Under the pieces are notes generated by a model that worked only from the letters and a program-made list of their open reading frames with translations, was not told the DNA's origin and made no database searches. From assembly GCA_029934055.1 (NCBI GenBank), contig JAOZMZ010000003.1, forward strand, positions 8,692 to 72,691: a stretch of DNA of 64,000 bases. The letters run 5' to 3'. The position numbers and the translations under genes were made by a program. This document shows, one piece after another, positions 1 to 64,000 of this stretch; position 1 is the stretch's first letter; each line of letters opens with the position of its first letter. Source of the stretch: Kiritimatiellia bacterium. Lineage in GTDB: Bacteria > Verrucomicrobiota > Kiritimatiellia > B70-G9.

Positions 1-1146
1 CGGCACTGGGGCAAGACCTGGCCCGAGTACGACGGGCAAGGCGCCTACATCACGTTGGTGGCCGAGTACTACAAGTTCACCAAGGACCGCGACCTGCTCG
101 AGCGCAGGTTCCCCAACGTCGTCAAGGCGCTTGAGTTCCTGGTGTACCTCCGCAACAAGAGGCTGACGGATGAGTACAAGAACGCGACCGATGAACGTGC
201 CCGATTCTACGGAATTCTCCCTCTGTCCGTGAGTCATGAAGGGTATTCGTTACCGGGTAAGCATAGCTACTGGGATGACTTCCTCGCTCTTAAGGGCTGG
301 CGTGAGGCCATTCGGATGGCGGAGATTCTCGGTAAGGATGATCTGATCCCCTGGATGAAGGAACAAGAAGCCGGCCTGCGTAAGTGCCTATACGCGTCCA
401 TAGACCTCGTCCAGGAACAGGAAAGCGTGAAGTACATTCCCGGCTGTGCGGAGCTGGGTGAATTCGATGCGTGCTCCCCCGCCATCGCGTTCTGGCCAAC
501 CGAAGAGTACAAGTCCATGCCCAAAGAAGAGGCGCTGTACACACTGGAGAAGTACTACGACGAGATCATGTCGCCTCGCCTGGCGGGCGATTTCGATATG
601 GACAGCGGCTACGTGCCTTACGAGATGAAGCAGGCCACATCCTTCCTTATCATGCGACAGAAACAACGCACCCTGGAGATCCTTCGGCATTTTCTTACGG
701 TCACGCGGCCGAAGTATTGGAACCACTGGGCCGAAGTTATCTACTACGACTATCGTAAACCTGGCTACATCGGCGACATGCCGCACTCATGGGCGGGCGC
801 CGACTACATGAACGCCGTGCGGACCATGTTTGTATTGGAGGAAGAAGACCGCCTCACGCTGGGACTGGGCATCGATGAGAAGTGGCTTGACCGGGATGAA
901 GGGATCTCCATCGAGTCCTTCCCCACGCATTATGGCCGGATCAATTACAGCATAGTCCGGCATGGGAATAAGCTGGCTATCGAGGTGACCGGTGACATGG
1001 AGGCGCCGCCTGGAGGCTACGTTTTCAGGTCGCCTTTGGCAGCCCCCATCAAAGCAGTGAGCATCAACGGAGAAGAATGGAATGACTTCACGGCGGAAGA
1101 GATCCGGTTCGGTTCTGTTCCGGCCGCGATCGGCGTCGTTTACTGA
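1..1146 (+). CDS. Glycoside-hydrolase-like (alpha/alpha)6-toroid protein, C-terminal portion; 5' end outside the window
   Basis: Frame 1 is open from nt 1 (RHWGKTWPEYDGQGAYITLV...), so the GTG at 55 in the ORF track is not the real start. Motifs YWDDFLALKGW and GDMPHSWAGADYMNAVRTMF resemble GH15/GH63-type six-hairpin glycosidases, followed by a beta-rich tail. Stop TGA 1144-1146. Confidence 0.6.
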   Translation, partial: RHWGKTWPEYDGQGAYITLVAEYYKFTKDRDLLERRFPNVVKALEFLVYLRNKRLTDEYKNATDERARFYGILPLSVSHEGYSLPGKHSYWDDFLALKGWREAIRMAEILGKDDLIPWMKEQEAGLRKCLYASIDLVQEQESVKYIPGCAELGEFDACSPAIAFWPTEEYKSMPKEEALYTLEKYYDEIMSPRLAGDFDMDSGYVPYEMKQATSFLIMRQKQRTLEILRHFLTVTRPKYWNHWAEVIYYDYRKPGYIGDMPHSWAGADYMNAVRTMFVLEEEDRLTLGLGIDEKWLDRDEGISIESFPTHYGRINYSIVRHGNKLAIEVTGDMEAPPGGYVFRSPLAAPIKAVSINGEEWNDFTAEEIRFGSVPAAIGVVY

Positions 1147-1227
1147 GATAGCCCTTATCCTGCTGCCCTTTTGCAACGTTGAAGCATACGAGGTCATATC
1201 AACTGCGGCGGCGGGCCCTGCACGTCC

Positions 1228-1659
1228 GTGTGCGGGGACGCATACGAGAGAGATCACCGCTACACCAGGATTCACGGCGCGGGCTATGGAGTGGCACAGG
1301 GAACACCCGCCCGCACCTCGGAGACCGTGAGTAATACTCCGGATGCCTACCTCTTCAGCACAGAACGTTGCGGCGTGACCAACTACATGTTTGACGTTCC
1401 AGACGGCGTGTACACCGTCAGGCTCGACTTTGCTGAGACCTGGTTCGGGGGCGCCGGCGGAGTCGGCGTTGGCGGCAGAACGTATTACATCCACTGGGTC
1501 GATGACCCCAAAAATTCTATCTGGCAGAATGCGACGCCCGGCGGCATTTACGTACCAGGCGACGGACCGGAAACATGGATGGACGACGGCAGCGGGACTG
1601 GCGGTATTCCCCCATCACAGGCCACTTCGCGATTCTACCGAGTGGGCGTCAGACAATAG
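1228..1659 (+). CDS. Malectin-like carbohydrate-binding fragment joined to a C-terminal ...SRFYRVGVRQ tail; possibly a disrupted continuation of the upstream gene
   Basis: DAYLFSTERCG..YMFDVPDGVYTVRLDFAETWF matches the core of malectin-type CBMs. The INCGG motif that normally opens this domain lies at 1198-1212, upstream of the only canonical start (GTG 1228) and in the same frame as the preceding ORF. No signal peptide. Confidence 0.45.
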   Translation: MCGDAYERDHRYTRIHGAGYGVAQGTPARTSETVSNTPDAYLFSTERCGVTNYMFDVPDGVYTVRLDFAETWFGGAGGVGVGGRTYYIHWVDDPKNSIWQNATPGGIYVPGDGPETWMDDGSGTGGIPPSQATSRFYRVGVRQ

Positions 1660-1690
1660 AAGGCTGGACTGTACTGAACCACCTCATGGG

Positions 1691-2311
1691 TTAACGCCAC
1701 ATAGCTTGGATCACGTGGCCCTTGTTGTAGAACTTATCCTCTTCCGGCCCATCAAGTCCCATGTCTTCGTCTGCGAGCCAGGCCGCATGGCCGTCGAGGT
1801 AGGCGCAATTCACTCCGCCTTTGTGTACCCGCCGCTTGTCCCACGGGGCATAAGGAAAATCGTAGGCATACGCAGCTAATGAATAGTCCGTGATCATACT
1901 CTGCCTGCGATCCGTATGCGACGGACACGTGCACAGCCAACCATTCATCTCGTAATCCGTATAGAAGTCGTAATTGGGCATTTTGCACTGAGAATAGTCC
2001 TCGTTCCCCGGATTGGCAGGGCAATCAAAAACTTCTTTAGTATACCCCAGATAAGGCAGCAATTGTTCGGCCGCCTCGCCCCACTCACAGCACCCCCGCG
2101 AGCGATACGGGAGCTTTTCGCCAAGTTCCCCAAACAGGGTCGTTGCCGCCACGGCTATCTGACGGGTATTATTCAGGCATTTCAACTTGTGGGCTCTCGC
2201 TCTTGCTCCGGCCAAGATTGGTAACAGGAGCCCAATCAAGACCGCAATGATCGCCGTTATCACAAGTAGTTCGATCAACGTGAAACCGCGATCGTCCTTA
2301 TGTCTGTTCAT
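1691..2311 (-). CDS. Prepilin-type N-terminal cleavage/methylation domain protein with C-terminal H-X9-DG motif (PVC-type pseudopilin-like)
   Basis: ATG at 2311 gives MNRHKDDRG|[22 protein letters not shown] (G/F cleavage site, Glu+5, hydrophobic helix). The C-terminus has [12 protein letters not shown], which is exactly H-X9-DG. The TTG at 2323 in the ORF track is less likely. Confidence 0.85.
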
Positions 2312-2522
2312 GAGCACTCTCAAGCGGATGTCAATCTTCTACGGTTCAATGGCGAAGCCTCAAAACAAAGCTATTTATACACACGTGTGCAAAAACGCGT
2401 CAATAGCCGATGTGAACCAACTCAGCCATTGCTGAACGAAGAAGTATTTCCCCTTACCTTGCAAACTGTGCAAGCACCGGCGCAGAGGAATGTGGCCGCG
2501 AATTCGTTCATGCATGGCCTTT

Positions 2523-3380
2523 TTATGTCGCCGTTGGCTCTTCGCGTAGCACATTCCTGCCCCACTCGGCCACAGAAAGCGCTTCCGGACGCGCGTGGGG
2601 ATTCACATTGAGGCCCTTGAACAAGGTATTGATACTGTTCACGTCCATCGCCACGAAGTGCGGCGCGTGACGCAGCAGGGAGCAGAGCTGCTTGCGGCGG
2701 TGGGAGAAAGCCCATTTGAGCAGCTTGCGGAGGAAAGTCCCATCCGCGATCTGCACAATGGATTGTCGTCCTCTTCTGAGCGTGACGATAGGGGACCATA
2801 TCCGCGGCTTCGGCATGAAGCACGACGGGCTCACGTCCTTCTCTATCGCAACTTCGTAGTCCAGTTGTGTGTACACGCTGAGAACTCCGTAGTCCTTGCT
2901 TCCCGGTTTCGCCGCGAGCCGTTGGGCGACATCCCGTTGGAGCGTCACCAGGATGTAACGCGGCAACACCTGCGAGGTACCCAGCTTCACGAGAATGCGG
3001 CTGCCGGCAGCATACGGCAGATTAGAGACCCCCTTTGAGACACCCGAAGCAAGAACCTCGTCAAGATCAAGGTCGAGCACATCTCCGTCTATGAGTTCCA
3101 GATTGGTCGTTTCCCTGAACCGGGACTTGAGAAAACCGCACAGAGTGCTGTCTTTTTCGATTGCGATGACCCCTTGCGCGCGTTGCACCAACTTTTCGGT
3201 CATGACGCCAAGGCCCGGGCCGATTTCGAGTACGACGTCGTCCAGCGAGAGGTCGGCAAGGCTAATGAGGAGCTTCAAGATGTTTCCGTCGATGAGGAAG
3301 TTCTGCCCCAGGGCCCTACCGGGTCTGAAATTCAGGCTCCTGAGCAGGGCTCTGACTTCGGTTGGACTGGTGAGCTTCAT
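2523..3380 (-). CDS. rsmA: 16S rRNA (adenine1518/1519-N6)-dimethyltransferase RsmA/KsgA
   Basis: 285 aa with LGQNFLID and the SAM-binding motif VLEIGPGLGVMT. The start lies 1 nt downstream of the pdxA-like stop, the classical pdxA-ksgA arrangement. Confidence 0.92.
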   Translation of the reverse strand: MKLTSPTEVRALLRSLNFRPGRALGQNFLIDGNILKLLISLADLSLDDVVLEIGPGLGVMTEKLVQRAQGVIAIEKDSTLCGFLKSRFRETTNLELIDGDVLDLDLDEVLASGVSKGVSNLPYAAGSRILVKLGTSQVLPRYILVTLQRDVAQRLAAKPGSKDYGVLSVYTQLDYEVAIEKDVSPSCFMPKPRIWSPIVTLRRGRQSIVQIADGTFLRKLLKWAFSHRRKQLCSLLRHAPHFVAMDVNSINTLFKGLNVNPHARPEALSVAEWGRNVLREEPTAT

Positions 3381-3381
3381 C

Positions 3382-4113
3382 TCAGTATCCAGTAATCAGT
3401 AAAGGCGAGATAGACTCTTCACACCGAACACAGATAACTGAATACTCGTATTTTCTTATCCACGGGTTCCGCCGTCTGGTGAGCTCATACGCGAGCTTGA
3501 TGGCCTCGGTCATGCTGGAAGGATCGGCTTCTCCCCGGCCTGCGATGTCAAAAGCCGTCCCGTGGGCCGGCGACGTGCGCACGATCGGCAAGCCGACAGT
3601 GACGTTGACATCGGTATCAAAGGCCAACATCTTGAGCGGGCCCAGGCCCTGGTCGTGGTACATGCAGACCACGGCATCATTTTCACCGCGCATCGCCTTG
3701 TAAAAAACCGCATCCGGAGCGACGGACCCATTTGCCCGTATTCCCCTGCGTCGAACAACCCGGATGACCGGCGCTATCACGTCCTGCTCTTCGGATCCAA
3801 TCGCGCCGCCGTCTCCAGTATGTGGATTGAGGCCACACACCGCTATGCGCGCGGTGGTGCACCCCAACCACGGAAGAGCCTCTGCCGTTATTGTGACGGC
3901 CTCAATGATTCTGCCCTTGGTGAGACTCGGCGCCACCCGGCAAAGGGGAATATGGCGCGTAACGAGGACTACCCGCAGTGGGCCGCCGTCAACATCATCG
4001 CGTAGCGGGTGGTATTCGTCAGCCGGGCCTGGAAATCCGGAAATCGTTGAAAATCGTAAAATCGTGGGTGAGATCGTGAGATCGAGGTCAGCCCTGAGAT
4101 TGGGCTCACCCAT
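3382..4113 (-). CDS. pdxA: PdxA-family (4-hydroxythreonine-4-phosphate dehydrogenase-like) protein, N-terminally truncated; possible pseudogene
   Basis: CGLNPHTGDGG, VVCMYHDQGLGPLK and VNVTVGLPIVRTSPAHGTAFDIAGRGEADPSSM match the PdxA C-terminal two thirds. It is only 243 aa, and the frame is closed by a stop 4 codons upstream of ATG 4113. Confidence 0.6.
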   Translation of the reverse strand: MGEPNLRADLDLTISPTILRFSTISGFPGPADEYHPLRDDVDGGPLRVVLVTRHIPLCRVAPSLTKGRIIEAVTITAEALPWLGCTTARIAVCGLNPHTGDGGAIGSEEQDVIAPVIRVVRRRGIRANGSVAPDAVFYKAMRGENDAVVCMYHDQGLGPLKMLAFDTDVNVTVGLPIVRTSPAHGTAFDIAGRGEADPSSMTEAIKLAYELTRRRNPWIRKYEYSVICVRCEESISPLLITGY

Positions 4114-4543
4114 TAAAGGTTCCGGTCAAGACACAAAATAGGCCTCCCCCTCTAAAGAGGGGCAACCCCTGTATTGATCGGCTATCCGTCGCCGCCCACC
4201 GCCTGTTTGCCCCATCCTTTTTCATCGCTGTTTTGTTCAGTCACCCATCTGGTTCAATCCCGATCAGGTGGCTGACCGGGACCTCCCCGCCTGTGGCGGG
4301 TCTTGCCCCGCTGCAGCCGGGGGCTTGTCCGGCACAGGGAAAAGGAGGCGCACCGGTGCGCTGAGCGTCATCACGGCGGCTGATCGGCCTGAGCCGAATC
4401 AGCCGGGTCAGAGCGGCATGGGGGGTTGAAAGACTGGTCTTGATGGTGCGGATGGTGTTAGATAGTTGAAAACTGTTGTCCGGGCGGTCACTCCGCGGAC
4501 ATGCGCTTGCGGTCTGGGTCGTCAGCGAAAGGGAGAGACGGCG

Positions 4544-4978
4544 ATGTTGTGTCCGGCATGCAATGAAAAAATGGTGATCCTGGAGCTGGAGGATGTGGAG
4601 ATAGATTACTGTGTTCATTGCGGTGGAGTATGGCTGGACGGCGGAGAACTGGAGATGATCAGCCGGCGGGCCGCCGGCGAGGCTGCGGTGGGATTGGTTC
4701 CGGGTGGGAAGCGAGGGCGGAGGCGCTGTCCGCGTTGCAGAAAGCGGATGCGGGTTACGCATTTTGAAGGTTCGACGGTGGAAGTGGACGCCTGCCCGCG
4801 CGGAGACGGGGTGTGGTTCGACCGGGGGGAACTGGAAGCCGTTCTGAGGGAAAGCGGGGCGGGAGGAACGGCGGAGGTGGTCCGCGGCTTTTTCGGACGC
4901 ATGTTCGGCGGTGCGGAGGAGTCCGGAAGGGATGGTGAACAGGTGAGTCGGCAAGGAGCAGAGGAGGTTGCACGATGA
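4544..4978 (+). CDS. Tandem zinc-ribbon protein (two zf-TFIIB-like CxxC...CxxCxGxWxDxGE units)
   Basis: MLCPACNEKM...YCVHCGGVWLDGGELEMI and RCPRCRKRM...ACPRGDGVWFDRGELEAVL. ATG 4544 is preceded by GGGAGAG; the TTG at 4466 in the ORF track is an alternative start. The stop overlaps the lemA start (ATGA at 4975-4978). Confidence 0.7.
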   Translation: MLCPACNEKMVILELEDVEIDYCVHCGGVWLDGGELEMISRRAAGEAAVGLVPGGKRGRRRCPRCRKRMRVTHFEGSTVEVDACPRGDGVWFDRGELEAVLRESGAGGTAEVVRGFFGRMFGGAEESGRDGEQVSRQGAEEVAR

Positions 4979-5529
4979 CGGCGGCGGTGATTCTTTTGGT
5001 GCTGATCGTGGCGCTGGGCTTGTGGCTGGCGGCCACGTACAACGGGCTGGTGAGACTGCGCAACCAGGTGCGCAATGCGTGGTCGCAGATCGACGTGCAG
5101 TTGAAGCGGCGTCACGACCTGATTCCGAACCTGGTGGAGACGGCCAAGGGTTACATGAAACACGAGCGCGAGACTTTCGAGGAGATAACGCGGGCGCGCA
5201 GCGCGGCGGCGCAGGCCGCCGGCGTGGCCGAACGCGGCAAGGCCGAGAGCATGTTGAGCGGCGCCCTGGGGCGTTTTTTCCTGGTGGTTGAGAACTATCC
5301 GGACCTGAAGGCCAATCAGAACTTTCTGGCCCTGCAGGAGGAACTGACTTCAACGGAGAACAAGGTGGGATTCGCCCGGCAGTTCTATAACGACCAGGTG
5401 TTGAAGTTCAACACGCGCCTGCAGAGTTTTCCGGTGAACTTCGTGGCCGGCCCGTTCGGCTTCAAGGCGGCGGAGTTTTTCGAGCTGGAGGCTCCGGCGG
5501 AACGGGAGGCTCCCAAGGTTCAGTTCTGA
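4975..5529 (+). CDS. lemA: LemA family protein (N-terminal TM helix), copy 1
   Basis: 184 aa. YNGLVRLRNQVRNAWSQIDVQLKRRHDLIPNLV...ENYPDLKANQNFLALQEEL is a typical LemA signature. Confidence 0.88.
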   Translation: MTAAVILLVLIVALGLWLAATYNGLVRLRNQVRNAWSQIDVQLKRRHDLIPNLVETAKGYMKHERETFEEITRARSAAAQAAGVAERGKAESMLSGALGRFFLVVENYPDLKANQNFLALQEELTSTENKVGFARQFYNDQVLKFNTRLQSFPVNFVAGPFGFKAAEFFELEAPAEREAPKVQF

Positions 5530-5566
5530 TCGCTGGACATTAATAGGGTTACAGAGTTCGGTCTAA

Positions 5567-6745
5567 ATGTGGGAAATCATCCAGGCCAACAAGCGCAAGT
5601 CGGTGGCCCTGGTGGTCCTGTTGGCGGTGGTCTTGATGGGGCTGGGCTACACCGCCGGTTACTTTTGGGGAGGCGACGGAGCGGGTATCATCGGCGTGTT
5701 GGCGGCGATGGTGATCTGGACGGTGATGATGCTGGCGGCGGTTGGGGGGGGCGAGCGGGTTCTGTTGGCGACGGCGGGGGCACGCGAGGTCAAGCGGGAG
5801 GACGCGCCGCAGCTATACAACATCGTCGAGGAGATGAAGATCGCCTCCGGCCTGCCACGGATGCCGCGGATCTTCATCATAGATTCGCGCACGCCGAATG
5901 CCTTTGCGGTGGGGCTGAAGCCCGAACGGGCGGCGGTGGCGGTGACCACGGGTTTGCTGGCGCGGCTCACGCGGGATGAGTTGCAGGGGGTGATCGGGCA
6001 CGAGCTGGGTCACATCAACAACCGCGACACGCTTTTCATGACGCTTGCGGGGGTGACGGTCGGGGCGGTGATCATCCTGGCGGACCTGTTCTTACGGGGG
6101 CTGTGGTTCAGTTCCGGACGGCGGCGGTCATCACGCAATGACGGGCAGCTTGCGCTGGTGATGATGATCCTGGCGATCGTCCTGGCCATTCTGGCGCCGT
6201 TGATGGCGCAGATTCTGTACTTTGCATGTTCGCGGCGGCGGGAATACCTGGCGGATGCCTGCTCGGCGCAGTATACGCGTTTTCCGCAGGGGCTGGCTTC
6301 GGCGCTGGCGAAGATTGCGGGCCAGTCCGAGGCGCCGAAAGAGGTCAACCGGGTGCTGGCGCCGATGTACATCGTCAATCCTCTTGCGGCGGCGGGGTCC
6401 GGGCGGTCGCTTTTCAGTACGCATCCGCCGGTGGAGGAGCGCATCCGGGTCTTGCAGGCGATGGGTTCGGACGTATCGCTGGCAGGTTACCAGGCGGCTT
6501 TCGCCAAGGTGCAGGCGGGAGAGGTTGCCGCCGGGGTGGGGCGCCTGCGGGGGCTCAAGGAGGAGGGGGCGGAGCAAGCCGAGGATACGCGGCGGTGGCG
6601 CGAGGCGCGCGATATTCTTCACCGGGCCGACGGGTACCGCGCGGTGAAGTGTGGCTGCGGGTTGACGATTCGGATACCGCCGGGATTTGATCAGGAAACC
6701 ATAGTCTGTCCGCGTTGCGGGCGGACGGTGAAGGTGGGCGGATGA
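5567..6745 (+). CDS. M48-family (HtpX-like) zinc metallopeptidase with C-terminal zinc ribbon
   Basis: Contains TM helices, the HELGH motif (GHELGHINNRD) and PNAFAVG. The C-terminal extension ends VKCGCGLTIRIPPGFDQETIVCPRCGRTVKV. Confidence 0.85.
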   Translation: MWEIIQANKRKSVALVVLLAVVLMGLGYTAGYFWGGDGAGIIGVLAAMVIWTVMMLAAVGGGERVLLATAGAREVKREDAPQLYNIVEEMKIASGLPRMPRIFIIDSRTPNAFAVGLKPERAAVAVTTGLLARLTRDELQGVIGHELGHINNRDTLFMTLAGVTVGAVIILADLFLRGLWFSSGRRRSSRNDGQLALVMMILAIVLAILAPLMAQILYFACSRRREYLADACSAQYTRFPQGLASALAKIAGQSEAPKEVNRVLAPMYIVNPLAAAGSGRSLFSTHPPVEERIRVLQAMGSDVSLAGYQAAFAKVQAGEVAAGVGRLRGLKEEGAEQAEDTRRWREARDILHRADGYRAVKCGCGLTIRIPPGFDQETIVCPRCGRTVKVGG

Positions 6746-8043
6746 ATACGGACGCGATCCTGATTACCGGGGTGCGCGTGGTGGATCCGGGCACGGGACG
6801 CGATGAAATCGGCGAACTGTACATTGCCGATGGGATGATTGCGGAGGTGCCGCGGTCGCTTCCGAGGGACGTGCGGGTGATCGAGGACGGGGGCCTGACG
6901 GCGGTTCCGGGACTCCTGGACATGCACGTGCACCTGCGGGAGCCGGGGCGGGAGGATGCCGAGACGATTCAAAGTGGGACGGCCGCGGCGGCGCGGGGCG
7001 GGTTCACGCGCGTGATGGCGATGGCGAACACGCAGCCGGCGGTGGATACGCCTGCGCGGGTGGAATGGATCCTGCGCCGGGCGGCGGAAATGGGCGCGGT
7101 GGAAGTTTTGACGGCGGCGGCGATTACGCGTGGAAGGCGGGGAGAAGAGCTGACGGATTTCGCCGGGCTGGTGAAGGCGGGCGCGGCGGCTTTCAGCGAC
7201 GACGGCTGCACGGTGGCAGACGAGGAGATCATGCGGGCGGCTATGGCGCGTGCGGCGGGGCTCGGGCGGGCGATTCTCGATCATGCCGAAGATGAAAACC
7301 TGAAGGGCGGCGGTGTGATGCATGCCGGGGCCAAGGCGCGTGCGGCGGGCTTGCCGGGAGTCGGCGAGGAGGTTGAAACGCGGATCGTCGCAAGAGACAT
7401 TCGCCTGGCGCGGGAGACGGGATGCCGGCTTCATATTCAGCACGTATCCTGCGGGGCGAGCATCGCCATGATCAGCGCGGCGCAGCAGGAAGGGTTAGCG
7501 GTGAGCGCGGAGGTCACGCCGCATCATCTGGCATTGTGCGACGAGGACGTAGATCCGCAGGATGCCTCTTACAAGGTCAATCCCCCGCTGCGCTCCGCGG
7601 AGGATCGGGCCACGTTGCGTGAAGCGGTCGCCGGCGGGGTGGTGGCGGCGTTTGCCTCCGATCATGCCCCGCACACCGCGGCATCCAAGGCGCGCGGCTT
7701 CTTGAAGGCGCCGGCCGGCATCTGCGGACTGGAGACGGCGGTGGGGGTGACATACACGGTCATGGTTCGCGGGGGGTTGATGGATTTGAAGAGTTGGATC
7801 GAGCGCTGGACACTGGGTCCGGCGCGGATTCTGGGGTTGCCCGCGCCGACGTTGGAACCCGGAGCGCGCGCGGATGTGACCTTGCTTGACCTGGAACATT
7901 CCTGGCGGGTGGACAGCGCTGAATTTGTTTCGCGGGGGCGCAATACGCCTTTTGAGGGGTGGGACCTTTTCGGCCGCTGCGTGATGACCATTGCGGCGGG
8001 AGATATCCGCTACAGCGGTTTGCGCGGCGTAAGCGAGCGCTGA
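6742..8043 (+). CDS. pyrC: Dihydroorotase
   Basis: MNTDAILITGVRVVDP..., GLLDMHVHLREPG and ASDHAPHT. ATG 6742 overlaps the M48 stop (ATGA). The TTG at 6715 in the ORF track is unlikely. Confidence 0.88.
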   Translation: MNTDAILITGVRVVDPGTGRDEIGELYIADGMIAEVPRSLPRDVRVIEDGGLTAVPGLLDMHVHLREPGREDAETIQSGTAAAARGGFTRVMAMANTQPAVDTPARVEWILRRAAEMGAVEVLTAAAITRGRRGEELTDFAGLVKAGAAAFSDDGCTVADEEIMRAAMARAAGLGRAILDHAEDENLKGGGVMHAGAKARAAGLPGVGEEVETRIVARDIRLARETGCRLHIQHVSCGASIAMISAAQQEGLAVSAEVTPHHLALCDEDVDPQDASYKVNPPLRSAEDRATLREAVAGGVVAAFASDHAPHTAASKARGFLKAPAGICGLETAVGVTYTVMVRGGLMDLKSWIERWTLGPARILGLPAPTLEPGARADVTLLDLEHSWRVDSAEFVSRGRNTPFEGWDLFGRCVMTIAAGDIRYSGLRGVSER

Positions 8044-8107
8044 TTCATTGACAACGGCAACCGCGGGTGAGAATATTCCGGCGAACGCTGATAAGGAGAT
8101 CCGGAGC

Positions 8108-8611
8108 ATGGCAGTACTGCTCGGCATGTCCGGGGAAGTCAAGGGGCGCAGTTTTGATCTCGGCGAGAACGAGGTAACGATCGGTCGCAGCAGCGACAAC
8201 ACGATCGTTCTGACTAATCCGACCGTATCGGGTCATCATTGTGTAGTTACTCGGGATGCGGATGGATACGTCGTCCGCGACCTGGAGTCCACCAACGGCA
8301 CCCGGGTGAACACCAAGGACATAAAGGAGGCGCGTCTGCGCGCCAAGGATCTCCTGCAGGTCGGCTCGGTCGAGTTCATGTTCGATGACGAGGCGTCTCC
8401 GGCGGTGGAGACGAGTGCCTATGCCGAGGCGCATGTCGAGGTCGAATACGGTCCGGTGGCGGCGCCGAAGTCATTTGCCAACATTTCGCCCTTCAGCTCG
8501 TCGCAACGGCGTGACAAGCGCGATTTGTGGTTGTTTCTGATCGCCGTGGCGGGGATTCTTGCGCTGGCGGGGGTGGTGGTGTTTTTCGTCAAGCTGATCA
8601 CCACGGGCTGA
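8108..8611 (+). CDS. FHA-domain protein with C-terminal transmembrane anchor
   Basis: VTIGRSSDNTIVLTNPTVSGHHCVV...DLESTNGTRVN is an FHA signature. The C-terminus LWLFLIAVAGILALAGVVVFFV is a TM helix. ATG 8108 is preceded by AAGGAG (8093-8098). Confidence 0.8.
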   Translation: MAVLLGMSGEVKGRSFDLGENEVTIGRSSDNTIVLTNPTVSGHHCVVTRDADGYVVRDLESTNGTRVNTKDIKEARLRAKDLLQVGSVEFMFDDEASPAVETSAYAEAHVEVEYGPVAAPKSFANISPFSSSQRRDKRDLWLFLIAVAGILALAGVVVFFVKLITTG

Positions 8612-8650
8612 GCGGTGTTCATCCGGCGTTGTTTTGTGGATGAGTCCTGG

Positions 8651-9358
8651 ATGCCTACGGGAATTAGATTCGCGGGTTGCAAGCGAGAGGGGTTCACCCT
8701 TGTGGAAGTGTTGCTGGCGGCGGCCACGGCGCTGCTGGTGCTGGGGTTGGCGTACGGGTTGTTTCACTTGTCCACGCTGGCCTCGTTGAGGCGGGGCAAG
8801 ATCGTGGAAGGGCGGCTGGCGGCGGCGACGGCGCTCGAAGATCTCGCCGCGGAAATGGTTTGCGGGGTGAACGTTGAAAGACAGGGCGAGCTTCGTTCCT
8901 TCGAGCTCGAGGGGGGCGGGAACAGTGGAACGGATGAGTGTCGGGTTTCGTTTTGTTTCCTGGCTGCGCAGGAAGGCAAGAAGACCAAGGATCCGTGGGA
9001 GGACCTGCGCTGGTCGGAGATAGTCTGCAAGCGTTATCGTCTCGAGCCGGCGGCGGGCGGGCGCTGGAATCTGGTCTGCGAACAGCAACCGTACTGGGGA
9101 GACGGGGGGGTGAGCACCGGGATCGTCCTGCGAGGCGTCCGTGATTTTCGTGTGCGGGTACTGCAGCGGGGCGAATGGTTGTCCCACTGGCCGCCGGCGG
9201 GTTCCGCAGATGGCTGGCCGCAGGCCGTACGCCTGCGGCTGGAAAGCGGCGAGGGGGAGTCGTTGACCACCCAGGTGTTCATTCCGGTGGCCAATGAAGT
9301 CGGTGGGGGCGATGAACGGAAGGATGTCCCAGCGGACGGGCGCGGGCCGAAGTCGTAG
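8651..9358 (+). CDS. Prepilin-type N-methylation domain protein, GspJ/PulJ-like minor pseudopilin
   Basis: ATG 8651 gives MPTGIRFAGCKREG|FTLVEVLLAAATALLVLGL. The C-terminal ...WPQAVRLRLE... resembles GspJ-type pseudopilins. Confidence 0.65.
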   Translation: MPTGIRFAGCKREGFTLVEVLLAAATALLVLGLAYGLFHLSTLASLRRGKIVEGRLAAATALEDLAAEMVCGVNVERQGELRSFELEGGGNSGTDECRVSFCFLAAQEGKKTKDPWEDLRWSEIVCKRYRLEPAAGGRWNLVCEQQPYWGDGGVSTGIVLRGVRDFRVRVLQRGEWLSHWPPAGSADGWPQAVRLRLESGEGESLTTQVFIPVANEVGGGDERKDVPADGRGPKS

Positions 9359-9409
9359 GATCCGGCAGGGGGCTGCGGGCGGGCCCCGGCCGTTGACCCA
9401 TATCCGGGA

Positions 9410-10627
9410 CTAGCGCGAACGGGTTGCGTGCGGCAGCAGGTTCTGGAAGATGTCCTCCAGGAGGTCGATCGTACGGTCCCAGGCGAAACGTTCGGTCACC
9501 ATGCGGCGGGCGTTGGCGGCGAGACGCCGGTTGAGATACTCGTCTTCCAGCAAGAGTTTGATGTTCTCGGCCATGATATCGGGATCGTCGGCCAGCAGGC
9601 AGTTTTCGCCGATCTGGGCCGGGATGCCTTCCATTCCGAGGGTCGTCGAAACCACCGGGACCCCGGCGGCCATGGCTTCGAGTACTTTCGTACGCATGCC
9701 GCTGCCGATACGCACCGGACAGGCGAAGACGCGTGCGCGGCGGAAATACTCCCGCAGATCGGGCACGCGGCCGGTCACCTGGATGCGTTCATCCTGGCGG
9801 GCGTGCTCGCGGATTTCGGCCGGCGGATGAGGCCCGACAACGAGGAACGAGGGACGGGAGGGATGTTCTCGGAGATGCGGCCAGATACGCTGGATGAACC
9901 AGCGCACGGCATCCAGGTTGGATTCGTCGTCATAGCGGCCGGTGAAGAGGATGACCGGTTCACTGCTCTCATAAGGACGGGGTTGGAAATACTTCACATC
10001 CACCCCGCCGGGGACTACGGACACCGGCAGGCGCGGAACCGCGTTCAGCAGCCAGTAGCGGTCCTGTGGGGTGAGGACGATGAGATGGTCCATGGCGCGG
10101 TACATGGCTGTTTCGAATTTTTCCACGCCGCGCATGTAGAAACGCATACGCAGGCCCTGAATGCCGAAACCGAGAATTTCGAGAGAACGGCGGTAGACGA
10201 GGCTGGGACTGTGATGGGATGAAATTACGCGTCTGACCGCCGGCAGCCAGGGATTCCGGTAAAGATACTGTCCCATGTCCGCGAACTCGGCCATGGCGAT
10301 TTGGTACCCGCCGCCGTCGACCATTTCACCGACGAGCCGGTACATTTCCGGACTATAGTACGGCATGAACCAGGGTGGGATACGGCGTAGAATCGAGGTG
10401 TACAGGCGGGTCGGCATGTGCTTTTCGTCGGGTGGCGGCAGGAGTTTGATTTCCGCGATGCGCTCGGCCAGTTCGGCGGCATGGCTGCGCCCGTCCTCGT
10501 CGCAGAACGAGGCCAGCCCGATTTCATGTCCGCGTGCGGCGAGACGTACGATGCGTTGGTAAACTATGCGGTGGCCACCGGCGACGGTGGCATGCGGCAG
10601 CATTGACGAAATGAAAAGTATTTTCAT
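9410..10627 (-). CDS. Glycosyltransferase, GT4 family (GT-B fold)
   Basis: The real start is ATG 10627 (MKILFISSMLPHATVAGGHRIVY). The C-terminal half has the GT1/GT4 motif ...ACPVRIGSGMRTKVLEAMAAGVPVVST. The upstream 95 codons of the 500-aa ORF overlap the neighbouring gene and look spurious. Confidence 0.85.
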   Translation of the reverse strand: MKILFISSMLPHATVAGGHRIVYQRIVRLAARGHEIGLASFCDEDGRSHAAELAERIAEIKLLPPPDEKHMPTRLYTSILRRIPPWFMPYYSPEMYRLVGEMVDGGGYQIAMAEFADMGQYLYRNPWLPAVRRVISSHHSPSLVYRRSLEILGFGIQGLRMRFYMRGVEKFETAMYRAMDHLIVLTPQDRYWLLNAVPRLPVSVVPGGVDVKYFQPRPYESSEPVILFTGRYDDESNLDAVRWFIQRIWPHLREHPSRPSFLVVGPHPPAEIREHARQDERIQVTGRVPDLREYFRRARVFACPVRIGSGMRTKVLEAMAAGVPVVSTTLGMEGIPAQIGENCLLADDPDIMAENIKLLLEDEYLNRRLAANARRMVTERFAWDRTIDLLEDIFQNLLPHATRSR

Positions 10628-10652
10628 CTTCTGCGTTTCGATCGGGTTCGGA

Positions 10653-11642
10653 TCAGATTCTGTATTTCTCCAACACCGCCGAATCGGCTGGGGTAACGCT
10701 GATGGTACGCGTATTGCGCGGTGAACGGACTCGGACGCAGACCTTGTCGCCTCCGTGATTCGTATAGCGGGCGCATATTCTGGCTGCCAGATCGAGGTCC
10801 GTGGGCGTGGCCAAGTAGGGAAGTGTGCCGGTCGGCCCGGGGCTGTTTTCCACGCGCAGGAGCAGATCGTAGAGCTGGGCATTGCCTTCGATGAAGGCGT
10901 TTTCTTCGGCATTGCGTCCGACCACCAGTTTCACGTGCGGGCTGAGACGGAAATGACGGCCGACGTGCAGGAGTTCGAGGTTATGAACACCGCCGAGACC
11001 GTCGTGGTCGGCCAGATCCATCACCCGACGCATGAAGTGATCGTTGCGCAGGCGGCAGTCCGTGGAACGCAGGGGGCCCGCATGGAGTACCCCCAAGGAG
11101 GCTGCCAGGCGCAGTTGGGTCTTCCAGCCGCGGCCCCCGAGGTCGAGGAGACACTCCGGAGGAACGATTCCGCGGTGGATGACGGGCGGGGCCGGCAGGC
11201 GCTTGGCGCTGAGCGGGCGCACGATGAAATCCGCGAATCCCGAGCGGGCGGCGCTGCGGGCGAGACCTTCGGCGCTTTGTACCGGCAGGCGCTGGCCGAG
11301 GACTTCTCCGGTGGCGATGAAATCACAGCCCTCTTCGCGCATCAGGCGTCCGGCGGCCGCGAGCATGGCCGTACGGCAGGCCGTACACGGCGGGGACGTT
11401 CGTTCCGCCGTACCGTTGTCGGTGAGGAGACGCGCCAACGTGCTGGTAAATTCCAGCACCGTGAGGGGCATACCGATATCGGCGGCGCTTTTGCGCGCGG
11501 CGGCGTTGTCGAAGAATGCCCCGCTGAAAAGCAGGCCCTGGAGTTCAACGCCGGAACGCTTGAGAAGAGCGGCGGTCAGGCGGCTGTCGAGTCCGCCCGA
11601 AAAAAGGACGATGGCCTTCGGTCTCCTGCCCGTTGAATTCAT
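10653..11642 (-). CDS. PP-loop ATP pyrophosphatase, ThiI/MnmA-like (putative tRNA sulfurtransferase)
   Basis: ATG 11642 gives MNSTGRRPKAIVLFSGGLDS (SGGxDS PP-loop), followed by CTACR and IATGEVLGQR. The exact subfamily is not resolved. Confidence 0.6.
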   Translation of the reverse strand: MNSTGRRPKAIVLFSGGLDSRLTAALLKRSGVELQGLLFSGAFFDNAAARKSAADIGMPLTVLEFTSTLARLLTDNGTAERTSPPCTACRTAMLAAAGRLMREEGCDFIATGEVLGQRLPVQSAEGLARSAARSGFADFIVRPLSAKRLPAPPVIHRGIVPPECLLDLGGRGWKTQLRLAASLGVLHAGPLRSTDCRLRNDHFMRRVMDLADHDGLGGVHNLELLHVGRHFRLSPHVKLVVGRNAEENAFIEGNAQLYDLLLRVENSPGPTGTLPYLATPTDLDLAARICARYTNHGGDKVCVRVRSPRNTRTISVTPADSAVLEKYRI

Positions 11643-11864
11643 ACCGCACCAGCAACCGTGCGCCAGCATACTCCCGCAGCACGAAGACCGCAAGATAATG
11701 GGAAATCGGATTACGCGAAAAGTCCGGCAGCGTTCCGGAAGGTCTTTTTGCGATTGACGCATACCCTTCGCGGGTTTACCTCTCAAGGCAGAAAACGGAG
11801 CTTCACTAGAAGCGGATGCAGTCAGGATTGGAAACGGCGTGGAGCCGTATTAAGGAGAACTGAA

Positions 11865-12968
11865 ATGGCAAAGATTAATTTCGGTGGTGTTGTCGAGGAA
11901 GTCGTTACCCGCAAGGAATTTCCCCTTGCGAAGGCGCGCAGGGTTCTGAAGAACGAGACGATTGCGGTTTTGGGCTACGGAGTTCAGGGGCCGGCCCAGA
12001 GCCTGAACCTGCAGGACAACGGGTTCAATGTGATCATAGGTCAGGCGCGACGATTCCGGAAGGACTGGGATCGCGCCCGCCGCGACGGCTGGGTTCCGGG
12101 CAAGACCCTGTTTGATCTGGAAGAGGCCGCCGAGCGGGGTACGATCGTCATGATGCTGGTTTCCGATGCGGCCCAGAGAGAGATTTGGCCGATGGTGCGG
12201 CGCTGCCTGCACGCGGGAGACGCCCTTTACTTCTCACACGGATTTTCCATCGTTTACCGCAAGCAGACCGGGGTGATTCCACCTCCCGACGTTGACGTAA
12301 TCATGGTGGCTCCGAAGGGGTCGGGCACCTCGGTGCGGCGTAATTTCCTTTCCGGGGCCGGGATCAATTCCAGCTTTGCGGTGGAACAGGACGCGACCGG
12401 CCGCGCCCGGGAGCGTTGCTTGGCGATAGGAATCGGGATCGGGTCGGGCTACCTGTTTCCTACGACCTTTCAGAAGGAGGTCTTCAGCGATTTGACGGGC
12501 GAGCGGGGCGTTCTCATGGGGGCCCTGGCGGGAATCATGGAAGCCCAGTATGAAACTTTGCGCCGCCACGGCCACACTCCCAGCGAGGCGTTCAACGAGA
12601 CCGTGGAGGAGTTGACGCAGAGCCTTATCCGCCTGGTGGACGAGAATGGAATGGATTGGATGTTTTCCAACTGTTCGGCCACCGCCCAGAGGGGTGCCCT
12701 GGACTGGAAGCCGCGTTTCAAGAAGGCGGTCATGCCGGTGTTCCGCGAGCTGTACAATTCGGTCAAGAGCGGCAAGGAGACCGCGCGGGTGCTTTCCGCC
12801 TGCGGGCGCCGGAACTATCAGGATCAACTGGCACGCGAACTGGCGCGTATCGGGAATTCCGAGATGTGGCAGGCCGGCAAGGCGGTGCGTGCGTTGCGCC
12901 CGAAGACGGTGGGGAGCAAAGGCGGATTCAACAAGAAGGCGCGTGGCGTCGCCGGACGCAAGGCGTAA
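11865..12968 (+). CDS. ilvC: Ketol-acid reductoisomerase
   Basis: MAKINFGG...IAVLGYGVQGPAQSLNLQDNGFNVIIG (NADPH-binding motif). ATG 11865 is preceded by AAGGAG (11852-11857). Confidence 0.9.
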   Translation: MAKINFGGVVEEVVTRKEFPLAKARRVLKNETIAVLGYGVQGPAQSLNLQDNGFNVIIGQARRFRKDWDRARRDGWVPGKTLFDLEEAAERGTIVMMLVSDAAQREIWPMVRRCLHAGDALYFSHGFSIVYRKQTGVIPPPDVDVIMVAPKGSGTSVRRNFLSGAGINSSFAVEQDATGRARERCLAIGIGIGSGYLFPTTFQKEVFSDLTGERGVLMGALAGIMEAQYETLRRHGHTPSEAFNETVEELTQSLIRLVDENGMDWMFSNCSATAQRGALDWKPRFKKAVMPVFRELYNSVKSGKETARVLSACGRRNYQDQLARELARIGNSEMWQAGKAVRALRPKTVGSKGGFNKKARGVAGRKA

Positions 12969-13028
12969 TCGGCGTGCGCCGGATTCTCGTGATGCCTTAC
13001 GGAGACTGAAAGTGTCGGCGGCCGCGGT

Positions 13029-14198
13029 TCAAATCAGTCTGCCGGGAAACGGCAGATGGGGTGCGACCGACTGGGCCGCGAGCACGTAGAGCAGCAGGAG
13101 GGCGGCAGCAACGGCTGCCGCAGCCATAACGGCGAAAGCGGTTCCCGGTTGTTGCTCTTCCTCCTCCGTCTTCTTCTTTACCTGCACGGCGGCGGTCGGT
13201 CTGGCGATGCTCGTCACCCGGGCGGTCGTCGTGCCTCCCGGGCGCTTGATGTGAATGGTCTTACGACGGGTGGGGGCCTTGGTGGCGGCGACTTCTTCGG
13301 GGACCTCGATACGGGAGGTCTCGGATTTGCGGGGTTCCGTGGGCGGTTTGGCCTGGGGCAGTTCCTCGGTGGGCTGGCGCATGACCGTCGTCGGTGGGGG
13401 TTGGGGTTTGCGGGGCACGCGGATCGTACGGGGAGTGGTCGGGGCGGCGGTTCCCACCTGTTCATGATCGATTTGCAGGGCGGCCGTGCGGCGTTTGAAA
13501 ATGTCTTCCTCCTCCTCGCTGAGGACTTCACCGAGGTCGATGCGGGAAGTTTTTTTCTTTATGGCTTCCTCGTCCAGGGGGGCGGCCACTTTCTGCGTGT
13601 CGCCCTTCTTTGTCTCCTCGTCTATCTGGACGCGGACGGTGGCTTTCTTGGCCGCCTCGGCTATGTCGCCGGCTTCGCGCGTGGGGGCCGACACCTTTTC
13701 CTCGAATGGGGTTTCGATCCGGATCGTGCTTTTCTTCGTGGCCTCGCGGAGGCCCTCGGAGCCCTCGGCCGGTGGAGCCTGCTGCTCAGCGGGCGCCGGC
13801 GCTTCGATACGGACGGTACTGCTCTTCATGGCTTCCCGGATATCCTGGGGAGCCGGTGCGCTGATGCCCTCCGCGGCGGCGGCCCCGGCCGCCGCTTCCG
13901 CGATTTTTTCGGGCTCGATTCTGACCGTGCTTTTCTTGATGGCCGCCTCGAGGTCCACCGCCGGGGGCGGCGTCTGTGGGGTGGCGGCCGTGGGAGAGGT
14001 CCCGGCCTCTGTCGCAGCCGGCTTGGGCCGTTGCACCTTGATTTTCGGCGGAGCGGCGGTCTTCTTTTTCTTCGGGGCGGGGGTCTTGGACGCAGTCGCC
14101 GATGCGGAAGTCTTCTTAACGCTTTTTTTGCGGGTCTTTGACGCCGCGGGCGTGGTCTTCTTTGGAGAATCGGATTTTTTCTTAGGTGTCATCGGCAT
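13029..14198 (-). CDS. Tail-anchored lysine/proline/alanine/threonine-rich repeat protein (predicted disordered, single C-terminal TM helix)
   Basis: MPMTPKKKSDSPKK... with about 10 copies of a short motif (KKSTVRIE, KSSTVRIE, KKSTIRIE, KKATVRVQ, KKKTSRID, PRTIRVP, SETSRIE, RRKTIHIK ...). The C-terminus FAVMAAAAVAAALLLLYVLAA is a TM helix. GGAG lies upstream of ATG 14198. Confidence 0.65.
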   Translation of the reverse strand: MPMTPKKKSDSPKKTTPAASKTRKKSVKKTSASATASKTPAPKKKKTAAPPKIKVQRPKPAATEAGTSPTAATPQTPPPAVDLEAAIKKSTVRIEPEKIAEAAAGAAAAEGISAPAPQDIREAMKSSTVRIEAPAPAEQQAPPAEGSEGLREATKKSTIRIETPFEEKVSAPTREAGDIAEAAKKATVRVQIDEETKKGDTQKVAAPLDEEAIKKKTSRIDLGEVLSEEEEDIFKRRTAALQIDHEQVGTAAPTTPRTIRVPRKPQPPPTTVMRQPTEELPQAKPPTEPRKSETSRIEVPEEVAATKAPTRRKTIHIKRPGGTTTARVTSIARPTAAVQVKKKTEEEEQQPGTAFAVMAAAAVAAALLLLYVLAAQSVAPHLPFPGRLI

Positions 14199-14233
14199 AC
14201 TCCACAACCGAAAATTGTCTCCACACAACGATA

Positions 14234-14262
14234 ACAATAAGAGAGAGTATGTGTTACGTCAA
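14234..14262 (-). promoter_or_regulatory. Candidate sigma70-like promoter for the repeat-protein gene
   Basis: On the minus strand: TTGACG (14262-14257), a 17-nt spacer, then TATTGT (14239-14234), about 35 nt upstream of ATG 14198. The promoter consensus of this lineage is unknown. Confidence 0.3.
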
Positions 14263-14356
14263 AGAATTTTACGGGAGTGACAGAAGTAGCCGTCTCGGAT
14301 CAAGATTGACAGGCCGGTGTCGGCCGACATAAGGGCCAGCAGGGAGATCGCCGAGG

Positions 14357-14920
14357 ATGTACGAGGATCGAAACGGGTCCACAGGGCCGGAGGAGCGCTT
14401 GGCCGCTGTTTTGGGAGGATGCGGCGCGGTATTTAGGGTCGGTATTCTCGGTGCAATCCTGATGGCGTGTTCCGCCGGCGGGTGCCGCCCGGTTTCCGAG
14501 AACGGTCGCGAATATTACAGTGCGCGGGAAAAGGCCCAACGGCAAAAAGAGAAACTGCAGGAGGTTCTGGAGACGGACCGCTCGGAAGCGGCCGCCATTG
14601 AACTGGTGCGGGAGAGCCGCGCGCCCGACGGCCAGGGAACCGTGGAGGATTGGATCAAGCGCCGCCAGGAACAGGAAGGAGGGCGGGTGTTGTTTCCCCA
14701 CTGGGAAGCACGTCCGCGCGGGCGGGACCGTTATGAGGTTCGTTACACGTATACCGTGGCCGGTGAAGATTATTCTATTGTCAAGAAGGTCCTGGCCTGG
14801 AATGCCGACATGGTCCTGAAACTTGTCGGCGGCGTGCGGGAGATTCAGCCGGCCGGACCCGGAAACAACGCGCGGGGGGCGGCACTCCGGGGGAGCGCCG
14901 CCGGTGGGAGAGACCGGTGA
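14357..14920 (+). CDS. Hypothetical lipoprotein
   Basis: Signal-like segment FRVGILGAILMACSAGGC with lipobox-like Cys residues. The stop overlaps the start of the downstream EamA gene (ATGA). Confidence 0.5.
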   Translation: MYEDRNGSTGPEERLAAVLGGCGAVFRVGILGAILMACSAGGCRPVSENGREYYSAREKAQRQKEKLQEVLETDRSEAAAIELVRESRAPDGQGTVEDWIKRRQEQEGGRVLFPHWEARPRGRDRYEVRYTYTVAGEDYSIVKKVLAWNADMVLKLVGGVREIQPAGPGNNARGAALRGSAAGGRDR

Positions 14921-15858
14921 TGAGCGACGTCACGGTCGGAGAGCGACGTTTTACCGCCGTGGCTGCCCTGTGCGGTGCGGTGGTCTTTTTTGCCAGCATT
15001 CCGGTGTTTCTGAGGCACTTCGCTCATTTTCTGGACGGGTGGACGGTTAACGGAGTGCGCTACGGCTTTGCAGCGCTGTTTTGGTTGCCGTACGTGCTGG
15101 GGCATCACCGGGAGGTGCCGACGGGCCGTTCCATCTGGCGGGATGCTCTCAGGCCGGCATTTGTAAACGTGATCGGGCAGACCGGCTGGGCCCTTTCGCC
15201 GTATTTCAGTGATGCGGCGGTAATGAGTTTCGTGGCGCGGAGTTCCTTCTTTTTCACAGTGCTTTTCGGCTTCTGGCTTCTGGAGGAGGAACGCGTTCTG
15301 GCGCGGCGGGTCTCCTTTTGGATCGGCGGGATGATAATGGTGGTGGGCCTGCTGGTTTTTTACCGCGGCGGGATTCGTTTGGGCGCGACCTCTCCGGCGG
15401 GCGTGACGATTCTGTTGGGGACGGCGCTTTGCTGGGGTCTCTACAGTGTGTCCGTAAGGAAATACATGGCCGGATACGACGTGCGCCTGAGTTTCGGGGT
15501 GATCAGCCTGTACACGGCGGCGGGGCTGGAGATATTGATGCTGATTTTCGGAGGGTGGGGTGATCTGGTTGGATTGAGGTGGGGTGAATGGGGACTGTTG
15601 TTCGCGGCGGCGATGATGGGGATTGCATTCGGACATGTCCTTTTGTACCGGGCGATTCAGGTGCTGGGTCCCATAGTAACCGAGGGGGGGCTGTTGAGTA
15701 TTCCCTTCGTGACGGTGACGGGGGCATGGTTTTTCCTCGGCGAGCGGATGGGCTTATCGCAGTGGCTGGGTGGGGCGGGCATAGTTGCCGGGAGTGCATG
15801 CCTGCTGGTGTCGCGGCGGGGTGGGAGCGTATCGCCGCTCGAGGAGGCCGAGGGCTGA
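14917..15858 (+). CDS. EamA/DMT-superfamily transporter
   Basis: 313 aa with about 10 predicted TM helices in two EamA-like halves. Confidence 0.75.
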   Translation: MMSDVTVGERRFTAVAALCGAVVFFASIPVFLRHFAHFLDGWTVNGVRYGFAALFWLPYVLGHHREVPTGRSIWRDALRPAFVNVIGQTGWALSPYFSDAAVMSFVARSSFFFTVLFGFWLLEEERVLARRVSFWIGGMIMVVGLLVFYRGGIRLGATSPAGVTILLGTALCWGLYSVSVRKYMAGYDVRLSFGVISLYTAAGLEILMLIFGGWGDLVGLRWGEWGLLFAAAMMGIAFGHVLLYRAIQVLGPIVTEGGLLSIPFVTVTGAWFFLGERMGLSQWLGGAGIVAGSACLLVSRRGGSVSPLEEAEG

Positions 15859-16023
15859 GGCTGGACAGGGCAGGGGGGCGTGCCGACATCCGGGTTACGG
15901 GGGCGGCACACGCTATTGTGCGCGTGGCCACGCCTATGAATTGGGCAAAAAAGAGGGAGAAAAGGGTTGCTTTGTAAGGCAAAGTGCTTTACATGAGAAA
16001 AGATAACTACGGGAGATACAACC

Positions 16024-16674
16024 ATGCTTACGAGTCATCTGAAGGAAGCACTCAACAGTGTCCGGCAGATCCAGAGAACCGTGCTCGAACGCCAGCGCTT
16101 TCGCGGGTATTCTGGGCGAACCCGGATGCTTTCCGGCCTGATTGCATTCCTCGGCGCGGCCCTGATGGCTTCACCGATTTATCCCCAGCACAGACTGGCC
16201 CATCTCGTGGGCTGGGGCGTGGTATTCGTGATCGCCCTGCTGATCAACGGCGCGGCCGTGATCTATTGGTTCCTGTTCGACCCGCGTGTCGGACGGGACG
16301 TCTTCCGCCTGAGACCCTTGTTGGATCCGATACCGCCCCTCTTCGTGGGCGGCGTGCTGACAGCGGCCCTGATTCTGCACGCCGAGTACGATTACCTCTT
16401 CGGGGTCTGGATGTGCATGTTCGGTCTCTCGAATCTTTCCTCGCACTACGTACTGCCGCGCGCAATCGCCCTGGTGGGTCTCTTCTATGTCGCCTGCGGT
16501 ACGGTCTGGTTGCTTCATCCCGGCGCGGGCCTGCTGAATCCCTGGCCGATGGGCTTGGTGTTTCTCGCCGGCGAAGTGACCGCCGGGCTGATACTCCATT
16601 TCGACGAGCGGCGTTACCTGTCGCTGATCCGGCACATGGACAATGGAGAAGTTGTGGATGACAGGCGTTCCTAA
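16024..16674 (+). CDS. Hypothetical polytopic membrane protein
   Basis: 216 aa with several hydrophobic helices. Overlaps the downstream wHTH regulator gene by about 30 nt. Confidence 0.5.
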   Translation: MLTSHLKEALNSVRQIQRTVLERQRFRGYSGRTRMLSGLIAFLGAALMASPIYPQHRLAHLVGWGVVFVIALLINGAAVIYWFLFDPRVGRDVFRLRPLLDPIPPLFVGGVLTAALILHAEYDYLFGVWMCMFGLSNLSSHYVLPRAIALVGLFYVACGTVWLLHPGAGLLNPWPMGLVFLAGEVTAGLILHFDERRYLSLIRHMDNGEVVDDRRS

Positions 16675-17065
16675 CAGCGACGCCGACGTGGGCGGATTAG
16701 ACCGCGTTTTTCATGAGCCGCATCGGCTGGGCATAATGTCGGCACTATGCGCCGCCGATGGTGACGGACTGGCTTTCAACCAGATCAAACGCGAGTGCGG
16801 GTTGACCGACGGTAATCTCAGTCGTCATCTGCGGACCCTCGAGGATGCCGGCGCGGTACGTATCGAAAAGACTTTTGTCAGCCACCGTCCTCGGACCACG
16901 GTTTTCATCACTGATGAAGGACGGGAAAGTTTCATGAGGTATCTGCGGCAACTCGAGGATGTACTGCGGCGGGCCCTGGAGAGTGCCGGGGCGGTCGCCG
17001 AAGATGTCCATCACGGCGCTACGTTTCCGTTGCGGAGTGATGTCTCGGCCTCGGGAAGGGTGTGA
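16643..17065 (+). CDS. Winged-helix (ArsR/HTH_34-like) transcriptional regulator
   Basis: FHEPHRLGIMSALCAADGDGLAFNQIKRECGLTDGNLSRHLRTLEDAGAVRIEK. An alternative ATG lies at 16658. Confidence 0.7.
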   Translation: MEKLWMTGVPNSDADVGGLDRVFHEPHRLGIMSALCAADGDGLAFNQIKRECGLTDGNLSRHLRTLEDAGAVRIEKTFVSHRPRTTVFITDEGRESFMRYLRQLEDVLRRALESAGAVAEDVHHGATFPLRSDVSASGRV

Positions 17066-17107
17066 TGGTGCGATGCTGAAAAGCCATGGGACATTGGAGA
17101 AAACGGC

Positions 17108-18346
17108 ATGAAGGTAGGGATTGAATCGCTGGCGGTCCATGTACCGCATTACTATCTGGACTTGAAGACTCTGGCGGAAGTACGCGGTGTCGACCCCGGC
17201 AAATTTTATCAGGGATTGGGCCAGGAAAAGATGGCCGTGCCGCCGCCCGACGAAGATATCGTCAGCATGGCGGCGAACGCCGCCTATCGTGCGTTGGAGG
17301 GAATCGACGCTTCGAGCGTGGACACTGTCTTGCTGGCCACGGAATCGGGGATCGATCAGTCGAAATCAGCGGCCGTGTACGTCCATCATCTTTTGGGGTT
17401 GCCTGCGAACTGCAAGGCGGTGGAACTCAAGCAGGCCTGCAGCAGCGGAGCGGTCGGGCTGTTGATGGCGTTGGCGTACGTCGCCGTCCATCCCTCGCGC
17501 AAGGTTCTTCTGGTGACTTCCGACATAGCGCGTTACCGGATGAAGAGTTCGGGCGAGCCCACCCAGGGAGCCGGGGCGGCGGCCCTGGTGGTTTCGGCCG
17601 AGCCGCGCATCGTGGAGCTTGGCCAGGAGTCTGGTTCCTACACGGAAGACGTGATGGATTTCTGGCGCCCGAACTACATGGACGAGGCCCTCGTCGATGG
17701 AAAGTATTCCATCAAGGTTTACCAGCGGGCGCTGTTGCGCGCCTGGGAGGCTTACGCTTCACTCACACATCGTTCACTCGATGACCATCACCGGTTCTGC
17801 TATCACCTGCCGTTCACGCGGATGGCCGAGAAGGCGCACCTTCACCTGGTTCACGCCTTCGCGGGAGGGAAAACGCGCGGCGCAACAACGGACGCGTTGG
17901 CGAAAATTCGGTCGTCGCTTCACTACAACCGCCTGGTGGGGAACAGTTATACCGCTTCCGTGTTTGTGGCGTTGAGTTCGCTCCTGGATCTGGAATCCGA
18001 TCTGGAAGGACGGCGCGTAGGACTGTTCAGTTACGGCTCCGGATGCGTGGCGACGTTTTTCAGCGGGGTGGTGCTGCCCGGATACCGGAATTTCGTCCAG
18101 GCCGAACGGCACGCAGCGCTGCTGCGCGAGCGAGAGGAGATCACATTTCAACGCTACGAGGAATTCTACAACTACCGCCTGCCCCGCGACGGGTCCGAGT
18201 GCGCCACGCCGCGTCATCAAACAGGTCTTTTCCGCCTGGCGGGAATCACCGGGCACAAGCGCATCTACGAGCGCGTGGCAGCGGAGCCTGCAGAAGATCG
18301 CCAAGGGACGCCCGAGCGGAAGGGCGCCGTGGCGAGTATTTCCTGA
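17108..18346 (+). CDS. mvaS: Hydroxymethylglutaryl-CoA synthase
   Basis: MKVGIESLAVHVPHYYLDLKTLA..., ATESGIDQSKSAAVYV and the active-site segment ELKQACSSG. 412 aa. Confidence 0.85.
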   Translation: MKVGIESLAVHVPHYYLDLKTLAEVRGVDPGKFYQGLGQEKMAVPPPDEDIVSMAANAAYRALEGIDASSVDTVLLATESGIDQSKSAAVYVHHLLGLPANCKAVELKQACSSGAVGLLMALAYVAVHPSRKVLLVTSDIARYRMKSSGEPTQGAGAAALVVSAEPRIVELGQESGSYTEDVMDFWRPNYMDEALVDGKYSIKVYQRALLRAWEAYASLTHRSLDDHHRFCYHLPFTRMAEKAHLHLVHAFAGGKTRGATTDALAKIRSSLHYNRLVGNSYTASVFVALSSLLDLESDLEGRRVGLFSYGSGCVATFFSGVVLPGYRNFVQAERHAALLREREEITFQRYEEFYNYRLPRDGSECATPRHQTGLFRLAGITGHKRIYERVAAEPAEDRQGTPERKGAVASIS

Positions 18347-18625
18347 GGAAAGCGGGCTTATCACGGGGCTTGCCGGGTGATGCCGCGACTCTCTTTTGGG
18401 ACCGCGCTTTCGCAAAACTGTAATTGAGTCGCTTCCTGAGATGGCGGCTGATTTGGGGCGTCCCAACATGAAGGGTGCCGCCGGCCAGGGACCCCTATTT
18501 GTTGGGGTATTATGCACTTCCGGCACTGCGTCAAGTAATACAGCTGTGGGGCATGCATTATGCTGCATTAACAGGTGAAGGCAGTGTGGGGTATAAATAA
18601 AGGCGGAGTCAAGAGAGGCAAGCAG

Positions 18626-19033
18626 ATGCACAAAGGAGTCAAAGACGAAGGGGGTTGGACGCTCCTGGAGATAATGATAGTGGCTACGATCATCGGGATC
18701 ATGGCGATGATCGCGATTCCGACTTGGAGTGCAGCCCGCAATCGCGCACAGACGGAAATCTGCAAGCGCAATCAGAACATGATTTACGAGCAGATGAACA
18801 TCTATTGCCTGGAGCACAATGTGGCCTGTGACATATCAACCTTTCCGAACCTGTGTGCTGTCAGGGATGCGCTGGTGCCGCTGGACGGCAGTCCGAAATA
18901 CATCAAGCGCCGCAATGTTTTTTCCTGTCCGGCGAATCCCGACCAGGGTCAGCAGCATGACTATCGTTTCGTGAGGGACGGCAACGATATCACCGGCATA
19001 GAGTGCGATTACAACGAGGATCACAACGACTGA
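18626..19033 (+). CDS. Prepilin-type N-methylation domain protein (pilin/pseudopilin-like)
   Basis: ATG 18626 gives MHKGVKDEGG|WTLLEIMIVATIIGIMAMIAIP. A strong terminator follows. Confidence 0.75.
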   Translation: MHKGVKDEGGWTLLEIMIVATIIGIMAMIAIPTWSAARNRAQTEICKRNQNMIYEQMNIYCLEHNVACDISTFPNLCAVRDALVPLDGSPKYIKRRNVFSCPANPDQGQQHDYRFVRDGNDITGIECDYNEDHND

Positions 19034-19050
19034 CGATGGGCGATGGAGGA

Positions 19051-19076
19051 CGCGCCACGTGGTGGCGCGTTTTTTT
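19051..19076 (+). terminator. Rho-independent terminator
   Basis: CGCGCCAC-gtg-GTGGCGCG (8-bp GC stem, 3-nt loop) is followed directly by TTTTTTT (19070-19076), 18 nt after the pilin-like stop codon. Confidence 0.8.
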
Positions 19077-19085
19077 GTGTAGAGA

Positions 19086-20168
19086 TCAGGGGGCGAGCAG
19101 CGGGGCGAGGTGGGCCTTGAGTTCTCCGGCGAGGTCCCGGTTGCGGTAACGGGAGAGGCGTTCGCGCTGGCCGGCGATAAGGGCGTTGCGCAGCTCCTGG
19201 TCGCCCGCGATTCGGCCGAGCAGTTCCGCCAGGAGGTCGAACCGTTTCTCATGGAAAAGGACACCTGCCCCGTCCAAAGTTTCCGGAACGGCGCCCGCGG
19301 CGAAGGCCACCACCGGCAGGTCGTGTACCATGCTTTCGATAAGGGGGATGCAGAATCCTTCATGTTCACTCATGGAGACGAACACGTGGGCGGCGCGGTA
19401 GACGGCGTTGAGTTTTTCCTGGGGAAGAGTGCCCGGCATGGTGACGTTCTCGAGTCCCAGTTCCCGCGCGTAGGTCAGCAGGAGGGCGTGATAGCGTTCC
19501 AGGCCGGCGAAAGAGCCGACGTGGATAAGACGCGAGGACGGCTGGACGTATTTTTGGAAGTAGTAGAACAACGTCAGCAGATCTTCGATGCGTTTGTTGG
19601 GCACGCAGCGTCCGACGAAGAGAATATTGATCAGGCCGTCGCGGTAACGGCGCAGGGTGCGGCGATCTACCTTGCGCAGACGTGAGAGATCGAGAACCAG
19701 GGGAAGCACGTGGACATTCTGATAGCCGAGTTGCTCCAGTTCGGCGGCATTGAAACGGCTGTCGGCCATGACGACGTCGGCTGCGCCGGCCAGGCGGGCG
19801 GCTTGGCGGCGTCCATGGCGGAGGTTGCGGGCCATTTGCTCCTGAATGCCGGCCAGGTATTCCGGCGGGGTGATGTTGTGGTAAAGAATCGCTTTGCGGC
19901 AGGTCAGCTCGCCGAAGAGCTCGTTGGCTGGGGAGCCGATCGAGAGGTGGAGCAGAACGATATCGTCGCGTGTGATGGATCGGGCACATTCCTTCAGGTC
20001 GCGGGCGGTGCGGCGGAGTTCCGGGAGTATGCGGGTGTGCTCGCAGAATATTTCGGAGGCGAACCCCCAGGAGCGGAAAATCTCGCGCAGTACGACGGCT
20101 TCGTTGCTGATGGCGTCGCCGTGGGTGAATCCGGCCACCAACTGGTGTATGGCGCGGGGGCGACTCAC
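19086..20168 (-). CDS. Glycosyltransferase, GT4 family
   Basis: GTG 20168 overlaps the upstream stop (GTGA), giving VSRPRAIHQLVAGFTHGDAISNEA.... The C-terminal half has FVSMSEHEGFCIPLIESMVHDLPVVA. The upstream 126 codons of the 486-aa ORF overlap the neighbouring gene. Confidence 0.8.
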   Translation of the reverse strand: MSRPRAIHQLVAGFTHGDAISNEAVVLREIFRSWGFASEIFCEHTRILPELRRTARDLKECARSITRDDIVLLHLSIGSPANELFGELTCRKAILYHNITPPEYLAGIQEQMARNLRHGRRQAARLAGAADVVMADSRFNAAELEQLGYQNVHVLPLVLDLSRLRKVDRRTLRRYRDGLINILFVGRCVPNKRIEDLLTLFYYFQKYVQPSSRLIHVGSFAGLERYHALLLTYARELGLENVTMPGTLPQEKLNAVYRAAHVFVSMSEHEGFCIPLIESMVHDLPVVAFAAGAVPETLDGAGVLFHEKRFDLLAELLGRIAGDQELRNALIAGQRERLSRYRNRDLAGELKAHLAPLLAP

Positions 20169-21394
20169 GGGCGGACCTCCGGGAGTGCGGGTTGCTGCAA
20201 CAGGTCGGCTACGCCGTCGAAGAAGCGGCGCATGATTTCGTCCCAGGAGAAACGGCTCTCGACGTAGCTGCGTCCAGCGGCGGCCAGGGCGGAGCGAAGG
20301 TGCGGGTCGTCGAGCAGGCGTAGGAGGGCTTCCTCGAATTCCGGATAGAAACGGAACCAGAGGCCCCCGTTGGCGTTGCGGCAATGTTCCCGGAGCACCG
20401 CGCTGCCGGCATTGACCAGAACGGGGGTTTGCGCCAGCCATGCTTCGAGAACGACGATGCCGAGACTCTCGAGGGTGGATGGATGGCAGAAGACCGTCGC
20501 CGCGGCCATGGCCGAGCGTTTCAGGTTTTCCGGCAGCACGCCGCAATCAGTGATCCAGGTGGTTCCACCGGGAGGAATATCGAGCGGCCCACTGCCGGTG
20601 AATACCAGGTGCACGTTCCGAGAAGTTCTTTCGCGGAAGGTTTGCAGGTAGGCGATGAGCAGGGGTGTTCCCTTGAGTGGTTCGCGCCTGCCGGAGTAGA
20701 GAACGAAAGGTGTGGGAACGCGAAAGCGTTTTCGAAATGGTTCGGGGTCGGGTGTGAACGGGTCCAGTCCCATGCCGACGACGCGGCAGCGTTGGTCAGA
20801 GACACCGTAGATACGCTGCGCCAGCTCCATTTCCGGGCGCGAGTTGAAGAGGATGCCGGCGGTGCGCTGAAAGAGGGCGCGGGTTATTTTGAGGTAGGCG
20901 AAAGGTTCATCGTGGAGGCAGGGGAGCAGCAGGGTGCGGGCGGGGTAGATACGGCTGACGGCGTGGGTGACACCGAAGAGGTAAGGGCCGGTGACGATAA
21001 CGTCGTAGATGTCCGGCCGCGAGCGGAGGTGCTCGTAGAGTGCCGGGCTGTTGACGCTGTTATTGATCCAGGCCTTTTCTTCCGCGTCGCAGACGGGGAT
21101 GTTGCGGCTGATGCGGTCTTGAATGCGGAGAAATGTTTCCACGTTGCGGTTTTCATCTACGGGAAAGAAGACCACGTGCACTTGTCCGAACTTTTTCTCT
21201 CCGGGAGGAATCTCGTTGCGCCAGGTGAAGTGGTCGCGCGCGCAGGTGGTGAGGATGGTAACCTGGTGGCCGTTGGCCGCGGTATGTTCCGCGAGGCGGC
21301 GCAGCAGTGTTTCGGCTCCGCCGACGGTCGTCTGGTCGGAAAAGCGGGGGCAGACGAAGGCGAAGTGTTGGGGTCGGCTGGTATGTTTTTTCAT
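20165..21394 (-). CDS. Glycosyltransferase, GT4 family
   Basis: MKKHTSRPQHFAFVCPRFSDQTTVGGAETLLRRLAEH... and ...CHPSTLESLGIVVLEAWLAQTPVLV. Confidence 0.82.
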   Translation of the reverse strand: MKKHTSRPQHFAFVCPRFSDQTTVGGAETLLRRLAEHTAANGHQVTILTTCARDHFTWRNEIPPGEKKFGQVHVVFFPVDENRNVETFLRIQDRISRNIPVCDAEEKAWINNSVNSPALYEHLRSRPDIYDVIVTGPYLFGVTHAVSRIYPARTLLLPCLHDEPFAYLKITRALFQRTAGILFNSRPEMELAQRIYGVSDQRCRVVGMGLDPFTPDPEPFRKRFRVPTPFVLYSGRREPLKGTPLLIAYLQTFRERTSRNVHLVFTGSGPLDIPPGGTTWITDCGVLPENLKRSAMAAATVFCHPSTLESLGIVVLEAWLAQTPVLVNAGSAVLREHCRNANGGLWFRFYPEFEEALLRLLDDPHLRSALAAAGRSYVESRFSWDEIMRRFFDGVADLLQQPALPEVRP

Positions 21395-21882
21395 TTCGCC
21401 CCGTCGATTTTTTCCGAACTTTCAGGTGGGGGGCCGGAGTCTTGCTTGCCGGAAAGTTCGTCCAGACGTCTTTCGATGTCGCGCAGCCGCCGTTCGTATT
21501 TTTCTTCCATGTTTTCGACGGCGGTCAGGAGGAGGGCGTTGACCTCATTCTGTTGTGACCAGAGGCGGTAGGTATAGAACTTGAGGAGTTTCCAAATGAT
21601 TTTCTTGAGGGAGACGAGCAGGGGCGCCAGGAAAGAGCGGCGCTCGTGGATTTCGTAATCGCCGATATCCACGGACACGGCGTCCCGGAGGCAGCGCAGG
21701 TAGAAGCCGACGAACTCGTCCTGGGAGGCGAAAGCCGCCAGGTTGGTACGTTCCGCGCGGGCGATGCGGGCGTCGTCGTAGGCCCCGGAGGCGATCTTCT
21801 GCTGCACGCTGGCCTCGATTTCGGCCATGATGCGCGCGGCGTCTATTTCTTTTGCACCGATCGTGAAGAGGTCCTTATTCAT
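21391..21882 (-). CDS. Conserved hypothetical protein of polysaccharide loci, with a coiled-coil C-terminus
   Basis: ATG 21882 gives MNKDLFTIGAKEIDAARIMAEIEASV...KKIIWKLLKFYTYRLWSQQNEVNALL...; the stop overlaps the GT start (ATGA). The rest of the 537-aa ORF in the track is antisense to the kinase gene and looks spurious. Confidence 0.6.
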   Translation of the reverse strand: MNKDLFTIGAKEIDAARIMAEIEASVQQKIASGAYDDARIARAERTNLAAFASQDEFVGFYLRCLRDAVSVDIGDYEIHERRSFLAPLLVSLKKIIWKLLKFYTYRLWSQQNEVNALLLTAVENMEEKYERRLRDIERRLDELSGKQDSGPPPESSEKIDGAK

Positions 21883-22074
21883 CTTGGGTGTGTCACTTTC
21901 GGATTGATTATTCGGTTCGGGCGGGCGCGTGTCAATGAAGCAGAAGGCGCTGGAGAGACGGGGGCGGGGTACGGGGAGGGTGGCTGGCTTGCAAAGAAAT
22001 ACATTGAACGGGGGGATGGAGGGCGTATTTTTTGTGCAAAGCGGTTGGAATCGACAAAAAGGGAGGAGTATGCA

Positions 22075-24228
22075 GTGACGGCACAGGCACATTCTCGCGA
22101 TGCGCATGGCGGTGGAGAGGCCGACCGGTTGGCGGCGCTGGAGGCCGAACTGGAGCGCGTCCGCTGGCGGGACGAGGTCAAGGGCCGCATTCTGGAGGTG
22201 CTCGGAAGGGTCACTGCGCAGAACACGGTGGACGGTGTTTGCCGGGCGATAGTGGAAGAGGTGCGTTCGGAATTGGCTTTCGACCGGGTGGGACTTTTCA
22301 TTTGGGATGATGAGATCAGTTGGTTCCGGGGTTCTTTCGGAACCGGCTTGAACGGGGAGACGACGGATGAACGCCACATAGTGTGGAATCCGCAGCCGGA
22401 ATACGCCGAGAAGATCCTCGGAGGGGCGACGTTTATTCGGGGCTGCATACTCGGCGAGCCCCTGGCGCAGCCCGGGGAGGAGGGGATAACAGCAGACCTG
22501 GTCGTGTTGCGGCGGGAGGGGCATGTATACGGCGTCCTGAGCGTGGACAACCGTCTCTCGCGGCGGCCGATCTCCATGGAGGAATTGCAACCGCTGACCC
22601 TGTTGAGTCGCATCCTCGGCAACAGTGTTGATTTGGCGCGGGCACGAAGCGCGTTGGCCGATAGCGAGGAGCGTTTCCGTGAGGTGGCGCAGAACAGCCG
22701 GGAGTGGATCTGGGAGACGGATTCCTCGTGGCGATACACGTATTCCAGCCCGGCGGTGGAGGATCTTCTGGGGTATACGGCGGAGGAGGTTTTGGGGCGT
22801 ACCTTCGACGAATTCGCTTCGGGAGGGGCGGAAGGCAGGGCGGCGCTGAAGGCGCAGATAGAGGAGTTTCTCTCGCGCGGCGAAAAGATCGAGGCCTTCG
22901 ACAACCGCCAGCAGCGGCGCGACGGCGCGGAAGTTGTTTTCGAAACGTTCGCCATACCCGTGCGTGACAGGAACGGGGTTGTGGTGGGGTACCGCGGAGC
23001 GCATCGTGACATGACGCGGGAACGTGAACTAGAGGCGCAACTGATACACGCCCAGAAGCTTGAGGCCATTGGACGTCTGGCCGGGGGGATCGCGCATGAT
23101 TTCAACAATATTCTGACTTCGATTTTGGGAGTCGTCAGCATGTTGCTGGACGAACTGGCGGAGGGCGACCCGATCCGCGGTGAGATTGACCAGATTCGCC
23201 AGGCCGGAGAACGGGCGGCCAAGCTCACGCGGCAGTTGCTGGCGTTCAGTCGGCGCCAGCTCCAGCACAAAGGAGAGATTGATGCCGCGGAGCTCGTGCG
23301 CCAGATGGAGGATTTTCTCAGACGGGTGATTGGAGAAGAGATCGAGTTGGAGTTTGACGTGGCGGAGTCCGGCTGCCGGTTACAGGGTGATGCCGCGCAG
23401 TTGCGCCAGGTAATTCTCGAGTTGGCGGTCAATGCGCGGGATGCGATGCTGAACGGATACCATGCCTACGGGATACCGCCCCCGCCGCGAGGCAGGGTCC
23501 GGAGGCTCGGGTTGCAGGTGCGCCGGGTGGATCTTTCCCCCGAGTTTTGCCGGACGCATCCCGGATTGAGTGCCGGGCCACACGTTTTACTGAAGGTAAG
23601 TGATACAGGGCCGGGAATACCGGAGAGTATCCGCGGCAGAATTTTTGATCCTTTCTATACCACGCGGGAGGTGGGGCGTGGGTCAGGTCTTGGTTTGTCG
23701 TCCGTATACGGGATAGTGACACGCATGGCGGGGCATATCGAGGTGGAAAGCGTGGAGGGCGAAGGGACGACGTTCAGCATATATCTGCCATGTGCTCATA
23801 AAGATAAAAAGGAGGACTCCATGCACGCGAACGTCCCGGAACAGGAGCATACGGAGGGGAGAATGATCCTGCTCGTTGAAGACGAGGAACCCATCCGCCG
23901 CCTGATGGCGCGCATGTTGGAGACGAAGGGATACCGGACCCTTCAGGCGGAGGATGGGGAAGCTGCTTTGCGGCTCGGTGAAAGCTACCCCGGGCGTATT
24001 GATCTGGTGATAACGGATATGGTCATGCCGCGCATGACCGGCAAGCAACTCGTCGAGGGATTGCGGCGGGTGCGCAGTGATTTCAGCGTATTGTTCGTTT
24101 CCGGGTATGCCAGCGAGGAAACGGTGGATGAGAAAGAGCTGGGTACACGGGTGGGATTCGTCCAGAAGCCGTTTACACAGGAAGTGCTCGCTCTCAAGGT
24201 CGAAGAACTCATCGGCGGCGGGGGTTGA
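22075..24228 (+). CDS. Hybrid sensor histidine kinase (GAF-like, PAS, HisKA, HATPase_c, REC)
   Basis: PAS segment EERFREVAQNSREWIWETD...; H-box RLAGGIAHDFNNILTSILG; G-boxes DTGPGI and GSGLGLSSVYG; receiver ILLVEDEEPIRR...DLVITDMVMPRMTG. Start proposed at GTG 22075 after GGGAGGAG (22061-22068), because the 21646 start would overlap the divergent gene. Confidence 0.8.
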   Translation: MTAQAHSRDAHGGGEADRLAALEAELERVRWRDEVKGRILEVLGRVTAQNTVDGVCRAIVEEVRSELAFDRVGLFIWDDEISWFRGSFGTGLNGETTDERHIVWNPQPEYAEKILGGATFIRGCILGEPLAQPGEEGITADLVVLRREGHVYGVLSVDNRLSRRPISMEELQPLTLLSRILGNSVDLARARSALADSEERFREVAQNSREWIWETDSSWRYTYSSPAVEDLLGYTAEEVLGRTFDEFASGGAEGRAALKAQIEEFLSRGEKIEAFDNRQQRRDGAEVVFETFAIPVRDRNGVVVGYRGAHRDMTRERELEAQLIHAQKLEAIGRLAGGIAHDFNNILTSILGVVSMLLDELAEGDPIRGEIDQIRQAGERAAKLTRQLLAFSRRQLQHKGEIDAAELVRQMEDFLRRVIGEEIELEFDVAESGCRLQGDAAQLRQVILELAVNARDAMLNGYHAYGIPPPPRGRVRRLGLQVRRVDLSPEFCRTHPGLSAGPHVLLKVSDTGPGIPESIRGRIFDPFYTTREVGRGSGLGLSSVYGIVTRMAGHIEVESVEGEGTTFSIYLPCAHKDKKEDSMHANVPEQEHTEGRMILLVEDEEPIRRLMARMLETKGYRTLQAEDGEAALRLGESYPGRIDLVITDMVMPRMTGKQLVEGLRRVRSDFSVLFVSGYASEETVDEKELGTRVGFVQKPFTQEVLALKVEELIGGGG

Positions 24229-24289
24229 AGGAGGCGGCGGCCGGCATTCCCGTGGACGTGAAGGAACTCCCCACGTTCCCAAGTCATAC

Positions 24290-24850
24290 TCAGAATTGCA
24301 CCCGGGGTGCCTGATGTGACGGCTCGGCGGCTTCGAAATAGGCTTTCTGCCGTTCGAATCCCAGCAGGGCGGCGAAGATGTTGGTGGGGAAACGACGTAC
24401 GGCGGTGTTATAGGCCCGCACGGCCTCATTGTATCGCCGGCGTTCGACGGCGATACGGTTTTCGGTTCCGGCCAGTTCGTCCTGGAGTGCCAGGAAGTTC
24501 TGGCTGGCCTTCAGGTCGGGGTAGTTTTCCGCTACCAGCAGCAGGCGTCCGATAGCGGTTTCAAGTTTGCCCGCCGCGGCGAGTTTGGCGCCGGGCGTGG
24601 CGGCATCGTTCCAGCGACTGCGCAGGCGGGTTACTTCCTCGAATATTTCGCGTTCGTGGGCGGCGTATCCCTTCACCGTATTGACGAGGTTGGGAATGAG
24701 GTCGTAGCGGCGTTGGAGAACGTTTTCGACCTGGGCCCACGACGTGGAGACTTTTTCGTCCAGGCCCACCAGGCGGTTATAGACGACCACGATCGCCAGC
24801 GCGGCGACGGCGGCGACTATCGCGAGAATGATCCAGACTTTTCTGCTCAT
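24290..24850 (-). CDS. lemA: LemA family protein, copy 2
   Basis: YNRLVGLDEKVSTSWAQVENVLQRRYDLIPNLV...ENYPDLKASQNFLALQDEL. The start overlaps the upstream nucleotidyltransferase stop (ATGA). Confidence 0.88.
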   Translation of the reverse strand: MSRKVWIILAIVAAVAALAIVVVYNRLVGLDEKVSTSWAQVENVLQRRYDLIPNLVNTVKGYAAHEREIFEEVTRLRSRWNDAATPGAKLAAAGKLETAIGRLLLVAENYPDLKASQNFLALQDELAGTENRIAVERRRYNEAVRAYNTAVRRFPTNIFAALLGFERQKAYFEAAEPSHQAPRVQF

Positions 24851-25572
24851 TTCGATTCTCCTGCGTTGGCCTGCGTCGGCAGGGCGTCCACCACGGCCGT
24901 GACTTTTTCGACATTTTCAAGATAGCGCGCGAAGAGAGCTTCGCAATCCAATTTACGCGTGGCGAGCTTCTTTTGCCGCACGAGCGCAATTTTGCGGAGG
25001 ACATCGCTATCCAGCGGTAGATGATGTGCCAGGCGTTCGGCGGCCGCGATTTTGTGCATCGGGATGTTGTCGTCGAGCAGTCGCAGTGCTGCGCGGAAAA
25101 TGACGAGGACCGAGGTCAGCGAATCGGTCATCAGCCGCCAGAGGCGCCGCGGGCGGCCGCCGGCGGCGAGATATCCTTCGTAGAGGCTGATTCTTTTCTC
25201 GCGCAATTCGCGTTCGACCTGGAGACGCAGGTTGTCGCGGCTGACGACGATGCCGCTGAGGACATCGTCACCGCTGAGAACGCGGTGGGCCTGCTGCATG
25301 TCGAGTATTTCGATCGGGAACACGTCGGCCGCCTGCTCCAGGTTCGTCCGGGTGAACAGCAGCGGGGGCGGATTGCCTTCCAGCATCCAGCGCCGCACGA
25401 GGGGGGTTATGAGCTTGAGGTCGTCCATGGTGAAATTCTCGCAGACCAGGAGGATGTCATAATCGGAACACGGGCTGATCTGGTCGCCGCTGACGGCCGA
25501 CCCATAGAGGGCCACCATGTGGGTGCCCGGCAGCGCTGCCGCCAGAAGTTGAGCAAATCTATCCGGTTTCAT
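24847..25572 (-). CDS. Nucleotidyltransferase-domain protein (Pol-beta superfamily, KNTase-like with helical C-terminal domain)
   Basis: HMVALYGSAVSGDQISPCSDYDILLV carries the G[SG]...D.D minimal NTase motif, followed by about 130 aa of helical sequence. Confidence 0.65.
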   Translation of the reverse strand: MKPDRFAQLLAAALPGTHMVALYGSAVSGDQISPCSDYDILLVCENFTMDDLKLITPLVRRWMLEGNPPPLLFTRTNLEQAADVFPIEILDMQQAHRVLSGDDVLSGIVVSRDNLRLQVERELREKRISLYEGYLAAGGRPRRLWRLMTDSLTSVLVIFRAALRLLDDNIPMHKIAAAERLAHHLPLDSDVLRKIALVRQKKLATRKLDCEALFARYLENVEKVTAVVDALPTQANAGESK

Positions 25573-25633
25573 TTCAGCTTACCTCCCAACTGGGTTTCAG
25601 ACTGTTTCGATACATAGCAGGCCTGGACTCCAA

Positions 25634-26392
25634 CTACCAGCCGCGTCCGGCGCCGCCGCCGCCAGAAGCGCCGCCGCCGAAACCGCCGAAACCGCCACCG
25701 AATCCGCCGCCGCCTGTTCCTCCGCCGAGAAAAAGGAATGCCAGTATCGGGTGGCGGATAATGATGATCACGGCAGCTATGAAAAACAGCAGGCTCAGCA
25801 AGGAACGCAGCCAGCCGGGAGTTGTATTTGCGCTCGGAGAGGCCTGATCAGCCATTGTGTTCAGGCTTATCCCGTTGGCTCGGGCGATTTCTCCGGCGAG
25901 AGTCCGGGTAGTTTCAAGAAGCCCTGTGGAATAGTCGCCTTGTTTGAAATGTGGAATTAGTTTCTTGTCGAGAATCCGGCCCGCCTTGGCGTCATTGATT
26001 ACCGGTTCGAGGCCGTAACCGACCTCGATACGGGCGCGACGGTCACGTATGGCGGCCAGCAGGAGGAGGCCGTTGTCTTTACCCCTGCGTCCGATGCCCC
26101 ATTCCTCAAAGAGACGATTGGCGAAATCGTCGGCGTCGGCGCCTTCCAGGCTCGGCAGGGTGACCACCGCGACCTGGATGGACGTGCGCCTGTCGAGTTC
26201 CGCCAGGAGGGATTCTGCGACGCGGCGGTCGGCGGGGCGCATGACCCCGGCGAAGTCGGATACGTATCCCTGGGGTTCGAGCCGGGCCAGCAGGCGGTCG
26301 GCGGGATCGGGAGCCCGGCCGCAACCGACTGAGAGCAGCAGGCCGAGCAGTGCCAGTATGCGCGGATAGTTCATGATCGTCGCGGATGTCAT
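25634..26392 (-). CDS. TPM-domain (YgcG-like) lipoprotein with TM segment and glycine-rich C-terminus
   Basis: YVSDFAGVM...IQVAVVTLPSLEG...NGLLLLAAIRDRRARIEVGYGLE is a TPM signature. The lipobox is LLLSVGCG, and the C-terminus is GGGTGGGGFGGGFGGFGGG.... Start at ATG 26392 or 26374; the 26491 start in the ORF track overlaps the permease gene. Confidence 0.8.
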   Translation of the reverse strand: MTSATIMNYPRILALLGLLLSVGCGRAPDPADRLLARLEPQGYVSDFAGVMRPADRRVAESLLAELDRRTSIQVAVVTLPSLEGADADDFANRLFEEWGIGRRGKDNGLLLLAAIRDRRARIEVGYGLEPVINDAKAGRILDKKLIPHFKQGDYSTGLLETTRTLAGEIARANGISLNTMADQASPSANTTPGWLRSLLSLLFFIAAVIIIIRHPILAFLFLGGGTGGGGFGGGFGGFGGGASGGGGAGRGW

Positions 26393-26477
26393 TTTGCACC
26401 GGCAAGGATTATCCGGCAAATTCCGCGCACGGCAAGTCCGCTGTTTGCGGGCAAGGAGCCGGCCGTCCCCGCGCGTC

Positions 26478-27890
26478 TCAGATGCGGGCACGGATGAAGA
26501 TGAAATAGAGCAGCAGGATCGCCGCCACCAGGTACATGACCCAGTTGAGATCGCGGCCCTTGCCGCTGAGGACTTTTATGACCGGCTGGCTGATGAATCC
26601 CAAGGCGATGCCGTCGGCGATTGAGTACGTCAGGGGGATGCCGATCATTATCAGAAAGGCCGGAATCGCCTCGGTGTAGTCGCGCCATTCTATGCGGGTG
26701 ACGTTGTGGGCCATCATGGCACCGACCACGACCAGCGCCGGCGCGGTTATGGAAGCATAGCTGGCGACCATCTTGATGAGCGGGAGAAAGAAAAGGGCCG
26801 CCAGGAAGAGGACTGCGGTGGTGAGGGCGGTAAGCCCGGTACGCCCGCCGTGTTCAACGCCGGCGGCGCTCTCGATATAGCTGGTGACCGTACTGGTGCC
26901 GAGGCAGGCGCCCGTCACCGTACCGACGGCGTCGGAGAGAAGTGCCTTTTCGGCCCGCGGCAGGCGGTTGTCTTTGACCAGCCCGGCCTGTTCGCTCACG
27001 CCCACCAGTGTGCCGATCGTGTCGAAGATGTCCATAAAGAGGAAAATCAGAATGAAGGGGAGCATTTTCCAGGTCAGCGCGTGAATCAGGTCCATCTTGA
27101 ACAGGGTGGCACTCGGAGAGGCCGGCGCGCTGACGATGCCATGCGGCAGTTCAAAACGCGTGACGAGCGCCGACTTGGAGATCAGAGGGGTGGAACGAAC
27201 GGCTTCCGGCAGGAGAGGCAGTGCCAGCTTGAAAACGAGTGCACAGAGTGTTGCAGCGGCGATACCCCACAGGATCGATCCGCGAACGCGGCGGGCATGA
27301 AGCACGGCGATGGTGATCAAGCCCGCCGCGAAGACTATTATGTCGGGCGAAGCCAGGCGGGGATTGAGGCCGACGCCGGAAGCGGGATTGAAAAGGATTA
27401 GGCCGGCGTTGTGAAGTCCGATGAAGGCGATGAAGAGCCCGACTCCCACGGCCATGCCGTTTTTCATAGAGGGAGTCACCGCGTCTATGATCATGCGGCG
27501 GACTCCCACCAGAGACAGCAACAAGAAGAGCAGTCCGGAGATGAAGACGACACCCAGTGCCGTCTGCCAGCCCGGGGCGTATCCGGCTGCGGCTGCCGCG
27601 GGAATAACGGTCAGCGCGAAGAAGAAGTTTTCGCCCATGCCCGGGGCCTGGGCGATCGGGTAGTTGGCGTAGAGCCCCATGACGGCGGTGGCGATGGCGG
27701 CGGCGATGCAGGTGGCGGCGGTCACTGCGGCAAAATCCATCCCGGTGGGGTTGTTGAACATCATACCGGAGAGTATGGCGGGATTGACGAAAATGATGTA
27801 GGCCATGGTCAGGAACGTAATGATGCCGGCGGCGATTTCGGTGCGCACGCCGGTGCCGTGTCCCTTGAGATTGAACAGGTCGCGTTGCAT
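26478..27890 (-). CDS. NCS2/AzgA-family purine (adenine/guanine/hypoxanthine) permease
   Basis: GVRTEIAAGIITFLTMAYIIFVNPAIL and about 12 TM helices. GGGAGG lies upstream of ATG 27890. Confidence 0.85.
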   Translation of the reverse strand: MQRDLFNLKGHGTGVRTEIAAGIITFLTMAYIIFVNPAILSGMMFNNPTGMDFAAVTAATCIAAAIATAVMGLYANYPIAQAPGMGENFFFALTVIPAAAAAGYAPGWQTALGVVFISGLLFLLLSLVGVRRMIIDAVTPSMKNGMAVGVGLFIAFIGLHNAGLILFNPASGVGLNPRLASPDIIVFAAGLITIAVLHARRVRGSILWGIAAATLCALVFKLALPLLPEAVRSTPLISKSALVTRFELPHGIVSAPASPSATLFKMDLIHALTWKMLPFILIFLFMDIFDTIGTLVGVSEQAGLVKDNRLPRAEKALLSDAVGTVTGACLGTSTVTSYIESAAGVEHGGRTGLTALTTAVLFLAALFFLPLIKMVASYASITAPALVVVGAMMAHNVTRIEWRDYTEAIPAFLIMIGIPLTYSIADGIALGFISQPVIKVLSGKGRDLNWVMYLVAAILLLYFIFIRARI

Positions 27891-28174
27891 TTGGCACCTC
27901 CCGGTTACGTTTTCTCAGACTACCGCATCTTGGAGAGATCGAGGCGACAGAGATTTATTTGGGATGTGAGGGCGCGGTTTGTCAATGCCGTTAACGTTGG
28001 TCACTTACAGCCTGCCCACGGGCGGGTGATCCGCCGGGAGTGTTGGCCACAACCGGTGAATTTCCGGGGATTGGAAGGAATACCTGTTGTTTTTTCCGAT
28101 GATTGGAAGTTTTGCGGCCGGATAGTCGGGGGCGGCGGGGTTGCGGGACGGGACGGGGTGATGTAGGTTGAGGC

Positions 28175-28573
28175 ATGATTTTTTCGATCCTCTTGGTTGT
28201 GTTTATCGTTCTGCCGATCGTGGAGCTGGCCTTGTTGATCAAGGTGGGCGAGCACATTGGGGCCATCTACACGGTGGGCCTGGTGGTTTTGACCGGTGTG
28301 GTGGGGGTCTCCCTGGCGCGCCTGGAGGGGATGCGGATCCTGTGGCACATTCGGCAGGACCTGGAGGAAGGCCGTGTTCCGGCCCCGGCGGTAGTGGACG
28401 GGCTGCTGATTATCGTGGCGGGCGCCCTGCTGGTGACGCCTGGATTTCTGACCGACGCGACCGGGTTCCTGCTGTTGGTACCGCGTTTCCGCATGTACGT
28501 GCGTTCGGTGATCCGGCGTTACCTCGATCAGCGCGTACATGCCGATGTTATTGACGTTACCTACTGGGAATGA
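28175..28573 (+). CDS. fxsA: FxsA family membrane protein
   Basis: LPIVELALLIKVGEHIG...AGALLVTPGFLTDATGFLLLVP. Confidence 0.85.
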   Translation: MIFSILLVVFIVLPIVELALLIKVGEHIGAIYTVGLVVLTGVVGVSLARLEGMRILWHIRQDLEEGRVPAPAVVDGLLIIVAGALLVTPGFLTDATGFLLLVPRFRMYVRSVIRRYLDQRVHADVIDVTYWE

Positions 28574-28634
28574 TAAGTGATTGCGGCATTCCGGTTTGTG
28601 GTTTCCGGCAGTAGTAATTGAGGAGGAGATTCTG

Positions 28635-29714
28635 ATGGCGCGCGTGTTCAATTTCAACCCCGGTCCGGCGACATTGCCACTGGAAGTTCTTGAAGAAGTT
28701 CGTTCGGAGTTGCTGGACTACCACGGCAGCGGCATGTCGATCATGGAGGCCAGTCACCGCGGAAAGGAATACGCGGCGGTGCATGAAGAGGCCTGTGCAA
28801 ACATTAGGCGTCTGCTGGGTCTCTCCGACGATTACGCGGTGCTTTTCATGACCGGCGGCGCGAGCGCACAATTTGCGCTGGTCCCCATGAACCTGCTTGG
28901 GGAAGGCGGCAGCGCCGACTACGTCAACAGCGGGGCGTGGGCGTCCAAGGCGATCAAGGAGGCCCGCCTGCAGGCGAAGATCAACGTCGTGGCGGATACC
29001 TCCGGGGAGAAGCCGGCCCGCATGCCCGCGCCGGACGAAATCAAGATCAGCGACGGCGCGGTCTATCTGCATATCACATCCAACGAGACGATTGCCGGCA
29101 CGCAATGGAAAGAATTTCCGGAGGTGGACGTTCCCATCGTGGCGGACATGTCTTCCGACATGCTCTCGCGGCCGATAGACGTCGAGAGGTTCGGGCTGAT
29201 CTACGCCGGGGCGCAGAAAAATCTCGGGCCGGCAGGCGTAACGGTGGTCATTATCCGCCGCGACCTGGCTGCGAGGGTCTCGGAAAAGGTGCCGATAATT
29301 ATGCGCTACAGCACCCACGTGGAGAAGGATTCGCTCTACAATACGCCGCCGTGTTTCAACATATATGTCGTCATGCTGGTGACGCGCTGGGTGCTGGCGC
29401 TGGGGGGGCTGGAGGCCATGGCGGAGCGTAACCGTGCGAAGGCTGCGAAGATATACGGCGTTCTCGATGAAAGCGACTACTACCGCGGGACGGCTGATGC
29501 AGGAAGCCGTTCGGACATGAACGTGACTTTCCGGCTGCCTGACGAAGAGCAGGAAGCGCGCTTCGTGGCCGAGGCCGCCACACAGGGGTTGAAGGGGTTG
29601 AAGGGGCATCGCAGCGTGGGCGGTATTCGGGCCTCGATATACAATGCCTTTCCACCGGAAGGCGTTGATGCGCTGGTGGAGTTCATGCGGGTTTTCGAGC
29701 GGCGGAACGGCTGA
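28635..29714 (+). CDS. serC: Phosphoserine aminotransferase
   Basis: MARVFNFNPGPATLPLEVLEEV...GSGMSIMEASHRGKEY. ATG 28635 is preceded by AGGAGG (28621-28626). Confidence 0.9.
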   Translation: MARVFNFNPGPATLPLEVLEEVRSELLDYHGSGMSIMEASHRGKEYAAVHEEACANIRRLLGLSDDYAVLFMTGGASAQFALVPMNLLGEGGSADYVNSGAWASKAIKEARLQAKINVVADTSGEKPARMPAPDEIKISDGAVYLHITSNETIAGTQWKEFPEVDVPIVADMSSDMLSRPIDVERFGLIYAGAQKNLGPAGVTVVIIRRDLAARVSEKVPIIMRYSTHVEKDSLYNTPPCFNIYVVMLVTRWVLALGGLEAMAERNRAKAAKIYGVLDESDYYRGTADAGSRSDMNVTFRLPDEEQEARFVAEAATQGLKGLKGHRSVGGIRASIYNAFPPEGVDALVEFMRVFERRNG

Positions 29715-29836
29715 TACGGGGGACGGCACGTCCGCAAGCTTGAGACGGGACGGGGATTGGATCTGTTCGCGGGAGCGGAGTCCGGTCGGGATTTCGGGAA
29801 TTGCGAAACGGTCCGCCGGCGCGATAATGCGGTGTG

Positions 29837-32800
29837 ATGAAATTTTATGCCGATCTACACGTCCACTCGCGGTATTCCAGGGCGACGAGTCGCGACGCGG
29901 ACCTTCGCGGCATGGCCCGATGGGCCGCCCGCAAGGGCATTGCCCTGCTGGGGACGGGGGATTTCACCCATCCGGCGTGGCTGCGCGAACTGGAGTCGGG
30001 ACTTGTAGAGGCCGAACCGGGACTCTTCCGCCTCAAACCCGAACTGGAGCGCGAACTGCCGCAGGAGACAGTGGGTGATCGGGGAAGCTTCGGCGTGCGC
30101 TTCGTTCTTCAGGTGGAAATCTCGACGATCTACAAGTATGAAGGGCGGACCCGGAAAGTTCATCATTTGATCTACGTTCCGGGATTCGATGAGGCACGGC
30201 GTCTGCGCGAGCGGCTGGGACGGATCGGCAACGTGGATTCCGATGGGCGGCCGATCCTGGGCCTGGATTCCCGCGAGTTGCTGGAGATCGTCTTGGAATG
30301 TGGAGAAGACTGCTATCTGATACCTGCTCACATATGGACCCCGTGGTTCTCGGTATTGGGGTCGAAGTCCGGCTTCGAATCGATCGAAGCATGCTACCGC
30401 GACCTGGCGGACAGGATTTTTGCGGTGGAAACCGGGCTTTCTTCCGATCCGCCCATGAATTGGCGCCTGGCGTCCCTCGACAAGTTTCGCCTGGTCTCCA
30501 ACTCCGATGCCCATTCTCCCGCGAAGCTCGGTCGAGAGTGTTGTCTCTTCGATACGGAACTCAACTATTATTCCATCCGTGATTCTTTGCGGAGCGGAAA
30601 GGGCTACCTCGGAACCGTTGAGTTTTTTCCGGAGGAGGGCAAGTATCATTATGACGGCCATCGCAACTGCAACGTATGCCTCACTCCGGAAGAGACGCGG
30701 CGGCTTGGAGGAATCTGTCCGGTATGCGGCAAGCCGTTGACGGTGGGGGTGTTGTACCGGGTCGAAGAACTGGCTGATCGTCCTCCGGGGAGACGCCCAC
30801 CGGAGGCGGACGGGTTTTGGAGTCTGGTCCCATTGCCGGAAATACTCGCAGAGATACACGGGGTAGGCCCGGCGACGAAGACGGTCAGGCACTCCTACGA
30901 GATGCTTCTCCGCCGGCTTGGACCGGAACTGCATGTTCTGGCCGAACTCGACGTCGCTGAAATCCGGCGGGCCGGATCGGAGCTGCTTGCGGAGGCGGTG
31001 GCACGGCTGCGGCGGGGGGAGGTTATCCGTTCGGCCGGATACGATGGGCGCTACGGCAGTGTGCGCCTGTTCCGCAAAGGGGAACTCAGCCGTGAACATG
31101 TTCATGGGGTGCTTTTCGATCTGCCGCCGACGGCTCCGCCGCCTGAGGGGAAGAAGATGGCCGCCGGGGGAGATGAGGAAGAATATGCCTTCGTGCGCCG
31201 TTCCGGGAGAGCCGCGGTAAATGAGAATTCTCCCGTATCGGCCGAGGTCGGGTTGGACCCCGAACAACAGGCCGCAGTGCGCCATGGCAGTGGACCGTTG
31301 ATGATTGTGGCCGGTCCCGGTACGGGGAAAACGCATACCCTCACACAGAGAATCGCGTACCTTGTACGCGAGAAGGGCGTACCGGCAGAAGAGTGTCTGG
31401 CGATAACATTCACGCGGCGGGCGGCGGCCGAGATGACAAGTCGTCTGAAGGCTATGGGGGCCGCGCTGATGGAGCGCGTGACGATCACCACTTTTCACGG
31501 CTTGGGCCGGATGATCATGCGCGAATATGCCGGGGTACTGGAAGGGGTTCCCGGCACGGCGCGGGTGGTGACCAATGAAGAGTTGCTGGAAATCGTCCGG
31601 AAGGAACTGGGGTTTTCCAAGCGGAAGGCCGGGGAGTTTTTACGGGACGTGGAGGAATACCATCGTCGCGGGGAATCCGGCGGGGAACTTCCGGCATGTG
31701 TCCGCGATTATGACCGGATAGTCACGCGAGAGCGGGTGATGGGCTTCAGCGATTTGATTTACCGGCCGGTAAAGCTGCTGGAAGAAAACGCGGATGTCCG
31801 ACGCAATCTGCAGAAACGTTTCGGCTGGATAGCGGTGGATGAGTTTCAGGATGTGGATCCACTTCAGTATCGCCTGATACGACTGCTGGCGCCGCCGGAC
31901 GGGAATATCTGTGTAATCGGGGATCCCGATCAGTCCATATACGGATTCCGGGGCGCGCAGGTGAGCCTTTTCATGCAGTTCACACAGGACTATCCGGGGA
32001 CACACGTGGTACATCTGAGGCGGAATTATCGTTCGAGCGGAAGCATTGTACGGGCGGCTTTGCAGGCGATGGCTCCGCAGACTCTGGTACCGCGCCGGGT
32101 GTTGGAGGCTTTGCCGGGAGAGGGGGAGCGCGTCACGATTCATACCGCTGCGACGGACAAGGCGGAGGCGGAATACGTCGTTCATACGATAGAACGCATG
32201 ATCGGCGGGGCCACTTTCTTCTCGATGGACAGTGGGCGGGTGGCGGCGGGAGAGGGGCTTGATCTGTCATTCGGCGATTTTGCCGTCCTATACCGGACGG
32301 ACGCCCAGGCCGAGGCGCTTGTCGAAGCCTTTGCGCGTTCCGGCATGCCGTACCACAGGTACACTCACGGCACGCGCGCATCTTCTCCATTGATGAAGCG
32401 ATTGCTGGACGTACTGGCGGCGGACGGCCGGCCGCCCGGCGTGAGCCTCGCCGCTCGCCTGGAGCAGGCTGCCTCAGAGTTGGAGCAAAGCGACGGGGAC
32501 AACCGCGAGGCGGTTCGAGAGACGCTTGCGGCCTCCAAGGCGCTTGCGGCGGACTGCGGAGATAACGAAGACGAATTTCTTTCCGAGTTGGCCATGGGGA
32601 TGGAGGTGGACGCGCTGGACCCGCGGGCGGATCGGGTGGCTCTGCTCACGCTGCATGCGGCCAAGGGTATGGAGTTTGCGGTGGTTTTCATCACCGGTTG
32701 TGAAGACGGTCTTCTGCCATTGCGCTGGGGCGGGGGGGACGGTGCAGGGGGGAGCGAGTCCGCCGAGGAGAGACGGCTGTTCTTCGTCGGTATGACGCGG

Positions 32801-32983
32801 GCGCGCCGGCGACTGTTTCTTGTTCACGCCCGCCGGCGGCAGTGGCAGGGTCGGGTACGAAGTATGGCCCCGTCCCCATTTCTGGCCGATATCCGCAATG
32901 AGTTGTTGCGGCGCGAACGTGCCGGCGACACCCACCGGTCACGGCGCAGAATCGAAGTGCAATTGGACCTGGATCTCGGTTGA
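29837..32983 (+). CDS. Fusion protein: N-terminal EndoQ-like PHP-domain nuclease with zinc ribbon, plus C-terminal UvrD/PcrA-type superfamily-1 helicase
   Basis: N-terminus MKFYADLHVHSRYSRATS (PHP metal site), EGKYHYDGHRNCNVCL...ICPVCGKPLTVGVLYRVEELA (Cys4 ribbon). From about aa 480: AGPGTGKTHTL (Walker A), VDEFQDVDPLQ (motif II), GDPDQSIYGFRGA, LRRNYRS, LTLHAAKGMEFAVVF, FFVGMTRARRRL. Confidence 0.8.
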   Translation: MKFYADLHVHSRYSRATSRDADLRGMARWAARKGIALLGTGDFTHPAWLRELESGLVEAEPGLFRLKPELERELPQETVGDRGSFGVRFVLQVEISTIYKYEGRTRKVHHLIYVPGFDEARRLRERLGRIGNVDSDGRPILGLDSRELLEIVLECGEDCYLIPAHIWTPWFSVLGSKSGFESIEACYRDLADRIFAVETGLSSDPPMNWRLASLDKFRLVSNSDAHSPAKLGRECCLFDTELNYYSIRDSLRSGKGYLGTVEFFPEEGKYHYDGHRNCNVCLTPEETRRLGGICPVCGKPLTVGVLYRVEELADRPPGRRPPEADGFWSLVPLPEILAEIHGVGPATKTVRHSYEMLLRRLGPELHVLAELDVAEIRRAGSELLAEAVARLRRGEVIRSAGYDGRYGSVRLFRKGELSREHVHGVLFDLPPTAPPPEGKKMAAGGDEEEYAFVRRSGRAAVNENSPVSAEVGLDPEQQAAVRHGSGPLMIVAGPGTGKTHTLTQRIAYLVREKGVPAEECLAITFTRRAAAEMTSRLKAMGAALMERVTITTFHGLGRMIMREYAGVLEGVPGTARVVTNEELLEIVRKELGFSKRKAGEFLRDVEEYHRRGESGGELPACVRDYDRIVTRERVMGFSDLIYRPVKLLEENADVRRNLQKRFGWIAVDEFQDVDPLQYRLIRLLAPPDGNICVIGDPDQSIYGFRGAQVSLFMQFTQDYPGTHVVHLRRNYRSSGSIVRAALQAMAPQTLVPRRVLEALPGEGERVTIHTAATDKAEAEYVVHTIERMIGGATFFSMDSGRVAAGEGLDLSFGDFAVLYRTDAQAEALVEAFARSGMPYHRYTHGTRASSPLMKRLLDVLAADGRPPGVSLAARLEQAASELEQSDGDNREAVRETLAASKALAADCGDNEDEFLSELAMGMEVDALDPRADRVALLTLHAAKGMEFAVVFITGCEDGLLPLRWGGGDGAGGSESAEERRLFFVGMTRARRRLFLVHARRRQWQGRVRSMAPSPFLADIRNELLRRERAGDTHRSRRRIEVQLDLDLG

Positions 32984-33075
32984 TGGTGGAGACCGAACCC
33001 GGTCCGGCGATAGTTGCCGGCCAGAGCCCACATCCGCTTGGGGGGCGTTCGCAATCTGGCGGCGGCGGGATGCGG

Positions 33076-34161
33076 TCAGCCGCGGGCGGTACCCTTCTTA
33101 TAGAACGGCAGGCTCACGACTTCCGCCGGCAAGGTGCCCCCCCGGGTCGCGATTTCGAGTTGGGTTCCCGGCCGGCAGAGGTCGTTTTTGATGTAGGCCA
33201 TGGCTACAGCAGTGCCCAGACTGGGAGCAAACGATCCACTCGTCACCACGCCGGCCTCGACTCCTTGGGCGAGGACACGGTCGCCAGCACGGGCGGCACG
33301 GCGGCCGGCGAGGCGGAGTCCGGCGAGGTAATGGGAGACACCCTTCCGCAGATCGTTTTCAACCGCCTCACGGCCGATGAATGTTTTTTCGAGGGAGATG
33401 AAACGGCCCCGCGATGCGGCGACGGGTGATCGGTCTACGCTCAGTTCATGCCCGTAGAGAGGATAGCCCATTTCGAGGCGGAGGGTATCCCGGGCCCCCA
33501 GGCCCGCCGTCCGGATCGCCCCCCCGGCCAGAAACATTTTCCAGAAGCGTACGGTTTCCTGCGCCGGCAGGTAGATTTCGTATCCCCATTCGCCGGTATA
33601 ACCACTACGGCTGACAAGGCAGGTAACGTTGGCAATCTCGACTTCGCGGGCACTGAAGTATGACAGATCCGGCAGCGGCATTTGCAGTACCTCCTCGATT
33701 GCGCGGCGGGAATTCGGGCCCTGAATGTCGAGTTTGCCGGTTTGGGAGGATATGTCGTGAAAAGTGGTTTGCGCAGACAGATGGGCCTGGATCCAGTCGG
33801 CATCAGCACTTGTCGTTGCGGCATTGACTACGAGCATGAAACGCTCCGGTCCGAGACGGTAACAGGTAAGGTCGTCAAGGACACCGCCGTCCTCGCGCAG
33901 CAGGTAGCCGTAGCGGCAGGCGCCTTCGGCCATGCCGCCGATCTGTTGTGTGAGCAGCTTTTCAAGGTCGGCGGCGGCCGTGGGGCCGCTCAGTTCGAAT
34001 TCGCCCATATGACAGGTATCAAAAATCGAGGCATGGCTGCGCGTCCAGGCGTGTTCCGCCAGGATGCCGGCGTATTGGATCGGCATGTCCCACCCGCCGA
34101 AGGGAGCCATGCGGGCGCCCAGGTGTTGATGCTCTTCGTGTAGTGGTGTTTTCAGTGTCAT
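33076..34161 (-). CDS. gcvT: Glycine cleavage system aminomethyltransferase T
   Basis: TPLHEEHQHLGARMAPFGGWDMPIQYAGILAEH...IFDTCHMGEFELSG. Confidence 0.9.
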   Translation of the reverse strand: MTLKTPLHEEHQHLGARMAPFGGWDMPIQYAGILAEHAWTRSHASIFDTCHMGEFELSGPTAAADLEKLLTQQIGGMAEGACRYGYLLREDGGVLDDLTCYRLGPERFMLVVNAATTSADADWIQAHLSAQTTFHDISSQTGKLDIQGPNSRRAIEEVLQMPLPDLSYFSAREVEIANVTCLVSRSGYTGEWGYEIYLPAQETVRFWKMFLAGGAIRTAGLGARDTLRLEMGYPLYGHELSVDRSPVAASRGRFISLEKTFIGREAVENDLRKGVSHYLAGLRLAGRRAARAGDRVLAQGVEAGVVTSGSFAPSLGTAVAMAYIKNDLCRPGTQLEIATRGGTLPAEVVSLPFYKKGTARG

Positions 34162-34279
34162 GGGGGAGGAGTATATCTGTCCTCAAAGGCCGTCACAATA
34201 CGGGACTTGGTATTCGCGCTTTCAAAAAAGCCGGTCGTATAGTAGTGTAATAACGTGCCTGGTGAAGGAGAGAAGGACG

Positions 34280-35059
34280 TTGAAGAACAGAGATATCGCC
34301 GAAATTCTTGAAGGCTGGGATTACGAGCCCGACCGGGTCTCGGCACGCTGGATAACCGGCCGTGACGGCCTGCCGAAGGTTCAGTTGCGACTGGACCTGG
34401 GGCTGTTTCAGATGGAAGCCGAGGGCCGTCCCGACGGTACGACGCCGCGTGGATATCCATCGTTGTTGGAATACTACAAGTCACTTGAAAAAACCATCTC
34501 ACCCGGGCACCCGTCGCTCGACTTGCACGAGGAGGCCTGTGCGGAATTACAGCAGGAAGCCGTGCAATATTATTACCGGTATCTGGCTTTCTATGCGCTG
34601 AAGTATCTTGAGGGCGTGATCCGTGATACGGATCACAACCTGCAGATTCTGGACTTGGTGGCACGGCATGCCGTAGACGAGGAACTGGCCTGGCAGTTTC
34701 TTCAGTTTTTCCCGTACGTACGCATGATGCATGCGCGCGCGGTGGCGGAGAAGGAATCCGAGAATCACGATTATGAAAAGGCGATAGAGGCCGTGCGCAG
34801 CGCGATTCAGGACATTCGGGCCTTCTGGGAAAATTATGGTGACGACGAGGAACTGGTCAACGACGGTGACGAAGAGGAGATACTTCAGGAATTACTTCAC
34901 CGGTTGCAGCGTCACAAGCCCCGAAGTGAGGCCGACCGGTTGCGCGAAGATCTCGAGAAGGCGGTCGCAGCGGAAAATTATGAGAAAGCGGCGGCTCTGC
35001 GCGACCAGTTACGCAAACTGGTCGAGACGGCTCATGAAAGCGTCGGCGACGGCCAGTAA
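34280..35059 (+). CDS. UVR (UvrB/UvrC) motif-containing protein
   Basis: The C-terminus AVAAENYEKAAALRDQLRKL is a UVR motif. Start proposed at TTG 34280 after AAGGAGAG (34265-34272), because the 34160 start would abut the divergent gcvT start codon. Confidence 0.55.
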   Translation: MKNRDIAEILEGWDYEPDRVSARWITGRDGLPKVQLRLDLGLFQMEAEGRPDGTTPRGYPSLLEYYKSLEKTISPGHPSLDLHEEACAELQQEAVQYYYRYLAFYALKYLEGVIRDTDHNLQILDLVARHAVDEELAWQFLQFFPYVRMMHARAVAEKESENHDYEKAIEAVRSAIQDIRAFWENYGDDEELVNDGDEEEILQELLHRLQRHKPRSEADRLREDLEKAVAAENYEKAAALRDQLRKLVETAHESVGDGQ

Positions 35060-35070
35060 TATTGTTTTGC

Positions 35071-35931
35071 ATGGAGACGGTCATGACAATCATCGAGCCG
35101 CACATTCATATGTTTTCGCGGACAACCGACGACTACCGGGCGATGTACGAGGCCGGTATTCGCGTGGTGGTGGAGCCTTCCTTCTGGCTGGGAGCGTCCC
35201 GCCGCCATGCCGGCAGTTTTTTCGATTACTATCCGCTCATCCTGGATTTCGAGAGGGAGCGGGCGCGCCGATCGGGGATTGATCATTATGCTTGTGTGTC
35301 CGTGAATCCAAAGGAAGCCGATGATCTCGGTCTGGCGCGCGAGGTGCTTGCGGGGATTCGCCCGTATCTTCAGCATGAGCGTTGTGTGGCGATAGGTGAG
35401 ATCGGCTTCAACCGTATTACCCGCAACGAGGAAGAGGTTTTCCGGGAACAACTCGCTCTGGCGCAGGAATTGAATATGCTCGTTTTGATTCATTCGCCGC
35501 ACGATACGCCCGAGGTCAGCAAGCGCAAGGGGGTGGAGCGGACGATTGCAATCCTGCGGGAGATGGGCATTGATCCCGAGCGCACGATTCTTGATCATAA
35601 TACCGAGCAGACAATGGACCTGGCCCGCGATTCAGGATGTTGGGCCGGACTTACAGTCTATCCTTATTCCAAGCTCAATCCCCGCCGGGTGGTGGACATT
35701 CTGCGCCGCTGGGGGACTGAGCATACGCTGGTCAACAGTTCGGCGGACTGGGGCGTATCGGATCCATTGACCCTGCCCAAGGTGGCCGGCTACATGAGGG
35801 ATCAGGGTTTTGAACAGGAAGAGATCGAGCGTCTTCTTTTCGACAATCCGCGAAGTTTTTACGGACAGGAGCCGCGTTTTCGTCCGCAATACGATCTGCC
35901 CTTCATTGACCCGGCGACCTATCAACGCTGA
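35071..35931 (+). CDS. TatD-family metal-dependent hydrolase
   Basis: IIEPHIHMF (HxH metal site), AIGEIGFN, LIHSPH, LDHN and SSADWG. The start is ambiguous (ATG 35071 or 35083). Confidence 0.75.
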   Translation: METVMTIIEPHIHMFSRTTDDYRAMYEAGIRVVVEPSFWLGASRRHAGSFFDYYPLILDFERERARRSGIDHYACVSVNPKEADDLGLAREVLAGIRPYLQHERCVAIGEIGFNRITRNEEEVFREQLALAQELNMLVLIHSPHDTPEVSKRKGVERTIAILREMGIDPERTILDHNTEQTMDLARDSGCWAGLTVYPYSKLNPRRVVDILRRWGTEHTLVNSSADWGVSDPLTLPKVAGYMRDQGFEQEEIERLLFDNPRSFYGQEPRFRPQYDLPFIDPATYQR

Positions 35932-35932
35932 G

Positions 35933-35967
35933 GAGGCGCGGAAGGATCCCGCGGGGGCTCTTTTTTT
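35933..35967 (+). terminator. Candidate rho-independent terminator
   Basis: Interrupted GC-rich dyad: GAG..CGCGG (35933-35941) pairs with CCGCG..CTC (35949-35960), followed directly by TTTTTTT (35961-35967), just after the TatD-like stop. Confidence 0.45.
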
Positions 35968-36114
35968 GAAACGGGCTGTTTTCTGGATATTCCCGGGTTG
36001 CAGGTGAGGTGTGTTTGTCGGGGGAACGATTCTGGAAAAAAGACTTGAAAATTCCTATTGCGGGGGTATTTTAATGTATACCGGTACAGTACCGGTTCAC
36101 ATTGGAGGTGCCTC

Positions 36115-39100
36115 GTGCAGAAGGTTTGGATTGCACTTCTCTTGGCGGCCACGTCCGGTTTCGCGGCGGATTTACTGCAAAACCGGGGGTTTGAAATAGA
36201 GGGTGTCAGTGGCCAGGCGAGCAACTGGTGGTACTATGCCGCCGCCGGGCGTGCCACCTGGGCCCACCGTACGGGAGGGGCCGGAAATGCCTTCTACGCG
36301 GCCGGGAATCAGTGTGGGGGCTTCGGGCAGGATGTCTACGTTGATGCGAGCCGGGGGGATGTGTTCCGTTTTGAAATCTCCGGGAAGGCGGAGATCAACT
36401 ATACCAATCCCGCGACCACGATGGGGATGGAGTTCTGGGCCGCTACCGGCATGTGTTATGCGGTGACCACCACGGTTTATTCGGCCCTGGCATCCAACCG
36501 TAATGAATGGGTATTCCTTTCACTGGTACACACCGCCGAATGTGCCGGCCTGGAAAAGGTTATTGTGCGTTGTGACTTCGCCGACGGCCGCATTGCGGCC
36601 ACTCAGCGGGTGGCGACCTGCCAATGGGATGACGCGCGCTTTTATCAGATGGTGGAGCGTTCCTCTACACCGCCGAACTATGGAAAATATGAACCATTGC
36701 ACGGAGTCTATCTGGGCGTACTTCTCGAGCAGGGCGGCACCGCCGATGAAATCGCCGAGTTCAATCAAAAGGCGGGCAAGACGCATGCGGTGTATGCCAA
36801 GTTCGTGGTTTTCAAGAAAGATCCGTTTCCGCAGGAATGGGTCGAGATGATCAAGAGCAATTATCCCGGGGCGGCGGTTCACCTGATCCTGGAGCCGATG
36901 GTGGATTTTGAAGATTTCTATGCACCCGACTGGGGCCCGGGCCAGGAAACCTACGACGCGGCGCTGGCCTTCGCGACAAATTGCGCCCGGGCCGCCCTTC
37001 CGATCTTCCTGCGCTTTGCCCACGAAGCAAACGGCGACTGGTATCCTTGGCATCCCTCCTATTCCGAGAAGATGGGCATTACCGACACGGTCTCAAATGA
37101 ATCCTACATTGCGGCCTTCCGTAATTTCGCCGACCTGGTGCACTCGAATGCGCCGAACGTGGCTCTCGTGTGGGCCCCGAACCAGGGCAACGGCCCGGAA
37201 CCGATGCCGTACTACGAGGACGTGTATCCCGGCGACGAGTACGTGGACTGGGTGGGTCTGAGCGTCTACAACGGCTGGTCCTACGGCAACAGCAACGATG
37301 TCCTCGATTACCAGTTCCGCAATGCCGTGCAGAAAGGGTATTGGCAGGAAAACGACAACCCTTACGACGATACTTTCGAGGATTTTTACTGGATGTTTTC
37401 AGACCCAGACAATCCCGAAGGGCACCACAAGCCCATGATGATCGCGGAGACCGCCGCCGCATTTGAGCCGAAATACAGTGTCACCAGTACGATAATCATA
37501 GCCGGTTTCGAATCGCTGGATGGTCCGGACTTCGTTTCGTCGAATCTCCTGGCGCAGTTCCAGAGCCTCAACAGTGACGGTTGGGTCAGCAGCAACCGCA
37601 CATGGGTGGAAGGGTTCGAGGACATTGCAACGTGGAATTGGGGCCCTTGGGGCACAAACGGCTGTACATGGAGCAACACCAGCGATGCGGCCGAGGGTAC
37701 CGCCGCCCTGGTGATGAGCGGTTCCCCGGAAGCGGGGGGAACCTATGTAGGTGGAAATGGACGAGGTGTTGGAAGCGTACCATTCGATGAGGTGAAAACG
37801 ATCGCTGACTTCCAGGACCTGAATTCGGACGGGCTGACTATTTCCAATGAAACATGGATCGACGATTTTGACTGGAAGGAGCGCTGGAACTGGGGACCGT
37901 GGGGGGAGGTCTATTTCAGTAATGCGGCGGATTATGTCCAGGGAACCAATGCCTGCGTTCTCGGCGCAATGGACAGCTTCAGCAACGGCGCCTATGTGGG
38001 AGGAACGGGGCGCAATGGGTGGCAGCAGTACTTCCATTTTCCGGTGTTGTATCTCGCGGATTTCGAGAACGTCTGGGGAGACGGTTTGTGGACAACCAAT
38101 CACGTGGCCATTGACGACTTTGAAGACACCACGCCCTGGAATTGGTGCTGGGGCAACCTGGCATGGAGCAACACCAGCGATGCGGCCGAGGGGACCAACG
38201 CGGCCACTCTCGGTGGGGATCCGAATCCGGGCGAGACGTATGTCGGTGGCAACGGCCGCTACCTCAGCGGATGCACCAACTGGAGTGGGAACAACGGGCT
38301 CGAGCTTTGGGTCAAGAGCGTTCCGGGCAGCAATGCTGAGCCGATCCTGAGGATCGGGATCCGCAGCCTGACCAACGATGCTACATATGAGGCGTCCGTT
38401 GAGCGCACCCTGCATGCGAGCGGTTATTATCCCTTGCATGTGTATTTCGATGAGATGGAGGTCTCCAACGGTTTTTCCTGGTCAAACATCGTGGCCGTCA
38501 CGCTCGAGTTGTCCGCCAGCGTCCCCGGCGAGTCTCCCGGATACGTATGTGTTGATGCGTGGGACCTGGTGGACTTGACCAACGCCGATTACATCGCCCG
38601 CGACTGGTGGCCGCGTGGGACCAACCTTGTGCCGCTGGTCGATCCGGAAGACAATCTCGGCGGCACGCATGTCTGGGAGGTGGTGGAGGATTCCTGGGGA
38701 GAGCCCTTTGCGTCGAATTCCTTCATGCTTACGGGTACCGATCCGAACGGCAACGGCTATATCGGCGGGGACGGGTTCGACCTTGCGGAAGAGGAACGGG
38801 ATTGGAGCGATGGTCGCGAAATTTATTTCGTCGCCCGCCGCGGCGAAGGAACAAACGTTGATCCAATTCTTCAAGTGGAACTTGAAGATGGAAACGGCTA
38901 CACGGCGGTGGTCAGCCATGTGCTCTCCTCGACGTATTACTCCAAGCGTTACATGTATTTCTCCAACGCGGTGGTTGAGGCGGGGTTCGACTGGGGAGAC
39001 GTCCGCAGTCTCAAGCTCAACATGCTCACCGCCAGCAACGGGCTGACGCCGGCGCCGATATATATCCAGCGTCTGGAAGTGAAACATCGTAGTCCCGGAG

Positions 39101-41895
39101 CAGACCTTTCCTATTTCAGCGGGATGGGCCTTTGGGTGCACCGTGACGAAGGCACCAACTGCGATCCGGTGCTCAAGATCGGGCTGCGCAGTCCGGATGG
39201 CGGCACCGCTACCATCGAGAAGGTGGTCACCGGCACGGATTGGTATCCTGTGCGTTGGCGCTTCAGCGAGATGAGCCTCAATGGAAGCTTTACGTTCACC
39301 AACGTCACCGGGTACACGGTCGAGTTATGTACCAGCCATTCCAACCAGGCACCGGCCGCCGTGAGTCTCGACAGATTTTTCGCCGCTTTGGTTTCGGCGG
39401 CGCCCGCACACGATCAGGACTGGTGGCCGCTGGGGCCGGAGGCCATTCCGTGGAAAGACGGCAGCGACCCGCAGGGGACGCAGGTGTGGCGGCTGGTCGA
39501 AGATGTGTACACCGGTTATCCGCCGAAGGCCCTGCTGATGACAGGGACCGATTCCAACGCGAACAACTATTGCGGCGGCGACGGATGTCAGTTCAGGCCC
39601 TGTGACATGGACTGGAGCGCCGGCACACACGTGGCTCTTCTGTTGAGGCGGGCGGCCGATCAGGAGCATGAGGACCCGATGCTGATGCTCGATATCATCG
39701 ACGGTGACGGCCATACCGCCACGGTCACGCATGTAGTGGGCGGTACGAGCTACGAATGGGCGTTGCTTTCCTACAGCAATATGGACGTTCAGGCGGGATT
39801 CGCGTGGACCAACGTCACAAGTTTGAAGCTTCACATGCTGACGAAAACCGCCGGAAGAGATCCCGCCGGGCTCTATATCAAGGCCTTTCGGCTTGCAACG
39901 GTACCCCACGAGACTCCACGCGATTGGAGTGCGTTCAACGGCATGGAGTTGACAGTCAAGCATGCGCCCGGCGGGGGGGCGCTGCCCATGTTGGGGATCA
40001 CGGTCAGGAGCGAAGCCGACGGGATCACGGGAACCGCCAGCGTCCAACGGGTCGTCTCGGAAAGCTCCTATTACGTGTTGCGGATTCCGTTCAGCGAGAT
40101 GGAAGTGACGCCGGGCTTCACCTGGAGCAACGTTTCCGCGCTGGTCCTTGAATTGCTGACGACTGAAAGCAATACAACGCCGGCGGCGCTTTACGTGGAT
40201 GACTGGCACTTGGTCAATTTGTCGCCGGCGGCTTACCGGGATCAGGATTGGTGGCCGGCCGGCAGCAATGACAATCCCTGGACGGATGCCACGGATACCA
40301 ACGGGGGGTGGCACTCATGGAGCTTGGTGTCCGATCCCTACGCGGGATATCCCAGCAACGCGCTGAAGATGAGCGGATTCGATGCAAACAGCAACTACTA
40401 CATCGGGGGCAATGGATTTTCCTTGCGTGCCGGCGATCGAGACTGGGAAGGGCTGACGCATATCGCCCTTTTGGCACGGCGTTCCACGGCCGACACCAAT
40501 TTTGCGGAACCTCTGCTGGCGATTTCGCTTGTGGACGGCGGTTCACAGACAGCACGCATAAGTCAGGTGATTACACCCACCAACTACGTCGATCTCCTGC
40601 TTGATTTCACCTATATGGAAGTGGACGAGGGATTCCAGTGGAGCAACGTCCAGTCCGTCATTTTTGAATTGCTGAGCGGGACCCCCGGAAGGCAGCCCGC
40701 CGACGTGTACCTGAAGCAGTTCAGGATCGGCACGGTATCGAACCGTTTTGAGCAGGACTGGTGGAAGGAAGGCGAAGACCTTGAGCCGTGGGGAGACATC
40801 ACCTGGACGCAGACGAGCGATTCCGCCGCAGGAGAATATGCGCTGTTGATTTCGGGCGTGGTTACCAATTCGGAGCAGTGGTATATCGGCGGCAACGGGT
40901 GCAGTCTGGCGATTCCGGAGCAGAACTGGACCAACAGCAACGCGATCGTCCTGTACGCCAAGCGTGGACATGCCAACCGTCCGGATCCCAAGATCAGGAT
41001 CACCGTAGACAATGATTACTCCGAGACCAACGGCAATGAGGCCTACGTGATGACGCGGTTGGCCAACAGTAACTACACGGAAATAATCATACCCTTCAGC
41101 GCATTCGATATGGCGCAGGATTTCGAGTGGGACAGCATCCGGATGTTGAAGCTGGAAATGTTCACCAACCGGGGCGGAGATACACCCAACGACATTTATA
41201 TCGACCAATTGAGGCGCGCCCGCGTTACACTGACGAACGGCGAGGACAATTTGCGCTGGAAACGCGACTGGTACGATCAGCTCTACTCCCTGAGCGACTA
41301 TGCCGACGCTGATCCCGCCGACCCCGACGCTCATCCGGATTATGTTTCCATATCGCGTTGCTTCCGCAACATCCACATGATCAACTGGTTCCACGTCCGC
41401 AAGTTCGAGGACGGCTTTACCAAGGACCTCAGAATAGTGGAGGAGGGGACGGGAACGGTGGCTTACACTTCATACTATGATCATATCAGGGATTCATATT
41501 TCCTCACCAACGTGATTCGCGATACGGATTGTGATGGGATGCCCGACGACTGGGAGACGCAGAATTTCGGCGGGCCGACCAACGCTGATGCTTGCGCGGA
41601 TTCCGACGGAGACGGGTTGGGCAATCTTCAGGAGTACATAGCCGGGACCGATCCGTGTGATGTGGGTTCTGCATTCGAGATAGCAAGCGGGGGGGCGGCA
41701 TCCGGACCGGGGGGGATAACTATTCAGTGGGCGAGTGTCGCCGGGCGCGTGTATACCCTGAGCCGGACCACCAACCTCCTGGCCGGTTTCTGCAGCTACG
41801 TGACCAATATCGCGGCGACTCCGCCGACCAATTATCATACGGACAGTTCGACTGCGGGAGATCCGGTGTTCTATCGCATTCAGGTGTTGCCATGA
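36115..41895 (+). CDS. Giant secreted multidomain glycan-active protein: signal peptide, CBM4/9-like domain, GH26-like catalytic domain, array of CBM11-like modules, Asp-rich Ca-binding (TSP3/dockerin-like) repeat, C-terminal FYRI tail domain
   Basis: GTG 36115 after GGAGG (36104-36108) gives VQKVWIALLLAATSGFA|ADLLQNRGFE. GH26-type motifs: IFLRFAHEANGDWYPWHP, YPGDEYVDWVGLSVYNGW, KPMMIAETAAA. Repeats carry W.W..WG...WSNTSDAAEGT...YVGGNG and DWWP.G. Also DTDCDGMPDDWE...DSDGDGLGNLQEYIAGTDP. Ends DPVFYRIQVLP. Confidence 0.85.
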   Translation: MQKVWIALLLAATSGFAADLLQNRGFEIEGVSGQASNWWYYAAAGRATWAHRTGGAGNAFYAAGNQCGGFGQDVYVDASRGDVFRFEISGKAEINYTNPATTMGMEFWAATGMCYAVTTTVYSALASNRNEWVFLSLVHTAECAGLEKVIVRCDFADGRIAATQRVATCQWDDARFYQMVERSSTPPNYGKYEPLHGVYLGVLLEQGGTADEIAEFNQKAGKTHAVYAKFVVFKKDPFPQEWVEMIKSNYPGAAVHLILEPMVDFEDFYAPDWGPGQETYDAALAFATNCARAALPIFLRFAHEANGDWYPWHPSYSEKMGITDTVSNESYIAAFRNFADLVHSNAPNVALVWAPNQGNGPEPMPYYEDVYPGDEYVDWVGLSVYNGWSYGNSNDVLDYQFRNAVQKGYWQENDNPYDDTFEDFYWMFSDPDNPEGHHKPMMIAETAAAFEPKYSVTSTIIIAGFESLDGPDFVSSNLLAQFQSLNSDGWVSSNRTWVEGFEDIATWNWGPWGTNGCTWSNTSDAAEGTAALVMSGSPEAGGTYVGGNGRGVGSVPFDEVKTIADFQDLNSDGLTISNETWIDDFDWKERWNWGPWGEVYFSNAADYVQGTNACVLGAMDSFSNGAYVGGTGRNGWQQYFHFPVLYLADFENVWGDGLWTTNHVAIDDFEDTTPWNWCWGNLAWSNTSDAAEGTNAATLGGDPNPGETYVGGNGRYLSGCTNWSGNNGLELWVKSVPGSNAEPILRIGIRSLTNDATYEASVERTLHASGYYPLHVYFDEMEVSNGFSWSNIVAVTLELSASVPGESPGYVCVDAWDLVDLTNADYIARDWWPRGTNLVPLVDPEDNLGGTHVWEVVEDSWGEPFASNSFMLTGTDPNGNGYIGGDGFDLAEEERDWSDGREIYFVARRGEGTNVDPILQVELEDGNGYTAVVSHVLSSTYYSKRYMYFSNAVVEAGFDWGDVRSLKLNMLTASNGLTPAPIYIQRLEVKHRSPGADLSYFSGMGLWVHRDEGTNCDPVLKIGLRSPDGGTATIEKVVTGTDWYPVRWRFSEMSLNGSFTFTNVTGYTVELCTSHSNQAPAAVSLDRFFAALVSAAPAHDQDWWPLGPEAIPWKDGSDPQGTQVWRLVEDVYTGYPPKALLMTGTDSNANNYCGGDGCQFRPCDMDWSAGTHVALLLRRAADQEHEDPMLMLDIIDGDGHTATVTHVVGGTSYEWALLSYSNMDVQAGFAWTNVTSLKLHMLTKTAGRDPAGLYIKAFRLATVPHETPRDWSAFNGMELTVKHAPGGGALPMLGITVRSEADGITGTASVQRVVSESSYYVLRIPFSEMEVTPGFTWSNVSALVLELLTTESNTTPAALYVDDWHLVNLSPAAYRDQDWWPAGSNDNPWTDATDTNGGWHSWSLVSDPYAGYPSNALKMSGFDANSNYYIGGNGFSLRAGDRDWEGLTHIALLARRSTADTNFAEPLLAISLVDGGSQTARISQVITPTNYVDLLLDFTYMEVDEGFQWSNVQSVIFELLSGTPGRQPADVYLKQFRIGTVSNRFEQDWWKEGEDLEPWGDITWTQTSDSAAGEYALLISGVVTNSEQWYIGGNGCSLAIPEQNWTNSNAIVLYAKRGHANRPDPKIRITVDNDYSETNGNEAYVMTRLANSNYTEIIIPFSAFDMAQDFEWDSIRMLKLEMFTNRGGDTPNDIYIDQLRRARVTLTNGEDNLRWKRDWYDQLYSLSDYADADPADPDAHPDYVSISRCFRNIHMINWFHVRKFEDGFTKDLRIVEEGTGTVAYTSYYDHIRDSYFLTNVIRDTDCDGMPDDWETQNFGGPTNADACADSDGDGLGNLQEYIAGTDPCDVGSAFEIASGGAASGPGGITIQWASVAGRVYTLSRTTNLLAGFCSYVTNIAATPPTNYHTDSSTAGDPVFYRIQVLP
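37504..41223 (+). repeat. Intragenic array of divergent CBM-like protein repeats (2 N-half units, 5 full ~160-aa modules, 2 C-half units)
   Basis: Hand alignment. N-half units at 37504-37773 and 37774-38022. Full modules at about 38035-38577, 38599-39081, 39415-39897, 40243-40728 and 40753-41223. C-half-only units at 39094-39387 and 39910-40218. DWW[PK].G anchors sit at aa 849, 1121, 1397 and 1567 of the ORF-track protein. Confidence 0.6.
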
Positions 41896-42413
41896 GAAGA
41901 CATGCTTCAGTCGGCACGATAGCAGCACTTCTGTTGAGTTCCACGTTGGCGGCGGGCATGGAGCATCGTATCGGCCGGTGGAATCACCGGGGCCTCGACG
42001 GCTGGGAGATGGGAAGAACCAAGCCGGCTGTATGGATCAAGGTCGCAAGGGGGCAGGGCCGCGAGGGTCGGGGATGCCTGATGATCCTCACGCGTCCGGG
42101 TTGGTCACAGGCGGCGGCGACTGCCAAGTACCGCAAATACATACAGGAGGGGCGGGCTGTCCTGCTGGACGTTTTCGCCGACAGCCAGGAGTTCCGGGGG
42201 GACGTGCTGAAATTGGGGATCGCCATTCAGTCTGCGCAGACGATTTTCGACGAGTCGTCCTTTCAGGTGGTCGAGTTCGATCGTTGGCAGACTCTGAGAT
42301 TTGATTACGACCGTACCAAGCACCGCAAGTCCGACTGGACTATTTTGAACATTTTGACCTTATGCGGTAATAGTGGGCACCTGTTGATAGACAACGTTCG
42401 CATTGAAAAGTAG
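41892..42413 (+). CDS. Small secreted CBM-like protein, translationally coupled to the giant gene
   Basis: ATG 41892 overlaps the giant gene's stop (ATGA). Signal peptide MRRHASVGTIAALLLSSTLAAG. The body ends ...GHLLIDNVRIEK, resembling the C-terminal strand of the repeat modules (YIDQLRR, YVDDWHL). Confidence 0.6.
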   Translation: MRRHASVGTIAALLLSSTLAAGMEHRIGRWNHRGLDGWEMGRTKPAVWIKVARGQGREGRGCLMILTRPGWSQAAATAKYRKYIQEGRAVLLDVFADSQEFRGDVLKLGIAIQSAQTIFDESSFQVVEFDRWQTLRFDYDRTKHRKSDWTILNILTLCGNSGHLLIDNVRIEK

Positions 42414-42458
42414 GGGGGGGCAACTGCCGAAGCCTGCTGGGAGCGCGCCCAATTTTTC

Positions 42459-42487
42459 TTGTCATCCCACAAGAATTGTGCTATAGA
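42459..42487 (+). promoter_or_regulatory. Candidate sigma70-like promoter upstream of the PAS kinase gene
   Basis: TTGTCA (42459-42464), a 17-nt spacer, then TATAGA (42482-42487), inside an unusually AT-rich 140-nt intergenic region. Confidence 0.3.
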
Positions 42488-42553
42488 AGTCAGCGATAAA
42501 AGAGCTGTGTACATATCCCCGAACTAGATTCGCGCAAGGAGTACGCATCCACT

Positions 42554-44335
42554 GTGAGCGCGGTACCAAAAGCAAATTCCGGAAAGACGACCCCCAACGG
42601 CTTCGGTGAACGGGCGGCATTCCGGATTACCTTGCTATACCTGATTGTGGGCGGAGGATGGACGCTTTTTTCCAACATCGTTTTGAGAATGCTGGTCAGC
42701 GATGTGGCGGCGCTTTCGCTGGTCCAGATCTATCAAGGGTGGATATATGTCCTGGCGACGGCGCTGATGTTGCACGTTCTCATCCATCGCAACATGCAGG
42801 AGTTGCATGAGCGGGACCTCGAGATTCAGACGCGAAAGGATGAAATCAACGCGATATTGCATACCACGCCGGATATCATCTTCCGGATCTCGCGGGATGG
42901 TATTTTCATGGCGTGCCATGCCCCGGACGAATCGGTGCTTGCGGTGCGCCCTTCGGAATTCTTGAACCGTCGCTTGGAGGATATTCTGCCGCAGGCAATT
43001 GCACGCGGGGCGCGGGAACACATCCACCGCGTGTTGGAGAGCGGGGGGGTGGAAGTTTTCGAGTACGATCTTTTTCTGCAAGGTGAACGTCATTGGTATG
43101 AGGCGCATATTGCGCCATATGATGAAGCGAGCGTGTTGGCCATCGTGCGCGACATAACCTTGAGGCGGCGGGCCGAGGCGGAGCGAGCCAGATTGGCCAC
43201 GGTGATTGAGCAGGCCGCCGAAGGCATCATTCTGGCGGACACCAGTGGAATCATTCGCTATGTGAACCCGGCGTTCGAGACGATTACGGGGTTTACGCGG
43301 CAAGAAGCCCTGGGCCGCAGTACTTTCTTCCTTCGTTCAGAGCGTGAGGGCAGCAGCGTGTACGGTGAGATCCGCACCGCGCTTGAGAAGGGCGAAGTCT
43401 GGCGCGGTCGTCTTACCAGCCGGCGCAAGGATGGCGCTTATTTCAATGCGGAGATCGGCATATTCCCTATGCGTTCCGCGACGGGTGAGATCGTGAATTA
43501 TGTGGGCATTGTCCGCGACATAACCCGTGAGGTGGAACTGGAGAAGCAGTTCGTTCAGGCCCAGAAAATGGAATGTGTGGCGCGTCTCGCCGGGGGCATC
43601 GCACACGATTTCAATAATTTGCTGACGACCATCATCAATACCGGGCAGATTTTGCGCGAGGAGGGGGATCTTCCGGAGGACGTGCGGCGTGACGTTACCC
43701 AGATGGTACGGGCGGCGGAGAGCGGCGCCCGTTTGGCCCGGCGACTTCTTGGGCTGAGCCGGCGTACCGAGGTGCGGCGGGAACCGGTATTGCTGGACGA
43801 GGTTCTTGAGGGCATTGAACCGGTGCTGCGTCGGGCGGTGGGCAGTCAGATCAACTTCGAAGCCTCACACGGTGCGGGTTACGCACGCGTCATGGCCGAT
43901 CGCGGGGAGTTGGAGCAGGTGATCATGAACTTGGTCGTCAATGCTCGCGATGCCATGCAGGGCGGGGGCGGCCGGTTGATCGTACGTTCGTCGCGTGTGA
44001 CCCTGACGGCCGAAGAGTGCCGGAGTCGGCTGGGGATACAACCCGGTGAATATGTCGTCCTCAGTGTCCGTGATTTCGGATGCGGCATGTCTGAAGAGGT
44101 ACGCGAGCATGCATTCGACCCTTTTTTTACAACCAAGGGCAAGGAAAAGGGAACAGGGTTGGGGCTTTCGACGGTGTACAACATAGTTCAACATATGGGG
44201 GGGTATATTGAACTCGACACCGAATTCGAGCGGGGCACGGAGTTTCGTATCTATCTGCCGTGCCTGGAAGGGGCGCCTTCAGATGCGGCGGGTGCATTCA
44301 ACGGCGAATCGGCGTCCAATTCCCTTCCCTTGTAG
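42554..44335 (+). CDS. Membrane-bound PAS/PAS sensor histidine kinase
   Basis: Two N-terminal TM helices and two PAS units (ILHTTPDIIFRISRDG..., VIEQAAEGIILADTSGIIRYVNPAFETITGF). H-box RLAGGIAHDFNNLLTTI; N-box MNLVVNARDAM; G-boxes DFGCGM and GTGLGLSTVYN. No receiver domain. GTG start. Confidence 0.85.
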   Translation: MSAVPKANSGKTTPNGFGERAAFRITLLYLIVGGGWTLFSNIVLRMLVSDVAALSLVQIYQGWIYVLATALMLHVLIHRNMQELHERDLEIQTRKDEINAILHTTPDIIFRISRDGIFMACHAPDESVLAVRPSEFLNRRLEDILPQAIARGAREHIHRVLESGGVEVFEYDLFLQGERHWYEAHIAPYDEASVLAIVRDITLRRRAEAERARLATVIEQAAEGIILADTSGIIRYVNPAFETITGFTRQEALGRSTFFLRSEREGSSVYGEIRTALEKGEVWRGRLTSRRKDGAYFNAEIGIFPMRSATGEIVNYVGIVRDITREVELEKQFVQAQKMECVARLAGGIAHDFNNLLTTIINTGQILREEGDLPEDVRRDVTQMVRAAESGARLARRLLGLSRRTEVRREPVLLDEVLEGIEPVLRRAVGSQINFEASHGAGYARVMADRGELEQVIMNLVVNARDAMQGGGGRLIVRSSRVTLTAEECRSRLGIQPGEYVVLSVRDFGCGMSEEVREHAFDPFFTTKGKEKGTGLGLSTVYNIVQHMGGYIELDTEFERGTEFRIYLPCLEGAPSDAAGAFNGESASNSLPL

Positions 44336-44440
44336 TGTGCCGCCGTGATATATTCAACTCGGTAGCGGTGGCAGGTGGTTTGCACGCCTGTCGATCGCGA
44401 GAGGGTTGAATCAACATGTAGGAAGCGGCAGGGGGACAGG

Positions 44441-45565
44441 ATGTTTGTAGAGAAGACGGGGATCAGGCCTATTCTCAAGGCGATTGATGATATCCATCCG
44501 CAGGAGACGGGCATGGTCCTCATCTTTCTGGCACAGGAGAAGCATCCGGCCCTGAAGGCGTTGGTGCGGGAGTTGAACCGGCGGAATGTGCGTTTCATGG
44601 GGGGGGTGTTTCCGGCGGTGATCCATGACGGGCGGGTGTACAGGAGCGGGGCGGTGGTGATGTCTTTACCGGTGGTGGGGCGCCCTCATCGTACGACGGG
44701 GCTCGATCGCACGACCGAGGCGATGAAGGATCTGCAAAACTGTGTGGACTGGGAAGCAGCTCGTCGTTACACGGCGTTTATTCTTGTGGATGGGTGGACG
44801 ACCCACATTGCCGATTACACCGCGGAGATTTTCAGGCGCCTCGGTAACGCGGTGGGATATATCGGCGGCGGGGCCGGCACCGAGGAGCCGGGGCGGACGG
44901 AATGCCTTTTCAGTAACGAGGGCCCGGTTGCCGATGCAGCCTTTTGTGCGATTGTGCCTCTCGAGAGTTCGCTGGGGGTGCGTCACGGGTGGCGGCGCTT
45001 CAAAGGGCCCCTGGTGGCAACGAGGACACGGGGCAACGTGATCTGTGAACTGAACTGGCGCAGGGCGTTCACAGTATACCGCGAGGCGGTGGAAGCCGAC
45101 TGTGGTTGTCACCTGACCACCGCTGATTTTTACTCGGTGAGTTCCCGTTATCCGTTCGGGATATACAAGGAAGGGGCCGAGTATGTTGTGCGCGACCCGA
45201 TCAGCGTGAACAGTGCCGGTGAGATCCGGTGTGTCGGGGAGATCCCCGAGAACACCGTCTTGAGCATAATGAAGGGGGAGAAGGAGTCGTTGATTTCGGC
45301 GGCCCGTGATGCGGCCGAAGAGTGCTGTGCCAGCAGCCGCGGAACGCCGAGGGGATGCCTGGTCGTGGATTGCGTTTCACGTTCTCTTTTCCTGCAGGAG
45401 GATTACGAAAGGGAGATGGATAGCGTGGCGAAACGCCTGAAGGACCTGTGTGGGTGTGCCACCACGGAAGGGTTCCTTTCGATAGGGGAAATTTCTTCGT
45501 ACGGGGAAGGGTTTTTGGAATATTTCAATAAGACCGTGGTGGTCGCGGCCCTGTTGGAAGAATGA
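44441..45565 (+). CDS. FIST-domain (FIST_N + FIST_C) signal-transduction protein
   Basis: ATG 44441 gives MFVEKTGIRP.... GVFPAVIHDG...VVMSLP, ...ILVDGWTTH..., ...YPFGIYKEG...DPISV... and CVSRSLFL resemble FIST domains. The stop overlaps the next kinase's start (ATGA). Confidence 0.65.
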   Translation: MFVEKTGIRPILKAIDDIHPQETGMVLIFLAQEKHPALKALVRELNRRNVRFMGGVFPAVIHDGRVYRSGAVVMSLPVVGRPHRTTGLDRTTEAMKDLQNCVDWEAARRYTAFILVDGWTTHIADYTAEIFRRLGNAVGYIGGGAGTEEPGRTECLFSNEGPVADAAFCAIVPLESSLGVRHGWRRFKGPLVATRTRGNVICELNWRRAFTVYREAVEADCGCHLTTADFYSVSSRYPFGIYKEGAEYVVRDPISVNSAGEIRCVGEIPENTVLSIMKGEKESLISAARDAAEECCASSRGTPRGCLVVDCVSRSLFLQEDYEREMDSVAKRLKDLCGCATTEGFLSIGEISSYGEGFLEYFNKTVVVAALLEE

Positions 45566-47316
45566 AGGAGCCTCGGGACAGTTTCGAAAAGACGATCGCG
45601 GACATGTCGGTCCTGTACGAACTGGCGCTGGCGGTGGGCCGATCCTCCGATCTGCGACGCAACTGTGACATTTTTCTGAAGACTCTGATGGCGCGCAAGA
45701 ACCTGGGGTATGCGGCGGTCTGGTTGAATTCTGAATTATTGAGTCCGCGGAAGGATTCTGGGCAGCCGCATGCGGTCATGGTATACGCCGAACCCGAGTT
45801 CTACGTTCAGCAGCGCGAGTTGCCCCTTTCTCATCCCATATTCCGGCTTCTGCGCAAGGAGACGGCAGTGACGGTGGCTGCAGGCGATCCCCTTTTCACC
45901 GAAGTGACGACCGAGAAAAACATCCGTGGCGGCGTTTGGGCGTTGCTGAGCCTGAATCATCTGGGGGTGTTGAAGCTGCTTTCCTATACGCGCAAGGAGC
46001 CTTTCAGCGAGGAGGACCTGAACTATCTGCGGAATGTAATCGGTAAGTTCGCCGATTCCATTCATGCCTGTCTGGATCATCAACGTCTTCAGGAAGAAGT
46101 CGCCCGCCGTCGCGAGGCCGAGGAGGCATTGCGAAAGAGCCAGGAGCAGCTTGTCGAGGCTCAGAAGATGGAGGCGCTCGGGCGTCTCGCCGGGGGCATC
46201 GCCCATGATTTCAACAACCTCTTGACCACGATATTGGGATATGGACGTCTGGCCATGGGGCATCTTTACGACAAGGATCCGGTCCGGGATGATCTTGCCG
46301 AAGTGATTCATGCCGGGGAGCGCGCGGTGGAATTGACATCGCAGCTTCTGACGTTGGGGCGGCGGAGGGCCAGTCATCCACGACCGGTGAATCCCAACAG
46401 TATCATTGCGGACACGGATCGCCTCTTGAGGCGCACATTGGGCGAGGACATCGAGATCGCCACGGTGCTGGGAGAGAATCTCGGGGGCATTATTATTGAT
46501 CCGGCGCAATTGCAACAGGTGATAATGAATCTGGCGATCAACGCCCGGGATGCAATGCCGGACGGCGGCAAGTTGACGATCGAGACGTCTCTGGTGGAAT
46601 TGGATGAAACCTTTTGCAAGGGGCGCGCCGAGCTCAGCCCGGGCACGTACGTGAAGATCGTCGTGGCGGATACGGGCACGGGAATGACACCGGAAGTACG
46701 CCGGCATGTTTTCGAGCCATTCTTCACGACGAAGGAGACCGGCAGGGGGTCAGGACTCGGTCTTTCCACCGTCTACGGAATAGTCCATCAGGCGGGAGGG
46801 TGGATCGACATAGAGTCTGCCCCGGGTGAGGGGACGCGCGTGATCCTGTACTTTGCACGTCGGGAGGAATTGGCTGCGGAAGTCCTGCCCGACCGCCGGG
46901 CGGCGGAGACCCCCAGGGGGACGGAGACCATTCTCGTCGTTGAAGACGAGGAGTCGGTCAGGATGTTTACCGTCAAGGTGCTTCAGGAGCTCGGCTACAA
47001 CGTGTTGCAGGCGGGTAACGGGGGTGAGGCCCTCCTGCTTTTTGATACCTACCGCGGGCCGATCCATCTGGTGTTGACCGATGTAGTCATGCCCCTGATG
47101 AATGGAAAGGAACTAGTCCGCCGCCTGCGCCGCACGGGGCGCGAGTTCAAGGTGCTTTATGTTTCCGGGTTTTCCGACGAGGTATTTGCCGAGAAAGATT
47201 CTAGTGCCGAAGCTTCGTTGCTGCAGAAACCGTATACGGGCGATCGGCTCGGACGGGTGGTGCGCAGCGTGCTCGACGGTGAAGTGAGCGGGGTCCTGCC
47301 GGGCATCGTATCCTGA
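45562..47316 (+). CDS. Hybrid sensor histidine kinase (GAF-like, HisKA, HATPase_c, REC)
   Basis: H-box RLAGGIAHDFNNLLTTILG; N-box MNLAINARDAM; DTGTGM; GSGLGLSTVYG. Receiver ILVVEDEESVRM...HLVLTDVVMPLMNGKEL...KVLYVSGF. Confidence 0.85.
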   Translation: MKEPRDSFEKTIADMSVLYELALAVGRSSDLRRNCDIFLKTLMARKNLGYAAVWLNSELLSPRKDSGQPHAVMVYAEPEFYVQQRELPLSHPIFRLLRKETAVTVAAGDPLFTEVTTEKNIRGGVWALLSLNHLGVLKLLSYTRKEPFSEEDLNYLRNVIGKFADSIHACLDHQRLQEEVARRREAEEALRKSQEQLVEAQKMEALGRLAGGIAHDFNNLLTTILGYGRLAMGHLYDKDPVRDDLAEVIHAGERAVELTSQLLTLGRRRASHPRPVNPNSIIADTDRLLRRTLGEDIEIATVLGENLGGIIIDPAQLQQVIMNLAINARDAMPDGGKLTIETSLVELDETFCKGRAELSPGTYVKIVVADTGTGMTPEVRRHVFEPFFTTKETGRGSGLGLSTVYGIVHQAGGWIDIESAPGEGTRVILYFARREELAAEVLPDRRAAETPRGTETILVVEDEESVRMFTVKVLQELGYNVLQAGNGGEALLLFDTYRGPIHLVLTDVVMPLMNGKELVRRLRRTGREFKVLYVSGFSDEVFAEKDSSAEASLLQKPYTGDRLGRVVRSVLDGEVSGVLPGIVS

Positions 47317-47363
47317 GCGGAGCGGCTTGTCGCCTGCGCCCGGCGGGGGTATCCTTGGGAACC

Positions 47364-48773
47364 ATGCGACGCAGGGATACTTTCGATGTGCTTACCAGTG
47401 CGGCGGCGGCGGCGGCGGACGCCTTGGCGGTTTTTGCCGGATTCATGCTGGCGGTGTGGACCCGTTTCGACAGCGGGTGGATACCGATGGTGCATGAGGG
47501 CAGTCCACCGCGTTCCCTCTACATTTACGGTGCTGCCTTGGCGACATTGCTATTTCTTTTCATTTTCCGGTCGCTGGGTCTGTATGTGCGGCCGCAAACG
47601 GGCACGTTCGCCGAGAAGATCCCCCGGCTGGTGCGGGCCGTGGCTTTGGGTATCCTTTTGGCGACCGCCCTGGCTTTCGCCATCCGCACCGAGCCGCCCT
47701 ATTCGCGTTTGACGGTGCTGTTGTCGTTTTTCACCGTGAGTCTGCTGGTTCTGATCGAGCGCGGGATCCTTTTCCATATCGAACTCCGCCTTGCACGCAG
47801 GCGCCAGGCCGACAGCCGCGTCATAATCGTCGGGACCGATGCCGTCGCTGCGCGTCTGAAATTGGCCCTTGAGGAAGAACCGCGTCTGCGCTCCAAGGTG
47901 GTAGCGTTTCTTCAGGTGGGGGAAACGGAGAGAGACGAGATGGTCCCGGTGGAACTCGTCAAGGGAAGCCTTGCCGATATGGACCGGATTCTTGCAGAGG
48001 AGGGGGCCGATCAGCTGCTTTTGGCGGACACGTCCTTGAGACGTGACCAGATGGTGGACGTGATCCTGCACTGCGAAAAGCACATGGTGGATTTTTTCCT
48101 CGTGCCGGATATTTTCCGCGTACTCACAAGTGATGTCGAGATTCAGATGGTGGACGGAATTCCGTTGCTGGGGCTCAGCAAGTGGCCTTTGGATTTTTTC
48201 TGGAACCGTGTTCTCAAGCGTATCGAAGACATCATCGGGGCGTTGCTGGGTTTGATCGTGTCCGCGCCGGTGATTGGGATCGCTGCACTGTTCATACGGC
48301 GGCAGTCGCCGGGGCCGGTTTTCTACAGGCAGGAACGCTGTGGCGAAAAAGGCCGCGTTTTCACGTTATACAAGTTACGCACGATGTATCCCGATGCCGA
48401 AAAGGAGACCGGCCCGGTCTGGGCTTCTCCGGAGGATCCCCGCCGCACACCGATCGGGCGCTTTCTGCGGCGCTACAATCTTGATGAGCTGCCCCAGTTC
48501 TGGAATGTCCTCAGGGGAGACATGAGCCTTGTCGGCCCCCGCCCGGAGCGTCCTCATTTTGTGGAACGTTTCCGCGAGGATATCGGCCGGTACATGTGGC
48601 GTCACGCCTCCCGGCCCGGCATGACGGGCTGGGCCCAGGTAAATGGATTGCGCGGCCGTACCAGCATTCATGAGCGCATCAAGTATGATCTTTATTACCT
48701 TGAAAATTGGTCATTGGCCTTTGATTTCAAGATACTGATCATGACCTTTTTCGCCCATCGGAACGCCTACTAG
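47364..48773 (+). CDS. Undecaprenyl-phosphate sugar phosphotransferase (WbaP/EpsB-type priming glycosyltransferase, Bac_transf domain)
   Basis: Four N-terminal TM helices and a central Rossmann-like region. The C-terminus has KRIEDIIGALLGLIVSAPV..., PGPVFYRQERCG..GRVFTLYKLRTM, DELPQFWNVLRGDMSLVGPRPERP. Confidence 0.85.
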   Translation: MRRRDTFDVLTSAAAAAADALAVFAGFMLAVWTRFDSGWIPMVHEGSPPRSLYIYGAALATLLFLFIFRSLGLYVRPQTGTFAEKIPRLVRAVALGILLATALAFAIRTEPPYSRLTVLLSFFTVSLLVLIERGILFHIELRLARRRQADSRVIIVGTDAVAARLKLALEEEPRLRSKVVAFLQVGETERDEMVPVELVKGSLADMDRILAEEGADQLLLADTSLRRDQMVDVILHCEKHMVDFFLVPDIFRVLTSDVEIQMVDGIPLLGLSKWPLDFFWNRVLKRIEDIIGALLGLIVSAPVIGIAALFIRRQSPGPVFYRQERCGEKGRVFTLYKLRTMYPDAEKETGPVWASPEDPRRTPIGRFLRRYNLDELPQFWNVLRGDMSLVGPRPERPHFVERFREDIGRYMWRHASRPGMTGWAQVNGLRGRTSIHERIKYDLYYLENWSLAFDFKILIMTFFAHRNAY

Positions 48774-48878
48774 TACGGTTAGGCCCCCGGACAGGCGGGG
48801 GTTGGAATGGCCGCGAGCGGATGATATGCTTCTCGGGCGAGAGTGGCGGGTGTTAGATATGTCACGGAGGACACGAAC

Positions 48879-49307
48879 ATGATCCCCGATCTGCAATCGA
48901 GCATTTTGTGCGACGACGTCAGGCAGGAAAGGAACGGGAAATTCATTCTCATCGGTTTGTTCGACGCCATTGCTGCACGAAGCCTGCCGATCCGTTACCC
49001 GCGTCTGTTCATGGTTACGCGGTGGTGCAGCGGCGAGGGTGAATTCCGGCAGCGGACCCGTATCCTGGGCCCCGACCAGAAGAATCCTGTCGCCGAAGGA
49101 AAGGACATTCCGGTCAGGTTGCCTTCTCCGGAATCCACGGCGACCAACGTGGAAGTGTTCATGAACGTATCGTTCGACAAGGCGGGTACCTACTGGATAG
49201 AGATTCTGCTGGATGGAGATCTGAAGCTGCGGTATCCGTTGCGTGTTTCCAAGGTTTCCACCCCGCCGGTTCCTCCCGACGACGGGGCGCGGAGCGGCGG
49301 CGAGTGA
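48879..49307 (+). CDS. Hypothetical small protein (beta-rich, no signal peptide)
   Basis: ATG 48879 after GGAGG gives MIPDLQSSILCDDVRQERNGKFILIGLFD.... I could not make a confident family assignment. Confidence 0.5.
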   Translation: MIPDLQSSILCDDVRQERNGKFILIGLFDAIAARSLPIRYPRLFMVTRWCSGEGEFRQRTRILGPDQKNPVAEGKDIPVRLPSPESTATNVEVFMNVSFDKAGTYWIEILLDGDLKLRYPLRVSKVSTPPVPPDDGARSGGE

Positions 49308-49341
49308 AGAGGGGCGAGGATCCCGAAATTCGGCCGGTGTG

Positions 49342-51135
49342 ATGGAAGGTTCCCCGGTGGGAGAGAAGCGCAAAAAGTTGATCGCCGGATTGATTCTTTC
49401 GGTGGTGCTGACGCTGGCTTACCTGCCGGTCCTGAATGCGGTGTTTCTGCTGGATGACAACGATGAACTGGCTCACGTCGGCAATATGCAGAGCATTTCC
49501 GCGGTGTGGGGCGCCGACTGCTACGGATTTTTCAGGCCGGCGAAGAATCTCCTGTACTATTTCGTAACCCGTGCGGCCGGGAGGAATCGAACAGCGGCTC
49601 GCGTGATATCCTTGGGTCTCCTGCTGTTGGCCGCCAACATGATTTCGTATTACCTGCGGCGGTTGGGGTTGGATTTCCGGACGGCCTACGCCAGTACGGC
49701 ATTGTGGGCATTGGCGCCTACGTTGGTCAGTTCGGTGGCATGGTTCAGTTGTGCCAACATTCTGCTGATGACCGGAATGGGAGTGGGTGCGTTGCTGAGC
49801 TGGGAGAATTTCTCATACAGTACCGGTGGGCGCGCGGCTGCCTGGTTGGCAGTTGCAGGAATATTGTATGTGGCGGCGATGACGGCCTACGAGGCGGCGA
49901 TCGTTGTGCCCGCATTGATCATCATTCGTGAATTCTTGATCGTCCGTCGCACCGGACGCGTCCCGCGGAGGGCCCTGGCCCTGGCCCTACTGCTGGCACT
50001 GGGCCTGGGCTATTTCGTGCTGCTTCGGTGGCACGTATCCTCGACGGTGGTCGGAATTCTGTCTATTGCGCCCGCACCACCGGCGATGATGTCGTTTTCG
50101 GCGGCCTTACTGATGATATATCACTTGGGGCTTTGGCTGTGGCCCTTCGGCCGACTGACCATTCTGAGCACGTTTGATCCGCAGGCGCCGGGGATGATGC
50201 CGGCGGCAGCGGCAGCCTGGATTCTCGTGACGGCGATTTTCGTCATGCTATGGCGATTGCGCAGGCGGATACCGTTTGTTGTTTTTGGAATACTGTTCTT
50301 TTTCATCGCCATTCTCCCACTCAGCAATCTGGTACCACTCTACAACGGACCCATGGCCGATTATTACCTCAGCTTCGCCAGCATTGGTTTGGCGGTAGCG
50401 GTCGGCTGGATGCTGATGACAGGGTTCCGGCGTCTGCGTGAGAGAGGGGTCAAAGCGGAACGGTGGTGGTCTCTAGTGGTTGTGATTCTGATCGCGTGGC
50501 GGGCCGCCGCAGCGTTGTATGTGCCGCTATGGGCGGCGGCCTGGTCGTCGGAGAGGCGCCTTTTGCAGGCGGCGGTCGTCAATGCTCCCTGGAACAACGC
50601 CGCGCGGGCGGAGCTGGCGCGTGTAATCGTCGGGGAGAAAGGCCAATTGAGCACGGCCTTGCACCTGGCGCAGCAGTCCGTTGAGGGAGCGCCGTGGTGT
50701 CCGCGGGGCTACTATTCGCTGGCGGATGTTTTCAGCCGCATGGGGCGCTACGCTGAGGCCCGCCGTGTATTGGATCGTCTGATACAGAAGTATCCGGACC
50801 TGACCACGGCGTACGTTCTTGAAGGGGCCCTTTACGATCGCAGCGGGCAGACGGCTTCGGCGGAACGTTGCTACCGCAAGGCGCTTGACTTGCGGTGGCA
50901 TCCCCAGTACTCACCCATTGCGGCGATCAACCTGGGCGGACTGCTCTACCAGCAGGGAAAGACAAATGAGGCTCTCGAGGTATGGCGCAGTGCAGCCGCG
51001 CGTGATCCGTACAGCCTTGAGTTACAGGCCAACCTCGCCTTTCTCTACACTCAGCTTGGAGAGACCGAGCTGGCCGCCCGCCATCTGGACCGCGCGCGCC
51101 GTCTGGGATACTCCGGCGATGCCTTCCGGCGGTGA
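49342..51135 (+). CDS. Polytopic membrane protein with C-terminal TPR repeats (TMTC/PMT-like glycosyltransferase-C-fold candidate)
   Basis: ATG 49342 gives MEGSPVGEKRKKLIAGLILSVVLTLAYLPVLNAVFLLDDNDEL, followed by about 10 TM helices and TPR-like repeats (...YYSLADVFSRMGRYAEARRVLDRLIQKYPD..., ...EGALYDRSGQTASAERCYRKAL...). Confidence 0.65.
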   Translation: MEGSPVGEKRKKLIAGLILSVVLTLAYLPVLNAVFLLDDNDELAHVGNMQSISAVWGADCYGFFRPAKNLLYYFVTRAAGRNRTAARVISLGLLLLAANMISYYLRRLGLDFRTAYASTALWALAPTLVSSVAWFSCANILLMTGMGVGALLSWENFSYSTGGRAAAWLAVAGILYVAAMTAYEAAIVVPALIIIREFLIVRRTGRVPRRALALALLLALGLGYFVLLRWHVSSTVVGILSIAPAPPAMMSFSAALLMIYHLGLWLWPFGRLTILSTFDPQAPGMMPAAAAAWILVTAIFVMLWRLRRRIPFVVFGILFFFIAILPLSNLVPLYNGPMADYYLSFASIGLAVAVGWMLMTGFRRLRERGVKAERWWSLVVVILIAWRAAAALYVPLWAAAWSSERRLLQAAVVNAPWNNAARAELARVIVGEKGQLSTALHLAQQSVEGAPWCPRGYYSLADVFSRMGRYAEARRVLDRLIQKYPDLTTAYVLEGALYDRSGQTASAERCYRKALDLRWHPQYSPIAAINLGGLLYQQGKTNEALEVWRSAAARDPYSLELQANLAFLYTQLGETELAARHLDRARRLGYSGDAFRR

Positions 51136-51217
51136 GCGGCAGAGTCCCGCGCGGCAGGGATCCGGCGTGGTGTGAATACGAACGGCGCCGCCGGTTGTTC
51201 CGCGGTGCGGCTGCGTT

Positions 51218-51673
51218 TCAGGTCTTGATCCGCCGCCGCCATTTGAGGCACCAGAATCCGGTCACGCGGCCGTGGGCGTCGAGAACGACGCGGATTTCGG
51301 GATTGCTGCCGGTTGCGGAAAACTTGCCGCGGAAACGGTAAATGGTCATACCCGGGGAATTGCGTAGGCGTACGGCCTCGACGAATTTCATGTCTTCGAA
51401 ATCGCCGAACAGGGCGCGGATTTGTTCCGCGGCGGCGCGTTGGGCGCGGGGGGACAGGGCGGTCTGCATGTCGGGGGTGAATTCCTCGTTCAAGGATTCG
51501 TATACGCCGTCGCGCCAGGCCATCATCAGCCGTCGGCCGATCCGTTCGGCATTCGCGAGCTGGTGCTGGTCTATCTTATCTGGGGGGATGACGATGACCG
51601 GTGAGCGGGTGCAGGAAGCACCGAACACCAAAATCACCAGCGCTGTCACCGGGAGTATGTGTACGGTTTTCAT
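51218..51673 (-). CDS. Hypothetical lipoprotein (DUF3887-like)
   Basis: ATG 51673 gives MKTVHILPVTALVILVFGASC (lipobox). The body ...FTPDMQTALSPRAQRAAAEQIRALFGDFEDMKFVEA... resembles DUF3887-type proteins (from memory, low certainty). Confidence 0.5.
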   Translation of the reverse strand: MKTVHILPVTALVILVFGASCTRSPVIVIPPDKIDQHQLANAERIGRRLMMAWRDGVYESLNEEFTPDMQTALSPRAQRAAAEQIRALFGDFEDMKFVEAVRLRNSPGMTIYRFRGKFSATGSNPEIRVVLDAHGRVTGFWCLKWRRRIKT

Positions 51674-51782
51674 GATGCACACCTTGCGGCATACCCGGCC
51701 GCCGGCGTACCGCGCCGCCATTCGAATTTACGCGGCAGGCCATGCGAATACAAGGCCGGAATATGATTCGGGATGGAGATCC

Positions 51783-54020
51783 TCAGCCCTTGACGGCGCC
51801 CTCGGTCATGCCCTGGACGAAAAGTTTCATGGAGAAGATGAAAAGGATGATGATCGGCACGCTGGCGATCGCATACCCGGCCATGAGCGGGCCCCAGAAT
51901 TTGATGTATTCGCCGGCCATCCGCAGGAGCTGCACCATCACGGGAAGGCGCGCGTGGTCCCGCATGACGATCAGGGGCAGGACGAAGTCGTTCCACTGGC
52001 CGATGAAGTGCATCACTCCGACGGTTCCCAGAATCGGGCCGGAAAGCGGCAGGACGACGTTACGCAGCTGCTGGAAGTGGTTGGCGCCGTCTATTTCAGC
52101 GGCTTCATACAGATCGCGGGGTATGTCGGCGACGAAATTGCGCAAGACGAAGATTGCGAAGATCTGGCCGCCGGATGCGCCGACGAGGATCAGGGCGGTC
52201 AAGGTGTTAAGAAGATTCATGTCGCGCAGAAGGCGGAAGAGAGGAACGAGATTGGCGATGGCCGGCATCATCATGAGCACCAGGATGGCGTTCCACAGGA
52301 ATCCGGACAAAGGCATTCGGACGCGGGCGAAGAAGTAGGCGCCGCCCAGGGCGAAAAGAAGCGTCAGAACGGTCGAGGAAGTCGAAATGAAGATACTGTT
52401 GGCCACTGTCGGCGTAACGAGGTCCCAGGCAACCTTCCAGTTTTCCCAGTGGACCGGATGGGTGAGAAGGGCGGGGGCCTCGTAAAACTGCGGATTACTT
52501 TTGAGGCTGACGATCACCATCAGGTAGAGGGGCAGAAAAGCGAATGCCAACACGGCCCAGATGAAGGCATGCTTGGAGAAACGCAAGAGGAGCTGGCCGA
52601 GTGTACGTGCCAGACGATAGGCGGCGCTCGATTCCCTTTCGAGCACTCTCCGGGAACGCTCCGCCAGGGTCTGCGTGAAGCGGCGATAGCGGCGCTCCTG
52701 GAAGGTGAGATATAGCGTAGCAACGGGCGCGGTGAGCAGTTGCCACGGAACCCCGAAAAATATCAGCAGGAGTTGCAGGAACCCCTCCATGCGCATGGCA
52801 ACCGTGAAAAGAGCGGCCACGACCCCATGGCCCTGTGCCAGCATTTCGAGGTCTATTTTTCCGCCGGCCCAAAGAGCGCCCAGAGCCAGCAGCGGCAGGC
52901 GCGTGAGCCAGTCACGAAGAGCGAGGCGGCGGAAGAGGTACCTGTATGGAAGGCCGACGATAAAAAGGGCGGCGGCGACAAAGGTCAGACGTTCCGCGAG
53001 AGTCAGCAGCCCGGCAAGAGTCAGGAGCACTATGCGCACGTTGCGTTTGGTGCGCAGGGTCAGCGAGTTCCATTGCAGGCCGACATTGCTGAGTTTCTGC
53101 AGCAACATCACGACCATTGTCAGTACGATTCCGACGGCGCAGGCATACCCCATGCGCTGGTCCATAAACGCCTTTCGCAGCATGAAGAGGGCCGGGACGG
53201 TTACGACACCACCCGGCCCGCCCTCGAATCCCGCCAGGGCCAGAACGGTTCCGGCGTCCTTGATCGTGCCGATGATAGTGAAGACCAGATTGATGTAGAT
53301 CGAGCCCGTGATCAGGGGCAGTTCCACGCGGGTGAACTTGGTCCACCAGTTGACCCCGTCTATTTCGGCCGCTTCGTAAATATCCTTCGGGATCGCCTGG
53401 AGTTTCGCCAGATGCGTCAGTACCGCGAAGGAACCGACCCATGGGAAGCCCCAGATGATACATGCGGTCAAAATCAGCTTCGGGTGCCCGAGCCAGGCGG
53501 GAGACCTGTCGGGAGAGAATAGATCACCCAGTCCAAGGACATGGCGTCCGAGATAATCGAGGACATGAATCAGGCCGGATGATTTAAGGAAGAGGTTCAG
53601 GTAGCCGGAGGTCGCCTCGAAGAAAAACGAGCGCCAAATAAGGACGATGACCAGATAGGGAATCACCATGGGGATGACAAACATGATGCGGTAGAAGAAT
53701 CTCATGCGCGGACTGCGGCAGCGGTGGATGGCTACCGCGACCGCCAAGGCCGGAATCATTTTGACGACGTTCCAGATGCCGATGATGAAGGCCACGCGGA
53801 AGGAATTCCAAAAGGCACTGTTCTTTACCAGATCGATATAATTGCCAAAACCGACCGGTTCGGAGATGTCGGCCCCGTTCCAGCGGAAAAAGCTGTGAAA
53901 GATACCGCTGGCAGCCGGATAGTATTGGAAGATGCTTACCAGGAGCACCGTAGGAAGGATGAAGAGGTAGATCTCCCAGTTGTTGCGGATCAGTTTCCAG
54001 GCCGTGCCGCGCATGTTCAT
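51783..54020 (-). CDS. Fused double ABC-transporter permease (MalF-like + MalG-like BPD_transp_1 domains in one 745-aa chain)
   Basis: Two EAA loops: YEAAEIDGVNWWTKFTRVELPL (N-terminal half) and YEAAEIDGANHFQQLRNVVLPL (C-terminal half). They are joined by about 150 aa with extra TM helices. The start overlaps the SBP stop (ATGA). Confidence 0.8.
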   Translation of the reverse strand: MNMRGTAWKLIRNNWEIYLFILPTVLLVSIFQYYPAASGIFHSFFRWNGADISEPVGFGNYIDLVKNSAFWNSFRVAFIIGIWNVVKMIPALAVAVAIHRCRSPRMRFFYRIMFVIPMVIPYLVIVLIWRSFFFEATSGYLNLFLKSSGLIHVLDYLGRHVLGLGDLFSPDRSPAWLGHPKLILTACIIWGFPWVGSFAVLTHLAKLQAIPKDIYEAAEIDGVNWWTKFTRVELPLITGSIYINLVFTIIGTIKDAGTVLALAGFEGGPGGVVTVPALFMLRKAFMDQRMGYACAVGIVLTMVVMLLQKLSNVGLQWNSLTLRTKRNVRIVLLTLAGLLTLAERLTFVAAALFIVGLPYRYLFRRLALRDWLTRLPLLALGALWAGGKIDLEMLAQGHGVVAALFTVAMRMEGFLQLLLIFFGVPWQLLTAPVATLYLTFQERRYRRFTQTLAERSRRVLERESSAAYRLARTLGQLLLRFSKHAFIWAVLAFAFLPLYLMVIVSLKSNPQFYEAPALLTHPVHWENWKVAWDLVTPTVANSIFISTSSTVLTLLFALGGAYFFARVRMPLSGFLWNAILVLMMMPAIANLVPLFRLLRDMNLLNTLTALILVGASGGQIFAIFVLRNFVADIPRDLYEAAEIDGANHFQQLRNVVLPLSGPILGTVGVMHFIGQWNDFVLPLIVMRDHARLPVMVQLLRMAGEYIKFWGPLMAGYAIASVPIIILFIFSMKLFVQGMTEGAVKG

Positions 54021-55729
54021 TGGGAGCCCTCCTTGGACGTGCGACGGGCCACGCGTTGCTTTATCCGGGCCAGAACCCGCGGACTGTATTCATAGGGGCC
54101 GACCGCGCCGATGTCCGGACCTTTCTCAAGAAGCTTCATTTGCCGCGCGTGACTTATTTCCGGCCACACCTGGCGTTGCGTGGTGAGGACGCGGTACTTG
54201 ATCCACCATGAACGCGCCTGGTCTCCGGAGGCGAACATGGCGCGTGAACGGATGCCGGCGAGAAACTCTTCGTTGACGTGCATTCCCCGGCGCCAGTCAC
54301 GCTGCTGTTCGAGAAAATCTTTGATTCCCTGTTTCTTATAGAAGGGCTCGAACTGGTCGGCGAGTTCACGGTACGAGATTTCGTTGACCTGGTAGAGAGA
54401 GTAGAGTTGGAGCCACTTTATCCACGTCTCTCCGCCCAGGAAGAAGTTCATGCAGCCATAGACGCCCTCAAGGTGGGGTTCAAAGGCCCGCAGCATGGGG
54501 TCGAGTTTGGCTCCGCGGACGCTGGGAATCCAGCCGATGATGTGGTTGAGCTTTTCGTTTTGTTTCTGGCCGGCGAGGAAGAGGAGGAAATCAAGGGCCA
54601 CGTCCGGATGGGCGCACGTGCGGGTTATCCCGAAGGGGAACCCTCCCATGGGCCGCTCATAGATCGGGCCTTCGACCACCGAGCCGAACTCGGGATCGCT
54701 CTTTGTAGGAAGCGGGAAATCCATGACGCCGACCCGAAAGATTCCTTCCGCCTGTTTTTGCAGGCTGCGTGCGTCCCAAGTTCCCGTAGAAATGAAGACC
54801 GCCTTCTGCTGGGCGAAAAGGAAAACCGCCTCGTCGCGGGTGAGACCCGTGTAGCCGGGTTGGAAATGGCTGGTGACCTCGTGCATCATCTTGAAACGGG
54901 CGCGCAGCGCCGGATGATCGAAACTGACTCGACCGGTCTTGAACGCCACGTAAAGCTCATCGTTACCGACAAACCCGTCGCGGTTGAAGTCGCAACGCCG
55001 GTGAAGCGCATAGGTCAACGGGTCGAACATCATCGATTCCCACATCGGCAGATGGTACTTGGATCCGGCGATGGCGATGTAAGGTTGCCCCTTGGGATTG
55101 GTGTGTTTCTCTATTTCCTCACAAACGCGCAGAAAAGCCCGGTATTCGGTCGGGGCGGTATCCAGCCCGGTGAGTTTTTTCAGCAGGTCGCGGTTGTAGA
55201 AAATGCGTACACCGAACTGTGAAAGGGGAATGTTTATATATTCCTGCATTTCATCAACGTAGGAATTGCGCATGCCGTCCTTGAAAGTCTGCCGCAGGGG
55301 TACTCCCTCGAGATCCGTGCCGCGGTTATAGGGATTCGGACGGTTGACGGAACGGGTCAGCGGAATGAAGTAGCGGTTGTAGTACGAAACCCAGATATGA
55401 TAGGGCAGTCCCAGCCCGAGTTCCAGAATGTCGGGTGCGGTCCCGCCCATGAGTTGAGTACTGACCCATTGCCCGTAGATGCTTTCCGGAATGGCATCCT
55501 GAATGATGCGTACACGGGGATGGAGACGGGCGTAGTCGGCCGCCATTTCGTTGAAGGCATCGCGTACACTTGTTTCCAGTTGCCAGTGGCCTATGCGGAG
55601 GGTGATCGTGCCCGGCGGGGCTTCACGGGTACGATAGGTGACTATGGCCACCGCAGACCACAGGAACGTAGCGCTGATGACGATGAGAGCCGTATAGCGA
55701 CGCACGAAATCGAATACGGCCAGCTTCAC
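54017..55729 (-). CDS. ABC-transporter extracellular solute-binding protein (large, 570 aa, N-terminal TM anchor)
   Basis: Anchor LIVISATFLWSAVAIVTY. Carbohydrate SBP-like segments (ITLRIGHWQLE..., DILELGLG..., ISTGTWD). GTG 55729 overlaps the upstream stop (GTGA). Confidence 0.7.
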   Translation of the reverse strand: MKLAVFDFVRRYTALIVISATFLWSAVAIVTYRTREAPPGTITLRIGHWQLETSVRDAFNEMAADYARLHPRVRIIQDAIPESIYGQWVSTQLMGGTAPDILELGLGLPYHIWVSYYNRYFIPLTRSVNRPNPYNRGTDLEGVPLRQTFKDGMRNSYVDEMQEYINIPLSQFGVRIFYNRDLLKKLTGLDTAPTEYRAFLRVCEEIEKHTNPKGQPYIAIAGSKYHLPMWESMMFDPLTYALHRRCDFNRDGFVGNDELYVAFKTGRVSFDHPALRARFKMMHEVTSHFQPGYTGLTRDEAVFLFAQQKAVFISTGTWDARSLQKQAEGIFRVGVMDFPLPTKSDPEFGSVVEGPIYERPMGGFPFGITRTCAHPDVALDFLLFLAGQKQNEKLNHIIGWIPSVRGAKLDPMLRAFEPHLEGVYGCMNFFLGGETWIKWLQLYSLYQVNEISYRELADQFEPFYKKQGIKDFLEQQRDWRRGMHVNEEFLAGIRSRAMFASGDQARSWWIKYRVLTTQRQVWPEISHARQMKLLEKGPDIGAVGPYEYSPRVLARIKQRVARRTSKEGSQ

Positions 55730-56685
55730 GATGACGCCCCCTCCCGGCCTTTTCCGCCATCGGCTGCGCGACGCAGACGTTTTTCCACGGCGTCCATGCG
55801 GCGCAGGGCCTGCTTGGCGCCATACTTGCGGATATCCGTCGGGTATTCCTTTATCAGGCGTCGGTAGTATTTTCGCGCCGTCTCGAAATCCCCGACTTCG
55901 AACTCGGCAATGGTTGCGATGTTCCAGTATGTCCAGGCGTGGTCGACATAAGGATTGGTGGGATCCACTTCGCCGTGCTTGAAAGCCTGAATTTCCGCCT
56001 CCAGGCGTTTCTCCTGATCGCCGAGAGTTGTGTAACTCACCGCCATGAGAGAATAGGCGGCGCCGACGAAGCCGGAATCCGGATGTTCACGGATGAATTT
56101 CTTCAGGGATGTGATTGCCCGCCGGGCGTCATTGGTCTGGAGGGTGGCGACATACGTGGATTGCAGGTAGATGAAGGCCTCCTGGCCGGCAAGGTGATCG
56201 GGAAACCGGCGGATCACCTCGCGGTAGGCCTTACGCACAGCGTCGTAATCAGGCTCCTCGCCGACCGGCACGAGATGTTGCATGCGGGCCAGAGCCAGGA
56301 GGCTCCAGGCCGCCAGATCGGAACGAGGCGCCGTGGTGATGATTTCCCGGTATAGGCGCCGGGCCCGCTTCCTGTCCTGGGAGACTATCGGCAGGCGCAG
56401 TCCCCAGACCGTTGCCAGGCCGTAGGTGGCCTGGCGACGGGTGACGCTCCCTGTTGCCGCTAGGGCGCGCGCTTTCTCGAAGCCGGAGGCGGCACGGTCA
56501 TACTCCCCCAGCCGGAAGTCATTCCATGCATTGGTAACAATCGTTTCCGGGGACGGGAGTGGGGCCTTGCGGTGGCAACTTGCCACCGGGATGAACAGGG
56601 CCCCTGCCAGAACGGAACCGAGGACGATGCTCCATCCGCAGGCCTGTGATGTTCCTGCCTGCTTTCGTGACTGCTCCATGACCAT
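55726..56685 (-). CDS. TPR-repeat lipoprotein (YbgF-like)
   Basis: Signal sequence with ...FIPVASC. Repeated TPR-like helices (YDRAASGFEKARAL, ARRLYREIITTAP, VRKAYREVIRRFPD, ARKYYRRLIKEYP). Confidence 0.65.
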   Translation of the reverse strand: MVMEQSRKQAGTSQACGWSIVLGSVLAGALFIPVASCHRKAPLPSPETIVTNAWNDFRLGEYDRAASGFEKARALAATGSVTRRQATYGLATVWGLRLPIVSQDRKRARRLYREIITTAPRSDLAAWSLLALARMQHLVPVGEEPDYDAVRKAYREVIRRFPDHLAGQEAFIYLQSTYVATLQTNDARRAITSLKKFIREHPDSGFVGAAYSLMAVSYTTLGDQEKRLEAEIQAFKHGEVDPTNPYVDHAWTYWNIATIAEFEVGDFETARKYYRRLIKEYPTDIRKYGAKQALRRMDAVEKRLRRAADGGKGREGASS

Positions 56686-56973
56686 CCTTTTTTACCCGGT
56701 CAATCGCTTGAAGTAAAAGGTTAAACCCCATCCGTCAACGATGAAGGTTGCAGAGCGCGGGTCCCGGACGGCTTGCCTGCCGGGCGGGCGGCCGTGATGG
56801 TTGTTTTTTTCGTGCTTTTCTCTTGTGTGTCCGGCCAGCAGGGGGATATAAGCCGCAGACATTTTACTGTCAACGGCGATGGGGTTCCGCCGGAAACCGC
56901 CGCATGTGGGCTGATGACTCCTGACCGCGTTCATATTCGAAGGTGCTGAAGGGACCGGGAAGGAGATGGGAAA

Positions 56974-58239
56974 ATGGCAGTCGGACTTGCGGAACTGATA
57001 ATTCTCGGGTTGCTGGTCGATTGGTTGTTTCGGCATGCCCGTGTGCCGGGACTGGTCGGCATGCTGCTGGTGGGCGTGATTTTCGGACCGTATGTGCTCG
57101 GCCTTCTTTCTCCGGCGCTTTTGGGGGTTTCCTCGGATCTGCGCCTGATCGCCCTGATCGTGATCCTGTTGCGGGCCGGATTTGATCTGAGCAAGGATGT
57201 CCTGGCGCGGGTTGGGCGCATGGCTCTGTTGCTTTCGTGCATTCCGGCGCTTTTCGAGGGGGTGGCGATAATGTTTCTCGGGCCCCACCTGCTGGGCCTG
57301 ACGATGATGGAGTCGGCCATTTTGGGTTCCGTGCTGGCTGCGGTTTCGCCCGCGGTGGTTGTGCCCCTGATGATCCGTTTCATTGAGGAGCGCAAGGGTG
57401 CGCGCAAAGGTATTCCGACGCTGCTGCTGGCGGCCTCCTCGATAGACGATGTTTTTGTAATCGTAGTCTACAGCGTATTGATAGGTGCGTATACGGGGCG
57501 TCACGTTAGTATCGCCTGGAAGCTGGCGGGGATTCCCATATCCATCCTGACCGGAGTAGGTGTGGGCCTTCTGATCGGCTGGGGATTGTACCTGCTCTTT
57601 CAGAGGTTCAATCCACGGGCGACGAAGAGGATCCTGGTCATTTTGGGCATTTCGATTCTTCTGGTGAGAGTGGAGCATCTCCTGGAGGATCGGTTGCCGT
57701 TTGCGGCGCTGCTGGCGGTGATGGCGATCGGCTTCATTATCTTGGAGAAGCGCGAACATTACGCTCATGAACTTTCCGCAAAGCTGGGAAAGATCTGGGT
57801 GTTTGCGGAGATCATTCTTTTCGCCATGGTGGGGGCACAGGTGAACGTGAGTTTGGCCTGGCGGACAGGGATGGCCGGGGCGGCGCTGATTTTTCTCGGG
57901 CTGGTGGCGCGGAGTGTCGGAACCTGGGTTTGCCTGCTTGGCAGCGATCTGAACGTGCGTGAGCGTATTTTCGTGGTGATTGCGTACATTCCGAAGGCCA
58001 CCGTGCAGGCGGCCATCGGCGCAGCGCCCTTGGCGGCGATGAAGGCGGCGGGTATGGACACCCATCCGGGTGATATCATTCTGGCAGTGGCGGTCTTGAG
58101 TATTCTGCTGACTGCGCCGCTGGGGGCATGGGCCATCAGTTTGACCGGCGAGCATTTTCTTGAGACCGCGCCGCCGGAGGTTCACTCGGCCCTTGACGCC
58201 GCCCATGAGAGCGAAGCTTCGGAAGAGTCCGGGCTGTGA
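56974..58239 (+). CDS. Cation:proton antiporter (CPA1/CPA2, Na_H_Exchanger family)
   Basis: 421 aa with about 12 TM helices. The N-terminus LFRHARVPGLVGMLLVGVIFGPYVLG is typical of the family. Confidence 0.8.
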   Translation: MAVGLAELIILGLLVDWLFRHARVPGLVGMLLVGVIFGPYVLGLLSPALLGVSSDLRLIALIVILLRAGFDLSKDVLARVGRMALLLSCIPALFEGVAIMFLGPHLLGLTMMESAILGSVLAAVSPAVVVPLMIRFIEERKGARKGIPTLLLAASSIDDVFVIVVYSVLIGAYTGRHVSIAWKLAGIPISILTGVGVGLLIGWGLYLLFQRFNPRATKRILVILGISILLVRVEHLLEDRLPFAALLAVMAIGFIILEKREHYAHELSAKLGKIWVFAEIILFAMVGAQVNVSLAWRTGMAGAALIFLGLVARSVGTWVCLLGSDLNVRERIFVVIAYIPKATVQAAIGAAPLAAMKAAGMDTHPGDIILAVAVLSILLTAPLGAWAISLTGEHFLETAPPEVHSALDAAHESEASEESGL

Positions 58240-58280
58240 TTCGCCGGGGAGCCTTGCGGCGGGGTCGGGCGTCTTGCAGA

Positions 58281-59573
58281 CTAATGGCCGCCTGGGTCGG
58301 AACTCATGTGGTCCACGGCGAGAATACTTTCATCGAGGGATTCGACGGCTTCCTGGATTTCCCGTAAAAAGCGGCCACCCATTGCACCGTCTATCACCCG
58401 GTGGTCGAAGGAAAAGCTGAGGTAGAGCTGGTCGCGGATGCTGATGTCGTTGTTTACGATCACGGGGGCCTTGAAAACCGCCCCCATACCGAGGATGGCG
58501 ACTTGAGGTTGGCTTATTATGGGTGTTCCCAGAAGGCTGCCGAAGGCGCCGAAATTCGAGATTGTGAAGGTTCCGCCCTCGACGTGTTTACGCTTGAGTG
58601 TTTTCCGGCGGGCGAGGCGGATGAGCTCGGCCAGTTCGCGGGCGATTTCCGGGAAACTTTTCTGATCGGCGTGGTGGACCACGGGCACGACCAGGCTTTC
58701 GTCCGCCAGGGCCACGGCGCACCCGATGTTGATTTCGTTGCGCATGATTATGTTGGTGCCGTATACCGTGGCGTTGATGGCGGGGAAATCCTTCAGCACC
58801 CGGGCGGTAACGAAGAGCATGACCGCGGTATAACTCAGGCGGGCGTGATATTGTTTCTCGAATCTTTCTTTGATGCGGGTACGGAGATCTACGATGTGGG
58901 TCATGTCGACGGGGTGAACCATGGTCACGTGAGCGCTGGTGCGGATGGACTGCACCATGTGATCCGCAATCGTTCTGCGGATCGAAGACATCGGCACGAC
59001 CTTGCCGAGGGACGCCAGCTCCCTTTCGCCGGGCCGCTGCTTGCCGGTGATGGATTCGACCGTTGCGGCGGCGACGGGGCGCTGGGCGAGGTACGCGAGG
59101 AGGTCGCGCTTGGTGACCCGGCCGTTTTTGCCGGTACCGCGGATGGCGCGCAACTCGTCGAGGGTGACGTTATTGGTCAGGGCCATTCGCAGGACGAACG
59201 GCGAGAAAAAGTTTTCATCCATTGCGGGTAATTCCACCGCCTCCGCGGCATTCGTGCGGGTGGGCTCCACGGGTTTACCGGAATCCTCCCTTGAGACGGA
59301 GGGCTTGACGGTCGGCGCTTCGGAGGTTTCATCGGCGGTTTCGATCATGCCGATCACTTCGCCGGCGGCGGCGCGTTCACCGACTTGTTTCAGTTGGCTG
59401 GCCAGGCGGCCGGAGGCCGGACTTTCGACCTCCACATTGGTCTTGTCGGTTTCGACCTCGACGATGATTTCGTCGGCATGAATTTCGTCACCGATATCAT
59501 GGTGCCAGGAGACGATTGTCCCTTCGGCGACGCTTTCGCCCATCTGCGGCATGACTATGGGTACATGTTTCAT
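58281..59573 (-). CDS. 2-oxoacid dehydrogenase E2 component (dihydrolipoamide acyltransferase)
   Basis: Lipoyl domain (VEVETDKTNVEVESPASG), E3/E1-binding domain (IRGTGKNGRVTKRDL), and catalytic domain with SFDHRVIDGA. Confidence 0.9.
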   Translation of the reverse strand: MKHVPIVMPQMGESVAEGTIVSWHHDIGDEIHADEIIVEVETDKTNVEVESPASGRLASQLKQVGERAAAGEVIGMIETADETSEAPTVKPSVSREDSGKPVEPTRTNAAEAVELPAMDENFFSPFVLRMALTNNVTLDELRAIRGTGKNGRVTKRDLLAYLAQRPVAAATVESITGKQRPGERELASLGKVVPMSSIRRTIADHMVQSIRTSAHVTMVHPVDMTHIVDLRTRIKERFEKQYHARLSYTAVMLFVTARVLKDFPAINATVYGTNIIMRNEINIGCAVALADESLVVPVVHHADQKSFPEIARELAELIRLARRKTLKRKHVEGGTFTISNFGAFGSLLGTPIISQPQVAILGMGAVFKAPVIVNNDISIRDQLYLSFSFDHRVIDGAMGGRFLREIQEAVESLDESILAVDHMSSDPGGH

Positions 59574-59586
59574 GGTTCGCTTCCTG

Positions 59587-60570
59587 CTAATATTCTATCA
59601 ATCTGCGCAATTCATCGGCGATCCGCCCGGCGTCGGGCCGGTAGGCCTTTTCAAGGGCGGGAGCGAACGGCACGGGGACATCCGGGGCGGTCACGCGGCG
59701 CACGGGGGCATCCAGCAGGTGAAAGGCGTGTTCGGCGATGAGAGCGGCGATTTCTCCGCCGAAACCGCCGGTATGCCAGGCCTCGTGGACTATCATGGCG
59801 CGGTTCGTAGCGGCGACGGCGGTAAGGACGGCATCCCGGTCGTAGGGTTTGAGAGTACGCAGGTCGAGCACCATGACTTCGTAGCCGTCCTCGGATGCGA
59901 GTTCATCAGCGGCGTGGAGGGCCTCGTGAACCATGGCGCCCCACGTGATGACGACTGCATCGGTGCCGCTGCGGCAGATACGGGCCACGCCCAGTTCGAT
60001 CGGTTCGAAGTCCTGTGGCACGAGGGCCTTGACATGACGGTAGAGATACTTGTTCTCCAGGAAAACCACCGGGTCCGGATCCATCACGGCGGAGTAAATA
60101 AGGCCGCGCGCATCATCCGGGAAAGCGGGGTAGACCACCTTCAACCCCGGCATGTGGCAGAAGAAGGCTTCGACTTCCTCGGAATGGAACGGTCCGCCGC
60201 CGAACCCGCCGCCGCAGGGTGCCCGTACGGTGAGGGGGACGCCGTGCCCGGTACGATAACGGGTCATGGCGGCATTGTTCATGATTTGGTGGACGGCGGT
60301 CATTCCGAAATCCACGAACTGGAGTTCGACGATCGGGCGCAGACCCTGCAGGGCCATGCCGACGCCGGCGCCGAGCATGGCCGACTCGCTTACGGGCGTA
60401 TCGAAAACGCGTTCGGGGCCGAACTCGTCCAGGAACCCGACGGTCATCTTGAAAGCGCCGCCGAAGGAAGCCACGTCTTCCCCGTACAAGAGGACTTCCG
60501 GATGTTCGCGCATGACGCGCAGAAGTCCTTCGCGGATGCCTTCCAGGTAGGTGATTTCACTCCGATGCAT
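59587..60570 (-). CDS. 2-oxoacid dehydrogenase E1 component, beta subunit
   Basis: ATG 60570 after GGAGGGAG gives MHRSEITYLEGIREGL...LYGEDV..FGGAFKMT...RVFDTPVSE. Overlaps the E1alpha 3' end by 14 nt. The upstream 83 codons of the ORF-track entry are spurious. Confidence 0.88.
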   Translation of the reverse strand: MHRSEITYLEGIREGLLRVMREHPEVLLYGEDVASFGGAFKMTVGFLDEFGPERVFDTPVSESAMLGAGVGMALQGLRPIVELQFVDFGMTAVHQIMNNAAMTRYRTGHGVPLTVRAPCGGGFGGGPFHSEEVEAFFCHMPGLKVVYPAFPDDARGLIYSAVMDPDPVVFLENKYLYRHVKALVPQDFEPIELGVARICRSGTDAVVITWGAMVHEALHAADELASEDGYEVMVLDLRTLKPYDRDAVLTAVAATNRAMIVHEAWHTGGFGGEIAALIAEHAFHLLDAPVRRVTAPDVPVPFAPALEKAYRPDAGRIADELRRLIEY

Positions 60571-61564
60571 AGACTCCCTCCAGGAGCGTATCGGCCGATG
60601 GTTCCGGTTCGGCGAGTGCCTGCCGGTAGGCCTGGGCGACTTCTTGGAGACATTCTTTGTCCATTTCGTCGAAGCGGCGGCTGTCAAGAAAGCCTGCTTT
60701 GATGAGAAAAGTTGCCGCTCGGCGGATGGGGTCGCGACGTGCGAAACGGCGGAGGAGGTCCCGCGGCACGTAGGCGAAATCGTCGTGTTCGCCGTGTCCG
60801 CGCATGCGCATGGTTTCACACTCCACGAGCACCGGGTGGGGATCGCGGCGCATTTCCTCCATGAGTTCAGTGGTGAAGAGGTGCAGCCCGACGGCGTCGT
60901 TGCCGTCCACGCGGTAGCCGGGGATGCCGTAACCTACGGCGCGGTCGGCGAGGTGGCGGCAACGGTACTGGTTGTCGGTCGGGGTGGAGTAGGCATAATG
61001 ATTATTTTCCAGCATGAAGATGACGGGAACATTGAATACGGCCGCAAAGTTCAGCGCCTCGTGGAAATCGCCGGTGCTGCTGGCGCCGTCGCCGAAGTAA
61101 ACGATTCCCACGGTATCGAATCCGCGCCGCAACCGGGCCATGACCGCGCCGGTGAGAGTTGAGAGCATGGCCCCCAGGTGGGAGATCATGGTCAGGACGC
61201 CATTGGCAAGATTGCCGTAGTGTACGTTGCCGTCACGACCGCGTGTGGGGCCGGTGGCGCGCCCGAGATAGTGGCGGAAAATCGTCAGAAGGGTTTCTCC
61301 CCGGGCGATGTGGACGGTCATATCGCGGATGAAAGGCGAAAATAGATCATGGGCCTTTCCCGCGAGGGCGGAGGCCGCCCCGATGGCTTCCTGGCCGATT
61401 CCGGTGTAGACGCCGCCGAATATGCGGCCCTGGTGATAGAGGCGCACGAGCCGCTCCTCGGTTCTGCGCGCCAGCAGCATACATCGCAAAAGCGCGAGCC
61501 AGCGTTTCGCCGGCAAGGCCCGCATGCTTTCCGGGTCATGTTTGAGCCGCGTTTTGCGCATCAT
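60557..61564 (-). CDS. 2-oxoacid dehydrogenase E1 component, alpha subunit (TPP-dependent)
   Basis: YHQGRIFGGVYTGIGQEAIG and YFGDGASSTGDFHEALNFAAVFNVPVIFMLENNHYAYSTP (TPP-binding motif). Confidence 0.88.
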   Translation of the reverse strand: MMRKTRLKHDPESMRALPAKRWLALLRCMLLARRTEERLVRLYHQGRIFGGVYTGIGQEAIGAASALAGKAHDLFSPFIRDMTVHIARGETLLTIFRHYLGRATGPTRGRDGNVHYGNLANGVLTMISHLGAMLSTLTGAVMARLRRGFDTVGIVYFGDGASSTGDFHEALNFAAVFNVPVIFMLENNHYAYSTPTDNQYRCRHLADRAVGYGIPGYRVDGNDAVGLHLFTTELMEEMRRDPHPVLVECETMRMRGHGEHDDFAYVPRDLLRRFARRDPIRRAATFLIKAGFLDSRRFDEMDKECLQEVAQAYRQALAEPEPSADTLLEGVYASE

Positions 61565-61703
61565 GCCTGTTTTCTACACGAAACGACGTTTCTATGCCAG
61601 CCTGATTCACGATGGCTGGGGCGGGAAAAGACTTGAGCTGTCCCTGCACGAAGCTGATACTTTGCTGTTTTTGCAATGGCGACGGAATGAAGGGATCCAC
61701 ATC

Positions 61704-63059
61704 ATGACGGACGGGCGAGGTGAAAGTGACGAATCGCGCGAGGCGCGGGCGGCGGCCCCCCTGGAAGATGCCATGCGGCTGCATCCTTTCTACCGGGGCA
61801 AGATAGAAATTGTTCCCCGGTGTTGTGTGCGCGACGTGAACGATTTCGCGATCTGGTACACGCCCGGGGTTGCGGCTCCATGCCGGGATATCGCCGCCCA
61901 TCCGGAACGGGTGTTTGATCATACCAGCAAGTGGAACACCGTCGCCGTGGTCAGCGACGGCACGCGCGTTTTGGGGCTTGGGGATATCGGTCCGGAGGCC
62001 GGTCTGCCGGTGATGGAGGGCAAGGCGCTGATCTTCAAGTATCTCGGCGGGGTGGATGCGGTGCCGGTGATGCTAGATGAAAAGGATCCGGACCGCATCA
62101 TAGAAATCGTTCTGGCGTTACAGCCTTCCTTCGGCGGCATCAACCTTGAAGACATTGCGCAGCCCAAATGTTTCCGCATCCTGGATGAACTGCGCCGCCG
62201 GGCGCGGATACCCGTCTGGCACGATGACCAGCAGGGGACCGCCACGGTGCTTCTGGCCGGGTTGCTGAATGCCCTGCGCGTCGTCGGCAAGAAACTTGAA
62301 GACGTGCGCATCGTATTCGTGGGCAGCGGGGCGTCCAATACCGCTGCGGCGCGCTTGATCTTCATGCGCGGCGCCGATCCGGCGCACTGTCTGGTCGTGG
62401 ACAGTCACGGCATACTGGGAGCCCACCGTACGGATATCGAGGCCAAGAAGGATATATACGCCGCCAAGTGGCAATTGTGTCAGACCACCAACGCCGAAGG
62501 ACGGCAGGGCGCTATCGCGGAGGCGCTCGAGGGAGCCGATGTGGTCATAGCGGCTTCCCGCCCGGGACCGGGCACGATCCGGAAGGAGTGGGTTGCGCGC
62601 ATGAACAGCGCAGCGGTGGTGTTCGCCTGTGCGAATCCGACGCCGGAGATCTGGCCCTGGGAGGCCCGGGAGGCCGGCGCGGCGGTGGTCGCCACGGGCC
62701 GCTCCGATTTTCCGAACCAGGTCAATAATTCCCTGGGATTCCCCGGCATATTCCGGGGTGCGCTCGACGTACGCGCGAAAACGATCAGCGACGAAATGTG
62801 CCTGGCGGCGGCCGAGGCGCTGGCCTCCCAAGTGGGAACGGAGTTGGATGCCGAGCATATTCTACCGACCATGGACGACTGGGAGGTCTTCGCGCGCGAG
62901 GCGGCGGCGGTCGGGCTCAAGGCGGCCGAACAGGGACTGGCGGCACGTCCCCTGAAACGGGAGGAGATCCTGCAGGGCGCCCGGCGCCTGATCAGCCGCG
63001 CGCGTGGGTTGACGGATCTCATGATGAAAGAGGGTTATATCCCGTCTCCGCCGGACTGA
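61704..63059 (+). CDS. NAD(P)-dependent malic enzyme (short form without PTA domain)
   Basis: ATG 61704 gives MTDGRG...LHPFYRGKIEIVP.., WYTPGVAAPC, VSDGTRVLGLGDIGPEAGLPVMEGKALIFKYLGGVDA and FVGSGASNTA. Confidence 0.88.
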   Translation: MTDGRGESDESREARAAAPLEDAMRLHPFYRGKIEIVPRCCVRDVNDFAIWYTPGVAAPCRDIAAHPERVFDHTSKWNTVAVVSDGTRVLGLGDIGPEAGLPVMEGKALIFKYLGGVDAVPVMLDEKDPDRIIEIVLALQPSFGGINLEDIAQPKCFRILDELRRRARIPVWHDDQQGTATVLLAGLLNALRVVGKKLEDVRIVFVGSGASNTAAARLIFMRGADPAHCLVVDSHGILGAHRTDIEAKKDIYAAKWQLCQTTNAEGRQGAIAEALEGADVVIAASRPGPGTIRKEWVARMNSAAVVFACANPTPEIWPWEAREAGAAVVATGRSDFPNQVNNSLGFPGIFRGALDVRAKTISDEMCLAAAEALASQVGTELDAEHILPTMDDWEVFAREAAAVGLKAAEQGLAARPLKREEILQGARRLISRARGLTDLMMKEGYIPSPPD

Positions 63060-63067
63060 CGGCGGAG

Positions 63068-64000
63068 TCAGTCGCGGTGCCGGACGGGTTCGGCGCGGGT
63101 TTCCGTCAGCGGACTGGTGGTCACCTCGACGGCCACGATGCAGATGTCGTCGGCGACGGGTTCATCCCCGATGAAGTTGATAGCCGCCTCGTAGAGGGCG
63201 TCGACGATCTGATGGACGTCCTTGTACATGACCGAACGGATCACGCTTTCCATGCGTTTGATGCCGAATTCTTCTCCCCGGGCGTCATGGGCCTCGTAGA
63301 GACCGTCGGTGAAGAATATGAAGACGTCGCCGTCCACCAGTCGGCAGTGGCCCCCGGTGTATTTTTCGTCCGGTATCAATCCCATGGCGGCCCCGTGGGG
63401 TTCCGGCACGGGCAGGCGGGCGATGCGGCCGATACTGCGGCGCACATGGAACGGGGAGGGATGGCCCGCCGAGGTATAGGTGGCCACGCGAGCGGTCGTA
63501 TCGGCCACGAAGTAGAAGGCCGATGCGAACTGGGGGGTTGGGATTGTGCGGATCATGCGGCAGAACTGCTTGTTCATTTCGCCGATGAAATGGCGGGCGT
63601 TGCGCCCCTGGACGGCAAGGTCGCCCATCAGCGTACGCAGAATCGAAGTTATCAGCGCGCTGCGCGTACCGTGCCCCATTACGTCGGCTATGAAGACTCC
63701 GGCGCAGTCGGGGCCGAGGGTGATGATGTCGAAGAAGTCACCTCCGAGCGCCAAGGCGGGATGGTAGCAGTGATGAAATTCGAGGCGGAGACGCCCCTCG
63801 ATGTGTACAGCGGGAATGCGCGGATAAGGCCGGTCGAGGTAGGCCATCTGGAATTCGCGCGCCAGTTCCAGGTCGTGCTGCATCTCCGTCGTCCGGGCGG
63901 CGACCTCCTGTTCCGCTTCGGAACGGATTTCGCGCAGCCACTCCTCCAATTTTTCTTCCAGCGATCCTTCGGAAATGTGTGAAGGCCCGGCCAGCCCGGG
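63068..64000 (-). CDS. PP2C/SpoIIE-family (RsbU-like) serine/threonine phosphatase; 5' end outside the window
   Basis: ALGGDFFDII...GVFIADVMGHGTRSALITSIL...FFTDGLYEA.... The frame stays open to nt 64000 (PGLAGPSHISEGSLEEKLEEW...), so the TTG at 63949 in the ORF track is probably internal. Confidence 0.8.
   Translation of the reverse strand, partial: PGLAGPSHISEGSLEEKLEEWLREIRSEAEQEVAARTTEMQHDLELAREFQMAYLDRPYPRIPAVHIEGRLRLEFHHCYHPALALGGDFFDIITLGPDCAGVFIADVMGHGTRSALITSILRTLMGDLAVQGRNARHFIGEMNKQFCRMIRTIPTPQFASAFYFVADTTARVATYTSAGHPSPFHVRRSIGRIARLPVPEPHGAAMGLIPDEKYTGGHCRLVDGDVFIFFTDGLYEAHDARGEEFGIKRMESVIRSVMYKDVHQIVDALYEAAINFIGDEPVADDICIVAVEVTTSPLTETRAEPVRHRD

Follow-up and report, generated by a model that had tools for sequence, protein, structure and literature searches.

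A probable Lic26A-like GH26 enzyme of a Kiritimatiellia bacterium with a discontinuous barrel and CBM11-like modules nested inside it

The gene, its protein and its neighbours

The largest ORF of the window, by which we mean the whole stretch of 64,000 nucleotides analysed here, is the 5.8-kb gene at 36115-41895, as a sequence-only reading of this DNA had already stated. The ORF call on the window gave a single frame spanning 36058-41895 on the + strand. Its GTG at 36115 is also the start of the database protein P0102, to which the window protein is 100% identical over its full length. Moreover, protein P0121, which comes from an independent JGI assembly, also has 1,926 aa and is 99% identical with zero gaps. 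Because of this independent assembly and of the many orthologues that show the same split of the catalytic domain (described below), an assembly artefact was rejected. The gene and its regions outside the catalytic domain and its insert are as follows.

36115..41895, + strand: whole gene, 1,926 aa plus stop, with a GTG start at 36115
36115..36168, + strand: predicted Sec signal peptide, MQKVWIALLLAATSGFAA, residues 1-18, read from the sequence as a hydrophobic core with small residues behind it
36172..36684, + strand: N-terminal beta-sandwich-like domain, residues 20-190, possibly CBM4_9-like according to weak Pfam matches in relatives
41521..41649, + strand: two TSP3-type bacterial (calcium-binding) repeats, residues about 1803-1845 (Pfam TSP3_bac E 8.1e-5, in an isolated tail and under the gathering score)
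41650..41892, + strand: C-terminal domain ending in FYRIQVLP, residues about 1846-1926, conserved in P0002, P0003 and most orthologues

The CBM4/9-like character that had been proposed for the N-terminal domain is weakly suggested by its relatives, as CBM_4_9 was matched by two of the 11 orthologous copies (best E 1.9e-5) and by the domain of P0116 (E 3.9e-4), but the window copy itself gave no Pfam match. A profile of this domain searched against the PDB returned no meaningful match, and the Pfam search assigned no family to the C-terminal domain. The scan for promoters and terminators gave chance-level results only.

Downstream of the gene and on the same strand lie a PAS histidine kinase, a FIST gene, a hybrid kinase, a Bac_transf sugar transferase and a TPR gene. 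The statement that the gene heads a cluster with sensing and polysaccharide-priming genes is thus right about the genes that it named, but this context is not conserved at orthologous loci, where the neighbours are different and unrelated (CarB, GuaA, a CDP-alcohol phosphatidyltransferase-family gene, a GntR/sugar-binding regulator, a GH10-CBM4_9 gene). The downstream genes might suggest that the enzyme processes the bacterium's own exopolysaccharide, in a cluster with the sensor kinases and the Bac_transf priming transferase. With a gap of 660 nt before the kinase, housekeeping genes upstream and unrelated neighbours at the orthologous loci, we consider this improbable, and the exopolysaccharide-cluster idea was rejected because the neighbourhood is not conserved.

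The GH26 barrel and its distal piece

GH26-type motifs had been reported to occur in order along the protein, and every one of them was found where it had been placed. The features assigned to the catalytic domain are listed here.

36685..37479, + strand: first piece of the GH26 barrel, residues 191-455, beta1-beta7, from Pfam, the Lic26A alignment, the ordinary-GH26 HMM and seven modelled strands
37006-37050, + strand: acid/base segment FLRFAHEANGDWYPW, residues 298-312
37024-37026, + strand: acid/base E304 in FAHEANG (HE-x-NG motif, end of beta4), aligned with Lic26A E109
37225-37269, + strand: motif YPGDEYVDWVGLSVY, residues 371-385
37429-37461, + strand: nucleophile segment KPMMIAETAAA, residues 439-449
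37447-37449, + strand: nucleophile E445 in MMIAET, end of beta7, aligned with Lic26A E222
37480..37578, + strand: entry linker after the nucleophile strand, VTSTIIIAGFESLDGPDFVSSNLLAQFQSLNSDG, residues 456-488
41230..41514, + strand: second piece of the GH26 barrel, residues 1706-1800, with alpha7, beta8 (IHMINWFH) and alpha8, from the ordinary-GH26 HMM, alignment to Lic26A 231-281 and a beta8 pLDDT of about 96
41254-41274, + strand: distal segment RWKRDWY
41332-41343, + strand: distal segment HPDY
41362-41397, + strand: distal segment FRNIHMINWFHV
41386-41388, + strand: invariant W1758 in beta8, W319 of the joined construct described below
41419-41436, + strand: distal segment TKDLRI

The similarity to GH26 is real. 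Indeed, Pfam Glyco_hydro_26 (PF02156) scored 35.7 bits against a cutoff of 20.2, covering residues 290-396 only, and the best solved relative by sequence was C. thermocellum CelH/Lic26A (E 6.6e-13). Pfam reports nothing distally, which could be taken to mean that the barrel is complete within residues about 190-480 and that residues 1706-1800 belong to something unrelated, GH26-like by chance. The Pfam match to GH26 became no longer when the joined pieces, or only the distal piece, served as query; single-sequence searches were too insensitive, which made a custom profile necessary. This ordinary-GH26 profile, made from 30 contiguous GH26 proteins with the query excluded, gave exactly two abutting fragments on the full protein (194 bits in total), with HMM positions 39-321 at residues 185-462 and HMM positions 313-371 at residues 1707-1781 (E 2.7e-8). 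A GH26 model does therefore split on this protein, as had been suspected. On its own, the distal piece matched the last third of such a profile with E 2.9e-10, the profile positions following on exactly from those of the first piece. Residues 456-1705, which separate the pieces, amount to 1,250 aa, which agrees with the approximate size of the insertion given earlier. Moreover, BLASTP with the joined pieces returned, in many ordinary GH26 proteins of 350-450 aa, one alignment that covers 89-100% of the query and crosses the junction. On Lic26A, the profile covers the stretch 6-281 and puts the break between G230 and N231, in the beta7-alpha7 loop on the catalytic face, about 10 residues past the nucleophile.

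The two pieces were also fused in silico (residues 191-455 plus 1706-1800), an artificial construct which tests their compatibility rather than the native state. Its model is a confident eight-stranded barrel (pLDDT 84, pTM 0.89), in which beta8 comes from the distal piece with a pLDDT of about 96, so that folding both pieces as one chain, a check proposed with the sequence-only reading, came out in favour of that reading. In Foldseek, the joined construct superposed on Lic26A along its entire length, with a TM of 0.81 over 355-361 columns, as against 0.61 when the N-terminal piece was the only alignable part of the barrel. That piece has seven strands only and ends at the nucleophile strand, and the family-invariant Trp sits in the distal piece, which aligns to Lic26A 231-281. 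A barrel completed before the insert is thus already contradicted by the sequence comparisons and the models, and we give it hardly any credence.

These data show that both pieces are homologous to a single contiguous GH26 domain, and they support the view that the catalytic barrel, although encoded as two pieces some 1,250 residues apart, constitutes one domain. Residues about 191-455 would supply beta1-beta7 with E304 and E445, and residues about 1706-1800 would supply alpha7, beta8 and alpha8. Judging from alignments and models, both pieces probably close into one (beta/alpha)8 barrel in the native protein, the chain leaving and re-entering the barrel at the beta7-alpha7 loop through the 1,250-residue insert.

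The split architecture is present in 23 other full-length relatives. It was seen in six full-length MAG ORFs, in 17 orthologues (P0103-P0119) and in six additional cluster representatives (P0124-P0127, P0132 and P0136). The assemblies of the named relatives belong to Verrucomicrobiota and Kiritimatiellia (PVC group). The family is rare, with 24 matches among 1.84 billion cluster representatives; a first genome scan with the whole protein as query gave no loci and a second one, with an alignment as query, gave 7. Between the nucleophile and beta8 lie 388 to 1,311 residues in the 18 proteins compared and still fewer in members with a single module, as against 33 in Lic26A. The number of inserted modules is one, two, three, four, five or seven, and the insert of the window protein is the largest seen in the family. 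The entry and exit junctions are highly conserved. Of the 18 proteins compared, 17 have the entry linker (it is missing from the distant P0119), and in the model of a nearly full-length fragment of the orthologue P0106 the equivalent stretch forms two strands with a pLDDT of about 87-90; the junction between the last module and the barrel is conserved in P0002, P0003 and all orthologues.

Strict conservation of the two catalytic Glu residues (acid/base and nucleophile) and of the beta8 Trp extends over the split family and ordinary GH26 proteins, and the invariant columns of the joined construct include E115, E256 and W319, which are E304, E445 and W1758. For clan GH-A, W1758 is the aromatic residue to be expected at the -1 subsite. 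This conservation speaks against the idea that the protein is a non-hydrolytic adhesin or scaffold which binds glycans and keeps a disrupted GH26 remnant, and so do the conserved junctions, as they are expected if the barrel must reassemble. Such a role would fit with the many binding-type modules, the TSP3 repeats and the conserved C-terminal domain, and also with the modest confidence of the distal barrel piece when the insert is present (pLDDT of about 56-71 in the P0106 model, with one stretch below 50). We nevertheless consider it unlikely, and we infer that the enzyme is an active retaining endo-beta-glycanase. Its substrate might be a beta-glucan-like polymer; this is a low-confidence guess, made because the nearest characterised relatives are the lichenase Lic26A and CBM11, which binds mixed-linkage glucan.

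Taken together, the best overall explanation, which we hold with considerable confidence, is a secreted Lic26A-like GH26 enzyme with a discontinuous barrel and a nested CBM11-like insert. The two-fragment profile, the invariant Trp of the distal piece and the fold of the joined pieces agree with the earlier proposal of a barrel split by a binding-module array; what we found is not the alternative that it had named, a complete barrel within residues about 200-480 with an unrelated distal segment.

The insert and the order of its half-modules

The insert consists of seven CBM11-like beta-sandwich modules of about 170 aa each, some of them contiguous and others represented by separate N- and C-halves.

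37579..37764, + strand: orphan N-half A'1, residues 489-550, from the half-module HMM; proposed partner, C-half 1270-1371
37831..38016, + strand: orphan N-half A'2, residues 573-634, from the half-module HMM; proposed partner, C-half 997-1095
38083..38583, + strand: complete module A'3+B, the innermost, residues 657-823, from the half-module HMM and a weak Pfam CBM_11 match (E 0.03)
38578..39096, + strand: complete CBM11-like module, residues 822-994, from fragment searches and the half-module HMM
39103..39399, + strand: orphan C-half B', residues 997-1095, proposed to close A'2, from the half-module HMM; hydrophobic core pattern kept
39391..39909, + strand: complete CBM11-like module, residues 1093-1265, from fragment searches and the half-module HMM
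39922..40227, + strand: orphan C-half B', residues 1270-1371, proposed to close A'1, from the half-module HMM and its closest relatives
40222..40743, + strand: complete CBM11-like module, residues 1370-1543, from fragment searches and the half-module HMM
40708..41226, + strand: complete CBM11-like module, residues 1532-1704, the final one ahead of the second barrel piece, from the half-module HMM

CBM-like repeats had been proposed for this region. By fold they are CBM11-like, as the modules gave Foldseek TM values of 0.58-0.63 over 166-167 columns to CtCBM11 (1v0a, 6r31, 6r3m), compared with 0.55 for CBM30 and 0.50 for CIA30, but in Pfam they stay under the CBM_11 threshold: the best module reached E 0.03 and 14.8 bits against a cutoff of 27, and two other modules gave no CBM_11 match. 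The module profile searched against the PDB by sequence found nothing, even at E <= 10. The modules may bind glycan and keep the polymeric substrate beside the cleft.

Written with A for an N-half and B for a C-half, the order in the window protein is AAABABBABBABAB, a perfectly balanced bracket string of 7 N-halves and 7 C-halves. The other strings seen in relatives (ABABAB, AABBABAB, AABABBABAB, AABABB and AAABABBABB) are all balanced; such strings share descent and are not independent trials, and one balanced 7+7 string has a chance expectation of 1/8. P0129 and P0130 have a contiguous GH26 barrel, with 55-64 residues from nucleophile to beta8, and carry the array appended behind it, with the strings AAABABBABB and AABABB. 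The two halves of each split module have identical closest relatives. For A'1 and C-half 1270-1371 alike, the closest match is the outermost split pair in P0103-P0106; for A'2 and C-half 997-1095 it is the first module of P0108, which is contiguous. Module 657-823 is homologous to the last module across both halves. The orphan halves were modelled confidently in P0106 (pLDDT 75-91). Insertion inside such modules does occur, because an N-half of P0116 is interrupted, precisely between HMM positions 41 and 43, by an entire FGE-sulfatase domain (695-983).

The half-module order points to a recursive nesting of modules, a feature beyond what the sequence-only reading had seen. Three of the seven modules would be nested, as A'1[A'2[A'3B'. 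AB]B'. AB]B'. AB. AB, and with the barrel this would make four levels of domain within domain. It is also possible, if rather doubtful, that the barrel is split and the half-modules are not nested, the halves being independent small domains or pairing otherwise, and their order resulting from separate tandem duplications of units of 85 aa and about 275 aa. Periodic similarity is consistent with this, since residues 473-720 form three copies of about 85 aa and residues 722-1546 show a period of about 275 aa, and so is the common ancestry of the balanced strings; moreover, the nested pairing derives from sequence order and not from contacts, and alternative half-pairings have correlations of 0.55-0.79 against 0.80 for the proposed one, which is only modestly lower. 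However, orphan N- and C-halves are equal in number in every architecture (1:1, 2:2, 3:3) and always properly nested, and the arrays appended to contiguous barrels also open with N-halves and close with C-halves. Because no single tandem duplication yields these strings, matched events would be required at each step. The single orphan pair of P0106, A'[AB]B', likewise speaks against independent duplications, as do the exact start of the orphan C-halves at the mid-domain DWS motif and the hydrophobic core pattern that the orphan halves retain.

On balance, we lean somewhat towards nesting, in the form of a four-level 'Russian doll' (barrel, sandwich, second sandwich, third). The family would have grown by repeated self-insertion, according to the formula A'^n (B' A B)^n (A B) in which n is 1 to 3. 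In that case the array would be a rigid glycan-binding platform, anchored in the loop and belonging to the architecture of the active site, and not a flexible appendage.

Comparison with known systems

Among solved structures, CtLic26A, the lichenase module of CelH (PDB 2bv9, 2cip, 2v3g), is nearest to the window protein both in sequence and in fold (TM 0.81). It shares with the window protein the catalytic Glu pair (E109/E222) and the beta8 Trp (W255), and CelH also carries CBM11 (1v0a), the fold nearest to the inserted modules. In contrast to the window protein, CtLic26A has a contiguous barrel of about 280 aa, its CBM11 is appended and not inserted, and identity is about 23-26%. The substrate specificity of Lic26A cannot be transferred to the window protein.

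An interrupted catalytic domain has been described in Bacteroidota GH10 xylanases of the Xyn10C/Pm25 type (PMC7848910; Flint et al. 1997, as cited in that paper). As in the window protein, CBMs interrupt a TIM barrel of clan GH-A in the Xyn10C type, and a whole clade has kept this architecture. The host there is GH10 with two CBM4 modules between beta3 and alpha3 (PMC7848910), whereas in most relatives of the window protein a GH26 barrel takes up three to seven modules of CBM11-like fold at the beta7-alpha7 position. The Xyn10C insert is also much smaller (620 aa from the beta3 to the beta4 motif, against a 1,250-aa insert here), and its modules are without nesting. The window protein therefore belongs with the interrupted barrels in having modules inside the barrel, but in a GH26 host at beta7-alpha7 and not in GH10 at beta3-alpha3. 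In SusG (GH13), a CBM58 is inserted in domain B according to the same source (PMC7848910); a module thus lies in the catalytic region as here, but it is a single one, of another family and at another site. Our literature search found no interrupted barrel reported in GH26, and nothing with a comparable insert (1,250 aa, seven modules) or a site directly past the nucleophile. Interrupted barrels are already known in GH10 and GH13.

For the proposed nesting, the Si3 insertion of cyanobacterial RNA polymerase beta' offers a parallel, with nested beta-sandwich-type domains at up to six levels (PMC13114784); the bracket-like order of half-domains is the same, and in Si3 it results from recursive insertion of like domains. 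Si3 belongs to an unrelated protein, with another fold family and function, and its nesting is seen in structures, whereas here it is suggested by sequence order and orthology.

Standard profiles recognise only one third of the catalytic domain, and annotation pipelines will probably take enzymes of this kind for fragments. The ordinary GH26 proteins P0129 and P0130 share the CBM11-like half-modules and their nested string order, but with a contiguous barrel and the array after it. With such appended-array relatives, the graded natural series of inserts provides a way to study how a TIM barrel tolerates a huge loop insertion and is also informative on how like domains insert recursively. For enzymology, this series could reveal whether modules on the catalytic face alter substrate capture differently from appended ones.

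A GH26 barrel encoded in two pieces

The gene lies in one uninterrupted ORF (36058-41895, +), which is the longest in the window, as the sequence-only reading had stated, and the GTG at 36115 gives a protein of 1,926 aa that is identical to database entry P0102 (100% across the full length). Repeat mis-assembly is ruled out by a second, JGI assembly, whose 1,926-aa protein shows 1,903/1,926 identities and zero gaps. The GH26 motifs quoted in that reading were each found at their positions in the translated ORF.

GH26 motifs in the translated ORF
residues 298-312, +, FLRFAHEANGDWYPW
residues 371-385, +, YPGDEYVDWVGLSVY
residues 439-449, +, KPMMIAETAAA
residues 1714-1774, +, RWKRDWY / HPDY / FRNIHMINWFHV / TKDLRI

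Pfam Glyco_hydro_26 scored 35.7 bits, spanning residues 290-396 only, and the best solved relative was Lic26A, the lichenase module of C. thermocellum CelH (E 6.6e-13, residues 293-401). At the sequence level, GH26 similarity is significant, though standard tools detect only the middle of the domain. An HMM built from 30 ordinary GH26 proteins only, with the query excluded, matched the full protein in exactly two fragments, consecutive in the profile, as the earlier reading had anticipated for a split barrel; searched alone, the distal piece (residues 1706-1800) matched at E 2.9e-10.

Matches of the ordinary-GH26 HMM
residues 185-462, HMM 39-321, 166.7 bits, first fragment
residues 1707-1781, HMM 313-371, E 2.7e-8, second fragment

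Residues 190-455 were then fused to residues 1706-1800 and used as a search query. In BLASTP, numerous ordinary 350-450-aa GH26 proteins covered 89-100% of this joined construct in a single segment, and the alignments of database proteins P0006 and P0007 continued unbroken through the artificial junction. The construct reads KPMMIAETAAAFEPKYS before the junction and LTNGEDNLRWKRDWYDQLY...IHMINWFHV...DLRI...YYDHIRDSYFL after it, paired in P0007 with KPMMIAETSALYDP...IKKEWVKQVYT...VKAILWFS...DWRL...YYSEVVADPYFI. The invariant columns of a 31-sequence alignment include the two catalytic Glu and W319 of the construct, corresponding to W1758 in the INWF motif of the distal piece. The profile covers the entire Lic26A chain (residues 6-281), maps E304 to E109 (acid/base), E445 to E222 (nucleophile) and W1758 to W255, and places the break between G230 and N231, in the beta7-alpha7 loop.

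The predicted fold of the joined construct (mean pLDDT 84, pTM 0.89) has eight strands: the first piece supplies seven, and the second supplies beta8 (IHMINWFH, pLDDT ~96). Foldseek aligned it to Lic26A structures with a TM of 0.79-0.81 over 355-361 columns, against 0.61 where the N-terminal piece alone could align. The two-fragment match, the eight-strand fold and this rise in TM therefore contradict a complete barrel within residues ~200-480; profile, alignment and model together support an insert nested inside the GH26 barrel. In a fragment model of orthologue P0106 (1,091 aa, insert present), the distal piece reached a pLDDT of only ~56-71. We infer that the barrel would close in the native chain.

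Outside the barrel, the N-terminus looks like a signal peptide by inspection, and the proposed CBM4/9-like domain next to it resembles CBM4_9 only weakly. Residues 456-488 (window 37480-37578; IIIAGFESLDGPDF...FQSLNSDG), directly after the nucleophile strand, are conserved and similar to the first 'FE..W' strand of the insert modules; their equivalent forms two confident strands in an orthologue model. TSP3-type repeats precede a conserved C-terminal domain of ~80 aa (residues ~1846-1926, window 41650-41892) that ends in FYR[IV].V.P and recurs in most of the family. The domain matched no known family; in PVC bacteria it may serve for sorting or anchoring. In some relatives its place is taken by LamG, FGE-sulfatase, FG-GAP repeats or a T9SS tail.

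Recurrence of the split architecture

C-terminal alignment revealed a module-to-barrel junction common to the window protein and fragments P0002 and P0003. A genome scan gave seven loci in Verrucomicrobiota, Spartobacteria, Kiritimatiellae and Lentisphaerae MAGs, six with full-length ORFs; the acid/base motif is present in 6/6 and the nucleophile motif in 5/6, and the beta8 motif lies 590-950 aa past the nucleophile position in the six. Protein searches added 17 orthologues (P0103-P0119; 1,148-1,702 aa). The entry (AETAAAFEPKY.V.N..LIAGFESLDGP) and exit (VTLTNG.DN.KWK.DW..QLY) junctions are strongly conserved. Among 18 proteins compared, nucleophile-to-beta8 distances were 388, ~590 (n=10), ~607 (n=2), 787, ~950 (n=3), 1,077 and 1,311, the longest being that of the window protein, against 33 in Lic26A. 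The family is rare, since residues 1540-1800 (last module and barrel end) had 24 matches among 1.84 billion cluster representatives; among these are one-module split barrels (P0125, P0136, and P0132, which has a T9SS sorting tail) and two-module ones (P0124, P0126, P0127).

Two paralogous split GH26 genes share one MAG contig: P0116 (1,702 aa; L004:12997-18105, +) lies 1.3 kb downstream of the other, earlier copy, and the interval holds a GntR/periplasmic-binding regulator gene.

Insert modules and their probable nesting

The insert is strongly repetitive in fragment self-comparison. In fold, its ~170-aa unit is similar to CBM11 from C. thermocellum Lic26A-Cel5E (TM 0.58-0.63, 167 columns), and also to CBM30, tandem CBM22 and CIA30. 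The CBM-like repeats of the earlier reading are thus upheld in fold and fall short in profile: the modules did not reach the Pfam CBM_11 threshold (best E 0.03), and their own profile had zero sequence matches in the PDB. The unit is CBM11-like, not a CBM11 member.

Each module comprises an N-half (A), terminating in Y[IVC]GG[NDT]G, and a C-half (B), which starts near DWS and includes DP.L. In the window protein, seven halves of either kind follow one another as A A A B A B B A B B A B A B; with A as opening and B as closing bracket, this gives ((()())())()(), fully balanced.

Half-module strings in relatives
P0107-P0115 (nine orthologues), ABABAB
P0106, AABBABAB
P0103, P0104, P0105, AABABBABAB
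P0130, AABABB, array appended behind a contiguous GH26 barrel
P0129 (string completed from fragment P0128), AAABABBABB, array appended behind a contiguous GH26 barrel

P0128, P0129 (1,198 aa) and P0130 (1,749 aa) came from the cluster-representative search with residues 1540-1800; P0130 additionally has a partial first GH26 domain and ~200 extra residues inside the second.

All strings seen are balanced, orphan N-halves (A') always equalling orphan C-halves (B') in number, and most obey A'^n (B' A B)^n with zero to two AB modules added at the end. No one tandem duplication yields them. A'2 (573-634) and B'(997) share their closest relative, the contiguous first module of P0108, as do A'1 (489-550) and B'(1270), the outermost split pair of P0103-P0106. 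In A/B identity correlation, the nested pairing came top of six possible pairings (0.80 vs 0.55-0.79). The hydrophobic core pattern of contiguous halves is preserved in the orphan halves, which were modelled at pLDDT 75-91. Insertion inside such modules demonstrably occurs: P0116 has an entire FGE-sulfatase domain (Pfam 695-983) exactly between N-half HMM positions 41 and 43. Taken together, these data favor recursive nesting, and we consider it fairly probable that the modules lie one within another. With the barrel counted in, the proposed nesting would have four levels. The C-half next after the sulfatase-bearing N-half of P0116 has an apparent CBM4_9-like domain inserted within it.

Genomic context, proposed function and known systems

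Housekeeping genes (UvrD, GcvT, a UVR-motif protein, TatD) lie upstream. Downstream, on the same strand (42554-51135, +), are a PAS histidine kinase, a FIST-domain protein, a hybrid kinase/receiver, a Bac_transf sugar-phosphate transferase and a TPR protein, a run that is apparently a regulated exopolysaccharide-initiation module unconnected with the GH26 gene. Orthologous loci are flanked by other genes (CarB, GuaA, a GntR/sugar-binding regulator, a GH10-CBM4_9 gene), which gives no support to the suggestion that the GH26 gene heads a cluster with sensing and priming genes. The 660-nt gap behind the gene (41896-42553) contains only one ORF, of 108 aa (41978-42304), with zero family matches, and no terminator-like site was found there. 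In a Kiritimatiellae MAG, a GH10 xylanase with CBM4_9 (L006:9244-11889, -) lies 2.7 kb from a split GH26 orthologue, a possible sign of plant or algal glycan degradation in that genome.

The protein is most likely a secreted or surface-exposed retaining endo-beta-glycanase, whose putative binding modules would project from the barrel's catalytic face. Beta-glucan may be tentatively guessed as substrate, by analogy, because a lichenase (Lic26A) and a CBM11 that binds mixed-linkage glucan are the nearest characterised relatives.

TIM-barrel hydrolases with CBMs inside them have been described: two CBM4 separate beta3 from alpha3 in GH10 Xyn10C/Pm25, and SusG (GH13) contains an inserted CBM58 (PMC7848910). 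Recursive nesting of like domains is known from Si3 of cyanobacterial RNA polymerase (PMC13114784). No report of an interrupted GH26 was found in the literature searched. In contrast to these hydrolases, the host family here is GH26, not GH10 or GH13; the insertion site is beta7-alpha7, adjoining the nucleophile, and not beta3-alpha3 as in Xyn10C/Pm25; the insert is much larger, and its modules are probably self-nested.
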